Source of the DNA: an uncultured bacterium | GTDB lineage: Bacteria > Krumholzibacteriota > Krumholzibacteriia > Krumholzibacteriales > Krumholzibacteriaceae | Reading direction: 5' to 3' | DNA: 64,000 nucleotides | NCBI GenBank assembly: GCA_963846325.1 | Contig: CAWJVO010000009.1 | Span: forward strand, 47,205-111,204 | Shown here: in pieces, positions 1 through 64,000 of the stretch | Numbering within the stretch: the first letter of the stretch is position 1 | Layout of the letters: the number at the start of each line of letters is the position of its first letter | The notes under the pieces: generated by a model | What the model saw: only the letters and a program-made list of their open reading frames with translations | Database searches by the model: none | What the model was told of the DNA's origin: nothing | Translations under genes and position numbers: made by a program

Positions 1-94
1 CTTCTTCACGGGCAACTGATCAAATATGCGCGCTGCGCTCCCATAATTCTACGAAAAACGCCGCGGCGCGGTCAACAGCTATCGCCTTCGGGCC

Positions 95-1210
95 CTATCG
101 CTTCCCGCCGCTCCCGACGGACCGGTATTCGAATCGCGCCCTGCATGTGCCCTCGCTCGAGACCATGCACGGCCCGTACGGCGCCCGCGGCGTGCATTCC
201 CCGCCGAAGAACGGGCACGCTTCCGGTTCCGCTTCGCCGAGAATCACCAGATGACACCTGCAGCCCTCCCGCACGTCCACCACTCCTTCCGGCTCCGGAA
301 GTTCGAGGCGCACGGCGGCGTCGAGCCCGGCGTACTCCCGGCGCAGCGCGAGACCAGACCGCGGAATCGTTCCGATGCCGCGCCAGGGAACGTCGGTCTC
401 TTCGAAGAAACGCGCGATGGCGGCCTGCGCCCGCTCGTTCCCTCCCTCCCGCACGACCCGCCCGTATTGATTCCGAACCGTTCCCCGCGCGCCTCCCGCG
501 ATCTGCGCGATGAGCTCTCGCACGGCGCGCAGCACGTCGATCGCCTCGAAACCCGCGATGACGGCGGGAATGCCGTAATCCTTTTCGATGAACGAGTACC
601 CGGATCGCCCGATGATCGCGCTGACGTGTCCGGGCAGAACGAAACCGTCTATCGCCCCGGTGCTCCGGGCCATGAGAAAGCGTAGGGCCGGTGGAACCAG
701 CCTCATCGAAGGCACGATCGAGAAATTCGGCGGGAGATCGTCGGCGAGCGAGGCGGCGATCGGTGCGGCCGTCGTCTCGAATCCGACAGCCATGAAGACG
801 ATTTCCTTGTCGGGATTCTGGCGCGCGATGCGAACCGCGTCGACCGGAGAATAGACCACGCGGATGTCGCAGCCTTCGGCCTTCGCCCTCTCGAACGAGC
901 TCTCCGAGGAAGGAACGCGAACCATGTCGCCGAACGTGGCGATCACGACGTTCTCCCTCTTCGCCGCTTCGAGCGCGCGGTCGATGTCCCGCGCGGGGCA
1001 AACGCACACGGGGCATCCCGGGCCGGCGATGAGGCGCACCCCGTCGGGAAGAAGGGATCTCAGCGACGCCCGGGAGATCGTATGCTCGTGCGTTCCGCAC
1101 ACGTGCATGAGGACGACGGGGCGATCGACGCGCAGCGCCCGTATCTCGCGGGCCACGGCCTGCGCGAGCGACGGATCGCGATATTCGCCGAGGGCGCCGA
1201 AGCCGCTCAC
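95..1210 (-). CDS. hypD: [NiFe] hydrogenase maturation protein HypD
   Basis: The 371-aa translation (MSGFGALGEYRDP...HVCGTHEH...GPGCPVCV...GFETTA) carries the HypD Fe-S/CO-CN scaffold motifs. It has a GTG start that overlaps the hypC stop as GTGA. Confidence 0.9.
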   Translation of the reverse strand: MSGFGALGEYRDPSLAQAVAREIRALRVDRPVVLMHVCGTHEHTISRASLRSLLPDGVRLIAGPGCPVCVCPARDIDRALEAAKRENVVIATFGDMVRVPSSESSFERAKAEGCDIRVVYSPVDAVRIARQNPDKEIVFMAVGFETTAAPIAASLADDLPPNFSIVPSMRLVPPALRFLMARSTGAIDGFVLPGHVSAIIGRSGYSFIEKDYGIPAVIAGFEAIDVLRAVRELIAQIAGGARGTVRNQYGRVVREGGNERAQAAIARFFEETDVPWRGIGTIPRSGLALRREYAGLDAAVRLELPEPEGVVDVREGCRCHLVILGEAEPEACPFFGGECTPRAPYGPCMVSSEGTCRARFEYRSVGSGGKR

Positions 1211-1443
1211 GTGACGTCCTCTCCCCTGCCCGCCCGGTACACCTGCCTGATGAGCTCGAGCGTCTCAAGCGCCTCCGCCGTATCGAGCTTCTCGATCGCG
1301 TATCCCGCGTGCACGAGCACGTAGTCGCCGAGGGCCGCGGTGTCGATGAGATCGAGCCGAACGCCTTTCCGCACGCCGCCGCTCTCGACGACCGCGTCGT
1401 TCCCGCTCCTCTCGACGATCAGCATCGGTATGCCGAGGCACAT
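1207..1443 (-). CDS. hypC: Hydrogenase assembly chaperone HypC
   Basis: This is the 78-aa tail of track ORF 1207..1833, starting MCLGIPMLIV with the HypC N-terminal Cys2 signature. Its ATG at 1441-1443 overlaps the hypB stop as ATGA. Confidence 0.85.
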   Translation of the reverse strand: MCLGIPMLIVERSGNDAVVESGGVRKGVRLDLIDTAALGDYVLVHAGYAIEKLDTAEALETLELIRQVYRAGRGEDVT

Positions 1444-2105
1444 CACCGTTTCCCCGCTTTTTCGACGAATGCGTCGATCCAGGACACCCATCGGTCGAGC
1501 CCGGCGCCGGTCACGCACGATATCTCGATGATGTCGAGCTTCGGATTGATCTCGAGCGTCTCCCGACGCGCCTTCTCGACGTCGAACGACACGTAGGGCG
1601 CGAGATCCATCTTGTTCAGCAGCAGGAGCCGCGATTCGTGGAACATGAGGGGATATTTCCTCGGTTTGTCGTCTCCTTCGGAGACGCTCAGAAGCATGAC
1701 GCGCGCGTCTTCGCCGAGATCGAATTCGGCGGGGCACACGAGATTGCCCACGTTTTCGATAAAGAGCAGATCGATCGAGTCGAGGTCGAGCTGATGAAGC
1801 GCGCCGTGAACCATCGCCGCGTCGAGATGGCACACGCCTCCCGTCTCGATCTGATACACGGGAACGCCGAGCGTCGCGATCTTCTCGGCGTCGGTCCTCG
1901 TCTGTATATCCCCCTCGATGACGCCCACGGAGAGCCTCTTCCGGATCAGGGGGATCGTCCTGAACAGCAGCGACGTCTTTCCCGCTCCGGGCGCGCTCAT
2001 CACGTTGATCGAAACGATATTCTTCGCGGCGAGCAACTTTCTGTTCTCTTCCGCGATCGCCTCGTTCTTCTCTCGGAGATCCTCTCCGATACGAATCTCG
2101 TGCAT
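1443..2105 (-). CDS. hypB: Hydrogenase nickel-incorporation GTPase HypB
   Basis: The 220-aa protein has a P-loop (SAPGAGKTS), the GGVCHLDA Cys-His metal site and ENVGNLVCP, which is the G3E-family HypB pattern. Confidence 0.9.
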   Translation of the reverse strand: MHEIRIGEDLREKNEAIAEENRKLLAAKNIVSINVMSAPGAGKTSLLFRTIPLIRKRLSVGVIEGDIQTRTDAEKIATLGVPVYQIETGGVCHLDAAMVHGALHQLDLDSIDLLFIENVGNLVCPAEFDLGEDARVMLLSVSEGDDKPRKYPLMFHESRLLLLNKMDLAPYVSFDVEKARRETLEINPKLDIIEISCVTGAGLDRWVSWIDAFVEKAGKR

Positions 2106-2126
2106 GAGCCTTGGCCCCTTTCGCGT

Positions 2127-2501
2127 CTACCCGCCCGAATTCTCCGATTCCGCCGCGCCGTCACCGACGAGGATATAATCCACTTCCATCTCCCTGCCGC
2201 CGAGTATCTCGATGTCGCAGGAGCCGCATACCGGGCATATGCAGACGAACCCGGCGGGATTCGAATCGGCCGCGCACGCCGCGCAGCGTATCCGCAGAGG
2301 AACCCTCTCCACGCGGAGCGAAGCCCCTTCCGCCGCCGTTCCCTTCGCCATCACGTCGAACGCGAAGCGCAGGGCGTCCTCGCTGACGCCCGCCATTTCG
2401 CCGATCCTCAGATGGACGACCCGCACCGGAGCGCCCCCCTCGTCGCGCGCCGCCCGATCGACGATGGCGAGAAGATTCTTCATGAGGGACGCCTCATGCA
2501 C
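2127..2501 (-). CDS. hypA: Hydrogenase nickel-insertion protein HypA
   Basis: The zinc site is present as CAAC...CPVC. A GTG start at 2499-2501 gives the N-terminus (M)HEASLM, restoring the Ni-binding MHE motif. The alternative ATG at 2483 would delete that motif. Confidence 0.8.
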   Translation of the reverse strand: MHEASLMKNLLAIVDRAARDEGGAPVRVVHLRIGEMAGVSEDALRFAFDVMAKGTAAEGASLRVERVPLRIRCAACAADSNPAGFVCICPVCGSCDIEILGGREMEVDYILVGDGAAESENSGG

Positions 2502-3000
2502 CGGTATTCTTCCTCTCCGAGAGCCCGATCGAGACCGTTCGATGCGGCGCTCCCGTGATTTCTCCCGCGATCTCGTCGGCGAGGATCGGAATGACGCTCC
2601 GAACGGCATCCGTGCATCGCTCAGCGAGGGTGAGGGTATCTTCCGCCTGCACTCCGAAGATAACGACTTCTTCCGGCATATGAAACTGCAAACGGCGCCC
2701 GAGCGCGAGCGCCGTGACCATATCGATGTCGTGGAACGAGGCGAGACGCGGCGTGGTCCGTATGTCGTCGGGCTTCATTCTGAAGACGACGCCGGGCTCC
2801 TCGCCGTCGAGCATGATCGCGTCCACGATGAACGCGCGATCGTATCCGTTGAGCATCTCGATGAGATCGAGACCGGCGAGCTCGGCTTCGCGGACGTCCG
2901 CCGCCTCGCCGAGGCGCCCCATGAGCGCCCTGGCGACGTAGATTCCCGCGCCGTCGTCGCTGAGGATCGTATTGCCGAGCCCGAGTACGATTGTTTTCAC
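2494..3000 (-). CDS. Hydrogenase maturation endopeptidase (HycI/FrhD/HoxW-type)
   Basis: The 168-aa protein starts at a GTG at 3000 with (V)KTIVLGLGNTILSDDGAG, followed later by ...FHDIDM. This is the characteristic GxGNxxxxDDG protease family, and the gene lies directly downstream of the large subunit. Confidence 0.8.
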   Translation of the reverse strand: MKTIVLGLGNTILSDDGAGIYVARALMGRLGEAADVREAELAGLDLIEMLNGYDRAFIVDAIMLDGEEPGVVFRMKPDDIRTTPRLASFHDIDMVTALALGRRLQFHMPEEVVIFGVQAEDTLTLAERCTDAVRSVIPILADEIAGEITGAPHRTVSIGLSERKNTGA

Positions 3001-3029
3001 GTAGCGGCAGCCTGCCCCGCCCGAAGCCT

Positions 3030-4490
3030 CTATCTCGAGACCGTCCGGACCGTCTCCCCGACCGCGTTCTTGATCTCGATCCTCAGGGGCATATGGCCGG
3101 GAAGGCTGTGCGTCGCGCAGCTGAAACACGGATCGTAGATGCGGAAGGCCATCTCGACCATATTGAGAAGCCCTTCCTTGACCTCGCCCCCCTTGCCGAT
3201 GAATTTCATCGCGGCCTTCTTGACCGCCATGGAAATCGGAGCGTTGTTGTTCGTCGTTCCGACGATGAGGTTCGCCTTCGTAACGATTCCGCGCGCGTCG
3301 GTCACGTAGTGATGCGTCAGGGTGCCGCGCGGCGCCTCGATGATTCCCACGCCTTCCGACGGCGTCGTCGACGGAATCACGCGGACGTTCGGATCGAGGA
3401 TCTCCTCGTCGTCGACGAGCTCGGCGAGCCGCTCGGCCGCGTAGAGAAGCTCTATCAATCGCGCCCAATGCATGGCCATAAGCTTGTGCACCGGCTTACC
3501 GCCGAAGGTGGCGAACATCTTCTCGTAGGCCGCATGCGCCTTCGGCGTCGCCATGCCGCTCGCCGCGTTGAAGCGCGCGAGCGGAGCGGCCTGGTAGAGC
3601 GACGTGCCCGTGCCTTCCTTGAATCCCTGCCATCCCAGCTTCTTGAGATACGGGAACTTCAGATAGGTGTACGGCTCGACGTGCTCCGCGACGTGGTCGA
3701 GATATTCCGCCTCGCGGTACCGGTCGATTTCGTTCCCGTCCGGATCGACGACCCGGACCGTCCCGTCGTAGAACGTCACGCGGTTCTTGTCGTCGACGAG
3801 CCCCATGTAATTCGTCACGAGCTCGTAGCCGTCCCCGAGGATGAGATCGAGGTACGCCTTGTTCTTGAGCACGACATCGTCGAAGAGCTTGAGACCGAAC
3901 TCCCCGAACCCCACGAGACCCGGTGCGAACTTCTTGATGCTGTCCCGGTCCTCGCGGGCGAGCGCCCGCGTCACGCCGCCGGGAAGGTTCCACACGGGAT
4001 GCGTCGAGCGGCCGCCGATCATCTGCTGGATGATCTGCGAAATCTCGCGCTGGCGGATGACCTCTTTTCCGATGTCGATCCCGACCTTGTTCACGAGCCC
4101 GAGAATGTTGCGCTCCGCGGGAGGCGCGTCGGGCCCCACGACGAAATCGGGAGCGGCGAGGGCGTAGAAATGCGCCGTGTGGCTGTGAATGAAGTGAGCC
4201 ATGTAGTACAGCTCACGGAGCTTCGCCGCCGCCGCCGGAATCTTCACTTTGTATACTGCATCTACGGCCTTACCCGAGGCCATGTGGTGCGCGGCCGGTC
4301 AAACACCGCAGATGCGCGTGACAACCCGCGGAACCTCCTCGATCGGAAGGCCCTCGACGAACTTCTCGAATCCCCGGAGCTCCGGGATCTGGAGGTACGC
4401 GTTTTCGACCGCGCCCTCGTCGTTCAAGAAGATCGTGATTTTTCCGTGCCCCTCCAACCGGGTGATCGGGTCGATCGCGATGCGCTTCAT
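3030..4490 (-). CDS. mvhA: Group-3c [NiFe] hydrogenase large subunit (MvhA-like) with an in-frame TGA at 4299-4301 (candidate selenocysteine)
   Basis: Track ORFs 4299..4838 (last 63 aa, MKRIAIDPITRLEGHG...RICGV) and 3030..4283 are in the same frame and are separated only by a TGA. Read-through gives RICGV-U-PAAHHMASGKAVD. The C-terminal DPCFSCATH motif is intact. GGAGGAGGA lies upstream of the ATG at 4488-4490. Confidence 0.8.
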
Positions 4491-5440
4491 GCTTTCCTCC
4501 TCCTCAGTATCGAAGAAGCGAGACTGAACCGATGGAAGGTCCTCAGCGGATCGACCACGGTATCCAGCATCGCGTTGATATCCTTCTCCTCTTTCGGCTC
4601 CATGACGGACGCGAGTGCGCCCAGCATCTTGATACCCTGGTCGGCGATGTCGTCGAGCGGGCCGTAGCAGCCGCGGCACGGCGTCCACGACTTGATGCAG
4701 CGCGATCCGCAGCCGGAGCGCGTCGCCGGACCGAGACAGATGAAACCCTGTTCGAGAAAACACGTATCCGCGTCGGGGAGCTTCTCGTGCGTCCGGTAGA
4801 TCTTCGTGATCGTCTTCTCGCCCTTCTTCCGCGGGCATTCGTCACAGAGGGCGCGATCCCCGGCGCCGATCACGGAGCCCTTTTTCGGCAGCATATCGTC
4901 CGCGACGAGTCCGAGCGCCGAGTAGATCTGGAGCGACGCGGGCGGGCATCCCGGAATCGTATAGTCGACGTCGACGACCTGATCGAGCGTTTTCACCGTG
5001 TTGTAGAGATGCGGCAGATCCAGCTCGTGCCCGTCCGCCTTCGAGCTCTCGAGGGGAAGCACGCCTTCCGCGTTCACCGTCGATTCGGATTCGAGGTAGA
5101 CGCGCCTCAGGACCTCTTCGCGCGTGTACATGTTCGCGAGCCCCGGAACGCCGCCGAGCTGCGCGCAGGCGCCGAGGGCCACCATGACCTTCGCTTTTCT
5201 GCGGAGGAGCTTCGCGATCTCTTCGTTCTCCGAATTGCGGACCCCGCCGCTGAAGAGCGCGACGTCGAGAAAGCCGTCCTTCATCGCGCGAACGTCGCTG
5301 TACTTGAAATCCATCGCGACGGGCCAGAGGTATATGTCGGCCATATCGGCGATCTCGAGGAGCTTCTCGTGCGTATCGAGAATCGCGACGTCGCATCCGC
5401 CGCACGCCGCGCCCCAGTAAATCCCTATCTTGAGCTTCAT
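4487..5440 (-). CDS. mvhG: [NiFe] hydrogenase small subunit (MvhG-like)
   Basis: The 317-aa protein starts MKLKIGIYWGAACGGCDVA, with later GCPP and multiple Cys clusters for Fe-S centres. It has ATGA overlaps with mvhD upstream and mvhA downstream. Confidence 0.85.
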   Translation of the reverse strand: MKLKIGIYWGAACGGCDVAILDTHEKLLEIADMADIYLWPVAMDFKYSDVRAMKDGFLDVALFSGGVRNSENEEIAKLLRRKAKVMVALGACAQLGGVPGLANMYTREEVLRRVYLESESTVNAEGVLPLESSKADGHELDLPHLYNTVKTLDQVVDVDYTIPGCPPASLQIYSALGLVADDMLPKKGSVIGAGDRALCDECPRKKGEKTITKIYRTHEKLPDADTCFLEQGFICLGPATRSGCGSRCIKSWTPCRGCYGPLDDIADQGIKMLGALASVMEPKEEKDINAMLDTVVDPLRTFHRFSLASSILRRRKA

Positions 5441-5919
5441 CTCGCCTCTCCGGTTGGTGCCTGATGTTCCTCGCCGTGATGCGCGACGTCGGTCTTCATG
5501 CTCTCGAAGAGCGATTCCTTGACCTTGAGGGGACCGAGCGCCCGGATTTCCTCCGTGAACTCGTCGACGACGTGCCCGAACCGCTCCCCTTCCGACGCCG
5601 AAACCCACTCGAGCCGCACGCGGCCGGCTTCGATCCCGTACTCGGGCAGTATTCTCTTGAGCAGGAGATAGCGCCGGAGCGCCTTGTAGTTGCCTTCCTG
5701 GTAATGGCAGTCTCCCGGGTGACACCCGCCGATGAGCACGCCGTCCGCGCCCTCGAAGAGCGCCTTTATCACGAACACGGGATCCACCCTGCCGCTGCAC
5801 ATGACGCGAATCGAGCGGATGTTCGGGCTGTACTTGACGCGCGCCGTTCCGGCCAGATCCGCGCCCGTGTACGTGCACCAATTACACAGGAAACCCACGA
5901 TTCTCGGTTCGAACGCCAT
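5437..5919 (-). CDS. mvhD: Methyl-viologen-reducing hydrogenase delta subunit (MvhD)
   Basis: The translation MAFEPRIVGFLCNWCTYTGADLAG...MCSGRVDP...GCHPGDCHY is the MvhD/FlpD fold carrying the [2Fe-2S] cysteines. Confidence 0.9.
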   Translation of the reverse strand: MAFEPRIVGFLCNWCTYTGADLAGTARVKYSPNIRSIRVMCSGRVDPVFVIKALFEGADGVLIGGCHPGDCHYQEGNYKALRRYLLLKRILPEYGIEAGRVRLEWVSASEGERFGHVVDEFTEEIRALGPLKVKESLFESMKTDVAHHGEEHQAPTGEAR

Positions 5920-5945
5920 TCCTCATTCCTCTCGCTCGATGGTCC

Positions 5946-7925
5946 TCACCGGGAGGACAGGATCCCCTCTATCTCGGCGAAGATCTGCTTGTTGCTGAAA
6001 TGCTTCGCCTTGATCGCGTTGCTCGGGCAGGCGGCGACGCACGTCCCGCATCCCTTGCAAAGCGCCTCGTTGATGACGGACACCTTCTTTTCCTCGTCGA
6101 ACCGGATCGCGAGATACGGGCAGAGGTTGTTGCAGATCCGGCATCCGGAACACTTCTCTTCGTCGATCTCCGCGGTCGCCGATTCGATCTCGATCTTCTC
6201 GCGCATGATCATCGAGAGCACGGCGCTCGAAGCCGCGGAAGCCTGGGCGACGGTGTCGGGAATGTCCTTCGGCGACTGGCACGCCCCGACGATGAATACG
6301 CCGTCCGTGGCGGTCGATACGGGGCCGAGCTTCGGATGCTTCTCGATGAGAAAGCCGTCCTTGCCGATGCTCACGCTGCACATCTTCGCGACCGCGGCCA
6401 GCCCCTTCGGCGCTTCGATCCCGGTGCAGAGAACGACCATGTCGACGGGAATTCTCCGGACGACTCCGAGGAGCGTGTCCTCGACGCGCACGATGAGCTT
6501 TCCCTCTTCGCCTTCATGGATCGGCATATCGGTAATCTCGCCGACCTTGCCGCGGATGAACCGCACGTCCTCGCCGAGAAGCCTGTCGTAGAACTCCTCG
6601 TACCCCTTCCCGAAGCAGCGCAGATCGATATAGAAATTGTAGACTTCCGCCTTCGTCTTTTCCTTGATGAGATGCGCGAACTTGAGGGCGTACATGCAGC
6701 AGACGCGCGAGCAGTATTCGTGGTAGTCCTTGTCGCGGCTTCCGATGCAATGAATGATCCCGATCGCCTTCGGCTCGGATCCGTCGGCGAGGACGATCTT
6801 CCCGTTCGTCGACCCCGCCGCGCAGTTCATCATCTCGAACTCGAGCGCGGTGACGACGTTCGGAAGAATCCCGTACCGGTATCGCTTCATGACGGACGGA
6901 TCGAACGTCTGGAGCCCGGCGGCGATGATGATGTTGCCGACTTCGAACTCGTGGATCCGGTCCTCCATATCGAACTTGATCGCGTGCCGCTCGCACACCT
7001 TTTCGCACGTCCGGCATTTGCCCTTCTGAAAATACGTGCAGGAGTCCCGATCGATGACGGGCACCGCGGGGACGGCCTGCATGAACGGCATGTAGATCGA
7101 CGTCGTCGGTCCGAGCGAGAGCTTCTCGTGCGCGTTGCCTTTGCGCGGAACGCGCGTGCCAGGGCATTTCTCCCAGCACATCCCGCACCCGTTGCAGAGC
7201 TCCCGATCGACGTATCGCGCTTTCTCGCGGATCTTCACCTTGAAATTGCCGACGAAGCCGCTCACTTCGGCGAGCTCGGAATACGAGAGCAGGGTGATGT
7301 TCTTGTGCTGGCCGACCTGCACCATGCGGGGCGTGAGGATGCACGCGGCGCAGTCGAGCGTCGGAAACGTCTTGTCGAACTTGGCCATATGCCCGCCGAT
7401 GGACGGATCGCGCTCGACGAGAACGACCTCTTTTCCCGCCTCCGCGAGGTCGAGCGCCGCCTGGATGCCCGCGATGCCGCCGCCGATGACGAGCGTGCGC
7501 GGATTGATGGGGACGACCCGCTTCTCGAGCGGCTCGAGCCATGTCGATCGCGCCACCGCCGCCGCGATGAGCGCTTTCGCCTTTTCGGTCGACGAGGCCT
7601 CGTCGAGATGCACCCACGAGCACTGCTCCCGGATGTTCGCCATCGCGAAGAGATACGCGTTGACGCCCGAGCGCTCGCACACCTTCCGGAACGTATTCTC
7701 GTGCATGAGGGGCGAGCACGACGCGACCACGACCCGATCGACGGCCCCCTCTTTGATGTCTTTCTCGATCATCGCCTGGCCGGGATCCGAGCACATAAAC
7801 TTGTAGTCCCGCACGAGCGAAACGTTCTCCAGCTCCTTCGCGTACTTCACGACCTCGTCGATGTTGACCTTGCCGGCGATGTTCGTGCCGCAATGACAGA
7901 CGTACACTCCGATGCGTTCAGCCAT
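5946..7925 (-). CDS. hdrA: Heterodisulfide reductase subunit A (FAD, multiple 4Fe-4S)
   Basis: The 659-aa protein has VIGGGIAGIQAALDLAEAG (FAD dinucleotide fold), CxxCxxCxxxCP ferredoxin motifs and DCAACIL. All cysteines are Cys codons and there is no internal stop. Confidence 0.95.
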   Translation of the reverse strand: MAERIGVYVCHCGTNIAGKVNIDEVVKYAKELENVSLVRDYKFMCSDPGQAMIEKDIKEGAVDRVVVASCSPLMHENTFRKVCERSGVNAYLFAMANIREQCSWVHLDEASSTEKAKALIAAAVARSTWLEPLEKRVVPINPRTLVIGGGIAGIQAALDLAEAGKEVVLVERDPSIGGHMAKFDKTFPTLDCAACILTPRMVQVGQHKNITLLSYSELAEVSGFVGNFKVKIREKARYVDRELCNGCGMCWEKCPGTRVPRKGNAHEKLSLGPTTSIYMPFMQAVPAVPVIDRDSCTYFQKGKCRTCEKVCERHAIKFDMEDRIHEFEVGNIIIAAGLQTFDPSVMKRYRYGILPNVVTALEFEMMNCAAGSTNGKIVLADGSEPKAIGIIHCIGSRDKDYHEYCSRVCCMYALKFAHLIKEKTKAEVYNFYIDLRCFGKGYEEFYDRLLGEDVRFIRGKVGEITDMPIHEGEEGKLIVRVEDTLLGVVRRIPVDMVVLCTGIEAPKGLAAVAKMCSVSIGKDGFLIEKHPKLGPVSTATDGVFIVGACQSPKDIPDTVAQASAASSAVLSMIMREKIEIESATAEIDEEKCSGCRICNNLCPYLAIRFDEEKKVSVINEALCKGCGTCVAACPSNAIKAKHFSNKQIFAEIEGILSSR

Positions 7926-8802
7926 TGTTCGCTCCCTCGAATATCTTCTTGATCGGCTTGGTGAGCTTCACCGCGAGCCGGCCGAGCCCGAGGTCGCGGA
8001 GCGGCAGACCGAGGCTCACGCCGATCAGCTGGGTGAAATAGAGCACGGGGATATCGAATTTCGTCTTGAAGCGGGCGTTGATCTTGCCCTGGTACACGTC
8101 GAGATTCATCTGGCAGAGCGGACATATCGTCACGATGCAGTGCGCGCCGTTCTGCTGCGCGTCGAGGAGCAGGTTCCTGCAGAGCCGCATGGCCAGATCC
8201 TCCTGGGTCCCCATGAGCGACGCGCCGCAGCACGAGGTCTTCATCCGGTAATCGACGCACTCCGCCCCGAGCGCCTCAATCAGCCTGTTCATCGTCGTCG
8301 GCTCGTCGGGATCGTCGAATCCCGAATCGGGCCGGACGATCTGGCATCCGTAATAGGGCGCGACCTTGAGCCCCGCGAGTTTCTTCTTCGCGAGCGACGC
8401 GACTTTCTCGTAGCCGACGTCGTTGCAGACGACGTCGAGCAGATGCCGAACACGGAGGTTTCCGCTGTAGCTGAGGCCGCCCGCCTCGAGCGCCAAACCG
8501 ATCTTCTTTCGAAGCTCGGGATAATCGGCGAAATAATGGTTCGTCTTGTTGAGCACGGTGTAGCACGCGCTGCACGGCGTCACGACGTCGCGGTGATGCT
8601 TCTCGGCGATGGCGAGGTTACGGGCCGAAATCGCGAAGCTCATGAGCTCCTTGACCGACATGTACGCGGTCGCGCCGCAGCAATTCCAGTCCTCGAGCTC
8701 CTCGAGCTCGATCCCCAGCGCGGGCGCGATGGCGGCGATCGAATCGCGATAAATATTGGCGGTCGCGTTGACGGAACACCCAGGATAGTATGTGTATTTC
8801 AT
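7918..8802 (-). CDS. hdrB: Heterodisulfide reductase subunit B (two CCG domains)
   Basis: The protein starts MKYTYYPGCS and has two CCG motifs (NCCGATAYM; SCCGASLM) plus CPLCQ. It overlaps the hdrA start by 8 nt. Confidence 0.95.
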   Translation of the reverse strand: MKYTYYPGCSVNATANIYRDSIAAIAPALGIELEELEDWNCCGATAYMSVKELMSFAISARNLAIAEKHHRDVVTPCSACYTVLNKTNHYFADYPELRKKIGLALEAGGLSYSGNLRVRHLLDVVCNDVGYEKVASLAKKKLAGLKVAPYYGCQIVRPDSGFDDPDEPTTMNRLIEALGAECVDYRMKTSCCGASLMGTQEDLAMRLCRNLLLDAQQNGAHCIVTICPLCQMNLDVYQGKINARFKTKFDIPVLYFTQLIGVSLGLPLRDLGLGRLAVKLTKPIKKIFEGANNG

Positions 8803-9378
8803 CTATATCTCCCCGAGCTCGTCCACTTTCTTGAGTATCTTCTTGAGTTGAGCCATGTTTTTCATTCTATGCGGGAGAAGCGGCAGGCGTCTGTTCACGA
8901 GCAGCTTCCATCCCTGGGGCACGAACTTCAGCGCGTGAAAGAGATCGGCTTCGAGAATGTAACGGGCCATCAGCTCCGTCTCGTGGTTGCGCCCGTATGT
9001 GTTGACCATGCGCGCGAAGTTCTTGGAGAGAACGACCGCCTTCTTGCCTTTCGTCTTCCCCTCCTTGACGGCGAGCCTCTTCAGCGCGTACATGACGTCG
9101 GTGATCTTGATGTCCTTCGGACACCGGACCGCGCAGGTGTAGCAGGAAGAGCAGAACCAGATCGTGTTCGAGGAAAGCACCTCGTCCCTGAATCCCGCTC
9201 TGATGAGAGAGAACATCTTGCGCGGGCCGTGATCCATCACGTAGCTCAGAGGACATGAACTGCTGCACGTTCCGCACTGGATGCACTTCTTGATCTCCCG
9301 GCCTCCGGGCAACGCGTAGATCTCGGAGAGGAAATCGTGATCGAGCTTGTATTCGGCGATAACGTCCCTGTCGAGCAT
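8803..9378 (-). CDS. hdrC: Heterodisulfide reductase subunit C (2x4Fe-4S)
   Basis: It has the motifs CIQCGTCSSSCP and CSSCYTCAVRCP. Its TAG stop abuts the hdrB ATG. Confidence 0.9.
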   Translation of the reverse strand: MLDRDVIAEYKLDHDFLSEIYALPGGREIKKCIQCGTCSSSCPLSYVMDHGPRKMFSLIRAGFRDEVLSSNTIWFCSSCYTCAVRCPKDIKITDVMYALKRLAVKEGKTKGKKAVVLSKNFARMVNTYGRNHETELMARYILEADLFHALKFVPQGWKLLVNRRLPLLPHRMKNMAQLKKILKKVDELGEI

Positions 9379-9459
9379 CGCGACCCCTGATCTTTCTTTA
9401 AATGGCTCTACGCCTGTTGCAGTATCATGTATTTGCTGCAGTTACCATTTCGGCAATCC

Positions 9460-9487
9460 ATTTTACCGATATTTCTTGAAAAGTCAA
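9460..9487 (-). promoter_or_regulatory. Putative sigma70-type promoter of the hdr-mvh-hyp module
   Basis: The minus strand reads TTGACT-16 nt-TAAAAT in an AT-rich gap, about 75 nt upstream of the hdrC ATG. Confidence 0.4.
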
Positions 9488-9693
9488 CAATAATGTAAAT
9501 CATTTGAACGCGGCATGCAATCGATACCGTGCCGATCGGACCTTAACTGATTACCTGATAGATCGATCCCCGCTCCGATTCCTCTCAGGGCCGGTCTTTT
9601 TTATTGTCCCGAACGGGCCCGGCTGCGATATTATGGGAACGGAGGTTCCGTATATTCCCGTCGACGCCGCTCGCGTCGAGAAAGGGATCCGCG

Positions 9694-10836
9694 ATGAAAT
9701 CCGCCGGACTCATTCTCTGTGCCGTGGCGCTCCTCGCGCCGGGATTCGGCTGCGGCCCCGACAAGGCGGTCAGAAGCTACAATCTCGGCCTCGAGGCCGC
9801 CAAGAGAGAAGACTACCGGGAAGCCGCCAGGCTGTGGAACGAATCGGTGGCCCACCGGCCCGACGATCCCGAGGCACGCTATAACCTCGGAGCGGCGCTC
9901 ATCGCGCTGAAGCGCTACGCCGAGGCCGAGACGCATCTCCGCGAGGCGGCGGCGCTCAGCTCGCTCGACGCCGACGCCCACTACATGCTCGGAAAGAGCC
10001 TCGAAGAACAGGACAAGCTGCCCGAAGCCAAGAACGCGTACGGATTCGCACTCGGCATAAAGCCGACGCACGTCCCCTCTCTCATCGGCCTCGCTTCGAT
10101 CGCGCTCGAGGAAGGCCAGAACAGATCCGCCGAGAATCACGCGACGCAGGCGGTCTCGCTCGATCCGGGCAATCTCGAAGCGAACATGCTGCTGACCGAA
10201 GCGTATTTCCGGAACGGCGATTTCAACGCCGCGTACGGCCAGATACTCTCGGCTCGACGGCTCGGCCCCGTCAACGCCTCGCTCTTCGTTCTCACGGGCA
10301 AGATCGCCTACGCGAGGCGCATGTACGCCGACGCTCTCGATGCGCTGCGATCCGCGCGCGCTCTCGGATCCTCCACGGACGAGCTCTTCTGCTACCTCGG
10401 CCGCGCGAATCTCGCGCTCGGAGATACGGGCGAGGCGGAAAAGGAATTCCGGCTCTCCATCTTCAAGAACAAGGAGAACGCGGACGCGTGGAAAGGGCTC
10501 GCCGAAACCTATATCAGGGAAAAGAGATGGCGCGAGGCGGGCGAGGCGGTCGAACAGGCCGTCCGGATCTCTCCTTCCGATCCCGACGTCCTTCTCAACG
10601 GAGCCGCCGTTCGCATGGGCACGGGGGATCCGGGCGGCGCGGTGAGCGTTCTCGAAACGCTGCGCGCGCGAGCGCAGTATCCTCCGATAGCGGACTACTA
10701 CATCGGCCACGCGTTTCTCAGGATGGGAGACGAAGCTTTAGCGCGCGAGGCGTTCCGGCGATTCGTCGAAACCTGGGAAGGCGACCCGGCTCTTTCCGCG
10801 GAAGCGAAAATCCTCGTCGACCGCCTAGCTCCCTGA
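9694..10836 (+). CDS. TPR-repeat lipoprotein
   Basis: An internal ATG at 9694 gives MKSAGLILCAVALLAPGFGC (signal peptide plus lipobox). This is followed by repeated 34-aa TPR-like units (A..Y..G.A......A...). Confidence 0.75.
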   Translation: MKSAGLILCAVALLAPGFGCGPDKAVRSYNLGLEAAKREDYREAARLWNESVAHRPDDPEARYNLGAALIALKRYAEAETHLREAAALSSLDADAHYMLGKSLEEQDKLPEAKNAYGFALGIKPTHVPSLIGLASIALEEGQNRSAENHATQAVSLDPGNLEANMLLTEAYFRNGDFNAAYGQILSARRLGPVNASLFVLTGKIAYARRMYADALDALRSARALGSSTDELFCYLGRANLALGDTGEAEKEFRLSIFKNKENADAWKGLAETYIREKRWREAGEAVEQAVRISPSDPDVLLNGAAVRMGTGDPGGAVSVLETLRARAQYPPIADYYIGHAFLRMGDEALAREAFRRFVETWEGDPALSAEAKILVDRLAP

Positions 10837-11781
10837 CGATATCCTCTCCTTCGTCTCCGACGCCTCGGGGCTGAACCGCAGCACCAGCACAATTCCCGCG
10901 AGAATCGCGGCGCCGCCCGCGATTTCGATCGCGGACGCCCTCTCGCGAAGGATAGCGAACGCGAGAATGCTCGCGCCGACCGGTTCGCCGAGAGCCGCGA
11001 TCGCGACGACCGTCGCATCGAGACGCTTCAACGCCCAGTTGAAGATCGAGTGCCCGAGAATCTGGCAGACCAGCGCCATGACGAAGCACGCCGCATAGGT
11101 CTCCCATCCGCACCCCGCCAGCGGAGCTCCCGAGGCGATCGCCGCGATCGCGAGAAGAATCGCCGCGCATGTGTACACCGGAAAGACATAGGCGAGGAGC
11201 GGGACCCGCCCGCGAAGCCTGCTCCCGACGAGAAAATATCCCGCGATCGCGACGGCGCCGCCGAGGGCGAGGATGTCTCCTCCCCAGCGCGATCCGCCGG
11301 CGAACGCGTCCCTTCCGGCGATGCCCCCCCCGCCGATGATCGAAAGGGCGAGACCGATCCAGAAAACCCGCGAAATCCTCTTTTTCAGAAGAACGATCGT
11401 GTACAGCGCGACCCAGAGCGGGCTCGTCGTGACGAATACGACGCTGCTCGTCACTCCGGTGAACGAAAGAGAGGAGATCCACAGGAAGAAATGCAGCGCG
11501 AGAAAGACCCCCGCGCACGCGAGAAGGCGGAGATCCGCGAGCGTGAGGCGCGCGAGATCCGCTCTCGTTCCGGAGGAGGCGAGAACGAACGGCAGGAGGA
11601 TGAGGGACGAGAATACCATCCTGAGGGCCGCGACCGTCGGGGCCGGCGCCTGGGCGAGCCTCGCCAGAATGGAACCGAACGAGATCGCCGCGATCCCCGA
11701 TCCCAGCACAAGGCATGCCTTCGCCGCAGGTGTCCGCACGAGGTCGAATTGTATTGAACGGACCGCGACGTTCAAGTACAT
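10825..11781 (-). CDS. EamA/DMT-family transporter
   Basis: This is the C-terminal 318 aa of track ORF 10825..12450. It has about 10 hydrophobic helices and two EamA-like halves. The upstream 223 aa of that ORF are Arg/Asp-rich junk antisense to the next gene. Confidence 0.8.
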   Translation of the reverse strand: MYLNVAVRSIQFDLVRTPAAKACLVLGSGIAAISFGSILARLAQAPAPTVAALRMVFSSLILLPFVLASSGTRADLARLTLADLRLLACAGVFLALHFFLWISSLSFTGVTSSVVFVTTSPLWVALYTIVLLKKRISRVFWIGLALSIIGGGGIAGRDAFAGGSRWGGDILALGGAVAIAGYFLVGSRLRGRVPLLAYVFPVYTCAAILLAIAAIASGAPLAGCGWETYAACFVMALVCQILGHSIFNWALKRLDATVVAIAALGEPVGASILAFAILRERASAIEIAGGAAILAGIVLVLRFSPEASETKERISSGS

Positions 11782-11793
11782 TCTCTCTCCGAT

Positions 11794-12573
11794 ATGAACG
11801 GGGAACGGAAATCGATTCCTCCCGACAGGGTCCTCGGCGACGAATGGCTCGACTGGAAGGGAAACGACGCTCCCTCGCAGATTACGGAGGGAAAGGGGAC
11901 GTTCCTTGTCCTTTCCTTCGCCGTGCTCGCCGGCTTCGTCCTGCTCGGCGTCCTCCTCTGGTATCTCGTCCTCCCTCGATTCGAGCAGTACGGGCGCTTC
12001 TACGCGACGCTCCTGACCGTCGCCATCGCCGGCGGCGCCGTCTTCTTCCTCGTCTGGTACGCGCTTCTCATCGGAGCCGTCGTCTCCCAGCGGATCTACC
12101 TCGCGATCTGCCTCCGCCGGGGAAGCAACCTCTTCGTCATGCTCTTCCCCGCCGTCGCCCGACTCGCCCGGTCGTTCGGCATATCGCGCGACAGGCTCGG
12201 CCATTCGTTCATCGAGGTCAGCAACAGGCTCGCGATCCCGCTGCGCGCGGACGGGAGCGTGCTCGCGCTCGTCCCCCGCTGCCTCTCCAGGGAACTCAAG
12301 AAAGAAGTTCAGCGCGTCTGCGCCGAATTCCCGGGCGTGATCCTGCATACGGCCCCCGGAGGGACGCAGGCGCGTTCGATAATCCGTGACATCAGGCCCC
12401 GCGCCATCGTCGCCGTGGCGTGCGAGCGGGACCTCGTCTCGGGAATTCACGACGTCGCGCCGCGAATCCCGATCATCGGGATACCCAACACGCGCCCGCT
12501 CGGCCCCTGCAAGGACACCGTCATCGACATCGGGAAATTCCGCTCCGCTATCCTCTTTTTCTGCAAGGAATAG
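11794..12573 (+). CDS. DUF116-like membrane protein
   Basis: The 259-aa protein has two N-terminal TM helices and a C-terminal Cys-containing domain (PRCLSRELK...VCAEF...AVACERDLVSG). This resembles the DUF116 family as I remember it. Confidence 0.65.
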   Translation: MNGERKSIPPDRVLGDEWLDWKGNDAPSQITEGKGTFLVLSFAVLAGFVLLGVLLWYLVLPRFEQYGRFYATLLTVAIAGGAVFFLVWYALLIGAVVSQRIYLAICLRRGSNLFVMLFPAVARLARSFGISRDRLGHSFIEVSNRLAIPLRADGSVLALVPRCLSRELKKEVQRVCAEFPGVILHTAPGGTQARSIIRDIRPRAIVAVACERDLVSGIHDVAPRIPIIGIPNTRPLGPCKDTVIDIGKFRSAILFFCKE

Positions 12574-12701
12574 AGCGGCGTGATGGCACGCTTATTGAAT
12601 ATCCTCCATTCGGAACGCTCATCGACACGGCGCACCGGCTCAAGAACGGCCAGATCGGCCAATCGCCGTGCACGGGAGCCCCTCGCCGCAAGGAGCATGG
12701 A

Positions 12702-13331
12702 ATGACCGGAATGAACGAACACAGAGCCGCCGGCGCGGCCGACTCGCTCGCGCGCGGCGTCAGGAACCGAATCAAGTGCCTCATTCTCGCGGGGATGCTC
12801 ACCGTGGCCCTTATTTTCGGAATTTCATTCTATTTCGCGCTGCTCTCGAACCAGTCCGCCGTGGCCCGGCAGTTCCCCGAGCTCGAGGAAGTCGCCGCAA
12901 AGCTCAAGGGCATCCTCATGGTGAATACGGTCGCCATCACCGCGATTATCATCGGGTCCTTTCTCCTCCTCTCGAGCATCGTGACGACGCGTATTTTTCA
13001 CCCCCTCGCGCTCCTGCGCCGGGATCTCCTCGACCTGGCCGGCGGCAAGCTCCCCCGCCGCGGCGAAAGCCGCGAAAGCGGCGCATTCTCCGAGATCGAA
13101 TCAGCCTGGAACGCCGCCCTTGCGCGCATCCACGAAAAGGAAACGAAGGAAATCAAGGAGCTCGCAGATTGCGCCGCGTCGCTCTCTCGCGGCGACTCCC
13201 CGGACAGGATCGCGGAAAAACTGCGTGCGCTCGCGGAGCGAAAGAAAGCGTTCGCCGGCGCCGCGGACCTTCATCCGGAATCGGCCGAAACGGAATCGAA
13301 AAAGGACCCTCTTTTCATCCAGCCGATCTGA
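12702..13331 (+). CDS. Hypothetical two-TM protein with HAMP-like linker
   Basis: The ATG at 12702 lies after AAGGAG. There are two hydrophobic helices (ILAGMLTVALIFGISFYFALL; ITAIIIGSFLLLSSIV), then RIFHPLALLRRDLLDLAGG. Confidence 0.55.
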   Translation: MTGMNEHRAAGAADSLARGVRNRIKCLILAGMLTVALIFGISFYFALLSNQSAVARQFPELEEVAAKLKGILMVNTVAITAIIIGSFLLLSSIVTTRIFHPLALLRRDLLDLAGGKLPRRGESRESGAFSEIESAWNAALARIHEKETKEIKELADCAASLSRGDSPDRIAEKLRALAERKKAFAGAADLHPESAETESKKDPLFIQPI

Positions 13332-13383
13332 GACGGATCAGTTCCGAATATTCTCCATCACCCCCTCGACATCCTCCGGCACA

Positions 13384-13394
13384 TGTGATATAAT
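13384..13394 (+). promoter_or_regulatory. Extended -10 element TGTGATATAAT
   Basis: This matches TGnTATAAT exactly, lies in an AT-rich gap and sits about 85 nt upstream of the 13478 gene. Confidence 0.35.
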
Positions 13395-13477
13395 TAAAAT
13401 CAAAGAAAACAAGTGATTGATTCATTTGTTTATAAATTGTATCAAATGCGCTTCGTAATGGCTTAGGAGGAAAAGAG

Positions 13478-13870
13478 ATGCTTAAGGGCAACCGCGTGGG
13501 GTGTTTGCTTCTCGCATCCGCTCTCGTGCTGATCCTCAGCGTTCCGACTCTCGGCGCTCCGGTGACGATCAAGAAGAACGTCCAAGCGCTCGAAGGCGGT
13601 AATTATCTTATTAAATTGGTAGTTACGGCCTCGAAGGATGGAGTGTACGGCTTCGAGCTCAAGGATCCGAAAGGCTCAATCGTCGATGTGTTCGCGCCGA
13701 AGGGATGGTGCATCCTTTCCGATGGCGAAATCGGACTCGCCAGGGCAGGCACGCCGATGACCGCCGGCAAGAGTCTTGAATTCGTGATATACGCGACGTC
13801 CGGAGACGCGCAGTTCGTATGGACCTTTTTCGGGGCGATGGATCAGATAGGCAAGCCGGAAGTGCTCTGA
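13478..13870 (+). CDS. Small secreted hypothetical protein
   Basis: An AGGAGG RBS precedes the start. The signal peptide is MLKGNRVGCLLLASALVLILSVPTLGA and the rest of the composition is beta-rich. Confidence 0.65.
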   Translation: MLKGNRVGCLLLASALVLILSVPTLGAPVTIKKNVQALEGGNYLIKLVVTASKDGVYGFELKDPKGSIVDVFAPKGWCILSDGEIGLARAGTPMTAGKSLEFVIYATSGDAQFVWTFFGAMDQIGKPEVL

Positions 13871-13900
13871 TATTTCCGCAGCGACCTCGCCGCAACGATT

Positions 13901-13953
13901 TCACCCGGGGTGATTCTCCACACGTGAGGATGAATCGCCCTGGGTGATTTTTT
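13901..13953 (+). terminator. Putative intrinsic terminator between convergent genes
   Basis: TCACCCGGGG (13901-13910) pairs with CCCTGGGTGA (13938-13947; one G-U pair) and is followed by TTTTTT. Confidence 0.45.
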
Positions 13954-13969
13954 ATGAGCCGGGGGCGAT

Positions 13970-15412
13970 CTAGGACATGATGTACTGTCCGATGTCGACG
14001 TCGCGCACGGCCTGGTCGAGAATGCTCGCTATCAGCCGTTTGGGTTTGTTCGTCGCGGGATCGATCTCGTTGAGATCGAAGACGAGCTCGCCGCTCACTT
14101 CCCTTCCCGACTCATCGGTCAGCAGACGCACGCGAGGCAGATCTCCGGTTCCTCCTCCGATACCTATGACGAGCGCCGTTTCCCCCGTGTTCAACCGGAG
14201 CAGGCTCCCGATCGGGATATTGCCCAGCACGCGCATGAACGCCAGGAAGTAGTCCTTTCGAAACTCGGTGCCGTTTCCCTTCTCCATGAGCTTGATGGCC
14301 TGGTACGGATTGATCTGCCGCCGGTACGGCCGCTTGGTCGTCAACGCGTCGTAGGTGTCGGCGATCCGAACGATCTCGCTCGCCTTGTGGACCTCGAATC
14401 CTTCCTTCACGGCGGGATAGCCGGCGAGATCGTGACGCATATGGTGCTCGAAGGCGACGCGTCTCGACACGAGATCGAATCGCTCTTCGCGCAGGATCCG
14501 CTCGCCGTCCACGGGATGGCGCTTCATGACCTGCCATTCGCTCGGGGTGAGTTTGCCCGCCTTGTGGATGATGGGCCGCGGCACATAGAGCTTCCCGATA
14601 TCGTGGAGAAGCGCCGCGTGCGCGACCGTGTCGACGAATTCCTCGCCGAGCCCGAGATTCCTCGCGATCGCGGCCGCAATGACCGCGACGTTCACCGAAT
14701 GCGTGAAGGTGTAGTCGTCGTATTCCCTGAGGGAGTTGAGGAACAGAATCGTCGAGGTGCCGCCCCCCTCGCGCTCGATGACCTCGACGATCTTCGCGCG
14801 GGCTCTGGTTCCGTCTTTCGACTGTATCTTCTCGAGCTTGTCGAGAACTTCCTGGATGGCCGTGCCCATCGCTCCGCGGCTTCGCGACGCGCCGCCGCTT
14901 CGAGTCGCCGCGCCGGCCGCGGGCTCGCGCGGCGCTTCCGCCCGTTTCCCCGCTTCGTCGGGCTGCTCCGCCCGATATCCGTGCCGGATGCATATCCGCT
15001 CGATTCGTCCGCCGAGCGAGGCGAGGTTCCCTGCCAGGTTCGGCCCGCTCCCCGCGAGAAGACCCGCAAGCGCCGCGATCTCGTCCTTCGTGACCCCGTT
15101 CAAAAACTCCATCTCGCCGATCGAATGCTTGACAAGCGCCTCGCGAAAGAGATGCATCGCCTTGTCGTGCGTATCGGTCAAATCGAGCTCGAAATTGAGC
15201 AAATGGATCACGCCGCCCGCGAACACGAGCCTGATCGATTTCTTCCCCTGGAGGGCGGCGTCGAGGTGGATGAACGTGGAGCCGAGGGCGCGCTCGACGG
15301 AGGGGTGGCGCGCCGGGAACAGCCGGGACTGGAGAACGAGCTTCGAAAACGCCTCCACGACTTCCCTGAACTGCTGAAACTCATGCGGTAGCGCCTCGAG
15401 AACGGCCTGCAT
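13970..15412 (-). CDS. HD-GYP domain phosphodiesterase
   Basis: It has HDIGKLYVP (HD) and HHMRHDLAGYP (a variant of HHExxDGxGYP), preceded by a ~270-aa N-terminal domain of unknown function. Confidence 0.85.
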   Translation of the reverse strand: MQAVLEALPHEFQQFREVVEAFSKLVLQSRLFPARHPSVERALGSTFIHLDAALQGKKSIRLVFAGGVIHLLNFELDLTDTHDKAMHLFREALVKHSIGEMEFLNGVTKDEIAALAGLLAGSGPNLAGNLASLGGRIERICIRHGYRAEQPDEAGKRAEAPREPAAGAATRSGGASRSRGAMGTAIQEVLDKLEKIQSKDGTRARAKIVEVIEREGGGTSTILFLNSLREYDDYTFTHSVNVAVIAAAIARNLGLGEEFVDTVAHAALLHDIGKLYVPRPIIHKAGKLTPSEWQVMKRHPVDGERILREERFDLVSRRVAFEHHMRHDLAGYPAVKEGFEVHKASEIVRIADTYDALTTKRPYRRQINPYQAIKLMEKGNGTEFRKDYFLAFMRVLGNIPIGSLLRLNTGETALVIGIGGGTGDLPRVRLLTDESGREVSGELVFDLNEIDPATNKPKRLIASILDQAVRDVDIGQYIMS

Positions 15413-15559
15413 CGCCGGGGATCCCCTTTCACGCCATGCGTCGATAGAATGGAATTATCCAGCTCAATTGAAGCAATTATCGTACCGTGACGGCGGCGAA
15501 AGCCTCTCCGGGCACCCTTCAATTGCATGACCTCATTGATTATCAGCCGCTTTTGTCGC

Positions 15560-15568
15560 ATTATATCA
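15560..15568 (-). promoter_or_regulatory. Extended -10 element TGATATAAT
   Basis: The minus strand reads ATGATATAATGC, about 150 nt upstream of the HD-GYP start. Confidence 0.3.
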
Positions 15569-15606
15569 TGTGCGCGGCGATTCGATTCCGCAAGGGGAGG
15601 GTTCCG

Positions 15607-17628
15607 TTGAAACAGAACCAGGCGATACGATTTTCGACCTGCCTCGTTCTCGCATTCCTGTGCGGATGCTCGTTCCGTCCTGAAGGGAAGCGCGCGGTCG
15701 CGGAGGACGATTTCATCGAACCCGTCGCGATCGAGGGCACGCGCGAGGTATGGCGGGGTATCGCCGAGCTCAAGGAACGAGTCGAGGCGGATTTCACCAA
15801 CGCTGAGCTGCACCGGCAGCTCGCCGTCCTCTATCGGCTCGCCGGCACGCCGCGCTCCCGCCTTCTATCCTCCGAGGAGATCGACCGGGCGATCTCTCTC
15901 GATCCGCAGAATCCCCTCCTCCACGTCGAACGGGGCCTCACGCTCGTCGCTCGGCGATTCGTCGGAGAGGCGGAAGCCTCGTTCAAGCGGGCGACGCAGA
16001 TCGATCCGCGCTGCTTCGACGCATGGTTCCAGCTCGGCCGTCTCGAGCAGTACGAATACTATAAAACCATGTGTTTCGTGGATCGTCTCGTGAAGGCTAT
16101 CGAGAACTTCGAAAAGGCGTTCCGGATCGACAAGAAGAACGAGGAGACGCTCGAGAATCTCGCCTATCTCTACTCGTTCCGCCAGATGTACCAGACGGGG
16201 CTCAAATACGGCTCCCGCGCCGTTCAGTACCATCCCAAGAGCCCGGCGGCGCACCTCGTCTGCGGCATGCTCCATACGAAACGGAAGGATTTCGAGAAGG
16301 CCCAGAAGGCGTTTTCGAGCGCCTTCCTTCTCATGACGGAAGAGGAACGCCATCCTTTCGACGACATCGCCCCCCTCCTCCCCTCCGACGAGCGGGATCT
16401 CTACCTGAGCTCCTCCGACGTCAAGCGCGAGGATTGGGGCCGCAGATTCTGGATGGAGATAGATCCGACCCCCGCGACCGAAATCAACGAACGGGCGCTC
16501 GAGCATTACGCGCGCGTGGCCATCGCCGACAAGGCTCTGTCGGACGAGCGCCGGGACGCGCGCGGATCGTCGACCGACCGCGGCGCCGCGTTGATCCGTT
16601 TCGGCCTTCCCGACAGGAAGCTCTACGACCTCGGCGGCGGCACCTCCGGCGGCTGGATCGTATGGCAATACGCGCAGGGAAAGGGCTCCTTCAACCTCTA
16701 CTTCAACGACGAGTTCCTGAACGGCGACTACCATTTTCCCATCAGCGACTATTACGGAACGGCGTCCCTCAAGCTTCTGAACTCCATCCCGCAGCGCTAC
16801 AGCTTCCCCGTCGAGTACCGGCCGTTTCCGCTCAGCGTCGCGATCGCGGAGCTTCGCGGCGGCGACGAACGCACGCGGATCGAGATGTCGGTCGCCATCC
16901 CCGACACCCTCAGGATGACCCCGGGCGTCCCGTGGGATATCTTCGTCACCTTTTTCGATTCGCAGTGGAACCGCTTCTCGCGCGACCGGATTCCGTTCAG
17001 TCCCGACAGCCTTATCGTCGTCGAAAAGCCCAACGGCAGATTCCGCGTCTGCACCTTCGCCATCGAAATGCTGCCCCGCCCGCTCGAATGCACGTGCGTC
17101 GTCGAAATCGTGAGCGAAAAGGACCGCCGCAAGTCCTCGCGCCGGAACCCGATCGAGATCCGGGAGATGCGGGGCCGCTCGCTCAAGCTGAGCAGCATCA
17201 GATTCACGATTCCGGACGCGGGGGGATCGTGCTCGACGCTCCTCGATCCGATACCCCTCTACCGGGAGAAGAGCGCGCTCTGTTTCGCCTACGAAGTGTA
17301 CAACCTGCAGGTCGACGAAAACGGCATGTCCCGCTATCGCCTGAGCTACGCGATCCGCAAGCCGGAACCGGACGACGAGCAATCCGGCGAAGGCGTCCGG
17401 AAGACTCTCGCGTATATGTGGTCGAGCGTGAAAGGGAACAAGGGCAAAGAAAAGCCGTACATCGAGAGCAGCATCGAGCAGAGCGCTCGCGCGAACACGG
17501 CGGCCGACAATCTCCAGATCGACATCGGCGCACTCGAGAAGGGGATGTACCTGCTCGTGCTCGGCGTCGAAGATCTCACGGCCGGCACGACGGCGGTCGA
17601 AAGCAGGATCTTCACCGTCAGCGAATGA
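15607..17628 (+). CDS. TPR + GWxTD-like domain lipoprotein
   Basis: A TTG start at 15607 lies 5 nt after GGGGAGGG and gives (M)KQNQAIRFSTCLVLAFLCGC (lipobox). TPR-like repeats follow, then STDRGAALIRFGLPD...GGWIVWQY, which resembles the GWxTD family. Confidence 0.7.
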   Translation: MKQNQAIRFSTCLVLAFLCGCSFRPEGKRAVAEDDFIEPVAIEGTREVWRGIAELKERVEADFTNAELHRQLAVLYRLAGTPRSRLLSSEEIDRAISLDPQNPLLHVERGLTLVARRFVGEAEASFKRATQIDPRCFDAWFQLGRLEQYEYYKTMCFVDRLVKAIENFEKAFRIDKKNEETLENLAYLYSFRQMYQTGLKYGSRAVQYHPKSPAAHLVCGMLHTKRKDFEKAQKAFSSAFLLMTEEERHPFDDIAPLLPSDERDLYLSSSDVKREDWGRRFWMEIDPTPATEINERALEHYARVAIADKALSDERRDARGSSTDRGAALIRFGLPDRKLYDLGGGTSGGWIVWQYAQGKGSFNLYFNDEFLNGDYHFPISDYYGTASLKLLNSIPQRYSFPVEYRPFPLSVAIAELRGGDERTRIEMSVAIPDTLRMTPGVPWDIFVTFFDSQWNRFSRDRIPFSPDSLIVVEKPNGRFRVCTFAIEMLPRPLECTCVVEIVSEKDRRKSSRRNPIEIREMRGRSLKLSSIRFTIPDAGGSCSTLLDPIPLYREKSALCFAYEVYNLQVDENGMSRYRLSYAIRKPEPDDEQSGEGVRKTLAYMWSSVKGNKGKEKPYIESSIEQSARANTAADNLQIDIGALEKGMYLLVLGVEDLTAGTTAVESRIFTVSE

Positions 17629-18052
17629 TCGTCCCGGATACGCCCCATGCGGCGACGGACGTGGGAATATCTTTCCCCGGGGGCTTCGAGGGTTCCGCCG
17701 GCTCGTCGTCCGACGCCATGAGCTCGATGACGGCGTAGCCGACGATAGCCGTTATGATGACGAAAACGGCGAGCTGCCTTCCGATTCCGGGTCCCTTCTC
17801 CTCTTCGATCTCCACGTCGAACGTCTCGACGGTATCCGCCGCGAACGAACGCAGGCTGCCGAGCGCTCCCGGTCCGGATCCCGGCGCGGGAGCCGCGAAA
17901 TCCGCCGGCAAGGACCGGCCGGTCGCGCACGCTTCGATCGCATCGAATCCCTTCGGCGTGAAAACGCTCTCCGCCGACGCCTGCTGAGCGGAAACGAGCG
18001 CCCCGCTGACTATCATGACGAGAACGCTCCTCGCGACGCCTTTCGTTTTCAT
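17618..18052 (-). CDS. Hypothetical secreted protein with C-terminal TM helix
   Basis: An ATG at 18052 gives the signal peptide MKTKGVARSVLVMIVSGALVSAQQASA. A later helix is LAVFVIITAIVGYAVIEL. Confidence 0.5.
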   Translation of the reverse strand: MKTKGVARSVLVMIVSGALVSAQQASAESVFTPKGFDAIEACATGRSLPADFAAPAPGSGPGALGSLRSFAADTVETFDVEIEEEKGPGIGRQLAVFVIITAIVGYAVIELMASDDEPAEPSKPPGKDIPTSVAAWGVSGTIIR

Positions 18053-18072
18053 GCTCCCCTCGCCTTTCCGGG

Positions 18073-18603
18073 CTATCTCCCGGTCCCGTTCCAACGCTCG
18101 TACATGATGATCTCTTCGAGCGGTTTTCTCGGTCTGGTCGCCCGATCTCCCTTCGGATATCCGAGCGGCGTCAGAGCCACGATCTTCACTTCCGGGGGCA
18201 CTTCGAGAATCGCCCTGACCTCTTCCTCGATAAACGCGCCGATCCAGCACGTTCCGAGCCCCTCCGCCGACGCCGCGAGCATGAGGTGCGCGAACGCTAT
18301 TCCTATATCGACGGGGAGACTGTTCCAGTATCCGCCCATTTTCTTATACGCGAGATCCTCCCTGCCGCATGCCGCGATCACGACGGGGGCTTCCGCGACG
18401 AAACCCTGCCCCTTGCACGCGGCGACGAGCTTCGCGCGGATTTCGGCGTCCCTGATGACGACGTATGTCCACGGCTGCCCGTTCTTGCCGGAAGGCGCGA
18501 TGCGCGCGGCGTCGAGAACCCGTTTCAGCGTATCGTCCGCGACCGGATCGCTCCGGTAGCTCCGCACGCTCGTCCTCGTCCTCATCGCCTCGTAAACGTC
18601 CAT
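18073..18603 (-). CDS. Nitroreductase-family protein
   Basis: RTSVRSYRSDPV...APSGKNGQPW...GTCWIGAF is the classic NADH-oxidase/nitroreductase fold signature. Confidence 0.85.
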   Translation of the reverse strand: MDVYEAMRTRTSVRSYRSDPVADDTLKRVLDAARIAPSGKNGQPWTYVVIRDAEIRAKLVAACKGQGFVAEAPVVIAACGREDLAYKKMGGYWNSLPVDIGIAFAHLMLAASAEGLGTCWIGAFIEEEVRAILEVPPEVKIVALTPLGYPKGDRATRPRKPLEEIIMYERWNGTGR

Positions 18604-18743
18604 ATCGCGACACTCCTTTCGTGCCTGCGTGTGCGTGCCCCGTCTGTAATATAATACCGGCTCGACGCCATTACCAGCCTATCGAGCCCCGCGCCCCGCC
18701 GGGTATCCTTGCAAAGATAGGGCTGCGCTTCTATACTACACCC

Positions 18744-19391
18744 ATGAGGCAGGGATCTGGAAAGCCCCTATCGATCAGGAGCAGCCGAAGGCACTGGGCG
18801 ATCATCATCGCATCCGCCGTCCTCCTTCATGCGGTGTTCCTTTTCCTTTTTCAACCCCGGTATCTCGAGGTTTTCAGGACGGAGCTTCCGCCCGGAGAGG
18901 AGGGCACCGATCGCTATCCGCTCCTCGACAATCCGTTCCGGGTCCTCTCTCTATCGGTGGAGCCGCGGCCGGCCGCGGCGGTCACCGCCAAGGAGGCGTC
19001 GGATAACGCCGAATCCGCGGAAGACGCGGCCCGCTTCGAGGCCCTCGGAGAGCCGCAATCCGAGATGCTGCCGATCAGCGGAGGAGGAGGGGGCGGCGGC
19101 GGAACGCGGGGATCGCGAAACGCCACGGTCGAGCCGAAGCCGCTCTACATCCCGTGGCCGAAGTATCCGGCCGGGCTCAAGAAGCTGCCCGAGGGAAGGG
19201 TCGAGCTCATGCTCCTTATAAACGAAAAGGGGGAAGTCGATGACGTCAAGGTCACTCGAACACTCCCCCTTGAAGAACTCAATCGAATCGCCGTCGAGGC
19301 CGCCCGCAGGATCCGCTTCACCCCCGGCACGGAGCAGGGAGTGCGGAAGCCGATGTGGGTCCGCCTCGCTATCGGCTTCCAGCCTCGCTAG
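18744..19391 (+). CDS. TonB-like energy transducer (C-terminal TonB domain)
   Basis: It has an N-terminal TM helix (WAIIIASAVLLHAVFLFLF), a Gly8 linker and a C-terminal segment PKPLYIPWPKYPAGLKKLPEGRVELMLLINEKGEV. Confidence 0.75.
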   Translation: MRQGSGKPLSIRSSRRHWAIIIASAVLLHAVFLFLFQPRYLEVFRTELPPGEEGTDRYPLLDNPFRVLSLSVEPRPAAAVTAKEASDNAESAEDAARFEALGEPQSEMLPISGGGGGGGGTRGSRNATVEPKPLYIPWPKYPAGLKKLPEGRVELMLLINEKGEVDDVKVTRTLPLEELNRIAVEAARRIRFTPGTEQGVRKPMWVRLAIGFQPR

Positions 19392-19400
19392 AACCGACGC

Positions 19401-20081
19401 CTACCTGAACATCGACTTGATGGCCGTCCACGACGTTTCGCGGGTGCCGATCTGGCAATTCTGCAGGTTGAGGAAGCAGCTTCCCTCAACGTATTCGTCG
19501 GCCCAGTTCGCGGGATCCGTATTCTGGATAGAACCGTTGAAGGTTCCGTCCCCGCAGTAGCCGGCGAAGATGCCCGATCCGTATTTCATGATTATCAGGT
19601 TTCCCGAATACACGGCGAACATTCTCTCGTCGATATCGAGAACACCGTCCTGATCCCAGTCCGTGTAGGTCACGACGACGACGAGCGTGCCGCCCATCGT
19701 GCCGTTCGTCGCATGATCGACTTCCCACACCGGCTTCGTGCCGCATGACGCCTCGTCGAACACGATCGTCCAGCTGAAGGAATTGGCGTCGTATGTCGCG
19801 AAATTGTCGAACAGATAATCCCAGCGGGCCTGCGGATCCGACGGAGCGGGCCAGGTCGAATCGTCGATCCTGATCCACCAATCCGCGCCGAGAACGAGCG
19901 GATCTCCCGCATAGATGACGCCTTCATACACGGGAAGCGAGTTGATCATCGCGTTGCCCATGCCGTCGAATTCGAACTGAACCGTGAGTGCTTCGGGCAG
20001 CTGCGCGGAGGCGCACACGGGCGAGATCACGACCCCCGCAAGGAGGAAGAGGCCTATAATCATGTTCCCTTTCATTATCAT
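19401..20081 (-). CDS. Secreted hypothetical protein, family 1, with C-terminal ...TSWTAIKSMFR tag
   Basis: The start was chosen at MIMKGNMIIGLFLLAGVVISPVCASA (AAGGA lies 6 nt upstream), which removes the apparent overlap with the upstream paralog. The two share SGNL..(5)YG.G.F...CG.G.F.G. Confidence 0.7.
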   Translation of the reverse strand: MIMKGNMIIGLFLLAGVVISPVCASAQLPEALTVQFEFDGMGNAMINSLPVYEGVIYAGDPLVLGADWWIRIDDSTWPAPSDPQARWDYLFDNFATYDANSFSWTIVFDEASCGTKPVWEVDHATNGTMGGTLVVVVTYTDWDQDGVLDIDERMFAVYSGNLIIMKYGSGIFAGYCGDGTFNGSIQNTDPANWADEYVEGSCFLNLQNCQIGTRETSWTAIKSMFR

Positions 20082-20109
20082 ACACATCCTTTCGGCTTTA
20101 CCGGATCCC

Positions 20110-20814
20110 CTAGCGATAAATGGACTTGATGGTCCCCCAGCTGCTCGACTCGACGCCGACCGTACAGCCGCCATCCTTCATGTAAAGCCTTCCGGAAGGC
20201 AAAGAAGGCGAAGGAACGTACAGTTCCTCTTCCATCGTTCCGGCATTCACGACGTTCAATGTCCCCGAGAAGCTCCCCGTGCCGCAGAAATTCCTGAAAC
20301 AGCCCCCGCCGTAGTTGATATATGCTACCAGGTTGCCGGAGATTACTTTCGCCGCGTATTCGCTCTCTTCCATAACGGCGTTCGCGTTGAGATCCTTGAT
20401 CGTTATCGTGATCTGGGTGCAGCTGCCCCCCACGGTATCTCCCGCGGCCGTAAAGAACCGCCATATCGGCATCGGTTCGCCGGAGCCGCTCGGCGGGAAA
20501 TAGCCGTCCCAGCTCTCGCCGCCGACCGTCGAATCGTAGTGGAAATAATGCGAAATGACGTAGTCCAGCCGCTCGTTCTGCGGAGTCCCGGGATTGTCCG
20601 TCGGCCAACCGGCATCGTTGAAAATGAACCAGAATGTGCCCGGGAACAACGTCCCGCCGGTGATTTGCCCGGCGAACGCAGGCGGATCCGCCATAAAGGA
20701 TCCTGTGCCGTCCAGAGAAAATCGCTCGGTTCTGAAGGTTATCGCAGAAACGCTCGCGACGGCGAAGACCAGGATGCAAAGCACGGCTATGCCTAGCAGT
20801 AGCTTTCTGTTCAA
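20110..20814 (-). CDS. Secreted hypothetical protein, family 1 paralog, with C-terminal ...SSWGTIKSIYR tag
   Basis: A TTG start lies 5 nt after AAGGAGG. The signal peptide is (M)NRKLLLGIAVLCILVFAVASVSA. Confidence 0.7.
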   Translation of the reverse strand: MNRKLLLGIAVLCILVFAVASVSAITFRTERFSLDGTGSFMADPPAFAGQITGGTLFPGTFWFIFNDAGWPTDNPGTPQNERLDYVISHYFHYDSTVGGESWDGYFPPSGSGEPMPIWRFFTAAGDTVGGSCTQITITIKDLNANAVMEESEYAAKVISGNLVAYINYGGGCFRNFCGTGSFSGTLNVVNAGTMEEELYVPSPSLPSGRLYMKDGGCTVGVESSSWGTIKSIYR

Positions 20815-20868
20815 GACCCCCTCCTTCTTCTGAGAGATCCAGCAACGGTTGAGTGATAATCAGGCCGT

Positions 20869-20879
20869 ATTATATCACA
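20869..20879 (-). promoter_or_regulatory. Extended -10 element TGTGATATAAT
   Basis: The minus strand reads TTTGTGATATAATACGG, about 55 nt upstream of the 20814 start. This is the identical 11-mer found at 13384. Confidence 0.4.
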
Positions 20880-20952
20880 AACCCCTTCTTCTTGAAAACA
20901 ATTTTTTGGAACAAGAAGCTGCTTTTCGACCCGCGCGGATCGCCCGGTCGAA

Positions 20953-21723
20953 TCACCAAACCTCGCGTCTCGCATAAACGTCGTATATCCTCAGCGAGTA
21001 ATCGGCGAATTCGCCGACGATCTCCGGAATCCCGTCGTTGTTCATGTCGAACAGCATCATGCGATCGCCGAAAGGCTTCTCCCAGGTGAGCTCGACGTTA
21101 TAGAACCGGGAATCGATGATGATTCCGCTGTTGAGAACGATCTCCATCTGCGGATCCTTGTCGACGTTGCCGACGAGGATCTCCGCGGCGTCGAAGCTCT
21201 GCTGGCTCGCCCATTGATTGCTCTTGCTCATGCCGTCCACGATATGAAGACGCCCGTCGGCTATGAATACGAACTCGAGCTGGGGATCCCCGTCGACGTC
21301 GGCGATCTCCATCGCCATGATGGATGAGTAATTATCCTCGAGATTCTCCCAGAGATTCTGGTACGTCTCCGTGCTGTAAACGAGAATGCGGCCGCTCACC
21401 GTCGCGACGATTATCTCCGGAATGCCGTCGACGTCCAGGTCCCGAACGAAGAACTTCCTTATCTTGACCCCCAGGTTCGTCAGCTCCCACTCGAGCTTCC
21501 ATCCCTTGGGCGTCGCCCTGAGGACGTGGAGCTTGCCGTACGTATCGGCGTAGATGAGCCCCCAGCCCCCGAGGGTGTCAAGCGGGATCACCTGGGCGAA
21601 CGGGAACCTGCAGAATACTTCCTGCATCATGTAGCATTCGGGGTCCTCGCCGCCGCCCGAACGCGCCTCCGACGAGGCGAGCGCGAGCATCGAAACCAGA
21701 AGCACGATCATCGTCATTCTCAT
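20953..21723 (-). CDS. Secreted FG-GAP/VCBS-like repeat protein
   Basis: The signal peptide is MRMTMIVLLVSMLALASSEA. Repeated D.D.DG.PEI / DVDGDPQLE / NVDKDPQMEI / DMNNDGIPEI calcium-type propeller motifs follow. Confidence 0.7.
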   Translation of the reverse strand: MRMTMIVLLVSMLALASSEARSGGGEDPECYMMQEVFCRFPFAQVIPLDTLGGWGLIYADTYGKLHVLRATPKGWKLEWELTNLGVKIRKFFVRDLDVDGIPEIIVATVSGRILVYSTETYQNLWENLEDNYSSIMAMEIADVDGDPQLEFVFIADGRLHIVDGMSKSNQWASQQSFDAAEILVGNVDKDPQMEIVLNSGIIIDSRFYNVELTWEKPFGDRMMLFDMNNDGIPEIVGEFADYSLRIYDVYARREVW

Positions 21724-21743
21724 GATCCCTCGATCAGCTCCTT

Positions 21744-23471
21744 TCAACGCGAACCGGGCTCCGCGGGCTCGACGCCCCCGGCCGCCCCGTCACCCCTCGG
21801 GTCGCTCATCCCGCATGCGGCCGGGCCTCTCGCCTCGATCGCCTGCGCGTCGCCGATCGGCGACGATCGATCCTCTATCCGATGCCCCTTCTCCATGAGA
21901 CTCCGCCTGAGGTACATGCCGAAAGCCCCGCGCTCGGCGCTGATATGATCGGGGAGCCACTGGTGATGGAAGCGCGGCGCCGCGACGGCCGCTTCGAGAC
22001 TCATGTCGAAATCGAGCATATCGACCAAGATCTGCGCGATCGTCGTTATGATCGTGGCGCCTCCCGGCGATCCGAGGACGAGAAACACCTTTCCGTCCCG
22101 GAGCGCGATCGTCGGCGCCATCGAGCTCAGCATGCGCTTCCCCGGCGCGATGGCGTTGGCCTCGCTCCCGACCAGCCCGTACAGGTTCGGATGCCCGGGC
22201 TTTATGGAGAAATCGTCCATTTCGTTGTTGAGAAGAAATCCGGCGCCGCGCACCACCACTTTCGATCCGAAGCTGTCGTTGAGAGTATATGTCACGGCGA
22301 CGGCCGAGCCCTTTCCGTCGACGATGCTGTAATGAGTCGTTTCACGTTTCTCCCGGCTCTCCCCGAGGGGCGCGCAAAGCTCCGTTGAAGGGGTTGCCCG
22401 CGGCGTGATCGCACTTCTCAAGCCAGACGCGTAATCCTTTGATGTCAAACGCGCTACTGGATTGTCCGCATAGGCGGGGTCTCCGAGATATTGAGCCCGG
22501 TCCGCGTACGCTCTTCTCTCGGCCTCGACCATATAATGGATCGCCTGGCCGGACATGAAACCCATGCCGCGGAGATCGTAGCCCTCGAGAATATTGAGGA
22601 TTTCGAGGAGCACCGTCCCTCCCGAGCTCGGAGGCGGCGCCGACAGGATCTCGCATCCGCGATAGCTGCCCTTCAGCGGCTCTCTGAGACGGGGCTCGTA
22701 TCCGGCGAGATCCTCTCGAGAAATAATCCCGCCGCTCAGACGCATCTCTTCGACGACGCTTCCGGCGATCGCTCCCCTGTAGAACGCCTCCGGCCCCTCG
22801 TCGGCGATGCGCCGGAGCGTGACGGCGAGGATCGGCTGCCTGAGCGTGTCTCCGGCGGCGAGCGGGGCCCCGTCGCCCTTCATATACTGCAGAAGCCCGG
22901 GGAAACGTTCCTTGTATTCCTGGAGATCCCCGAGCGAGGACGCGAGCTTCGCGCTCACCGGAAAACCGTCCCGGGCGAGCGAGATCGCCGGCTCTACCAG
23001 CTCGCTCCATGGAAGCGAGCCATGCAGCTCGTGCGCCTTGTGCAAGCCCGCGACGGTGCCCGGTACTCCCGCCGCCAACGCGCCGATCGTGCTGAGCCCG
23101 TCGATCACGTTCCCGAGCGAATCGAGGTACATGTCGCGGGAGGCGCCGAGCGGCGCCGTTTCGCGGAAATCGATGAAAGAGGATTCTCCCGAATCGAGAC
23201 GAAGGAGCATGAATCCGCCGCCGCCGAGATTTCCCGCCTGCGGATAGGTCACGGCGAGAGCGAAACCGACCGCCACGGCGGCGTCGATCGCGTTGCCTCC
23301 GCGCTTCAGGATCTCGACGCCGACCGCCGTAGCCGGAGGGCTCGCGGTGACGACGGTTCCTCCGCGAGCGCATGCCTCGACGCTCTCTCTGGCCGTCGCC
23401 GAAGCACCGGCGAGGAGCATCGCGGCGATGCCGACGAGCGCAATTCTCGCGATGAACGATCGATCTGCCAT
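21744..23471 (-). CDS. ggt: Gamma-glutamyltranspeptidase
   Basis: The 575-aa protein has a signal peptide, the autoprocessing site ...RETTHYSIVD and GGATIITT. Confidence 0.95.
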   Translation of the reverse strand: MADRSFIARIALVGIAAMLLAGASATARESVEACARGGTVVTASPPATAVGVEILKRGGNAIDAAVAVGFALAVTYPQAGNLGGGGFMLLRLDSGESSFIDFRETAPLGASRDMYLDSLGNVIDGLSTIGALAAGVPGTVAGLHKAHELHGSLPWSELVEPAISLARDGFPVSAKLASSLGDLQEYKERFPGLLQYMKGDGAPLAAGDTLRQPILAVTLRRIADEGPEAFYRGAIAGSVVEEMRLSGGIISREDLAGYEPRLREPLKGSYRGCEILSAPPPSSGGTVLLEILNILEGYDLRGMGFMSGQAIHYMVEAERRAYADRAQYLGDPAYADNPVARLTSKDYASGLRSAITPRATPSTELCAPLGESREKRETTHYSIVDGKGSAVAVTYTLNDSFGSKVVVRGAGFLLNNEMDDFSIKPGHPNLYGLVGSEANAIAPGKRMLSSMAPTIALRDGKVFLVLGSPGGATIITTIAQILVDMLDFDMSLEAAVAAPRFHHQWLPDHISAERGAFGMYLRRSLMEKGHRIEDRSSPIGDAQAIEARGPAACGMSDPRGDGAAGGVEPAEPGSR

Positions 23472-23513
23472 GGCCCCCTCGCGCCGCGCGCTGCTTGGAA
23501 ATACGTATTTTGC

Positions 23514-23522
23514 ATTATATCA
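23514..23522 (-). promoter_or_regulatory. Extended -10 element TGATATAAT
   Basis: The minus strand reads CTGATATAATGC, about 43 nt upstream of the ggt ATG. Confidence 0.35.
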
Positions 23523-23630
23523 GGCGAATAGCCCTTTGTAAACGCCGAAATCTCTTTGAATCGCCTTGATTAAGCGACGCCGTTTATCTAGAATGCTCCC
23601 GGGTTCCGATCATGAAAAGGCGGTAAGATC

Positions 23631-25220
23631 ATGAAGTTTCGCTTGTGCGCCCTCTGCGTGCTCATGCTGATATCGTCGGCTGCCGTCGCCACTCCCGGCG
23701 ACATTTCGAAAAAGACGGCGCTGGCCCTTCATCATCCCACAGGCGTCGCATGGGACGGACGGAACGCGTGGGTCGCCGACAGGAAAACGGACATGTTCTA
23801 CAAGATCGATGTCGAGAGCGGCGCGGTTCTCGACTCGACGCAATCGCCCGGGTACTTTCCCTCGGGCCTCGCATGGGACGGCAAGCTCCTCTGGAGCACC
23901 GATCCCACCGACGCGAAGATCTACGCGACCGACGTCTCTTCCGGAAAAACCGTCATCGCCATCGACGCGCCCGCCGCCGGCCCCATGGGCATCGCCTGGG
24001 AGGGAAAGTCCCTCTGGGTGTGCGACAACGCCGAGAAAAAGATCTCCCGGATCGATCCGAGCGACGGCACGACCATCACTTCGTTCAAATCGCCCGCGAC
24101 CGATCCCCGGGGCATCGTTTTCGGCGGGGGCTACCTCTGGTGCTCCGACCGGTTGAAGGACCAGATCTACGGCGTCGATCCGGGAACCGGCGACGTCGTG
24201 ATCATTCTCGACGCGCCGGGGAGATTCTGCTGGGGACTCGCCTGGAAGGACGGGCGGCTTCTCGTCGTCGATTACCAGAGCGACGCGCTTTTCGAGATAG
24301 TCGTCAAGGACGATCACGCGTACAAGACATACGACGCGAGGCGCGCCGCGATCGATTTCACGAACGAAGCGGTGATTTCGGGCGACGGAGAAGTCGTCTC
24401 CCTCGACATCAACTGCGCCGTCCCCGCCGACAGGCCGAACCAGAAGATTCTCGGGCCGATCGTTTATTCTCCGCAGCCGGCGCGTTTCGCGAAGGATCGC
24501 TGGGGACAGGAAATCGCCGTTTTCCGTTTCGAGGGTCTCAAACCGCCGCGCGCGGTCGAAGCCTCGATGAAGGTCGCGCTCGAAACATCCGCGATCCGCT
24601 ATTTCGTATACCCCGAAGACGTCGGATCCGACATACCCGCCGATATCAAGAAGCTCTACCTCGCGGACGAGATCAAGTATGACATCGCGAATCCATACAT
24701 CCAGAAGATCGTGCGGGACGTCGTCGGCTCCGAGACGAACGTCTACTGGAAGGCGCGAAAGCTCTTCAAGCACCTCATCGGAAGCATGGAGTACCTGATG
24801 GTCGGCGGTTGGAACACCGCGCCGACCGTGCTCGAGCGCGGCACCGGATCGTGTTCCGAGTATTCGTTCAGCTACATCGCGCTCTGCAGGGCCGCGGGCG
24901 TTCCCGCGCGGTACGTCGGCGCCCTCGTCGTCCGCGGCGACGACGCGAGCTACGACGACGTTTTCCATCGCTGGTGCGAGATATACTTGCCGGGTTACGG
25001 CTGGGTCCCGGTGGACGCCAACGCCGGCGATCGCGAGCTTCCCGCGGATCAGGCCGCGGCCTTCGGCGGCATCGCGAACCGCTTCCTCGTCACGACCGCG
25101 GGAGGCGGCGGCTCCGAGTATCTCGACTGGAACTACAACGCCCAGGGCACGTGGGTGACGACCGGCAAATGCCGTGTGAAGCTGGAAAGCGTCGCCGAAT
25201 GGGAGCCTGCGGGAAAATAG
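23631..25220 (+). CDS. Secreted beta-propeller + transglutaminase-like (Cys-His-Asp) protein
   Basis: It has a signal peptide and repeated G(L/I)AW(D/E)GK.LW blades. The transglutaminase core follows: GTGSCSEYS...FHRWCEIYLPGYGWVPVDAN. Confidence 0.8.
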   Translation: MKFRLCALCVLMLISSAAVATPGDISKKTALALHHPTGVAWDGRNAWVADRKTDMFYKIDVESGAVLDSTQSPGYFPSGLAWDGKLLWSTDPTDAKIYATDVSSGKTVIAIDAPAAGPMGIAWEGKSLWVCDNAEKKISRIDPSDGTTITSFKSPATDPRGIVFGGGYLWCSDRLKDQIYGVDPGTGDVVIILDAPGRFCWGLAWKDGRLLVVDYQSDALFEIVVKDDHAYKTYDARRAAIDFTNEAVISGDGEVVSLDINCAVPADRPNQKILGPIVYSPQPARFAKDRWGQEIAVFRFEGLKPPRAVEASMKVALETSAIRYFVYPEDVGSDIPADIKKLYLADEIKYDIANPYIQKIVRDVVGSETNVYWKARKLFKHLIGSMEYLMVGGWNTAPTVLERGTGSCSEYSFSYIALCRAAGVPARYVGALVVRGDDASYDDVFHRWCEIYLPGYGWVPVDANAGDRELPADQAAAFGGIANRFLVTTAGGGGSEYLDWNYNAQGTWVTTGKCRVKLESVAEWEPAGK

Positions 25221-25270
25221 GAACCCGCGGTCGATAGCTGCAAGGTCGGATTGCCCGACGCCGGGAGCGC

Positions 25271-26725
25271 TCAGCCTTTGACGCACACCATCGGCGTGAG
25301 CCGGACGACGCGCCTGTTGACGCCGGCCCCCTCCATGATCGCGACGACGTTCTCCACGTCCTTGTAGGCGCCCGGAGCCTCCTCGGCGAGACCCGGCTTG
25401 CTGTGGACGCGGACGACGATTCCCCGCGCGGCGAGATCGGCGATGATCCGTTCCCCTCGATACTCTCTGAGGGCCTGCTTCCTGGAAGCCCGCCTGCCCG
25501 CTCCGTGTATGGCGCTCCCGAACGTCTCCTCCATGCCCTTCCCGGTCCCGATGAGAACGTACGAGAAGGTCCCCATCGTCCCCCCGACGAGAACGGGCTG
25601 ACCGATCTCGCGATAGCGCGCGGGGAGCCCCGCGCTTCCGGGACCGAAGGCCCGCGTGGCGCCTTTGCGGTGAATGAGGAGATCGGTCTCGACGCCGTCC
25701 AGAACGTGGCGCTCGAACTTGAGATTGTTGTGGCCGACCTCATACATCGTCCTGACGCGCGTGCCATCGGCGCCGAAGACCTCCTTGAACGCCTTTCGCA
25801 CGAGGTGCGCGATCGCCTGCCTGTTGGCGAAGGCGCAGTTGATCCCCGACTTCACCGCCGCTATGTAGCGCTTCCCTTCGGGGCTCTTGATCGGGGCCGC
25901 GATGAGCTCGGATTCGCGAATCGGGATTTTGTACTTTTCGCTCGCCTTTCGCAGAACCGACTGGTAATCGGTGCCGATCTGATGGCCGAGCGCCCGACTC
26001 CCCGTGTGAATGCTCACGACGACGGTTCCGGCGGCGAGCCCGAACGCCTCGGCCGCTTTTCCGTCGTACACCGTATCGACGAATTGCACCTCGAGGTAGT
26101 GATTCCCCGAGCCGAGCGTGCCGACCTGCTTGAACTGGCGCTCTTTCGCCGTGGCGCTCACGCATGACGGATCGGCGCCCGCCACCATCCCCCCCTCCTC
26201 CACGTAGGCGAGATCCTCCGCCGACTCCAGGCCGCGATCGATGACGAAGCGCGCGCCGCGCAGAAGCACCTGATCGATCTCCTTCGCCGAGAGCTTCAGC
26301 GAGCCGGTCGAGCCGATGCCGGCGGGGACGATCCTGAAGAGCGCGTCCGCGAGCTCCTTCTTCCGCGCCTCGACGTCCTTTTTCGAAACGCCCGCGATCA
26401 TCGTCCGCACGCCGCAGTTGATATCGAATCCGACGCCGGCTATCGTCACGACCCCGGTGTCGAGATCGAAGGCGCCGACCCCGCCGATCGGAAATCCGTA
26501 TCCGGGATGGATGTCCGCCATCGCGAGAGAGGCTTTCCGGATCCCCGGGAGGCAGGCGACGTTCCGCACCTGGAGAAGAGCGTCCCACTCCCTGCTCTTT
26601 CCCTCGGACAGGAGAAATTGGATCGATTTCTCGTCGGCGTATATCCGCCCCGGGACGTTCATCTCCCCCGATTTCGGGATTTCCCAAAGGAAATCGTGGA
26701 CCTTTCGCACTTCGACTCGAGCCAT
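25271..26725 (-). CDS. rtcB: RNA-splicing ligase RtcB
   Basis: The 484-aa protein has DIHPGYG, GSGNHYLEVQ and HRKGATRAF. Confidence 0.95.
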   Translation of the reverse strand: MARVEVRKVHDFLWEIPKSGEMNVPGRIYADEKSIQFLLSEGKSREWDALLQVRNVACLPGIRKASLAMADIHPGYGFPIGGVGAFDLDTGVVTIAGVGFDINCGVRTMIAGVSKKDVEARKKELADALFRIVPAGIGSTGSLKLSAKEIDQVLLRGARFVIDRGLESAEDLAYVEEGGMVAGADPSCVSATAKERQFKQVGTLGSGNHYLEVQFVDTVYDGKAAEAFGLAAGTVVVSIHTGSRALGHQIGTDYQSVLRKASEKYKIPIRESELIAAPIKSPEGKRYIAAVKSGINCAFANRQAIAHLVRKAFKEVFGADGTRVRTMYEVGHNNLKFERHVLDGVETDLLIHRKGATRAFGPGSAGLPARYREIGQPVLVGGTMGTFSYVLIGTGKGMEETFGSAIHGAGRRASRKQALREYRGERIIADLAARGIVVRVHSKPGLAEEAPGAYKDVENVVAIMEGAGVNRRVVRLTPMVCVKG

Positions 26726-26736
26726 GAATCAGCTCC

Positions 26737-27177
26737 CTAGAGATCGACCACGCATTGCGCGACCCAATCGCCCGGCTCCGATTCCAGCACCGACGCTCCG
26801 CAATAGGTAGCGGCTTTTACTTCGATACGAAGCCGGTCGCGCGCCTCCGCGAGCGGAACGCCCTCGAGCGCGGCATCGAGAGACCACGTCCCGTCGGATA
26901 CCTTCTCGATCCTCGTTATGGATGCGCGGAGATATATCGTACCCGAGAGATCCGCGCCGGACAGCAAACCATTCAAGAATTCGATGAAAAGCTCCGTGAG
27001 ATCTGTTCCTTTCCGCGAGAGCGTCGCGCGCCTCGTGGATTCGAGCCCTCGCACGTCCGCCATGAGCTCGAACATGGCGGCGGCGGCTTCCTCGAAGGCC
27101 TCCGCCGGCGTTCCCCCCCACCCGCGGATCCCCATGTCCGCCGTATGATCGATCGTTTCATGTCCGCGGCACGGCAT
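26737..27177 (-). CDS. Archease (RtcB activator)
   Basis: The N-terminal motif is ETIDHTADMGIRGWG. The 146-aa gene lies 11 nt upstream of rtcB. Confidence 0.85.
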   Translation of the reverse strand: MPCRGHETIDHTADMGIRGWGGTPAEAFEEAAAAMFELMADVRGLESTRRATLSRKGTDLTELFIEFLNGLLSGADLSGTIYLRASITRIEKVSDGTWSLDAALEGVPLAEARDRLRIEVKAATYCGASVLESEPGDWVAQCVVDL

Positions 27178-27225
27178 GCTTCGTCACCTGTTTCGCGGGC
27201 GATTCGACGGGCCATGAGCGCGTTC

Positions 27226-28314
27226 TCACGGATTGAAATGATACTGCACGACGTCGCCGTCCTGGATGACGTACTCGTGCCCCTCGGTTCTCAGAAAGCC
27301 GTGCGTATGAACCGCGGCCCGCGACCCGAACTGAACGAGGCGCTCGTAGCTCATCACCTCTGCCTTGACGAATCCCCGCTCCATATCGGTGTGAATCCTG
27401 CCGGCCGCCCGCGGAGCGCTCGTGCCCCGGGGGACCGACCACGCCTGGAGCTTGTCGTGCGCGCTCGTGTAGTAGCGCACGAGCCCGAGAAGCTCGTGGC
27501 ATTTCTCGATGAATCTCAGCTTGGCGCGCTCATCGACTCCGAGCTCCTTCACGAACTGGATTCTCTCCTCGTCGGAAAGGGCGTCGAGCTCGTCCTCGAG
27601 CTTCGCCGAGACGACGAAGACGCTCTTCTCGCCGAATTTCTCGATCACCCGCGCGCACTCGGCGCCGCGTCCGGCAGGATCGTCGTATCCCGTATTGAGA
27701 ACGACGAGCCTCGGTTTCGACGTGAGGAGCTGGAGCTCGTCGTAGAGCGCCCTCATCGGCGCCGGCACCCCGCCCGGCCCGAACCGCTCCCCGCGCCGAA
27801 GAACGGCATGAACCGTTTCGAGGAAATCGAGATCCTTGCGTTCGTCCTTCTTCATCGCCTTCGCGCGCGTGCGCTCCTTTTCGAGCCACCGTTCGACCCG
27901 TTCGACGTCGGCGAGCATGAGCTCCGTCTCGACGATCTCGATGTCGAGAAGGGGATCGACGGTGCCGTACATGTGGCTCACTTCTTCGTCCCGGAAGCAC
28001 CTGAGCACGTGGGCGAGGACGCTCGCCTCGCGTACATGGTGGAGGAATTTGTTTCCGAGCCCCTCCCCCCGATGCGCGCCCTTCACGAGCCCCGCGATAT
28101 CTATGAAGGTGACGGTTGCCGGGATGATCTCCTTCGGCTTGAGCAGCACGGCGAGCTTCCCGAGCCTCTCGTCGGGCACGGGGACGGTGCCTTTGTTCGC
28201 GTCGATCGTGCAGAACGGGTAATTCGACGCTTCGGCCCCCGCGTGGCAGATCGCGTTCATGAGCGTCGATTTGCCCACGTTCGGAAGACCGATTATTCCT
28301 ACCGAAATACCCAT
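27226..28314 (-). CDS. ychF: Ribosome-binding ATPase YchF
   Basis: The protein starts GIIGLPNVGKSTLMNA and has the C-terminal TGS-like segment GFVKAEV. Confidence 0.95.
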   Translation of the reverse strand: MGISVGIIGLPNVGKSTLMNAICHAGAEASNYPFCTIDANKGTVPVPDERLGKLAVLLKPKEIIPATVTFIDIAGLVKGAHRGEGLGNKFLHHVREASVLAHVLRCFRDEEVSHMYGTVDPLLDIEIVETELMLADVERVERWLEKERTRAKAMKKDERKDLDFLETVHAVLRRGERFGPGGVPAPMRALYDELQLLTSKPRLVVLNTGYDDPAGRGAECARVIEKFGEKSVFVVSAKLEDELDALSDEERIQFVKELGVDERAKLRFIEKCHELLGLVRYYTSAHDKLQAWSVPRGTSAPRAAGRIHTDMERGFVKAEVMSYERLVQFGSRAAVHTHGFLRTEGHEYVIQDGDVVQYHFNP

Positions 28315-28391
28315 ACGAGGCTCGGAAACGCGGTGAAAGTCGATGATCAGGGAACGTCCGGAGAAATTCTAGGGCAAAGGGGATCGCAAGT

Positions 28392-28433
28392 CAAAAGACA
28401 AAAAGATTTCCGGCCGCCGGCGGCCGGAAATCT
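28392..28433 (-). terminator. Rho-independent terminator after the YHS gene
   Basis: There is a perfect GC-rich palindrome, AGATTTCCGGCCGCC/GGCGGCCGGAAATCT. On the minus strand it is followed by TTTTTGTCTTTTG. Confidence 0.75.
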
Positions 28434-28496
28434 TCACATAATTCGCTGCGACCGATACGTCCCGCCATGAAGCGCGGGGCGGCATCGCGACTCGAC

Positions 28497-29273
28497 CTAC
28501 TTTTTGCCGCAGGTCTTGGCCTTCGGGCAGGTGCCCTCTTCGGCCGCCGCACAGCCCGCTTCCTTCTTGGCTCCCGCATCCGCTTTCTTCATCTTCCCGT
28601 CCTTCTCGCCGCAGCCTTTCGCCCCGGCCGGCGCCGGACCCATATACTTCTTCGGATCCTTGTTGAACTTCTCGAGGCAGTCGTTGCAGCAGAAATACCG
28701 CGTCTTGCCTTCGTACACAACCTTGGCCGGCGCGTCCTTGCGCAGGAACACCTTTCCGGTCACGGGGCACTCGGCGTAGAGATACGCGTCGGGATTCTTC
28801 TCGAACGCGATCTTGTTCGCCTCGCTCACGAAAAAGAAAGGCCGTCCCTCGAATACGGCCGTGTGCTTCATTTCCTTCTGGGGCTTCACTTCGTTCGAAA
28901 CCACGTCGTAGTTGATCGCGTACTCCGCCGGATTGGCGAAATACTTTTCCTTGCAGACGTTCGCGCAAAAATGCAGCTGGCGTCCCTCATGAACGGCCTC
29001 GATCGAGCCCGCCTTCTTGACCGTCATGCCGCAGACCGGATCCATATCCATCCCCGCCGACATAGCAGCGGGATCCATGAGAAAATACGCTTTGCATCCC
29101 GCGTCGCAGAAGTAGTATGTCGTTCCCTCGTGCTCGGCCATGAGCGCCTCGGCCTTCGGAACCAGATAGCCGCACACGGTGCAGGGAACCATATCCTTCT
29201 TCTCCGCCGAAATTGCAGCCCCAGCGGCGACAAGCATCGCGGCGAGAACCATGAGCATGAAAAATCTCTTCAC
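28497..29273 (-). CDS. Secreted protein with four YHS/TRASH-like metal-binding modules and a Cys/Lys-rich tail
   Basis: A GTG start lies 6 nt after AAGGAGG, and a signal peptide is present. Four repeats follow of C.(V/M)(C/T)G..V.......(H/Y)EG....FC...C...F. The tail is GCGEKDGKMKK...GCAAAEEGTCPKAKTCGKK. Confidence 0.75.
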   Translation of the reverse strand: MKRFFMLMVLAAMLVAAGAAISAEKKDMVPCTVCGYLVPKAEALMAEHEGTTYYFCDAGCKAYFLMDPAAMSAGMDMDPVCGMTVKKAGSIEAVHEGRQLHFCANVCKEKYFANPAEYAINYDVVSNEVKPQKEMKHTAVFEGRPFFFVSEANKIAFEKNPDAYLYAECPVTGKVFLRKDAPAKVVYEGKTRYFCCNDCLEKFNKDPKKYMGPAPAGAKGCGEKDGKMKKADAGAKKEAGCAAAEEGTCPKAKTCGKK

Positions 29274-29310
29274 AGCTGACCTCCTTATCGCTTGAACCCT
29301 AATAATTATT

Positions 29311-29366
29311 ACCTAAAATTAAATATAATAGCGAAGCCTCTGCAAGACCTTTCGCAGAGGCTTCGC
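29311..29366 (-). terminator. Rho-independent terminator after hppA
   Basis: A 13-bp perfect stem, GCGAAGCCTCTGC/GCAGAGGCTTCGC, encloses a 10-nt loop. A U-rich tail (TATTATATTTAATTTT) follows on the minus strand. Confidence 0.75.
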
Positions 29367-29392
29367 CTTGTTCCCCGAAGTGAGCTTCCATC

Positions 29393-31369
29393 CTATCGGA
29401 TGAAGAGCGGCGCAAAAACGAGCGCGACGACCGACATGAGCTTGATCAGGATGTTCATGCTCGGCCCGCAGGTATCCTTGAACGGATCGCCCACCGTGTC
29501 GCCGACGACCGCGGCGGCGTGCGTCGGCGTTCCCTTGCCTCCGAGATTCCCCGCCTCGATCCATTTCTTGCTGTTGTCCCAGGTGCCCCCCGCGTTCGCC
29601 ATGAAGATGCCGAAGAGCACTCCCGTCGCCGTCGCGCCGGCGAGGAACCCGCCGAGCGCCGCGGGCCCGAGGGTGAAACCGACGACGAGCGGCAGGGCGA
29701 CCGCCAGCGTGCCCGGGATGATCATCTCGCGGAGCGCGTTCTTGGTCACGATATCGACGCATTTCCCCGTATCCGGCTCCGCCGTTCCTTCCATGATCCC
29801 CTTGATCTCGCGGAACTGCCTGCGTATCTCCATGACCATCTTGTTGGCCGCTTTGCCGACCGCCTTCATCGTGAGCGAGGCGATCACGAGCGGCACCGCC
29901 GCGCCGAGAAAGAGCCCGATGACGACCGTCGCCGACGAAAGGCTGATATTATCGAGATGCGCCGTGTTTTGATACGCGCTGAAGAGCCCGAGCGCCGTGA
30001 GCGCCGCCGAACCGATCGCGAAGCCCTTGCCGATCGCCGCGGTCGTGTTGCCGAGGGAATCGAGCCGGTCCGTGATCTTGCGTACCTCCGGACCCGCGTG
30101 CGACATCTCCGCGATGCCGCCGGCGTTGTCCGCGATCGGGCCGTAGGAATCGGTCGACATGACGATTCCGATGGTCGCGAGCATGCCGACCGCCGAGAGC
30201 GCGATCCCGTAGAGCCCGCTCGTATGGAACGCGATGAAGATCGCGGCGCACAGGGTCAATACCGGAAGGATGACGCTTTCGAATCCGACGGCGAGCCCCG
30301 TGATAATGGTCGTCGCCGGTCCCGTCGTGCTTGCGTTCGCGACCGCCTGGACGGGCGATCCGGACGTATAGAACTCGCTTTCGAGCCCGATGAGGATCCC
30401 CGCGAGGATGCCGGCGAGCACCGCGTAGAACGGATTCAGCGCGCCGACGATCGCTTTCGTCGCGAAGAACGCGCCGACGATGAAAATGAATCCCGCGACA
30501 TAGGTCGCGTAGCGAAGCGCCGAAGCCGGACTCAGCCGTTTGAGGAATCCGATCGACGCGATGCCGAGAAGCGAGGCGACGAGACCGATCCCGATCAGGA
30601 CGAGCGGCAGCGACATGTAACGCAGCGGCTCGATCATGACGGCGCCGATCGCCATCGTCGCGACGACGCTTCCCACGTAGCTCTCGAAGAGATCCGCTCC
30701 CATGCCGGCCGTATCCCCCACGTTGTCCCCCACGTTGTCGGCGATGACGCCGGGATTCCGCGGATCGTCCTCGGGGATTCCCGCCTCGACCTTGCCGACG
30801 AGATCGGCCCCCACGTCCGCGCTCTTCGTGTAGATACCGCCGCCGACGCGCGCGAAGAGCGCGATCGAACTCGCCCCCATCGCGAAGCCGTTGATGATGA
30901 GAGGATTCTGGGTGAACATATAGAAAAAGCCGAGACCGACGAGACCGAGCGCCGCGACGCTGATTCCCATGACCGATCCGCCCATGAACGCGACCGCGAG
31001 GGCGTTCGACACTCCGCCGTCCATCGCCGCCTGTGTCGTCCGCGCGTTGCTCCGCGTCGACGCCTGCATCCCGAGGAGACCCGCCGTCATCGAGCAGAGA
31101 GCCCCGCTGAGGAACGCGACGGCGGTCCACACGCTGAGCGTGAACGAAAGAACGGCGAACACGACCACGATGAATACGGCGATGATCTGGTATTCCCGCC
31201 GTATGAACACGAACGCGCCGTCGTGGATCTTGTCGCAGAGCTTCCTCATCAGCTCGTTCCCGGCCGGCTTTCTCATGATATTGAAATAGGTGGTCACCGC
31301 GATGACCATGCCGGCGAGCCCGAGCCAGGGAACCCATCCGGTCAACGTCCTCAACGCATCTGCGTTCAT
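29393..31369 (-). CDS. hppA: Membrane-bound H+/Na+-translocating pyrophosphatase
   Basis: The 658-aa polytopic protein has [28 protein letters not shown] and [11 protein letters not shown]. Confidence 0.95.
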
Positions 31370-31391
31370 CCTGCCCTCCTTACAGCTGATT

Positions 31392-32591
<1,200 letters not shown>

Positions 32592-32601
32592 TGGCGTCCT
32601 T

Positions 32602-33582
32602 TCATACGAGCAAGCCCTGCTCGTGCCTCGCCCCGAGCACCCGGATCATATCCGCAGTCATCGCCGCGAGATCGAAGTCGGGCGTCCAGTCCCATTCCTC
32701 CCGCGCGGCGCCGTCGTCCATGTAGTTCGGCCACGAATCGGCGATCCGCTGCCTCATGGGATCGACCCGGTAATCCATCGTGAAATCCTTGATATGTTTT
32801 CGTATCTCCGCGCAGAGCATCTCGGGAGTGAAATGCATCGCGGTGACGTTGAACGAATTCCGGTGCTTCAGCCGCGTCGCGTCGGACTCCATGACGCCTA
32901 TCGCGGCCTTGATCGCGTCGGGCATGTACATCATGTCGAGCGACGTGCCCTCTTTGAGAAAGCAGGTATACGTGCGCGTCTTGATCGCCGAATAGAAGAT
33001 CTCCACCGCGTAATCGGTCGTTCCGCCTCCGGGAAGCGTTCCGTTCGATATGATGCCGGGGAAGCGCACGCCGCGCGTATCGACGCCGAATCGCTTGAAG
33101 TAGTAATCGCAGAGGAGCTCTCCCGCCACCTTCGTGACGCCGTACATCGACTCGGGCCTCTGGATCGTGTCCTGCGGCGTCCCGTCGTGCGGCGTCGACG
33201 GCCCGAAGGCGCCGATCGAGCTCGGGAAGAAGAGGCTGCACTTGAGCGCCCGCGCGACGTCGAGCACGTTGAGAAGGCCCATCATGTTGATGTCCCATCC
33301 CTCGCGCGGCTTTCTCTCCGCGACCGCCGAGAGCAGCGCGGCGAGATGGTAGATCGTGTTGACCCGGTACTTCTCGACGACCGCTTCGACCATCTCGATC
33401 TTCAGCACGTCGAGGAGGGCGAACGGCACGTCGCCGGAAAGCTTCTTCTTCGTGTCGGGCTGAATATCGGTCGCGATCACGTTATCGGCGCCGTAGCGAT
33501 CCCGAAGCCCGAGCGTCAGCTCCGAACCGATCTGTCCGAGGGCTCCCGTGACGAGGACTCTTCGTGCCGTGTGTGTGCCCAT
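32602..33582 (-). CDS. tdh: SDR-type L-threonine 3-dehydrogenase
   Basis: [32 protein letters not shown] resembles the epimerase-fold TDH family, and the gene is coupled to kbl. The ATG at 33582 was chosen to avoid overlapping the upstream stop. Confidence 0.8.
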
Positions 33583-33586
33583 ACCG

Positions 33587-35692
33587 TTACTTCGCACCCC
33601 CTGCCTTGACGACGGTGAGAGCCTTCTCGGCCGCGGCGAGGAGCGCCTCCGCCCCGACCCGTGAACCTGTCGCGTTCTTCATCCAGAGGTCCGGCGCGAC
33701 GCTCCCGTACGTCGCCATGCGCTCGAACTCGGGTCCGATACTGCCGGCTTCTTCCATTCGCGCCTCGATCTGATTGGCGATGAGATGCCCGATCGGGTAA
33801 TCGGGCAGATAGAGAGACGAATCGATCATATGCGAATATATGCCGAGCAGAATGACGTCTTTTGTCTTGAATACCGGCGCGAAGTACCTGTTCCACATGT
33901 CGACCGATATGCCGATCACGGCGTTCTTGAGCTCGGCCGGGGTCGCCTCAGGATGCTCGTACATCCAGCGCCAGACTTCCATGTCGACGAGCGAGACGGC
34001 CGAAATCTCGAAGGCGCCCCAGAAGTCGTTCAACGTCTTGAGCGCCGCCGCTCTCTCGTCACGCTTCACGTCGAGACCGAGAATCTCGAGATCGCGGGCC
34101 TGGAAGACGAACGCGAATCCTTCCGTGAACGCGGTGTTCGGCACGCCCTGGAGCAGAGCGTAATCGACGTCGTTGAGGGAAAGAACCTGTTCGACGTTAT
34201 GGCCGAGCTCGTGAACGGCGATATTGAAGCCCTTATAATCCATTCCGTTCTTCCCGAGGCGGGTCCGCAGGTGCGCCGTGGCGCCCCGCATGCCTCCGCC
34301 CGACGCGTGGCCCGATCCCCGCGCGGGATCGACCGCGACGTATTTCGCGAGGTACGCTGCGCGCTCGCTCGAAAAGCCGAGCTTCATGAGAATATTCGGG
34401 ATGTCTTTCTCGAACGCCGCAGGGGTCGGATATTTCTCCGATACGATCTTGTCGAGATGCTCCTGGGAGTGCGGGGACTGCGCCCTGAATCCGTTGTACC
34501 AGATGTCGTACGGCTCGAGCGTGCGTCCGAGGCGCTGTTCGATCAGCTTCGCCACCTTCGGCACGAGCGGCGACGAGACGACCTGGACGAGCATCTCCTT
34601 CACCCGCGCTTCGGGAATCTCGCGATTCTCGTCGAAGCGCCGCGCGATGAGGGTCGGGGCCGTCGGCGAATAGGGATCCACGAGCTTCGCCGCCTTGAAC
34701 GTGCTGAGCAGAATGGCGTACCGCGTATCCGGCTCGGGGCTGTTCGCGACGCTCGCTGGAACAGAGGCGTGGTCGAAATCCTTCACCGCCGCGGGCTTCA
34801 CCTCGTTCGTGAACGGGTTCCAGTCGACGCCCGGATTGTCGACGACCGCCGCGGGAATCGTCTGCGTGACGATGCGTTCCATCACCTGACGTATCATGCG
34901 CTGCTTGGCGGGACCGTTCTTCGTGTCCCGATAATCCGCCTTGAGCTCGTCGCGAAGGTTCCAATGGGAAAGGAGCTTCATTCCCGCGGGGAAGAGCCGG
35001 TTTCCCTTCGCGTCGACGAGGTGATGCATCCAGATGTTGTAGCCGGAGATGTAGCGGTCCGCCGCGGAATTGAGCTTCGCGACCTCGAGATTGACCTCCG
35101 CCGGAATGCGCTTCGAGAAGCGCTGGGCGAGACGGGCTTCGGCCCACTGCCGCCGCGACCACGTCGCGCCGTCCGTAAGGCGCTGATCGAGCGTCGTGAG
35201 CGGATAGTTGAGCAGAACGACGAAGGCGATCTTGTTCTGGAAGAAATCGTCGCCGACGTGAGCCGAGGGATCGTATCCGGCGAATATCTCGTCGACGGGG
35301 AGAACCGGTCCGATGTCGAGATCCGTCTGCCACCTGAACGCGAGCCCGATCTCGGTCATATGCCCGTTGAGCTTGTCGAGAAGCCCCTCGAATCGATTGA
35401 ACATCTCGTCGCGAGTCTTCTCGTCCCCGGCGAAATTCTGAAGCACGAAATCCTCAAAAACGGCCGAATCGCCGTCCTCGGCGCGCCAGAACCGCGCGAC
35501 CTGCTCCAGGCCGCGGCGGGCGTCCGCGCGCGCGGATTCGCCGTGCTTCGCGACGAGCTCGGTCTCGAGCTTCGCGATCGAGCCATTCATCCAACCGGGC
35601 GCCGCAACCTGCGCGTGTGCTCTATTCATGCCGCAGAGAATAACGGCAAGAGCGACGAGAGTGCAAACTGCTTTTTCCAGTGATACGTTCAT
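33587..35692 (-). CDS. Secreted gluzincin metallopeptidase
   Basis: The ATG at 35692 gives a signal peptide (MNVSLEKAVCTLVALAVILCGMNRAHA). The zinc site is HELGHNVEQ, with a Glu 24-25 residues downstream in (A)FTEGFA. Confidence 0.7.
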   Translation of the reverse strand: MNVSLEKAVCTLVALAVILCGMNRAHAQVAAPGWMNGSIAKLETELVAKHGESARADARRGLEQVARFWRAEDGDSAVFEDFVLQNFAGDEKTRDEMFNRFEGLLDKLNGHMTEIGLAFRWQTDLDIGPVLPVDEIFAGYDPSAHVGDDFFQNKIAFVVLLNYPLTTLDQRLTDGATWSRRQWAEARLAQRFSKRIPAEVNLEVAKLNSAADRYISGYNIWMHHLVDAKGNRLFPAGMKLLSHWNLRDELKADYRDTKNGPAKQRMIRQVMERIVTQTIPAAVVDNPGVDWNPFTNEVKPAAVKDFDHASVPASVANSPEPDTRYAILLSTFKAAKLVDPYSPTAPTLIARRFDENREIPEARVKEMLVQVVSSPLVPKVAKLIEQRLGRTLEPYDIWYNGFRAQSPHSQEHLDKIVSEKYPTPAAFEKDIPNILMKLGFSSERAAYLAKYVAVDPARGSGHASGGGMRGATAHLRTRLGKNGMDYKGFNIAVHELGHNVEQVLSLNDVDYALLQGVPNTAFTEGFAFVFQARDLEILGLDVKRDERAAALKTLNDFWGAFEISAVSLVDMEVWRWMYEHPEATPAELKNAVIGISVDMWNRYFAPVFKTKDVILLGIYSHMIDSSLYLPDYPIGHLIANQIEARMEEAGSIGPEFERMATYGSVAPDLWMKNATGSRVGAEALLAAAEKALTVVKAGGAK

Positions 35693-35907
35693 CGAACGCT
35701 CCTCGTGCATTGAAGCCACGGACACGTGACCGGAGATATCTCGAAGCTTCGCACGAAACATGCTCCGGCACGGATTCGTTTACGAGTATTCCGGCGCCTC
35801 CGACAGGGCACCATACCGAATATTCCTGTTATGAATACAAGAGTTGGCCGCTTGAGTCAATCCGAAAACGAATCTTTATTCCGGGGATTCATCGGACGGT
35901 GCCCTGC

Positions 35908-37119
35908 TCACAAGTACACGACGTCGTCCGGGTAGTAGAGAGAGAGAAACGCGAGCATATAATCCCGCAGGTGGCGCGTAAGCAGGAAATTGTTGCGCAC
36001 ATGCTCCCTGCCGTTCTCCCCCAGTTTGCGGGCATACTCGGGGCTGCTCAGAAGCTGTTTGATCGCGAACGCGGCTCCCTCCACGGAATGGCAGAGAAGA
36101 CCCGAGTACTTGTGCGCGATCTGCAGGGGAATTCCCCCCACGTTCGACGCGACCACGGGTTTCGCTTTCCAGAGAGCTTCGGAAACGGTGAGGCCGAAGC
36201 CTTCTTTGATCGATTTCTGCACGATTACGGTCGAGGCGCGCTGCAGCGCGTTGACATCGATATCGTTCTGCGGCATCAGCAGAATATGTATATCGGGGTC
36301 CTGTCGAGCACTCTCCCTCACCTTCTCGAGCACCTGCATACCTTCGGGATCGTCCGCGGCCGTGCCCCCCGCGAGGATGAGCTGGCAATCGAAATACCTC
36401 TTCACCTGAACGAACGCCTCTATAACGCCGACAGGATCCTTGAGGCGATCGAAACGGGAAACCTGCGTCACGATGGGTTTGTCCCGCGAGATGCCGTACT
36501 TCCGGAGGACATCGGCTATCGTCTCCTCGGGCAGCTCCTTGTTCTTGTCGCTGAGGGGATCGATCGAAGGCGCGATCAAAAACTGCTTGATGGGAAGCCG
36601 CTGCGAGAAAGAAGGCGCCGAGAAGACCGCCGAATCGTATCGCACGACATACTCGCGCAGGAATTTCCACACCCTCCGGTCGGGATTCGAAATATCGATA
36701 TGACAGCGCCAGATCCACTTGTTCCCGCTCTTTCGCTCGACGAGGGCGATAGGCTGGGGATCGTGAACGAATACGATGTCGCCGGAGATGGAAACGTCGC
36801 GGATGTTCTGCTCGCTCGTCTCGCGGAACGTTTCGAAGTCGCGTTTCGTTATCTCCTCGTGCTGCCCGTGGATCGCGTTGTGAAACTTCTTCGTGACGCC
36901 GAAGAACTGCTCGCCCCCTTTGATCAGATCCCAGCGCGTATCGACGCCGAGATCGTTCAGGAGCGGAACCATACGGTTCAGGATCTCCGCCACCCCACCT
37001 CCGACCGCCGTCGAGTTGATGTGCTGGACGACCTTTCCCCTGAGCCTCTCCGAGAGAAGCCGCAGGTCGTCGATGACCGCCTGTCCCACGACCGGCGCGT
37101 ATTCATCGATCCGAGCCAT
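35908..37119 (-). CDS. treT: Trehalose glycosyltransferring synthase (TreT-like GT4)
   Basis: HINSTAVGGGVAEIL, WRCHIDISNP, APSIDPLSDKN, TQVSRFDRLKDP and REGFGLTVSEALWK match my memory of archaeal TreT closely. Confidence 0.8.
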   Translation of the reverse strand: MARIDEYAPVVGQAVIDDLRLLSERLRGKVVQHINSTAVGGGVAEILNRMVPLLNDLGVDTRWDLIKGGEQFFGVTKKFHNAIHGQHEEITKRDFETFRETSEQNIRDVSISGDIVFVHDPQPIALVERKSGNKWIWRCHIDISNPDRRVWKFLREYVVRYDSAVFSAPSFSQRLPIKQFLIAPSIDPLSDKNKELPEETIADVLRKYGISRDKPIVTQVSRFDRLKDPVGVIEAFVQVKRYFDCQLILAGGTAADDPEGMQVLEKVRESARQDPDIHILLMPQNDIDVNALQRASTVIVQKSIKEGFGLTVSEALWKAKPVVASNVGGIPLQIAHKYSGLLCHSVEGAAFAIKQLLSSPEYARKLGENGREHVRNNFLLTRHLRDYMLAFLSLYYPDDVVYL

Positions 37120-37792
37120 TATCCTGCCCGATCCTCCTTTCGATCAGATGAATGAGCGTCCTGCGAAGGTTGTCGAGCGTGCGCGTGTATGGATCGAGAC
37201 GGGCGATTTCCCCTGCCAGAGCCTTCTCTCCCAATGAGCTCTCGATCCAGAAGGAAAAATCGTTTGTGCCGCGCTCGAGCCGCAACCTCGCCTCGAAAAC
37301 GTGAAAATAGATCGAGTCTATGGTGATCTTCTTCAGGATTTCCGCGAACTCCCGCAAGTCCGACGCAACATATTTCGTTGGTAGAATAAAACTCACCGAT
37401 TTCTTAAAATAGAATTCCTCTCCTCCTCGGGCGAATGACTTTCGCACCTGAGAATCGCGCCTGAGATGATCCTCGATCGTGGCGACGATCTTCGCCCGCA
37501 GGGCGCGAATGGTCGGATACTGCACCGTATCGATGCTCGCGAGCCGCTCCCCGAGCTCGTCCTCTCCGAGAGAACTGGCAACCCAATGCGCGAAATCGTT
37601 CGGCGGCTCGGGCGAGAGATACTGGTGCTGCTGAAGGAAACGATGCGTATGGTGATAGATGCTGGAGCCGGGGACCGTCTTGATGAGATCGAGCAACTCT
37701 CCGACCGTCGACGCCGAAAGCCCCGTCAGTTCGGTCAGGTTCATCCTCGTATAGAATCGAAACGGGTTCGCCGCCCGCATCAACGCGCCCAT
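37103..37792 (-). CDS. Conserved hypothetical protein with internal duplication
   Basis: The 229-aa protein contains two copies of a module: NDFAHWVASSLGEDELGERLASIDTV...IRALRAKIVATIEDHL and NDFSFWIESSLGEKALAGEIARLDPY...LDNLRRTLIHLIERRI. Confidence 0.6.
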   Translation of the reverse strand: MGALMRAANPFRFYTRMNLTELTGLSASTVGELLDLIKTVPGSSIYHHTHRFLQQHQYLSPEPPNDFAHWVASSLGEDELGERLASIDTVQYPTIRALRAKIVATIEDHLRRDSQVRKSFARGGEEFYFKKSVSFILPTKYVASDLREFAEILKKITIDSIYFHVFEARLRLERGTNDFSFWIESSLGEKALAGEIARLDPYTRTLDNLRRTLIHLIERRIGQDNGSDR

Positions 37793-37795
37793 CCT

Positions 37796-38599
37796 CTATG
37801 TTGTCCTTCCGCATCGCCCGACGATGAAACGCAGAAACATCAGCACCTCGCCGGGGTCTTTGAGATAATATTCCGCATGTGAGATCCTCGGCGCTCCGAC
37901 GAGAATCCCCCATCCCCTCCCCCTCATCGCCTTGAACGCATCCTCGTCCGTTGAATCGTCGCCGAGATAGATCGCGAAGATGCTCTTCCCGCCTGCGCTC
38001 GCCGCCTCCAACTCGAGGAGCGACGACACGATCGTTCCCTTGTCGCCGCCGATCGGAGGTCTGATCTCGATGACCATCGCGCCGGAGCCCAGTTTGATTT
38101 CCTCCTCGACACCCATCGCCCCGATCGTTTCATGAACGACCGCCTTCACCCGCGACCGATCCTCCTCCTCGACGGTGCGATAGTGGACGGCGAGCGAATA
38201 CCCCTTGTCCTCGACGATCGCTCCTCGAAACGGGGCCAGTTTCGCTTTCAACTCCTCCTTCAGCATTTCCAGCATCGGTCGGGACTGCGCCATGGAGACG
38301 CTCCGCGGCTCTTCATTCGGGCGAACCACTTCGACGCCATGGTTGCCGACGTACGTGACACCAGAAATCCCGACCTTTGCGCGGACGTCGCCGAGCGCTC
38401 TGCCGCTGATGATCCCGATCGAGCACATGGAGCTCTCGGCAAGTCGCACGAGCTCGCGTCGCGTCTCGTCGGGAAGCACCGCCTCGTCCGGAGTCGGCGC
38501 GATCGGGGCCAAAGTGCCGTCAAAATCAAGCATCAGGAGAATATGCTTTCGCCTCAGGTTCTCCTCGAACTCGTTCATATGATCAAAGAGATATCTCAA
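37796..38599 (-). CDS. otsB: Trehalose-6-phosphate phosphatase (HAD)
   Basis: The HAD motifs are LMLDFDGTLAP, IISGR and YLGDDSTDEDAF. Confidence 0.85.
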   Translation of the reverse strand: MRYLFDHMNEFEENLRRKHILLMLDFDGTLAPIAPTPDEAVLPDETRRELVRLAESSMCSIGIISGRALGDVRAKVGISGVTYVGNHGVEVVRPNEEPRSVSMAQSRPMLEMLKEELKAKLAPFRGAIVEDKGYSLAVHYRTVEEEDRSRVKAVVHETIGAMGVEEEIKLGSGAMVIEIRPPIGGDKGTIVSSLLELEAASAGGKSIFAIYLGDDSTDEDAFKAMRGRGWGILVGAPRISHAEYYLKDPGEVLMFLRFIVGRCGRTT

Positions 38600-38645
38600 G
38601 AGCCCGGTCCTTTCAGCAGTTCAGGCACTGCAGGCCGCCGACCGC

Positions 38646-40898
38646 TCAATCGGGTATAGTCGCGTCCTTTTTCAAGGCGGTGAGCTCGGTGACGATTTTC
38701 GCCGCCCAGCCGTAAACGTTATTCTCCACGATGATCTTTTTCATATTCTCCATGCGCCGCTGCTTCTCCGCCGCCGGCATCTCGATCGCGAACTTGATGG
38801 CATCGGCGAACTCCTCGATCGAGTACGGATTGATGAGCACCGCGTCGGCGAGCTCGCGCGACGCCCCGGTGAACCGGCTCAGGATGAGCATGCCATCGGC
38901 GCCCACCCCCTTGGCTGCCACATACTCCTTGGCGACGAGATTCATTCCGTCATGCAGCGAGCTGACGATGCAGATATCGCCGACTTCATAATATGCCCTC
39001 ACCTCTTCAGGAGGGACGTTCCTGTTGAGATAAATGATAGGCTGCCATGTATCGTCCGAGTGCTTCCTGTTCTTCTTTCGGATGAGATCATCGACTTCCA
39101 TCGCGAAATCGCTATAGCGCTTGATATGGGTCCGGCTCGGCGCTCCGATCTGAATAAAAACGAACCGTTTGCGATACTCGGGGTATTTTTCGAGAAAACG
39201 GTCGATCGCGAGGATGCGTTCGATGATGCCCTTGGTGTAGTCGACACGGTCGACGCCGATCGCCACGATCTTTCCTTCGAGCCCAAGCTCATCTCTGATA
39301 CGTTCCGCCTGACCCGCTTCAGGAGCGGGAGTCTTGTCGCCGAAATAACCGTCGATACTGATGGGGAAGGCACGAATGAACGTCTCCTTCTCTTCGCGCA
39401 CGATGCTGAACTTCTCCATATCGACTCGGGATTCCATGAGTCTGTTCGCGGTTTCGAGGAAATTGTTGCAGTGAAACTGGACGTGAAAACCGATGAGGTC
39501 GCATCCGAGCATGCCTTCGAGAATCTCGTGCTGGTACGGGCAGATCGCGAACGACTCCGGATTCGGCCAGGGAATGTGCCAGAACAGGGCAACGGTCGCA
39601 TCGGGACGTTGTTCCTTGATCATCCGGGGCAGGAGCGTGAAATGGTAATCGTGGATGAAAATGAGAGGATTTCGCGCGGGCAGCTCCTCGAGTATGCTCT
39701 CGGCGAATATGCGGTTCACCTTTTTGTACATCCGCCAGTCGTTCTCCCGGAAGATCGGACGCGTATGTGTAATGTGGCAAAGCGGCCAAAGCCCCTCGTT
39801 CGAGAAACCGTAGTAGTATCCGTCTTCCTCGTCTTTCGTGAGCCAGACGCGCTTCAGAATATAGCGGTCGTCGCCGGGCGGCACGCCGAGCTTGTTTCTT
39901 GAATTCACGAATCTCCTGTCGGCGTTGCCGCTTCCGTGCGAGACCCACGTTCCCCCGCACGCGCGCATGATCGGATCGATCGCGGTCACGACACCGCTCG
40001 CGGGGCGCACGCACTTCACCTCGCCGCTCGCCTTGTCGATGACGTGCATATACGGCTCCCGGTTCGAGACCACAATGAGGGGATTCTCGCGGAGCTTCGC
40101 GTTGACGAGGTCCCTGAGCTTCGCCTCCGTCCATCTATCATCCTTCTGCAGGCGGGAATCCGCTTCATCCGATACCACCCGCCTCGCAACGCGAAGGCTG
40201 AGGGCCACCTGCTCGACCTCGCTGACGAGCTTGCCGAACTCTCCGTGTGCTCTGAAAGGACTCAGCTTGTCGGCCTCGCCCCTCTGGAAGCGGCTGAACC
40301 ACGAGGTGAGGCGACGAATGGGGAGTATGTATGTCTGGCGTTCAACGATAAACGATACCAGCACGATGAGACATACCAAGCCTATGAGAGTGAAACTGAT
40401 CCAGCGCCACAGCTCGGCCAGCGTGCTGTAGAGGTACGATGTGTCATACACGATTTCGACGAGGCCGAGCGGATTGTCGTTCTCGTCGAACACGGGCTGG
40501 ACGTACCGGTACACCCGGTATTCCCCGAATCGCTCGAGATCGCCCCGGGCGGTCCTCGTTTCGATCACGAGCTTTAAATACGTCCTATTCGGCTCTTTCC
40601 ACTCCGCGATGCGCTCGGTAACGGCGACCACCTTGATTTCCCGATCATACAGAATGCACCCCTGCATTCTCTCGCGGAGCTGAAAGCTGTCCACGAGTCG
40701 TTTGGCCTCGATCATGTCGCCATTCTTGAGAATATCGCGAGCTGAAAACGCGGTGCTCTCGGCCACCGTTCTCGCTTTGCGCATGAGATCGTCCAGGAGC
40801 TTCTCCCGCACCGAACGCACCTGGACAATCCCCAGAACCGCCAGCCCGGCGGCGATGATGACAAGAATCGGAAGAATGAACAGCAATACCCGTTTCAT
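38646..40898 (-). CDS. otsA: Trehalose-6-phosphate synthase (GT20) fused to an N-terminal TM-sensor-TM-HAMP-like module
   Basis: The GT20 core begins around aa 272 (LIVVSNREPY, GFSNEGLWPLCH, IHDYHFTLLP, FWHIPWP). The first ~270 aa comprise TM1, a ~140-aa extracytoplasmic segment, TM2 and an amphipathic linker. Confidence 0.9.
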   Translation of the reverse strand: MKRVLLFILPILVIIAAGLAVLGIVQVRSVREKLLDDLMRKARTVAESTAFSARDILKNGDMIEAKRLVDSFQLRERMQGCILYDREIKVVAVTERIAEWKEPNRTYLKLVIETRTARGDLERFGEYRVYRYVQPVFDENDNPLGLVEIVYDTSYLYSTLAELWRWISFTLIGLVCLIVLVSFIVERQTYILPIRRLTSWFSRFQRGEADKLSPFRAHGEFGKLVSEVEQVALSLRVARRVVSDEADSRLQKDDRWTEAKLRDLVNAKLRENPLIVVSNREPYMHVIDKASGEVKCVRPASGVVTAIDPIMRACGGTWVSHGSGNADRRFVNSRNKLGVPPGDDRYILKRVWLTKDEEDGYYYGFSNEGLWPLCHITHTRPIFRENDWRMYKKVNRIFAESILEELPARNPLIFIHDYHFTLLPRMIKEQRPDATVALFWHIPWPNPESFAICPYQHEILEGMLGCDLIGFHVQFHCNNFLETANRLMESRVDMEKFSIVREEKETFIRAFPISIDGYFGDKTPAPEAGQAERIRDELGLEGKIVAIGVDRVDYTKGIIERILAIDRFLEKYPEYRKRFVFIQIGAPSRTHIKRYSDFAMEVDDLIRKKNRKHSDDTWQPIIYLNRNVPPEEVRAYYEVGDICIVSSLHDGMNLVAKEYVAAKGVGADGMLILSRFTGASRELADAVLINPYSIEEFADAIKFAIEMPAAEKQRRMENMKKIIVENNVYGWAAKIVTELTALKKDATIPD

Positions 40899-40970
40899 CT
40901 TCGTAGCTCCCTCAGGGAGAATACCATATCCCGAGACGGCGAATCGATGTTCTTTCGGCTTAACGAAGCA

Positions 40971-41339
40971 TCAGAACGCAAACGGTTTTATATGAGCGAG
41001 CCCCCATAGAAGGCCGGAAATCAGAAGCAATTTTACGACGTATATCCGCCAGTGCTTCAGAGTGGCCGGCTCGCTGTTCGACGTGAGCCCATGTACGCGC
41101 GTGATGTCGAGATAACGGACCAGGATGAGCCCCCCTACAATCGCCCAGTATACGATATCGAAAACGGAAAAAGCCGGTTTCTTGAGAATGAGAATTGCAA
41201 GCATGAACAGCGCAAGGTTGCCGAACAAAAGCCAAAACATGCGTGCGACGAGCCCGATACAACCTATCGGCGCGGGCTCCGCAACATTGCGCTTGGATTC
41301 CAGCTGACTGGACATGACCGCCTCCCAAACGACGCCCAT
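40971..41339 (-). CDS. Small hypothetical membrane protein
   Basis: The 122-aa protein has four hydrophobic segments. There is no other support for it. Confidence 0.4.
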   Translation of the reverse strand: MGVVWEAVMSSQLESKRNVAEPAPIGCIGLVARMFWLLFGNLALFMLAILILKKPAFSVFDIVYWAIVGGLILVRYLDITRVHGLTSNSEPATLKHWRIYVVKLLLISGLLWGLAHIKPFAF

Positions 41340-41565
41340 TACCGGGCGCGGCCATGAAATACAATAACGTAATGCATCTCATAGCCTTGTTTGGATGGCG
41401 GCCCGACCACCCGATCGTCCTGCGGCGGCCCGAATTCGATCCGCCGCACCCTTCTGAGTCGGGGCATAAAACACCTATCGAATGAACTATAGCATGAATA
41501 CCTTTGTGCTCAAACCTATTTCTCCTGGTGGAGCCGCACACTATCCCGGCAGGATAATAAAAATC

Positions 41566-41643
<78 letters not shown>

Positions 41644-41706
41644 GCCTAATGGCTTGATGGAATCTATCAATTGAGCGCTCATGCGTCAACCGGAAAAGGC
41701 GCCGCA

Positions 41707-44535
41707 TCAGTCCTTCGACGGGCCCGAAGAGCCGTCGTCGCTCTCGGATCCGAAGAGGGAGATCTGATTCGTTGAGCCTTTCGGCTTGCCGGAACGCGCC
41801 GGACGCTGCGGATGGGCGTACGGCGGCGCCGCCGGGGCGCTCGTTCCGTGGTAGAACGAATCGCACGCGTACCTGAGGCTTTCCCGCGAGATGCCGCCAT
41901 CGTCGAACACGCCCGCGCCGACGAGAGCCAGCGCCGCGTCCATCGAGAGGCGATCCTTCATCCGCGCGAGAAACTCCTCGAACGAGGCGAAATCCCCCCG
42001 GAAGATGCGCTCCTCGACGATGGCGTCCCATTCGGCCTTTTCGAGCGCTATGACCGCCATGAGGGGCGCCCTGATGACGCCGTCCTCGAAGGAGAACGCG
42101 ACGGCGTCGGCGTTTATCCCGTAGGGAAGCACGGGGACCCTCTTCTCCTTCAGGTACTCGAGATACTTGGCTTCGCGGTCCTTCACGCCGAGATTCGCGT
42201 TGAGGAGCGCGGTGAAATATCTCTCGAAGCAGTGCGCCTTGAGATACGCCGTCCGGTAGCTCATCGACGCCTGGGCGCAGCTGAGCGACTTGCTGTGCGT
42301 GAACGCGACGTTATGCAGGAGAAAATCGAATATCCGCTGGCCGTCCTCCTCGTTGAGCCCCATCTCCATGGTCCCGCGAACGAACGCGAGCCGCGCCGAT
42401 ACGAGCTCGCCGGACTCCTTCCTCCACAAGGCCCCCTCGACCATGACCGCGTCCTTCCCGCGCAGGCCCGCCGCCTCCTCGAGCACCTCCCGAATCTGCT
42501 CGCGGTACAGGAGCACACCCCTCGTCGCCGCGAGGATCGGCGCGAGAGAATGGTGCGGCAGGTACACCTTGCCCTTCTTCCCGGCGTTCTCGAGATACCG
42601 TTCCCAGAGCTTCCCCTCCATGGGGCCCGGGCGATAGAGCGAGATGACGTTCACGAGCTCCCCGAACGAATCCGGTTTGATCCTCATCAGATGATCGCGG
42701 ATTCCCTGGCTTTCGAGCAGATACACGCCGGTGGTTTCCCCCGACGCGATGAGAGCGAACGTCCGCTGATCGTCGAGCGATTCGGGTGTCCAGTTCTTTC
42801 TTCCCGATCCCGCGAACAGTCCCGGCAGCGCGCACGCTCCCTCATCCCCCCGGATCGATTCTATCGTCTTTTCGACCGCCGCCAGGAAATGGGAGTGCTG
42901 AACGCCGAGGATCCATCCCCCCGCAGCTTCCACCGAGGCGCCGCCCAGCTGAGCGAAGCGCTCGCCCGCCGCATTCGAGGCAACGGAGTAGAATCCATCG
43001 ATCTCCCGCGGCAGAATGACGAATCTCGACGTATCCAGCGTGAAATGGAGAATCTTTCCCTGGAGCGGATACGAGGCGTGCAGGACGCTCTTCACGAGCG
43101 GCTCGGCGTTGTACAGGCGCTGCGCGGCCTCCGAGCTCTCGAGCAGGGAAGCGAGATTCCGGTGGCGGCGCTCGAAGGAGAGAATGCGCGAGAGCTCCTC
43201 CCGAAGCTGCGGCGGAGCGCCGAGAACCTCGGCGATCTCCTTCGCGATCGTGACGATCGACATCTCCTCATGAGCGACCCGGAAGCACGGCGCGAAACCG
43301 GGGATAAGCCCGGCGATGACGACCGCGAGCCCATCCTTCTGCTGCTCGGAAACGATGAGCTCGACGGGAGGAATCGCGCCGCGGCTCGAAGAAGAGAAGG
43401 ATTCGAACACGAGATCGTGGTCGACCGGATTCAGCGGATCGATCTCGAGGAGATAGGCGACGACGCTCGAAAGCAGGTCGCTTCCCATGAGCTCTATCCA
43501 TATCCCCCGTGCGAAAGCGGTCGAAAAGAGCTCCCTCAGAAAGATCAGGAAGTCGCCGAGCCCCTCCTCGCGGGCGACCGCGAGCTCCCGCTCCATGGCG
43601 CGGAACAGGTAGGCCCGCTCGTCGGCGGGGCGGTTGTGGAACGCGAGCAGGAAACGCCGGCGGCACATGTCGACGAGCGCCTCCTGCGCGTTCGCGGCGC
43701 CGGCGAACGAGATACGCCCGGATCGCGCGAGATCGACCGTGCAGCGCTCGGCGATCTCTCCCGACCGGTCGAGGGCGGCCCGCTCGTCGCCGAAAAGGGG
43801 AACGAGATCCCGCTCGCGCTTGATATAGTATTCCTGATAAGGCTCCTCCGCCTCGCCCTCGGCTTTCTTCTTCGAGATCCGCCGCGCGAGCCGGTACGCC
43901 TCCGCGTCCTCTTTCTGCGGATACCGGTCGTTGTTGGTTATGACGAGCGGCACGTTCGCTTTTATCGAGAGAACGCGGAGCTGCTCGGCGACGAGCTCCT
44001 CTTCCGGCCGCAGGTGGTTCATGATCTCGACGAATACGTTCGGCGCGCCGAATATCTGCGCGAGCCTCAGGACGACGTCGCGCGCGCGGCCGAGGTTGCC
44101 GTGGAGAATCGCCTGGCTCGCCTCTCCCTTGAGACAGCCGGTCAGAGCGATGAGCCCCGCCCGGCGGCTCTCGAGCTCCGCGGGAGAAACCGGCGTCTCT
44201 TTCCCCCGCGTCGTGTGCTGAGACACGAGGGCGCAGAGATTGCGGTAGCCTTCATCGTTTTCGGCGAGGAGGGTCAGGTGGAAGAGCCCGTTCGAGCCCG
44301 CGAGGGGCCCATGCTGGATCTCGGCGCCGAACACCGGCTTGATCCCCGCCCTGCGCGCGGCTTCGAAGAACTCGAAGTGCCCGTAGGTCGAGCGGTGATC
44401 GGTGAGCGCCGCGGCCCGGAATCCGAGAAACGAGGCCCTCGAGACGAGATCCCTGATTCCGATGATCCCCTCGGGGCCGCTGTAGACGCTGTGGACATGA
44501 AGAGGGACGTACGGCATGCTGCATCGCTCCGGCAA
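41707..44535 (-). CDS. DnaE-like (Pol III alpha family) protein, truncated and apparently lacking the catalytic acidic triad
   Basis: The PHP motifs are present (HVHSVYS, LTDH). Fingers-region motifs are conserved (LLESQGIRD...LYRPGP, LYREQ, THSKS...YLKAH). The protein ends just after QISLFG. See the corresponding finding. Confidence 0.85.
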   Translation of the reverse strand: MPERCSMPYVPLHVHSVYSGPEGIIGIRDLVSRASFLGFRAAALTDHRSTYGHFEFFEAARRAGIKPVFGAEIQHGPLAGSNGLFHLTLLAENDEGYRNLCALVSQHTTRGKETPVSPAELESRRAGLIALTGCLKGEASQAILHGNLGRARDVVLRLAQIFGAPNVFVEIMNHLRPEEELVAEQLRVLSIKANVPLVITNNDRYPQKEDAEAYRLARRISKKKAEGEAEEPYQEYYIKRERDLVPLFGDERAALDRSGEIAERCTVDLARSGRISFAGAANAQEALVDMCRRRFLLAFHNRPADERAYLFRAMERELAVAREEGLGDFLIFLRELFSTAFARGIWIELMGSDLLSSVVAYLLEIDPLNPVDHDLVFESFSSSSRGAIPPVELIVSEQQKDGLAVVIAGLIPGFAPCFRVAHEEMSIVTIAKEIAEVLGAPPQLREELSRILSFERRHRNLASLLESSEAAQRLYNAEPLVKSVLHASYPLQGKILHFTLDTSRFVILPREIDGFYSVASNAAGERFAQLGGASVEAAGGWILGVQHSHFLAAVEKTIESIRGDEGACALPGLFAGSGRKNWTPESLDDQRTFALIASGETTGVYLLESQGIRDHLMRIKPDSFGELVNVISLYRPGPMEGKLWERYLENAGKKGKVYLPHHSLAPILAATRGVLLYREQIREVLEEAAGLRGKDAVMVEGALWRKESGELVSARLAFVRGTMEMGLNEEDGQRIFDFLLHNVAFTHSKSLSCAQASMSYRTAYLKAHCFERYFTALLNANLGVKDREAKYLEYLKEKRVPVLPYGINADAVAFSFEDGVIRAPLMAVIALEKAEWDAIVEERIFRGDFASFEEFLARMKDRLSMDAALALVGAGVFDDGGISRESLRYACDSFYHGTSAPAAPPYAHPQRPARSGKPKGSTNQISLFGSESDDGSSGPSKD

Positions 44536-44631
44536 ACGCCTCGAATCACAGTACTAGACGTTTGTGCGCCCCACAAGGCAATATTGTTTGAAACTTGAAA
44601 TCCAATTGCGTACAATGGCCCCGGATTCTCT

Positions 44632-45978
44632 ATGGCCTCCCGGAACGGAACCTCGCGCGGGGGAAAAACGATGGCTGATCGGGAGAACAGCTCGGAAATC
44701 GACCGGCTCGCGAAGGAGAACACGCGCCTCCGCTCAGCCGTCGACGAGCTCTCCATCCTCAACGACATCGCGACCGCGGTGAGCTCGGCTTTCTCCCTCG
44801 AGCGCACGATCGAGCTTATCGTCCATAAATGCATCAAGCATCTCAAGGTCGAACAGGCGACGATCACCCTCCTCGACGCGAAGCGCATGGGAACCCCGTT
44901 CCGCACGATCGTCCGCGGCGCCGACACGTCGAGCGAGATCCTCCCCTACCGTCTCGACGCCGAGCTCACCGGCTGGATGCTCAAGCATCAGAAGCCGCTC
45001 GTCGCCAACGATCTGAAGACCGACGACCGTTTCCAGGCGACGGACCGGGAATCGTGCGCCGTCCGCTCCGTCCTCAGCGTCCCCCTCGTGCTCAAGGGAC
45101 GGATGATCGGGCTTCTCAATCTATTCAACAAACGCGCCGGCGACGACTTCACCGACGCCGACGCGCGCCTCCTCGGAATCATCGCGACGCAGTCCGCGCA
45201 GGTCATCGAGCACGCGCGCCTTTTCGCGGAAGAGCAGGCGCTCAAACTCATGCAGGAGGAAATGACCCTCGCGTACAAGATCCAGATGGATCTCCTGCCG
45301 AAGGAGGCTCCGGCGTTCGCGGGATACGACATCGCGGGCGTGAGCATTCCGGCCAAGACGGTGGGCGGAGATTATTTCGATTTCATCGACGTGAGCGATC
45401 ATGAGCTCGCGCTCTGTCTCGGGGACGTGTCGGGCAAGGGAATGCCGGCCGCTCTCCTCATGGCGAATCTCCAGGCGACGCTCCGCGGCCAGGTGCTCGT
45501 CAACCCGTCGCCCGCCGAGTGTCTCAAGCGCTCAAACGCGCTTCTCTTCCGGAGCACCGACGCGGACAAGTTCGCCACGCTCTTCTACGGCGTTCTCGAT
45601 CGGGGCACGCACCGCTTCGCGTACGCGAACGCAGGGCACAACTATCCCCTCCTGCTCAAACCCGCGGGCGAGCCGGCGCGCCTCGATCTGGGCGGCCTCG
45701 TTCTCGGCTGCCTCGAGGAATTCTCTTACTCCGAAGGCGTCGTCGAGCTGGCCCCGGGCGACACGCTCCTCGTCTATTCGGACGGCATCACCGAATCTCT
45801 CGACGCGAACGACGAGGAGTTCGGCGAGGCGAGACTCGCTTCGCTCCTCCGGGCTGGAGGCGCCGATCCTGCCGCGCGGCTCATCGATCGGATCGTGACC
45901 GCCGTGCGGGCGCACGCCGGCGAGCTATCGCAAATGGACGACATGACGCTTCTCGTCATAAGGAGAACCGGATCGTGA
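44632..45978 (+). CDS. GAF-domain PP2C (SpoIIE/RsbU-type) phosphatase
   Basis: It has a coiled-coil, a GAF domain, then GGDYFDF...GDVSGKGMPAALLM...YSDGITE...DDMTLLV. An alternative start is the ATG at 44671. Confidence 0.85.
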   Translation: MASRNGTSRGGKTMADRENSSEIDRLAKENTRLRSAVDELSILNDIATAVSSAFSLERTIELIVHKCIKHLKVEQATITLLDAKRMGTPFRTIVRGADTSSEILPYRLDAELTGWMLKHQKPLVANDLKTDDRFQATDRESCAVRSVLSVPLVLKGRMIGLLNLFNKRAGDDFTDADARLLGIIATQSAQVIEHARLFAEEQALKLMQEEMTLAYKIQMDLLPKEAPAFAGYDIAGVSIPAKTVGGDYFDFIDVSDHELALCLGDVSGKGMPAALLMANLQATLRGQVLVNPSPAECLKRSNALLFRSTDADKFATLFYGVLDRGTHRFAYANAGHNYPLLLKPAGEPARLDLGGLVLGCLEEFSYSEGVVELAPGDTLLVYSDGITESLDANDEEFGEARLASLLRAGGADPAARLIDRIVTAVRAHAGELSQMDDMTLLVIRRTGS

Positions 45979-46011
45979 AACCCCGGAGCGCTCGCACCTG
46001 AAAGGCCGCCG

Positions 46012-46809
46012 ATGATCTCGAAATGGAAACCGAAGCTTTATTGCATTCTCGAAACGCAGGGGGGCGGAACGGCGGGGAGAATCATCGACATCTTCCTCGT
46101 CGCCCTCATCGTAAGCAACGTCGTCATGGTGACGCTGCACACAGTGCTCGCCCTCGCTTTCAGGTACGCGTCGTTCTTCTGGTATTTCGAGCTCTTCTCC
46201 GTCATCGTCTTCTCCATTGAGTATCTCGTTCGCATATGGATATGCACCGAGAACCCTTCATACAGGCGCCCAGTCTTCGGACGGATAAAGTATTTCTTCT
46301 CGCCGCTCGCGATCATCGATCTCATCGCGATCGCGCCTTTCATCCTTCCGATGCTGCTCCCGGTCGATCTCATATTCATGCGAATGCTCCGCGTGCTCAG
46401 GCTGCTGCGCCTTCTCAAGCTCGGCAGGTACTCGGAATCGATCAAAACGATGGCCGCTCTCCTGAAATCGAAGAAGGAGGAGGTCGCGGTCTCCCTCACC
46501 ATGTCGATCATCCTTCTCCTCGTCGCGTCGAGCCTCATGTATTTCATCGAGAACGCCGCGCAGCCGGACGCGTTCTCCAGCATCCCCGCGGCGATGTGGT
46601 GGGGCGCCATGACGATGACCACCGTCGGTTACGGCGATATCTTGCCCGTCACGCCGGCGGGAAAGGTGCTCGCAGGAGTGATCGCCCTTCTCGGCATCAG
46701 CCTTTTCATTCTCCCCGCAAGCATCATCGCGGCCGCCTACGCCACGGAGATCCAGCGGAGAAAGACGGAGCAGGGCGTGTGTCCGAAATGCGGAACGAGG
46801 ATTTCGTGA
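46012..46809 (+). CDS. Six-TM voltage-sensor-type K+ channel
   Basis: The S4-like helix is RMLRVLRLLRLLKLGR and the selectivity filter is TTVGYGD. Confidence 0.85.
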   Translation: MISKWKPKLYCILETQGGGTAGRIIDIFLVALIVSNVVMVTLHTVLALAFRYASFFWYFELFSVIVFSIEYLVRIWICTENPSYRRPVFGRIKYFFSPLAIIDLIAIAPFILPMLLPVDLIFMRMLRVLRLLRLLKLGRYSESIKTMAALLKSKKEEVAVSLTMSIILLLVASSLMYFIENAAQPDAFSSIPAAMWWGAMTMTTVGYGDILPVTPAGKVLAGVIALLGISLFILPASIIAAAYATEIQRRKTEQGVCPKCGTRIS

Positions 46810-46860
46810 TTCCTTTCCCGGATTTCGCCCGGGGTACATGTTCTCGAGAGGAGGCACCCG

Positions 46861-48942
46861 TTGAGCAAGGTCGGATATATCGCGGGCGGAGCGTTGCTTG
46901 TCGCCGCCATCGTGCTCGTCTATTTCTTTCTCGGTGACAGGCCTCTTCCCTCTATCGGCGCCCCGGATAGAGCCGGAGATTCGCTGCGGCTTTTCGCCGA
47001 TCGCATACCCGAGGAGGATCTCTCGTCTCAAGGCGGAGAATCGATCGAGACGAGCGCTTGCATACTGACCTCCGAGGAGCTCGCCGCATTGTTCGACAGA
47101 GCGTCCCGGCAGATCCAGTCGCAGCTCCTCGCCCGCGCGTCGATCCGGGAAAAGGCCGTCGTCTACGGCCGGGCGACACTCGGCGAACGCATCGCCCTTT
47201 TCCGGCTCCTGAAAACGGAAGAGCGCGTCGCTCTTCTCGACCGGTTGTCCGCCGCCGACCGCGCTGCGGTCCTCCAGGGGATCGCGGCGTCTCCCGGCGC
47301 TTTCGATTCGGCCTCTCTCAAGGCGAAGGGCTCGATGCTCGACAAGGCGCCCGCGGCCTCCAAGGACGCCCTACTCGCGGCGGCATCCGTTCACGACAGG
47401 GCCACCCTCGTCTCCCGGGCCTCTCAGGCCGAAAAGGCCGCTTTGATGGAGCGTCTGTCGGCGACGGAAAAGGCCGCGTTCATGGGATGCGCAACGGTCG
47501 ACGAGCGCAAGAAGATCTTCAAGGACGCCTCGCTCGACGAAAAGGCCATGCTCTTCCGGCGCGCGACGACTTCCGAGAAGATACTGATGATGGAGCGCGC
47601 CTCGCTCGAGGAGAAGGCGACGATCATCGCCAAGGCGTCGATCGGGGAGAAGGCGGAGCTTTTCGAGCTCGCGACGGCGCAGGAGCATCAGGCGATGTTC
47701 GAGCGCCTGACGTCGGCCGAAAGAGCCGCGATGGCCATGCGTTCGGGAACCACGTCGCAGGCCCTCGACGAGCTTCCCCTCAGCGAGCGCAGCGCCTTCC
47801 TGGTCGGGCACGGAACGATTCCCGATCTGGCCGCCTTGATCGACGGGGCTTCTCTCGAGGAGAAGGGCGCGATCGTCGAACGGATCCCTCTCCGGACGAC
47901 CGTGTCCCTCATGGAACGCGCCACGCCGAAGGAAATGGCCGTTTTTCTCGGAGGCTCCTCCGACGACGAGCTCGCCCTGATCATGTCGCGGACGACGATC
48001 AAACCCGCCTGCCATCTCCTCGATCGCTCGTCCCTCGAGGAACGCTCGTCCCTCGTGGAACGGGCCACGGCGCAGGAGAAGGCGTCGTTCTTCGATCAGG
48101 CCACCGTCCAGGAAAAAAACGAGATGTTCGACAGGCTTCCGCCCCTCGAAAAGACCTCTTTTCTGGGCCGCGCCGGCCTCGCGACGGACGCGTTCGGAGC
48201 GCTCTCAGCGGAGAGAAAGGCCGCGCTCCTCACGGAGCGCGCGTCGCTTCAGGAAAAAGCGCTTTTCGTGGAGAAAGCGACTCTGTCGGAGAAGGCCGCG
48301 ATCATCGATCGCGCCGCCCTCGAGGAACGGGCCTCTCTCATGGATCGAGCGTCGTTCGAGGAGCGCTCGTCCATCATGGCGCGCGCTTCGGCTCTCGAGA
48401 AATCGATCATGATGGAGCGAGCGACGGTCGAGGAACGGGCGGCTCTCTTCGAGCGTTCGACGAGCGAGCAGCGCATGGCCCTTCTCGGCAGGGCCTCTCT
48501 CTTCGAGAAGGCTTCGCTCCTCGACAAGGGAACGGTCGAGGAGAAGGCGGCTTTCTTCCAGCTGACGACGATCCAGGAGCGCGTGGCGCTTTTCGAGCGC
48601 CTGCCGCTCCCGGACCGCACCGCGCTTCTCGCGCGATCCTCGATCAGTCCGGAGACGCTCGACAAGCTGTCGATCCAGCAGCGCGCCGCCATCGTGCTCG
48701 AACGCGCGTCGGTTCAGGAGCGCGCCTCCCTCGTCGACGCCGCGACGCCGCAGGAAAAGGCGACGATCGTCGGGCGCATCAGTTTTCCCGAGAAAGCGGC
48801 TCTCATCGCGCGCGCTACGATCGAGGAGGAGGCTTCCCTCCTCGACCGCGCCTCGATAGAGGAACGCGCCTCCTTCATGGAGAAGGCCACTTCCGAGGAA
48901 CGGGCCGCGCTCTTCAAGAGATCGACCGGTTGCGCGGATTAG
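46861..48942 (+). CDS. Membrane-anchored protein built from ~50 tandem 12-residue repeats
   Basis: A TTG start lies 6 nt after GGAGG. There is one N-terminal TM helix. Repeats of consensus (D/E)RA(S/T)xxE(K/R)AxL(F/M/I) run to the C-terminus. Confidence 0.7.
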   Translation: MSKVGYIAGGALLVAAIVLVYFFLGDRPLPSIGAPDRAGDSLRLFADRIPEEDLSSQGGESIETSACILTSEELAALFDRASRQIQSQLLARASIREKAVVYGRATLGERIALFRLLKTEERVALLDRLSAADRAAVLQGIAASPGAFDSASLKAKGSMLDKAPAASKDALLAAASVHDRATLVSRASQAEKAALMERLSATEKAAFMGCATVDERKKIFKDASLDEKAMLFRRATTSEKILMMERASLEEKATIIAKASIGEKAELFELATAQEHQAMFERLTSAERAAMAMRSGTTSQALDELPLSERSAFLVGHGTIPDLAALIDGASLEEKGAIVERIPLRTTVSLMERATPKEMAVFLGGSSDDELALIMSRTTIKPACHLLDRSSLEERSSLVERATAQEKASFFDQATVQEKNEMFDRLPPLEKTSFLGRAGLATDAFGALSAERKAALLTERASLQEKALFVEKATLSEKAAIIDRAALEERASLMDRASFEERSSIMARASALEKSIMMERATVEERAALFERSTSEQRMALLGRASLFEKASLLDKGTVEEKAAFFQLTTIQERVALFERLPLPDRTALLARSSISPETLDKLSIQQRAAIVLERASVQERASLVDAATPQEKATIVGRISFPEKAALIARATIEEEASLLDRASIEERASFMEKATSEERAALFKRSTGCAD
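47071..48918 (+). repeat. Degenerate 36-bp coding periodicity (12-aa repeat array)
   Basis: An example run is ERASLEEKATII/AKASIGEKAELF/ELATAQEHQAMF. DNA copies have diverged, so the periodicity is visible mainly at the protein level. The boundaries are approximate. Confidence 0.65.
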
Positions 48943-49014
48943 AAATACCGGATATACTATTTCATATGGCGAAGAATTGAACGTAAAGGGCTCGTATTGC
49001 GGCGGAGGTCCTTT

Positions 49015-49608
49015 ATGAAGTGGCTTTTGCTCTTTGCGGTATACGTTTTCTTTATCGCGATCGCGGCGGTTCCATCGTCTATCGGCTCAGCATCTGCCGC
49101 CCCTCCGCCGGTCGGCTACATCGGCCTCTTCGCCGACGGCGCGCATTCCGTCAACACCGTCTGCCCGTCCGTGTACGGGCAGTTCACGTGCTGGATCTGG
49201 TGCCTGCCGAGCGTGAACGGCCTGCAGGCGGCCGAGTTTGCCGTGAGCTTCCCGCCGACGGTGATCACCCTCGTAACCGTCCAGAATCCCAACACAGTCG
49301 TCGCACTTTGCTGCGGTAATCTCCCGACGGGTGTCGGCATTGCCTTCGGCGAGGGCCAGTGCCAGACGGATTGGGTTTGGTTATACCAGCTCAGCATGAT
49401 GCCGCTCGCCGCGACTCCCGCCAGGATCGAGATCGTTCCTCACCCGGGTGTGTGGCCCGTGCCGGCGATGCAGTTCGCGAGCTGCTTGCTCGGCTACCCG
49501 ATCGAGCCGTGCATCAACCTGACGCCTCTCTATATCTGCTGGACCCCGGACCCGGGGCCTCTCGGAGCGCGGGAGACGAGCTGGGGAGCGATCAAGAGCC
49601 TGTTCTAG
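49015..49608 (+). CDS. Secreted hypothetical protein, family 2, with C-terminal ...TSWGAIKSLF tag
   Basis: The ATG at 49015 lies after GGAGG. The signal peptide ends GSASA, and the mature N-terminus is APPPVGYIGLF. It is a paralog of 50432..50992. Confidence 0.7.
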   Translation: MKWLLLFAVYVFFIAIAAVPSSIGSASAAPPPVGYIGLFADGAHSVNTVCPSVYGQFTCWIWCLPSVNGLQAAEFAVSFPPTVITLVTVQNPNTVVALCCGNLPTGVGIAFGEGQCQTDWVWLYQLSMMPLAATPARIEIVPHPGVWPVPAMQFASCLLGYPIEPCINLTPLYICWTPDPGPLGARETSWGAIKSLF

Positions 49609-49642
49609 TGCCGCGATTCGAAGCCGCGGATTTCCAATAGAA

Positions 49643-50176
49643 TCACTTCGCCATGTTCTTACTTCTCTCTTCGCCCTGCTTTCTCATGAGTCCTCTATGA
49701 ACGTAGGTGATGTGCGTTTCCGTCTTGGCCTCGACCAGAGTGACGAGCACATCCGGAAGGGTGATAATATAAGCCGGACCGAAAGTCTGCCCGCTGTATC
49801 CCGGCATCGAATTCCAGCTCTGATCGAGGACCTGAGCCGCCTGCAGGAACCGGTTCTCCGGCTTATCGACGAGATATACGGTCACCTGCCCGACATAATC
49901 CTTATAAAAAGACACTACCGCGTATTCCACTTGCTCGGACTTATTCATCGAGCTTTCGAACTTGTAGCAATCGGGGAACATCTGGCCGGGCACACCGTTT
50001 TTCAAGCTGCACCCGATCCCTTCCTGGTGAGCGCGCTGCATCAGCGACTGCTTGGATTCTCCGAGGTAGAAACCATAGATCTGCTTGTTGATTCTGGACG
50101 GTTCCGCCGCCGTCGCCATCGAGGCTATCGTCGACAGGATGAATACCGCCGCGCAGATTCTGATCGAGCTTCTCAT
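49643..50176 (-). CDS. Secreted hypothetical protein
   Basis: The ATG lies 7 nt after GGAGG. The signal peptide is MRSSIRICAAVFILSTIASMATA. The GC content is visibly lower than in flanking genes. Confidence 0.55.
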   Translation of the reverse strand: MRSSIRICAAVFILSTIASMATAAEPSRINKQIYGFYLGESKQSLMQRAHQEGIGCSLKNGVPGQMFPDCYKFESSMNKSEQVEYAVVSFYKDYVGQVTVYLVDKPENRFLQAAQVLDQSWNSMPGYSGQTFGPAYIITLPDVLVTLVEAKTETHITYVHRGLMRKQGEERSKNMAK

Positions 50177-50372
50177 CTCAATACCTCCGTAGAAATGCAT
50201 ACCGGAGGTGCCACCGCATATCTCATGCCCCTGAGCATGCGATGCGGCGCCAACGCATCTCGTTGCGCGGCAATGCCGTAGCGAGGCCTACACTGTGAGG
50301 GCACACAGCGCTGACGACAAATTGCGAGAGATGCAGTTCCCTTTGCGAGCGGCGAGGAAGGCCCGAATCACG

Positions 50373-50401
50373 TTGAATAATTCGGCGATCGGGTGTAAAA
50401 T
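50373..50401 (+). promoter_or_regulatory. Putative sigma70-type promoter
   Basis: TTGAAT-17 nt-TAAAAT lies about 30 nt upstream of the AAAGGAGG RBS and the ATG at 50432. Confidence 0.45.
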
Positions 50402-50431
50402 ATCGATTGAAATCCTTCAAAGGAGGCCGCG

Positions 50432-50992
50432 ATGAAGAAAGCGCTATTGATCGGTGCGGCGATTCTGTTCCTGGCCGGCTCCGCATCGGCCGTCGCTCCG
50501 CCGATCGGGTATATCGGCGTTTTCAAGGATGCGACTCATAACACGAATCCGATCGTCAATACGGTTTGCCCGGCCCCTTACGGGTCCTTTGACGCCTGGA
50601 TTTGGTGCCTGCCGAGCGAGAACGGTCTGCAGGCGGCCGAATTCGCGGTCAGTTTCCCGGCGACCGCCGTCATACTCGGCTCCGTCCAGAATCCCCTGAT
50701 CACCATCACCATCGGCCGCCTCCCCGAGGGCATCGCCATTGCGTTCAGCGAGGGTATGTGTCAGATGGATTGGATCTGGACGCATCAATTCTCCTTGATG
50801 CTGCTGGATCAGATCGCCGCCGATATCGAGATCATGCCACACCCGGGGATCAAACCAAACCCGGCGTATCAATTTGCATCCTGCGCATTAAGCTATCCGA
50901 CCGAGCCATGCATCTACCTGATGCCTCTACGCATATGCTATTCAATAGGAGTCGAACAAATAAGCTGGGGAGCCATCAAGAGTCTGTATTAG
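50432..50992 (+). CDS. Secreted hypothetical protein, family 2 paralog, with C-terminal ...ISWGAIKSLY tag
   Basis: The signal peptide ends GSASA, and the mature N-terminus is VAPPIGYIGVF. The blocks WIWCLPS.NGLQAAEFAVSFP are shared with 49015..49608. Confidence 0.75.
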   Translation: MKKALLIGAAILFLAGSASAVAPPIGYIGVFKDATHNTNPIVNTVCPAPYGSFDAWIWCLPSENGLQAAEFAVSFPATAVILGSVQNPLITITIGRLPEGIAIAFSEGMCQMDWIWTHQFSLMLLDQIAADIEIMPHPGIKPNPAYQFASCALSYPTEPCIYLMPLRICYSIGVEQISWGAIKSLY

Positions 50993-51038
50993 GGATCGTG
51001 CGAATCGGATCGATTGTTCGGGTGTTGAAGTTGAAAAG

Positions 51039-51112
51039 TGAGCCGCCTGGGACTCGAACCCAGGACCCCCTGCTTAAAAGGCAGGTGCTCTAACCACCTG
51101 AGCTAGCGGCCC
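51039..51112 (-). tRNA. tRNA-Lys (UUU)
   Basis: The minus strand reads GGGCCGCTAGCTCAGGTGGTTAGAGCACCTGC-CTTTTAA-GCAGGGGGTCCTGGGTTCGAGTCCCAGGCGGCTCA. All four stems pair. Confidence 0.9.
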
Positions 51113-51187
51113 ATTGATTGCGAAGTTCGTCGAAGCCCCCGCCCCACCGCACGATCCATCCCAAGGCCATGCAAGATAGCGATTTCG

Positions 51188-52489
51188 TCACGTTCTGTCA
51201 AACGAATAGGCCCCGTCCCGGACGATGGTGGCCTCCCGCGCGGCGCCGGTCGAAATGAACGACACCTTCGCGCCGATTCCCTTCTCGATCCTCTCGATGA
51301 AGCTCCGCGCGTTCGCGGGAAGGGCGTCGAACGAATCGACCTTGATCTCCCCCGCGCCCCAACCCGGCATCTCCTCGTAGACCGGCGCGCACTTCGCGAG
51401 ATCATCCGTGTTCTGGGGGAAGCCCTCGATCCTCTTTCCGTCGAGCTCGTAGGCCACGCAGAGCTTCACCCGCGGCAACCCCGAGATGACGTCGAGTTTC
51501 GTGAGCACGATCTCGTCGTAGCCGTTCAGGAGCACCGAATAGCGGCCCCCCACGACGTCGAACCATCCGCACCGGCGCGGACGCCCCGTCGTCGTGCCGT
51601 ACTCGTGCCCGCGCTCCCGCAGCTCGTTCCCCGAGTCCCCGGTGATCTCGCTCGGCATCGGACCGTTTCCGACGCGCGTGAGGTACGCCTTGAAGATGCC
51701 GATCACTCTCCCGATGTCGCGCGGCGCGAGCCCCGTTCCCGTCACGGCGCCGCCCACGGTGCACGAGCTCGACGTGACGAAGGGATACGTGCCGTGATCG
51801 ATATCGAGGAGCGTTCCCTGGGCGCCCTCGAGGAGAATGCGCTTCCCCCGCGCCTTCAGGTCGTGCATGAGCTCCTGCGCGTCGACGACGAGACCGGCGA
51901 GGCGATCCCGCATATTCGCGAAATCGCTCGCGATCTTCTCGGCCGAGAGCGGCGGCGCCGCGAACATCGCGAGCTGCCTGTTCGCGTCTTCCACCTTCGC
52001 CTTGACGATCTCGAAGAGCTCCGCCTTTTCGCGGAGAAACACGCCCATACGAAGCCCTCTCCGCTGCGATTTGTCCGCGTACGCGGGGCCGATTCCCTTC
52101 CCGGTGCTCCCGATGCTCTCCTTCTCGAGATCGACCTCCATGAGGTTGTCGAGCACGCGATGGTACGGCATCACGATATGGGCGGCGGAGCTGATGCGGA
52201 TACGCCCGTTCACGTCGACGCCCCTCGATACGAGAGACTCGAGCTCGGCGAGAAAGGCCTGGGGATCGATGACCATGCCGTTACCGAGGATGGCCGTGAC
52301 GTGCGGATAGAGGAGACCCGAGGGAATCTGATGAAACGCGAAACGCCCGGCGTCGGTGACGACGGTGTGCCCGGCGTTCGCGCCGCCCTGAAATCTCGCG
52401 ACCACGTCGTGTCCGCGCATGAGGAAATCGACGACCTTCGCCTTACCCTCGTCCCCCCACTGACCGCCCACAATGACCGTAGCAGACAT
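51188..52489 (-). CDS. purA: Adenylosuccinate synthetase
   Basis: The protein starts VIVGGQWGDEGKAKVVD and also has GTTGRGIGPAY-type and TKLD motifs. Confidence 0.95.
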   Translation of the reverse strand: MSATVIVGGQWGDEGKAKVVDFLMRGHDVVARFQGGANAGHTVVTDAGRFAFHQIPSGLLYPHVTAILGNGMVIDPQAFLAELESLVSRGVDVNGRIRISSAAHIVMPYHRVLDNLMEVDLEKESIGSTGKGIGPAYADKSQRRGLRMGVFLREKAELFEIVKAKVEDANRQLAMFAAPPLSAEKIASDFANMRDRLAGLVVDAQELMHDLKARGKRILLEGAQGTLLDIDHGTYPFVTSSSCTVGGAVTGTGLAPRDIGRVIGIFKAYLTRVGNGPMPSEITGDSGNELRERGHEYGTTTGRPRRCGWFDVVGGRYSVLLNGYDEIVLTKLDVISGLPRVKLCVAYELDGKRIEGFPQNTDDLAKCAPVYEEMPGWGAGEIKVDSFDALPANARSFIERIEKGIGAKVSFISTGAAREATIVRDGAYSFDRT

Positions 52490-52635
52490 CGAGCGATTCT
52501 CCTTCGTCGTGAAACAACCCGCCGTAGTCTATGGCACAAACATCCGCGGCGCAATCGAATATTATCCGCAAATAAATGCCGCCTCCCGCTGGGGAGGCGG
52601 CTCGCTTCGATTGAAAGCCCCTTGGCCGCTATTCT

Positions 52636-53037
52636 CTAGTCTTCAAAGAGAGATTTCAGTATGCCCCACGTCCCGCGATCGATCGAGTTCGGCACGTTCA
52701 TGGGATCGCCGGGATTGCTGTACTCGAATCCTACCTCGGCGACCCCGTCGCCGGTCTTGTCGCCGAGCTCGTCCCCGTTCGGATAGCCGTCTGCGTCCGA
52801 GTCCTTCACCGCGAGGGCGTTGTTCCACGAGTAGCCGTTCTTCTTGAAATCGGCGCCGAAGCTGTTGAGATCCGCGGAGACCGGCGAAGAGGATTTGTGG
52901 CAAAGAAGGCACTTGTAATGCCGGTACACGGGGAGGGATCGCATATACTCGTCCCTGCTCATGATCGTCCCCGCGGCGAATATGACGACGGCGCATACGA
53001 GTATGACGATGACGTTAAGCTTTAGCTTTGGACGCAC
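52636..53037 (-). CDS. Small membrane-anchored/secreted mono-haem c-type cytochrome-like protein with C-terminal ...GTWGILKSLFED tag
   Basis: A GTG start lies 5 nt after GGAGG, followed by an N-terminal hydrophobic helix. There is a single CLLCH (CxxCH) haem motif and a DSDADGYPNGDELGD calcium-type loop. Confidence 0.6.
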   Translation of the reverse strand: MRPKLKLNVIVILVCAVVIFAAGTIMSRDEYMRSLPVYRHYKCLLCHKSSSPVSADLNSFGADFKKNGYSWNNALAVKDSDADGYPNGDELGDKTGDGVAEVGFEYSNPGDPMNVPNSIDRGTWGILKSLFED

Positions 53038-53086
53038 TCATACCTCCGATTTCCTAACCATATTATAACAATGATAGTTGCAACTG

Positions 53087-54232
53087 TCAAGCCCCGATCC
53101 ACGGAAAATCGTCCAGGCAGGCTTCACGGATGCGCGCCGAGGCGGCAGCGGCGTCGATTTCGACCCCGCACTCCTCCATCGCGCAGCCGAGCGCAGCTAT
53201 GAGCCGCTCGAGCGTCCGCGCGCCGTGCAGGCCCAGAAAGCCGGTGCGCAGGACCTTTCCCTTGAGATCGTCCTGCCCGCCGGCCGCTATGAAGCCCTCG
53301 CGCGCGAGATATGCGAGAACCCGCTCTCCCGGACACGCCGCCGGAAGCGAGAGCACCTGCACGGCCGACGAAGGGCTCTTCGCGTACGATTCGAGCGAGA
53401 GAGCCTCCGCCGCCCTGAGATATGCCCCCGACGCCGTGCGGTGGCGAGCAATGACCTTCTCGAACCCGAGCGCCTTCATGCTCAAGAGAGAACGATGCAT
53501 GATCTGGATCGCGGCGATCGCGGGCGTGAAGGGCGTGTCTCCATGCGCCGCGGCGAGCCGCGCCCGGTCGAGATCGAAGTAATAGACGCCTTTCCGGCGC
53601 CTCCCCGCGAGCGAGAGCGCGCGCTTCCCGAAGGCCGCGAAGCTCACACCCGGCGGTGAGGCGAGAGATTTCTGGCTCGCGCCGACCGCGACGTCGATTC
53701 CCCAATCGTCCATATCGAAATCCTCAGCCCCGAGGGAGGATATGGCGTCCACGACGAGAATGGGCCTTGTATCCCCGCCGAGCCTGCGGCCGAGATCCCG
53801 CAGGGGGAAGAGCCCTCCCGTCGAAGATTCGACGTGCGTGAGGGCGAGGAATTCGGGCTTCTCGCGGTCGATTCTTTCCTCGACCGAATCGAGGTCGATT
53901 TCTCTCCCGCCCTCGAACTCCAGCACGGAGACACGGCATTCGTACGCCTCGAACAGCTCGGCCCACCTGCGTCCGAACTTCCCCCCCGATACGACGAGAA
54001 CGCGCGAGCCGGGAGCGGTCGCGTTCGCGACGGCGGCCTCCATGGCGCCCGTGCCCGACGAGGTGAGGAGGCAGACGGGGGACGACGTGCGCAGAAGCTC
54101 CCGCAGCGCGGATTCGCATTCCAGAACGATGTCTCTGAATTCCTCCGACCGGTGATGAAGCTGCGGAAGTCCCTGCCACGCCGCCGGAGCGACGTGAACG
54201 GGTCCCGGGCTCACGATGACGGTGTCGCGCAT
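53087..54232 (-). CDS. Class-V aminotransferase (serine-pyruvate/alanine-glyoxylate type)
   Basis: This is the 381-aa tail of track ORF 53087..54871, starting MRDTVIVSPGPV. It has SGTGAMEAA and GASQKSL (PLP Lys). Confidence 0.85.
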   Translation of the reverse strand: MRDTVIVSPGPVHVAPAAWQGLPQLHHRSEEFRDIVLECESALRELLRTSSPVCLLTSSGTGAMEAAVANATAPGSRVLVVSGGKFGRRWAELFEAYECRVSVLEFEGGREIDLDSVEERIDREKPEFLALTHVESSTGGLFPLRDLGRRLGGDTRPILVVDAISSLGAEDFDMDDWGIDVAVGASQKSLASPPGVSFAAFGKRALSLAGRRRKGVYYFDLDRARLAAAHGDTPFTPAIAAIQIMHRSLLSMKALGFEKVIARHRTASGAYLRAAEALSLESYAKSPSSAVQVLSLPAACPGERVLAYLAREGFIAAGGQDDLKGKVLRTGFLGLHGARTLERLIAALGCAMEECGVEIDAAAASARIREACLDDFPWIGA

Positions 54233-54246
54233 GGAGCGCCTCTCCC

Positions 54247-54909
54247 CTATCGGATCCGTTCCACGATCCAGCGCCAGAGATCCTCTCTCCCCTCGCCCGT
54301 TTTCGCCGAGAAGAAGATCGCGGGCGCCGCTTCGCTCGAGCCCGCTCCGGCGCCGTGCTCGTCGCCGGCGCTTCGCTTGTCGATCGCGGCGATCCGGGCG
54401 ATCCCCTCGACGCTTTCGTTGAACTCCCGCACCGCGCGATATCGATCGGCGTTCGAGATCTTGTCCACCTTCGTGAAAACGACGATGAACGGCTTTCCGC
54501 TCCCGGCGATCCGCTCGATCCGTTCGACGTCCTCCTTGGACGGCGCGTGGCGCGAATCGACGAGCTGCACCACTCCGGCGAGAGCCTCCCGGCCCTCGAG
54601 ATACGCGTCGATGATCCGCAGCCAGTCTTTCCGCGTCTCCGCGGAGAGCCGCGCGAAGCCGTAGCCGGGAAAATCGACGAGGTAGAACCGGTCGTTGACG
54701 GCGTAGAAATTCATCGTGCGGGTCTTGCCCGGTTCGTTGCTGATGCGGGCGAAGTTCTTCCGCTCGAAGAGGGTGTTGAGGAGCGACGACTTCCCGACGT
54801 TCGATCTCCCCGACACGGCGATCTCCTTCCACGGAGATTTCGGAAACCGCGCGGGATCGAGCGTGGTGCACGCGACGGCGAGGCTCTTTATTTTCAAAAC
54901 CGGCGGCAT
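54247..54909 (-). CDS. engB: Ribosome-biogenesis GTPase EngB/YsxC
   Basis: The GTPase motifs are GRSNVGKSSLLN, DFPGYG and TKVDK. Confidence 0.9.
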   Translation of the reverse strand: MPPVLKIKSLAVACTTLDPARFPKSPWKEIAVSGRSNVGKSSLLNTLFERKNFARISNEPGKTRTMNFYAVNDRFYLVDFPGYGFARLSAETRKDWLRIIDAYLEGREALAGVVQLVDSRHAPSKEDVERIERIAGSGKPFIVVFTKVDKISNADRYRAVREFNESVEGIARIAAIDKRSAGDEHGAGAGSSEAAPAIFFSAKTGEGREDLWRWIVERIR

Positions 54910-54910
54910 G

Positions 54911-57331
54911 TCAATTGGCCGACTTGCGAAGCTGGCTCCCGAAGAATCCGCCGAGGTCGCGCCGGTGCTCGATTCCCCAGTCGAGCTTCTTCGTGAGCAC
55001 GTGCTCGAGCACCTGGTCCATCGATTCGGCCACGGCGATCTTCAGATTCTTGCGGACCTCCTCGGGGAGCTCCTTGATGTTCTTCTCGTTCCCCTTGGGG
55101 AGAATGATCTTCTTCACTCCCGCCCTGAGCGCGGCGACCGACTTCTCGTTGATGCCGCCCACGGGGAGCACTTTGCCGCGCAGCGTCACCTCTCCCGTCA
55201 TCGCGATGTCGCGATTCACCGGGATGTCGAAGAACGCCGAGATGAGCGCCGTCGCGATCGCGACTCCCGCGCTCGGGCCGTCCTTCGGAATGGCTCCCTC
55301 GGGCACGTGCACGTGCACGTCGATCGAGGAGAAGAAGTCGTTCTCGAGCGGAAGCATGCGGGCCTTGTTCCGCGCGAAGCTCAGCGCGATCTTTGCCGAT
55401 TCCTGCATGACCTCGCCGAGCTGTCCGGTGAGAATGAGCTCTCCCTTGCCCGGCATGAGCGTCACCTCGATGTTGAGGATCTCCCCCCCCACCTCGGTCC
55501 ACGCGAGCCCCGTGGTGACGCCGACCGATTCGCGCTCGTCGATCTCGCTGTCGGAGTACTTCGGGATGCCGAGGTAGCTCTCGAGATGTTTCCGCGTGAT
55601 CCTGATGATCCGCGAGACCTCCTGTTCCGGGCCCGAGGCGAGCTTGCGCGCGACCTTGCGGCATATGGACGCGAGCTCCCGCTCGAGGTTCCGGACTCCC
55701 GCCTCGCGCGTGTAGAGCCGTATGAGATCGGTCATCGTGCCGGTCGATATCCGCAGTTGGCCCTCCTTGATCCCGTGCGCCTTCATCTGCTTCGGGAGCA
55801 GGAATTTCTGCGCGATCGCGATCTTCTCGTGCAGGAGGTATCCCGGGAGCCGTATGACTTCCATGCGGTCCTGGAGCGCCGGCGGGATCGTGTACATCAC
55901 GTTCGCCGTCGTGATGAACATCACCTCGCTCAGGTCGAATTCGACCTCGAGGAAATGATCGCTGAAATGCTTGTTCTGGTCGGGGTCGAGCACCTCGAGA
56001 AGCGCCGCCGCGGGATCCCCCCGGAAGTCCGCCCCGAGCTTGTCGATCTCGTCGAGGAGAAACACGCAGTTCTTGCTCCCCGCCTTCCGCACCATCTGGA
56101 TGATGCGGCCGGGAAGAGAGCCGATATACGTCCGCCGATGCCCGCGGATCTCCGCTTCGTCCCGGATGCCCCCGAGGGAGATCCTGACGAAATTGCGCCC
56201 GACGGCGTCGGCGATCGAACGGCCGAGAGAGGTCTTCCCCACTCCCGGCGGGCCTACGAAGCACAGGATCGGGCCTCTGAGATTTCCGACGAGCTTCACG
56301 ACCGAGAGGAATTCGACGATGCGCTCCTTGACCTTGGCGAGGCCGTAATGATCGGCGTCGAGCTTCGCCTTCACCTGTTCGAGATCGAGGTTGTCGTGCG
56401 TCCGCTTGCGCCAGGGAAGCGACGTGAGCGTCTCGATGTAGTTCCGGACGACGGTCGCCTCCGGCGCCATCGGCGACATCATCTTGAGCCGGTCGAGCTC
56501 CCGGTACGCCATCTTCTCCGCCTCGCGGCTCATCCCCGCTTTCTTGATCTTCCGCTTGACGTCGGTGTACTCCTCGTATTCCTCCCCCTGGCCGAGCTCC
56601 TTCTTGATCGCCTTCATCTTCTCGTGGAGGAAGAGCTCCCGCTGGGTCTTCTGCACCTGGCTCGAAACCTTCTCGTCGATGTCCTTCTCGACCTTGAGGA
56701 GCTGGAGCTCCTCGGAGAGAATGCGGTGAAGCGCCATGAGGCGCTCCTCGACGTCGAACGCCTCGAGCAGCCGCTGCTTCTCGTCGTTGTGGACGAGGAG
56801 ATGCGCGGCGATCGTATCTGCGAGGACCGAGCGGTCCTCGATCGACTGGAGCGACAGGAGCACTTCGTTCGGAAGCCGCGGATTCATCCGCACGTAGTCG
56901 GTGAAGAGGTACTCGACGCGGCGCATGAGCGCCTCGAGCTCGCGCGTGTCGCGTTCGTCGATCTCGATCTCCTCGATGCGCGCGGCGAAGTAGTTGTCTT
57001 CCTCGAAATACTCGTGGATGCGCGCGCGGCTCACCCCCTCGAGCATGACCTTGATCGTCCCGTCGGGGAGATTGATGTGATGGAATATCTTCACGACCGT
57101 ACCGACGAGGAAGAGATCCTCGGGGCCCGGTTCGTTCACCGACGCGTTCTTCTGCGTGACGACGACGAGGTTCTTGTCGGTCTTGATCGCGCGCTCGACG
57201 GCGTTCACCGAAGGCTGCCGGCCGACGAGGATGGCCGTCGCCATCGACGGAAATATCACCACGTCGCGCAGGGGGATGAGCGGATAGACGCTCCCCCTCG
57301 CTTCGGTATCCTTATTGGAATTCGTTCTCAT
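54911..57331 (-). CDS. lon: ATP-dependent Lon protease
   Basis: The 806-aa protein has a LON N-domain, a Walker A motif (GPPGVGKTS) and the protease site DGPSAGVA. Confidence 0.97.
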
Positions 57332-57376
57332 TCGATTTCACCGCCGTTTGGATGAGGAAAGGCCGCCGGAAGGGCG

Positions 57377-58630
57377 CTACTGCGCCTTGAGCTCCCGGTC
57401 CTTGTCGAGGAACATCTGGGGCTCGTCCCGGTTGACGACCGTTTCCTCCGTTATGAGGATCTTGCGAACGTTGGGGTGTGAAGGAATATCGTACATGATG
57501 TGGAGCATCGTCTCCTCGATGATCGCGCGCAGGCCGCGCGCTCCCGTCTTGCGCTCCATCGCGAGCTTCGCGATCGACTGCAGCGCGGCGGGGGTGAACT
57601 CGAGCTCGACTTCCTCCATGTCGAAGAGCTTCCGGTACTGCTTGATGAGCGCGTTTTTCGGCTTGATCATGATATCCATGAGCGCCTGCTCGTCGAGGTC
57701 CTGGAGCGGGGCCACGATCGGGAGCCGTCCGACGAGCTCCGGTATCAATCCGTACTTGATGAGATCGTCCGGCTGGACGAACTTCAGAATCTCGCTCGAT
57801 TCCTTCTTGTAGCCCGGGCCGCGTTCGGCGCCGAAGCCGATGATCTTCTTGCCGACCCTCCGCTCGACGATCTCGTCGAGACCCTGGAAGGCGCCGCCGC
57901 ATATGAAGAGGATGTTCTTCGTGTTGACCTCGATGAACTTCTGCTGCGGGTGCTTGCGCCCCCCCTGCGGAGGCACGTTGGCGACGGTTCCCTCGAGGAT
58001 CTTGAGGAGCGCCTGCTGCACTCCCTCGCCGGAGACGTCCCGCGTGATCGAGGGGCTCTCGCTCTTGCGCGAGATCTTGTCGAGCTCGTCGATGTACACG
58101 ATGCCCCGCTCGGTCGCCGCGAGGTTGTAATCGGCGTTCTGGAGGAGCCTCACGAGAATGTTCTCGACGTCCTCCCCGACGTATCCGGCCTCGGTGAGAC
58201 ACGTCGCGTCGGCGATCGCGAAGGGGACCTTGAGAAACCGGGCGAGCGTCTGCGCGAGCAGGGTCTTTCCCACGCCGGTGGGCCCGAGGAGCAGGATGTT
58301 GCTCTTGTCGATCTCGACGTCGTCGGCCCGCCGTTCGTGGCGGATGCGCTTGTAATGGTTGTAGACGGCCACCGAAAGGACGATCTTCGCCTGCTCCTGC
58401 CCGATCACGTACTGGTCGATGAAGTCCTTTATTTCCTTCGGCTTCGGGAAATGATCGACGTCCCAGAGCATCGTCCCCGACATCTCTTCCTCGAGGATGT
58501 CGTTGCACAGCCTGATGCACTCGTTGCAAATGTATACGGAAGGCCCGGATACGAGCTTCGCGACCTCGTCCTGGCCCCTCCCGCAGAAGGAGCACCGTAT
58601 CGCTTTCGGAGCGAGCTGTTTCTTCTTCAT
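57377..58630 (-). CDS. clpX: ATP-dependent Clp protease ATP-binding subunit ClpX
   Basis: It has a zinc ribbon (CSFCG...CNEC), a P-loop (GPTGVGKT) and an IGF-loop region. Confidence 0.97.
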
Positions 58631-58742
58631 TCGATTCTCCGCCCTTCCCTCGGGCTATATGCGGCCATTCACCATATTATACACTTTCGCCGCCCCGCGT
58701 GCCCCTAAAATCGGAATCGTTCCGGCGCCCCGCCGCCGCATC

Positions 58743-59363
58743 CTACCGTTTCAGCTCGCTTTTCGAGACGAGGATGCTGTCGACGATGCCGTATTCCTTC
58801 GCTTCCTCGGCCGACATGAAGAAATCCCGGTCGGTGTCCTTCGCGATTCTCTTGATATTCTGGTGCGTATGCTTGACCAGGATCTCGTTGAGCTTGGTCC
58901 GCAGGGTAACTATTTCTTTCGTATAGATTTCGAGGTTCGTCGCCTGCCCCTGGGTCCCGCCCGAGGGCTGGTGAATCATGACCCGCGCGTGCGGAAGCAC
59001 CGAGCGCTTCCCCGACTTCCCCGCGGCGAGGAGCACCGCAGCCATGCTCGCCGCCTGCCCCATGCAGATCGTCGCGACGTCGCACGAGATGTATTGCATC
59101 GTGTCGTAAATCGCGAGCCCGGCGGAGACCACGCCGCCCGGGCTGTTGATATAGATGAAGATGTCTCTCGTCGGATCCTCAGCTTCGAGGAACAGAAGCT
59201 GCGCGATGACGCTGTTCGCCAGCGTATCCTCGATCGCCGTCCCGATGAAGACGATGCGATCCTTGAGGAGCCGCGAATAGATGTCGTACGCCCGCTCCTC
59301 TCTCCCTCTCGTTTCGATGACGTACGGAATCGGTATGTACGCTGAATTGTAGATCTTCTCCAT
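58743..59363 (-). CDS. clpP: ATP-dependent Clp protease proteolytic subunit ClpP
   Basis: This is the 206-aa tail of track ORF 58743..60341, with INSPGG, GQAASMA and MIHQP. Confidence 0.95.
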
Positions 59364-59389
59364 TGCTTCCTCTCTTTTCGGGTCCGGTC

Positions 59390-60691
59390 TCAGGCGGCGC
59401 CGAGAATGATCTCGAATATCTTGCGTTCCCGGAGCCTGTTCCTGAGATTCGCGACCCGCTCGTGGTCCTTCATGAACAGCTTCTTGACCTCTTCGACCTG
59501 TCTGCCGTTCTCCTCGGCGATCTTCTGGAACTCGCCGTCCACCTCCGCATCCGAAACGTCGACGCTCTCCTTCTCGGCGATGCGCTCCATCACGAAGTAT
59601 CGCTTGATGTTCCTGAGGGCGACGCGGTCGAAGAACTCGTCGATCTGCTTCCGCTTTTCCTCGTCCGCCTCTTTCTCGACGCCGGCCGCCTCGCGCCTCC
59701 GCTCGTCCTCCGCGGTGAGCTCCTTCTTGAAGCGGTCCTGCATCGTTCGGGGGATATCGAACGGATTCCGCTCGATGATGAGATCGATCGCGCGCTCCTC
59801 GCGTTTCCTGCGCTCTTCCTTCACTTTCTCCTCGACGAGCTTCGCGCGGACATCTTCGCGCAGCTCGGCGAGAGTCTTGAATCTCGCATCGACCTTCGCG
59901 GCGAACTCGTCGTTCAGGAGCGGGATCTGCTTCTCGCGGACGTCGTTCACGCTGAACTCGTACCCGATCTTCTTTCCCGCGAGCCGGTCGGGCTTGTAGT
60001 CCGCCGGATAATCTACGTCGACCTTCCCCGACTCCCCGACCCGCTTGCCCTGAATCGCCTCTTCGAAAGACGGGAATATCTGTCCCGTGCCGAGCTCCAC
60101 GGGGTAGTTGTTCACGCGGCTCTTCACGTCCACGGTTCCGTCGCTCCCGATCGGGGTGAAATCGAGCGTCACCACGTCCCCCGCGGCGGCGGGACGATCG
60201 ACCTTGATGAAGTCGGCGGACCGCTCCTGCAGGTTCTTGATGACCTCCTCCACCTCTTCGTCGGTAACGGACTGCTCCTCCCCTTCGACCTTGATCCCGC
60301 GGTATTCTTCGATCTCGAACCGGGGGAATACCTCGATGCAAACCTTGAAGGAAAGAGGCTCGTCGCCGACGACCTTCACGTCCCGGAACTCCGGATCGCC
60401 GACCGGCTCCAGCCCGTGCTCCACGATGACGTGCTCGTAGGCGAGCGGCAGGATGCTGCGGATCGCCTCGGCCCGTATCTCGTCGGAAAGGCGCTTCTCC
60501 ACGATATCGACCGGCACCTTGCCCTTCCTGAAACCGGGAAGCGCCACCTCTTTCACCATTTCCTTGAGAACGCGCGAACGCTCTCCCTTGAACCGCTCAG
60601 GGGTTATCTCGACCGATATCACCCTTTGGCAGCCCTTCTCTTCCGCTATCTCGACCCGGATTTCGCTTTCGAGAAACTTCTTTTCCATCAT
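59390..60691 (-). CDS. tig: Trigger factor
   Basis: The 433-aa protein has GFRKGKVP (ribosome-binding loop) and an FKBP-like middle domain. The gene is part of tig-clpP-clpX-lon synteny. Confidence 0.9.
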
Positions 60692-60744
60692 TCCCCCATG
60701 TCAGACCGAGCTGCCGAGAATCACCGACGCAAACCGATATTTCC

Positions 60745-60829
60745 TGGTGCGAGAGGGGGGATTTGAACCCCCACGAGTTTCCTCACTGGATCCTAAGTCC
60801 AGCGCGTATGCCAGTTCCGCCACTCTCGC
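60745..60829 (-). tRNA. tRNA-Leu (UAG), long variable arm
   Basis: The minus strand reads GCGAGAGTGGCGGAA...CTGGA-CTTAGGA-TCCAG-TGAGGAAACTCGT-GGGGGTTCAAATCCCCCCTCTCGCACCA. Confidence 0.9.
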
Positions 60830-60989
60830 GTGCCGATACGGGCCCTCACCGGAAAGGACCGCCATGCGAGCTTTCGATCAATTAAGAATCTTTACTCGCA
60901 TAACACGTAAATCTACTATGTGGCATGGCGATTTTCAAACGTATTCGAGCGAATAATGGGCGCTCCCCGCGCCCCTCGAATGGACGTTC

Positions 60990-61772
60990 CTAGCGCCCCC
61001 TGAATCCGGCCTCCCTCTTCTCGAGAAAGGCTTTCATGCCCTCTTTCATGTCCTCCGTGCCGCACGTCATGGCGAAGAGAGACGCCTCGTGCCGCAAGCC
61101 GTCCTCGAACGACATCTCCGTTCCGTGATTGATCGCTTCGATGCACGCCTTGAGCGAGAATGCGGGCTTCTTGAGAAAGATCCCGGCCATCTCGTCGACG
61201 GCCTTCGGGAAGTCCTCGGGAGAGGCCACCTTGTTGACGAGACCGAGTGCGAGCGCCTCCTGGGCCGACAGGATCCTGCCCGTCGTCACGAGCTCCATGG
61301 CGATCCCCCGGGGTATCAGGCGCGCGAGCCGCTGCGTGCCGCCGTAGCCGGGCATCGTGCCGAGATTGATCTCCGGGAGCCCGATCCGAGCCTTGTCCAC
61401 GGCGATGCGCACCGTGCACGCCAGGGCGAGCTCGCAGCCGCCGCCGAGCGCGAAGCCGTTTATCGCGGCTATGACGGGCTTTCCGAGATTCTCCATCAGG
61501 TTCGTCAGGCGCTGCCCCCGGGCGGCGTATTCCTTGCCTCCGAGCGGTTCGAGCTTGAGGAGCTCGCCGATGTCGGCGCCCGCCGCGAACGATTTCTCCC
61601 CCGCGCCGGTCAGTATCACGACACCCGCCTCATCGTCCTCCTTCATCTGCGTGAAGGCGGCGATGAGCTCGACCACGGTCTGGACGCTCAGCGCGTTGAG
61701 CTTGGCAGGCCGGTTGATCGTCACCTTTCCGATGCGCCCCGACCTTTCAACGAGCACGTTTTCGAATCCCAT
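60990..61772 (-). CDS. Enoyl-CoA hydratase/crotonase-family protein
   Basis: It has LNALS...GAGEKSFAAGADI...AINGFALGGGCELA. Confidence 0.85.
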   Translation of the reverse strand: MGFENVLVERSGRIGKVTINRPAKLNALSVQTVVELIAAFTQMKEDDEAGVVILTGAGEKSFAAGADIGELLKLEPLGGKEYAARGQRLTNLMENLGKPVIAAINGFALGGGCELALACTVRIAVDKARIGLPEINLGTMPGYGGTQRLARLIPRGIAMELVTTGRILSAQEALALGLVNKVASPEDFPKAVDEMAGIFLKKPAFSLKACIEAINHGTEMSFEDGLRHEASLFAMTCGTEDMKEGMKAFLEKREAGFRGR

Positions 61773-61884
61773 CTCCCGCTCCTTTCTCAGTATCCGGGCT
61801 ATTTAAAGACGCGGCGCGCGCCACTGTCAACAACAAACTGTTTCTTGACTTGCGCCGCGCTATTCGGTTATCCATTGTTCAATT

Positions 61885-64000
61885 ATGAACGTGGTCAATC
61901 AGAGATCTCTCCCGATCGCCGCGGGTCTGGCCGCGCTTGTCATGCTCGCTTCCTTCCCGGCGCGCTCGATCGCTCCGCAGGGGGGCGACGTCCTCAAGCA
62001 GCAGCTTCTTCGCTATCTCGAGAGCGGCGCCCAGAGCGCCGCGCTCGCTCCGGGCCAGCCGCTCCACCCGCTCCGCGTATATCCGATCACCGCGACGACC
62101 GCGTTTCTCCTTCTCGAAAACGATCCGCTGCCTCTCAGGAGATTCTACCCCGACATATCCCGGAACGTCATGCAGCTCTTCACGGATCAGAACCTCGAGG
62201 GCGGCCTCGTCAAGGGCATGCCGGGCGCGCCGCCGAAAAGCGGTTCGAATCTCTCCCCGGGCTTCAACGCCCTCGCCGCGCTCGAGCTCTACAGCCTTCA
62301 CCTCGTCGCATGGAAGACGGGGGCGTACGAGGACGCGCTCGAATTCAATTCCTGGTCCCGCTCGCTATCGGACCTCGTCACGCGGGGGTTCTACGATCCG
62401 GAGCGCGAGTGCTTCTATCCCGTCGACGCCGGCGGCAGGTTCGTCGCGGCTCACCATCCGGGACAGCTGCTGCCCCTCGTCGCCGACCGAAGCCTCGGCC
62501 GATTCGCTCGCGAGAGAATCGCGGCCCGGTACGCGCGCGCGCCGGATTCGCAGATGAAAGCGGCCGATGTCGGAGACCCCTGGGCCAATTCCACCATGCG
62601 GTTCATGCTGCTCGATCTCCTCTCCGCCGCGGTGCCGGAGGATGGCGATCTTTTCGCGTCGCTCCGCGCCTCGGCCGTCGCCGGCTTGAGCGCGGCGGGA
62701 ACGGGACAGGCCGTCTGGACCGATTACTGGCGGGAGAATCGCACGGTCGCGAACCGCCTCTTCCCGCGCTGGAAGACCATCTCGCCTCTCGTCAACCTCA
62801 CGCTCCTCTTCGAACGGGACGGGCTGCTGCAGCCCAAGGAGCTCGCCGGCATGCGTTCCGGAATCGATTCACTCGTCAAGGCGCTCTCCGGAGAGGGAAT
62901 GAGCCTCGACTCGTACAAGGACGCCGTCGGCGCCGCGAACCGCATGCTCGCGGGATACTCGCGTTTTTCGGAGCTCCTCGATTCGCCGAAGGAAAGCTGG
63001 AGGGTCATCGACGGGGCGAAGTGGCGGCGGATGTCCCCCCGGGTAAAGCGACTCATCATGGAGACGCTCGCCGGCGCCCCGGCCGATCTCGCCGCCGCCA
63101 AGGCGGATCTCTCCGCGAGGCTCGAGCGGGAATGCGGCATCGCGTTCAGGCTCGGCCTGCCCGAGACGACCGTTCCCCGGGGCTCGACGGTGAAATTCAC
63201 CGCGTCCCTCCGCGCGCTGCGCGATACACTCGAGGCATCCAGGTTTTATCTCCAAATCGGCGATCGGCGATGGAAGATCGGCGAGACCGATCGCGGCGTC
63301 ATCCTGACGCCGAACGGCGAGCGCTTCGTCCATACGGGTGAAATATCTCTTCCGCCTTCGACCGAGCCCGGCGTCGTCACGCTCGGCGCATCGATCGAGT
63401 TCCTCCATGAAGGGCGAATGGTCGAGATCCGCAACGTCGAAAGCGTCGCCGTGACGAGGGAATTCGACGCCGTGCTCGACCTGCCCGACGGAAGAAGGAT
63501 CGGCAGGAAGCCGCTCCGCCTCGCTCTCGCGCTCAGGTGCAGGACCGACCGCGACCTCCAGGGAACGGTCGACGGCGCGATTCTCCGGGAGTTCTCGACG
63601 GTGCCGCCGCTGCCCGCCCGCTTTCAGGTGCGCGCCGATTCGGAGCGCACCGATCTCGAAATCGCGATCGCCCCGAAAGGCATGATATCCCCGGGACGCT
63701 ATCCCTTCTCGCTCACCGTCGCGCTCGACGGCAAGCCCGTCGCGCTGTTCAAGGAAAGCGTCGTTCGCCCGTTCAACTGGCTCCACCTCGGAACCCTCGC
63801 GAAACCGGACGAACCGCTCAGGAACGCCGTCTCGTTCCAGAGCGATCTATTCAAACCCTACCCCGCTTCCGACGGCCGCGAGCTGCGGTGGAGCGAGGTT
63901 CCCGCGAGCGCGATCGACAACGAAGGCTCCCTCCAGCCCTCCCGGCTCTACGGGAAGGCGCCGGGCGGCTGCGCCCTGTTCTACACGGTCGTCGACGCGC
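61885..64000 (+). CDS. Secreted hypothetical protein, 3'-truncated by the window edge (not in the ORF track)
   Basis: By hand translation, the ATG at 61885 opens a frame with no stop through 64000: MNVVNQRSLPIAAGLAALVMLASFPARSIAPQGGDVLKQQLLRYLES.... The codons are GC3-rich and the composition is protein-like. The listed ORFs overlapping this region are Arg/Pro-rich artefacts. Confidence 0.6.
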   Translation, partial: MNVVNQRSLPIAAGLAALVMLASFPARSIAPQGGDVLKQQLLRYLESGAQSAALAPGQPLHPLRVYPITATTAFLLLENDPLPLRRFYPDISRNVMQLFTDQNLEGGLVKGMPGAPPKSGSNLSPGFNALAALELYSLHLVAWKTGAYEDALEFNSWSRSLSDLVTRGFYDPERECFYPVDAGGRFVAAHHPGQLLPLVADRSLGRFARERIAARYARAPDSQMKAADVGDPWANSTMRFMLLDLLSAAVPEDGDLFASLRASAVAGLSAAGTGQAVWTDYWRENRTVANRLFPRWKTISPLVNLTLLFERDGLLQPKELAGMRSGIDSLVKALSGEGMSLDSYKDAVGAANRMLAGYSRFSELLDSPKESWRVIDGAKWRRMSPRVKRLIMETLAGAPADLAAAKADLSARLERECGIAFRLGLPETTVPRGSTVKFTASLRALRDTLEASRFYLQIGDRRWKIGETDRGVILTPNGERFVHTGEISLPPSTEPGVVTLGASIEFLHEGRMVEIRNVESVAVTREFDAVLDLPDGRRIGRKPLRLALALRCRTDRDLQGTVDGAILREFSTVPPLPARFQVRADSERTDLEIAIAPKGMISPGRYPFSLTVALDGKPVALFKESVVRPFNWLHLGTLAKPDEPLRNAVSFQSDLFKPYPASDGRELRWSEVPASAIDNEGSLQPSRLYGKAPGGCALFYTVVDA

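Follow-up and report, generated by a model that had tools for sequence, protein, structure and literature searches.

A hydrogenase large subunit from Krumholzibacteriota with a predicted selenocysteine at the Ni-Fe-bridging position

Classical [NiFeSe] hydrogenases, such as those of Desulfomicrobium baculatum, D. vulgaris (HysAB) and Methanococcus (VhuA/VhuU and FruA), contain one UGA-encoded selenocysteine (Sec) ligand to Ni. This residue comes first in the C-terminal motif, DPUxxCxxH, and binds Ni as a terminal ligand. To our knowledge, the biochemistry and structures of [NiFeSe] enzymes all concern selenium at this terminal, C-terminal position, and the sole experiment with selenium at the position bridging Ni and Fe was performed on an engineered E. 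coli variant. That variant, Hyd-1 C79U, is artificial, having been made with a UAG/EF-Tu system in an O2-tolerant Group 1d enzyme (PMC8020662). It tolerates selenium, retaining more activity (13% of native) than the other three of four Cys-to-Sec variants and showing a lowered apparent KM for H2, and is almost inactive at 10% O2 (PMC8020662).

Several natural sequences are predicted to carry Sec at the second cysteine of the Ni-binding motif near the N terminus. Takano et al. (Front Microbiol 2026) described 27 CxxU-type Group 4 hydrogenases in silico (PMC13582414). These are membrane-bound, energy-converting enzymes from nine phyla that do not include Krumholzibacteriota. Their Sec codon lies at the second N-terminal Cys, a predicted Ni-Fe bridge, and is directly followed by a SECIS hairpin with G at the first or second loop position. 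They were detected by UGA read-through in metagenome-assembled genomes, where they are mis-annotated as truncated, and their near Cys-type relatives sometimes retain a SECIS-like hairpin. Baltazar et al. (2011), as cited by Takano et al. [quoted passage not shown] Finally, Evans et al. (2021) mention purported natural examples of bridging Sec (PMC8020662).

The gene considered here, mvhA (3030-4490), lies in a 64-kb stretch of Krumholzibacteriota DNA (the window), and all features described below are on its minus strand. The original prediction was that a UGA in this gene is recoded as Sec at the second, Ni-Fe-bridging Cys by means of a downstream hairpin, and that no such enzyme was known to have been described. 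Its first part is upheld by the alternation of TGA with Cys codons and by constraint on the hairpin, both set out below, while the claim of novelty falls to the precedents in PMC13582414 and PMC8020662.

The full recoded reading frame of mvhA comprises 486 codons followed by TAG. It was initially seen as two pieces, and these do share one frame, a 63-codon and a 422-codon piece separated solely by the TGA at 4299-4301; reading through gives ...RICGV[UGA]PAAHHMASGKAVDAVY. The N-terminal piece has its own Shine-Dalgarno-like sequence, GGAGGAGGA (4495-4503), 4 nt ahead of the ATG (4488-4490), which overlaps the mvhG stop as ATGA. The ATG of the second piece (4281-4283, Met70) is preceded by no purine-rich tract and forms the first three nucleotides of the hairpin. 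The stop is codon 64 and falls on the second Cys of RxCGxC within the N-terminal motif that binds Ni, R59-I-C61-G-V-U64-P-A-A-H68 (4287-4316). When residues 2-125 are aligned with residues 17-140 of the E. coli Hyd-1 chain, U64 corresponds to Cys79, a Ni-Fe bridging ligand and the same ligand position as in the C79U variant. The C-terminal Ni-binding motif, D453-P-C455-F-S-C458-A-T-H461 (3108-3134), is all-Cys, and all 89 of the 89 full-length TGA-type relatives in which this motif was found have Cys at both positions. MvhA shares with the classical [NiFeSe] enzymes a single UGA codon for a ligand to Ni, but has it in the N-terminal motif, at the predicted bridging position, with DPCFSCATH in place of DPUxxCxxH. 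A 25-residue extension past His461 (3033-3107) is presumably cleaved by a maturation protease; a HycI-family protease gene lies directly downstream.

MvhA matches the Pfam family NiFeSe_Hases (PF00374), with the large-subunit fold and both Ni-binding motifs present and UGA replacing the second Cys. Its best NCBIfam match is VhuA (418.7 bits, below the equivalog cut-off of 800), and its relatives in the PDB are 7t2r_D, 9sfi_g (VhuA) and 5odc_F (MvhA), with E about 1e-110. The gene cluster has the order hdrCBA-mvhDGA-hycI-hypABCD. Upstream of mvhA are mvhG (4487-5440), encoding the hydrogenase small subunit (Pfam Oxidored_q6), mvhD of the FlpD family (5437-5919), hdrA (5946-7925), hdrB (7918-8802) and hdrC (8803-9378). 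In the window, both MvhD and HdrA are Cys-type, the latter with Cys195. Downstream is a block of maturation genes (95-3000), assigned also on the basis of syntenic gene calls in the related locus L041: a hycI-like protease gene (2494-3000), hypA (about 2127-2498), hypB (1443-2105), hypC (about 1207-1443) and hypD (95-1210). By its closest matches and gene order, mvhA likely encodes an Hdr-linked, Mvh-type (Group 3c-type) large subunit. The MvhADG-HdrABC and VhuAUDG-HdrABC complexes of methanogens (PDB 5ODC, 9SFI) have the same subunit set and neighbourhood, and Sec sites in HdrA and MvhD are common to them and to relatives of the window operon. Unlike these complexes, the window operon belongs to a bacterial host, and the Sec of Vhu is C-terminal, in VhuU. 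MvhA resembles the Group 4 CxxU enzymes (PMC13582414) in the position of the Sec codon, in its hairpin, in its detection by read-through and in being known in silico only, but it would be a soluble, HdrABC-linked enzyme.

The hairpin downstream of the UGA, AUGGCCU/CGGGUA/AGGCCGU (4264-4283, with a conserved core at 4265-4282), has the form originally described: 7 bp, including one U-G pair, and an apical loop, CGGGUA (4271-4276), that starts 22 nt past the UGA. It occupies the region 16-35 nt downstream of the UGA. In the published consensus, bacterial SECIS elements have an upper stem of 4-16 bp capped by a 3-9-nt apical loop, G at loop position 1 or 2, usually followed by G or U, a distance of 16-37 nt from UGA to apical loop, and a minimum free energy of -7.5 kcal/mol or lower (PMC13188914 Fig. 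2A). The mvhA hairpin agrees with this model on four counts out of four (6-nt loop, 7-bp stem, G at position 2, and 22 nt with -10.0 kcal/mol) and is a predicted bacterial SECIS. The loop CGGGUA is invariant in 18/18 Krumholzibacteriota-type genes and is CGUGUA or CGUGCA in the Chloroflexota type. Across 63 diverse sequences the inner 6 bp are paired in 95-100%; only these are kept in the wider family, the outer A-U pair being present in about half of sequences. The hairpin varies so little that covariation is almost nil (one G-C to A-U change). A single copy of its 17-nt core is present in the window, where 0.01 would be expected.

The fold energy of the hairpin is ordinary for such G+C-rich sequence. 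Neither the 62-nt stretch (z = +0.70) nor its surroundings (z = -0.42) fold better than shuffled sequences, so fold energy was dropped as evidence. Searching 4180-4340 against Rfam with E values up to 10 returned nothing; bacterial SECIS elements have no fitting Rfam family. An 11-bp stem around the UGA, GCAUCUGCGGU/GCCGUAGAUGC, is strongly favoured in naked RNA, with a pairing probability of about 1. It was considered as the true element and discarded for want of conservation: at four of its internal pairs, 33-46% of family members have lost the pairing with no compensation. An extension of the lower stem, pairing codon 67 with codons 77/78, showed no covariation and was likewise set aside.

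Comparison of codon 64 across relatives, as the original prediction had proposed, revealed that it alternates, being TGA in 18 full-length Krumholzibacteriota orthologues and TGC or TGT in 13. All are otherwise intact, with 486-489 codons. An in-frame TGA is thus paired with a conserved Cys, and 145 loci have a stop aligned to Cys64. Inside Krumholzibacteriota the genes with TGA make up a single clade, within which is nested a TGC revertant (locus L016) that still keeps the hairpin, recalling the Cys-type relatives of the Group 4 enzymes. In the TGA clade, codons 1-63 have a pN/pS of 0.12, and codons 65-69, between the TGA and Met70, have only synonymous changes (pS 0.33, pN 0), which indicates that translation passes the TGA in frame. 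Purifying selection acts on both sides of it. Among the outcomes that the original prediction had listed against itself, the two open to test here, independent disruptions in relatives and signs of two separate polypeptides, were both absent.

No other stretch of the gene is as synonymously constrained as the hairpin, and this is so solely in TGA-bearing genes. Codons 70-76, which form it, have a pS of 0.055, whereas the remainder of the gene has 0.57 and Cys-type genes have 0.76; synonymous change is about ten-fold lower exactly over the hairpin. When the whole gene is scanned in 12-codon windows, the eleven with the least synonymous variation are those beginning at codons 63-73, again in TGA genes only, with values of 0.09-0.15 versus 0.39 gene-wide and 0.57-0.64 for the same windows in Cys genes. 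Of 100 distinct Sec-type sequences, 95 have a hairpin in the same register with an energy of -7.5 kcal/mol or lower, and the hairpin is found in 2 of 18 Cys-type sequences (p = 1e-13). The alternation of TGA and Cys, the two-sided selection and the SECIS-specific synonymous constraint together establish, at the level of sequence, a signature of recoding.

A scan of metagenomes revealed at least 120 further contigs that share this TGA and have the hairpin in the same register, 111 distinct downstream sequences among them. The CxxU form in Group 3c-type genes comprises at least 119 distinct sequences from at least two phyla. The trio of Baltazar et al. has Sec at the same ligand position, and one of its sequences is likewise Group 3, but in the citing paper's account it is presented as an exception, whereas the mvhA type is a large family. 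Neither UxxC nor UxxU N-terminal forms were seen among the relatives. An exact-sequence look-up of the 417-residue piece of the window returned no identical record, and a representative search with the 63-residue piece returned chiefly contig-end fragments and added little.

One large group among the added contigs belongs to Chloroflexota/Dehalococcoidales. The operon of this group contains further TGAs at HdrA Cys195 (DCSAU) and MvhD Cys66, which are classical Sec sites. Both are followed by hairpins with G-rich loops 18-23 nt downstream. By position rather than by direct alignment, the HdrA site is within two residues of Sec197 of M. maripaludis HdrA (PMC13518236). These relatives combine the mvhA TGA with known selenoprotein genes. 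In the Krumholzibacteriota clade, HdrA and MvhD are Cys-type and MvhA is the only candidate selenoprotein seen, no other selenoprotein genes being found in the window or the Krumholzibacteriota flanks. Genes for selA, selB, selD and tRNA-Sec were absent from the 64-kb window and from 1.23 Mb of related loci (167 loci), where a single weak SelD-like match, in locus L037, is probably HypE.

We consider it highly probable that mvhA is a single gene encoding a large subunit of 486 residues, in which UGA codon 64 is recoded as Sec. The same hairpin and SelB could instead direct insertion of Cys, by a tRNA-ReC-type tRNA or a Cys-charged tRNASec, to give an ordinary all-Cys [NiFe] hydrogenase. The signature described above speaks for recoding and not for the identity of the residue. 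UGA at the classical Sec sites of HdrA and MvhD in the same operon of sister lineages nevertheless argues against Cys, and the costly upkeep of a UGA and a SECIS for the sake of Cys alone would be hard to square with the easy reversion of TGA to TGC seen in L016. tRNA-ReC-like tRNAs, which can decode UGA as Cys with a SECIS, are present in ~17% of Sec-type genomes but are rare (~2%) in genomes with a single-Sec CxxU or UxxC enzyme (PMC13582414). On balance, Cys insertion seems improbable.

It is less credible still that the gene is truly interrupted, whether as a pseudogene or as a gene split into a 63-residue peptide and a 417-residue protein starting from the ATG at 4283. VhuA/VhuU of Methanococcus voltae offers a precedent for a split, a Met codon lies 5 codons past the TGA, and the division is the one made by gene callers in all public sources examined. 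However, over 100 distinct sequences keep the TGA and are otherwise undisrupted, the pattern of change in codons 65-69 is that of coding sequence, and Met70 has no Shine-Dalgarno sequence ahead of it. Many relatives, Dehalococcoidales CP070645.1 among them, have Leu (CTG), Val or Ile as residue 70 and no start codon there. A split would also lose the essential bridging ligand and the conserved PxAHH. For a sequencing or assembly error, or a genome-wide sense TGA (code 4 or 25), nothing specific speaks beyond the one base that separates TGA from TGC or TGT, and we give this almost no credence: the same TGA recurs in assemblies made independently of one another, from many different samples and with many technologies. 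Moreover, genes in the window end in TGA more often than in any other ordinary stop (17 of 29 family-supported genes), and across the 64 kb only the in-frame TGA of mvhA is flanked on either side by coding signal. We accordingly reject the pseudogene and split-gene readings as well as sequencing error and code reassignment.

Under recoding of UGA as Sec, we propose that the hairpin inside the coding sequence, with its G-rich loop 22 nt past the UGA, acts as a bacterial SECIS and, with the UGA occupying the A site, brings SelB-GTP-Sec-tRNASec to the ribosome. The ribosome would at this point enclose the upstream arm of the competing long stem, so only the hairpin could form. Full-length MvhA would then receive its NiFe(CN)2CO centre from HypA-F, and the adjacent HycI-type protease would remove the 25-residue C-terminal tail. 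Residue 64 would be Sec, in place of the thiolate bridging Ni and Fe, giving a [NiFeSe] site whose selenolate bridges the two metals, unlike the terminal selenolate of the classical enzymes. The physiological role that we infer for the Sec64 enzyme is in an H2-oxidising, electron-bifurcating complex of MvhA, MvhG, MvhD and HdrABC.

Hydrogenases with a Ni-Fe-bridging selenolate are probably no mere rarities but a large natural class within Hdr-linked Group 3c, kept by selection in at least Krumholzibacteriota, Dehalococcoidales and several further lineages. The bridging-Sec type is not unprecedented, but its abundance in Group 3c appears to be unreported, and literature linking Krumholzibacteriota with selenocysteine or seleno- terms yielded nothing relevant. 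If the assignment is correct, Krumholzibacteriota would be a Sec-using phylum with the hydrogenase large subunit as a principal, possibly the main, selenoprotein. A 2026 review confines [NiFeSe] hydrogenases to sulfate reducers and methanogens, a range that mvhA would widen. An abundant natural family with bridging selenium would also offer a route to the effect of selenium at each ligand position on H2 affinity, catalytic bias and O2 sensitivity. The class would have escaped notice through the splitting of its genes by gene callers: all public sources examined call mvhA as 63 aa plus a 417-418 aa "hydrogenase". For Krumholzibacteriota and Dehalococcoidia, hydrogenase surveys and metabolic reconstructions may consequently score the enzyme as truncated or miss its selenium dependence.

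The hydrogenase gene cluster, with the order hdrC-hdrB-hdrA-mvhD-mvhG-mvhA-hycI-hypA-hypB-hypC-hypD, is a complete Hdr-linked (Group 3c-type) set with maturation genes; the remainder of the window contains housekeeping genes. mvhA, encoding the large subunit, is read on the minus strand as two pieces in the same frame: a 5' piece of 63 codons from the ATG at 4488-4490 to a TGA at 4299-4301, and a 3' piece of 422 codons ending in the TAG at 3030-3032. GGAGGAGGA precedes this ATG, which overlaps the small-subunit stop codon as ATGA. Translated through the TGA, the protein has the N-terminal motif R59-I-C61-G-V-[UGA64]-P-A-A-H68 and ends in a 25-residue tail after its C-terminal motif, DPCFSCATH (Cys455, Cys458, His461). 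Apart from UGA64, no in-frame TGA of the 64-kb window is flanked on each side by sequence of coding-like composition. The original prediction proposed selenocysteine (Sec) at this codon, and its factual statements on the frame, the motifs and a downstream hairpin were all correct on re-reading.

Read-through MvhA matches the Pfam family NiFeSe_Hases, and its top NCBIfam model is VhuA, at a score below the model cut-off. The nearest solved structures are 7t2r_D (a bifurcating NiFe hydrogenase), VhuA of M. maripaludis (9sfi_g) and MvhA (5odc_F), with E values of about 1e-110; relative to these, UGA64 occupies the position of the second Cys of RICGICP. Alignment with E. coli Hyd-1 (query 2-125, chain 17-140) places Cys61 at Cys76 and UGA64 at Cys79, one of the two Ni-Fe bridging ligands in established [NiFe] structures (PMC8020662).

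Scanning one genome per species yielded 40 loci, mainly from Krumholzibacteriota MAGs. About 20 of these have TGA at codon 64 and the others TGC or TGT, the alternation among orthologues to which the original prediction had looked for a check. All full-length TGA genes are otherwise intact (486-487 codons). One further TGA-type gene (L034, JBAZPL010000089.1) is interrupted again near codon 169, probably through a frameshift or an error of assembly. A neighbour-joining tree groups the TGA genes into a single clade, sister to a Cys-type Krumholzibacteriota clade. Nested within the TGA clade is a TGC gene, L016 (DAOVFR010000019.1, Krumholzibacteriota CSMAG_1114, 2741-2800), in which the SECIS-like hairpin is still intact; the gene has apparently reverted from Sec to Cys in the recent past and kept its SECIS as a fossil. 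Nei-Gojobori counts within 18 TGA genes gave pS 0.47 and pN 0.054 for codons 1-63 (pN/pS 0.12), pS 0.33 and pN 0 for codons 65-69, from the TGA to Met70 (pN/pS 0), pS 0.055 and pN 0 for codons 70-76, the hairpin (pN/pS 0), and pS 0.57 and pN 0.12 from codon 81 to the end (pN/pS 0.21). The evolutionary pattern of both pieces, and of the stretch leading from the stop to the presumed second start, is that of a single translated frame.

A pseudogene or split gene is rejected given the conservation of the TGA, the selection on codons 65-69 and the loss of an essential ligand. A split gene would also have no start codon or Shine-Dalgarno sequence for its second piece: many family members have Leu (CTG), Val or Ile at residue 70, so the "second start" at Met70 is incidental. 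Sequencing error is rejected given the recurrence of TGA in independent assemblies, and genome-wide reassignment is rejected because TGA terminates 17 of the 29 supported genes in the window. By our estimate it is close to certain that the UGA would be recoded to give a full-length subunit.

The SECIS-like hairpin AUGGCCU/CGGGUA/AGGCCGU (4264-4283, minus strand; -10.0 kcal/mol) has its loop beginning 22 nt after the UGA. It agrees with the four criteria of the bacterial SECIS model of PMC13188914 (a loop of 3-9 nt, a stem of 4-16 bp, G as first or second loop nucleotide, spacing 16-37 nt, MFE -7.5 kcal/mol or lower). Its fold energy is ordinary for G+C-rich sequence of this kind and Rfam gave no match to it, so the case is built on conservation, not thermodynamics. 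The eleven lowest 12-codon synonymous windows of TGA-type mvhA start at codons 63-73 (0.09-0.15, against 0.39 overall), where Cys-type genes give 0.57-0.64. All 18 TGA genes share codons 69-75 (CAC AUG GCC UCG GGU AAG GCC) without change, where Cys-type genes use between two and six codons per variable position; for codons 70-76 the Cys-type pS is 0.76, against 0.055. Codon 73, in the loop (4272-4274), encodes Gly (GGU) in the Krumholzibacteriota type and Cys (UGU/UGC) in the Chloroflexota type, and at codon 72 Sec-type genes have UCG (Ser) where Cys-type genes mostly encode Ala; the choice of residues beside the active-site helix seems to be set by the RNA element.

An 11-bp stem, GCAUCUGCGGU/GCCGUAGAUGC (about 4312-4322 with about 4258-4268, minus strand), pairs around the UGA, in competition with the SECIS hairpin. 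It is favoured in naked RNA (pairing probability about 1); its 5' arm, the four codons immediately before the UGA, would lie inside the ribosome during decoding. The stem is perfect in the closest relatives only, without conservation in the wider family, and could modulate UGA access in this lineage.

A metagenome collection was scanned with a DNA pattern for CG-x-[TGA]-P-x-A-H-H-x-A, giving at least 120 contigs and at least 111 distinct downstream sequences; the set is selected for TGA and gives no basis for counting gains or losses. Among the matches listed, the hydrogenases share 53-99% identity with the window protein and have the same operon type, the C-terminal motif is all-Cys in 89 of 89 full-length TGA-type genes where it was found, and the inner six hairpin pairs are 95-100% paired in 63 diverse sequences. 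Variation in these 63 comprises U-G to U-A changes and one G-C to A-U double change, and about half of them alone have the outer A-U pair. In fixed register, a hairpin of -7.5 kcal/mol or lower occurs in 95 of 100 distinct Sec-type sequences among the matches listed versus 2 of 18 Cys-type (Fisher p = 1.2e-13), one of the two being the revertant L016. One low-G+C outlier (L157) forms another hairpin, UUGGC-AGGU-GCCAA, at almost the same spacing. In two TGA-type sequences, L118 and L053, the position where the hairpin normally sits gives an unconvincing fold (-1.1 and -0.4 kcal/mol); a SECIS of another kind may serve them, or they may be errors or pseudogenes.

The largest non-Krumholzibacteriota branch among the matches listed has the motif PGAHH[ML]ASCKAT, is Chloroflexota/Dehalococcoidales as judged by neighbouring MvhG, and includes the 1.73-Mb genome CP070645.1. 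Its operons also carry TGA at HdrA Cys195 (TFPTLDCSAU) and MvhD Cys66 (GUHPGECHY) in at least 22-24 contigs, followed by hairpins with G-rich loops 18-23 nt downstream of the UGA. Both HdrA and MvhD/VhuD are listed selenoprotein families (PMC13188914), and the HdrA site is at most two residues from Sec197 of M. maripaludis HdrA (PMC13518236) by residue numbering. In loci L140 (4464-9274) and L167 (7628-12456; CP070645.1, Dehalococcoidales), the consecutive genes hdrA (DCSAU), mvhD (GUHPGECHY) and mvhA (CGVU) of a single operon each contain a recoded UGA, and all three are split by gene callers. TGA at the HdrA and MvhD selenoprotein sites, with the G-rich hairpins, argues that these organisms decode UGA as Sec, and they share the MvhA UGA and hairpin of the window. 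HdrA and MvhD of the Krumholzibacteriota clade are both Cys-type. No selA, selB, selD or tRNASec was found within the 64-kb window. SECIS-dependent insertion of cysteine at UGA64, by tRNA-ReC or by Cys on tRNASec, may be an alternative, though we consider selenocysteine very probable.

A 2026 selenoproteome review (PMC13188914) gives the C-terminal UxxC as the sole entry for hydrogenase large subunits and restricts [NiFeSe] hydrogenases to sulfate reducers and methanogens. Takano et al. 2026 (PMC13582414) present 47 Group 4 hydrogenases whose N-terminal motif contains Sec, 27 of them CxxU, and credit Baltazar et al. 2011 with reporting an N-terminal CxxU in two sequences of Group 1 and one of Group 3. 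Evans et al. 2021 (PMC8020662) mention purported natural bridging-Sec examples and report that an E. coli Hyd-1 C79U variant, an engineered protein with Sec at the position equivalent to UGA64, kept 13% of native activity. Given these cases, the belief in the original prediction that bridging-position Sec had no described example was wrong. CxxU mvhA is annotated uniformly as 63 plus 417-418 residues; this mis-annotation appears unreported, as do the size of the Group 3c CxxU family and its presence in Krumholzibacteriota and Dehalococcoidales Mvh-Hdr operons.

Elsewhere in the window, 28497-29273 (minus strand) resembles NCBIfam NF041384, "YHS domain-containing (seleno)protein", weakly and below threshold (36 bits, cut-off 70), with no in-frame TGA seen there. 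A 122-residue ORF without a family match (40971-41339, minus strand) lies directly downstream of an nhaA-I RNA (Rfam RF03057, 50.7 bits, above the gathering score; 41393-41451, minus strand), which adjoins tRNA-Glu.
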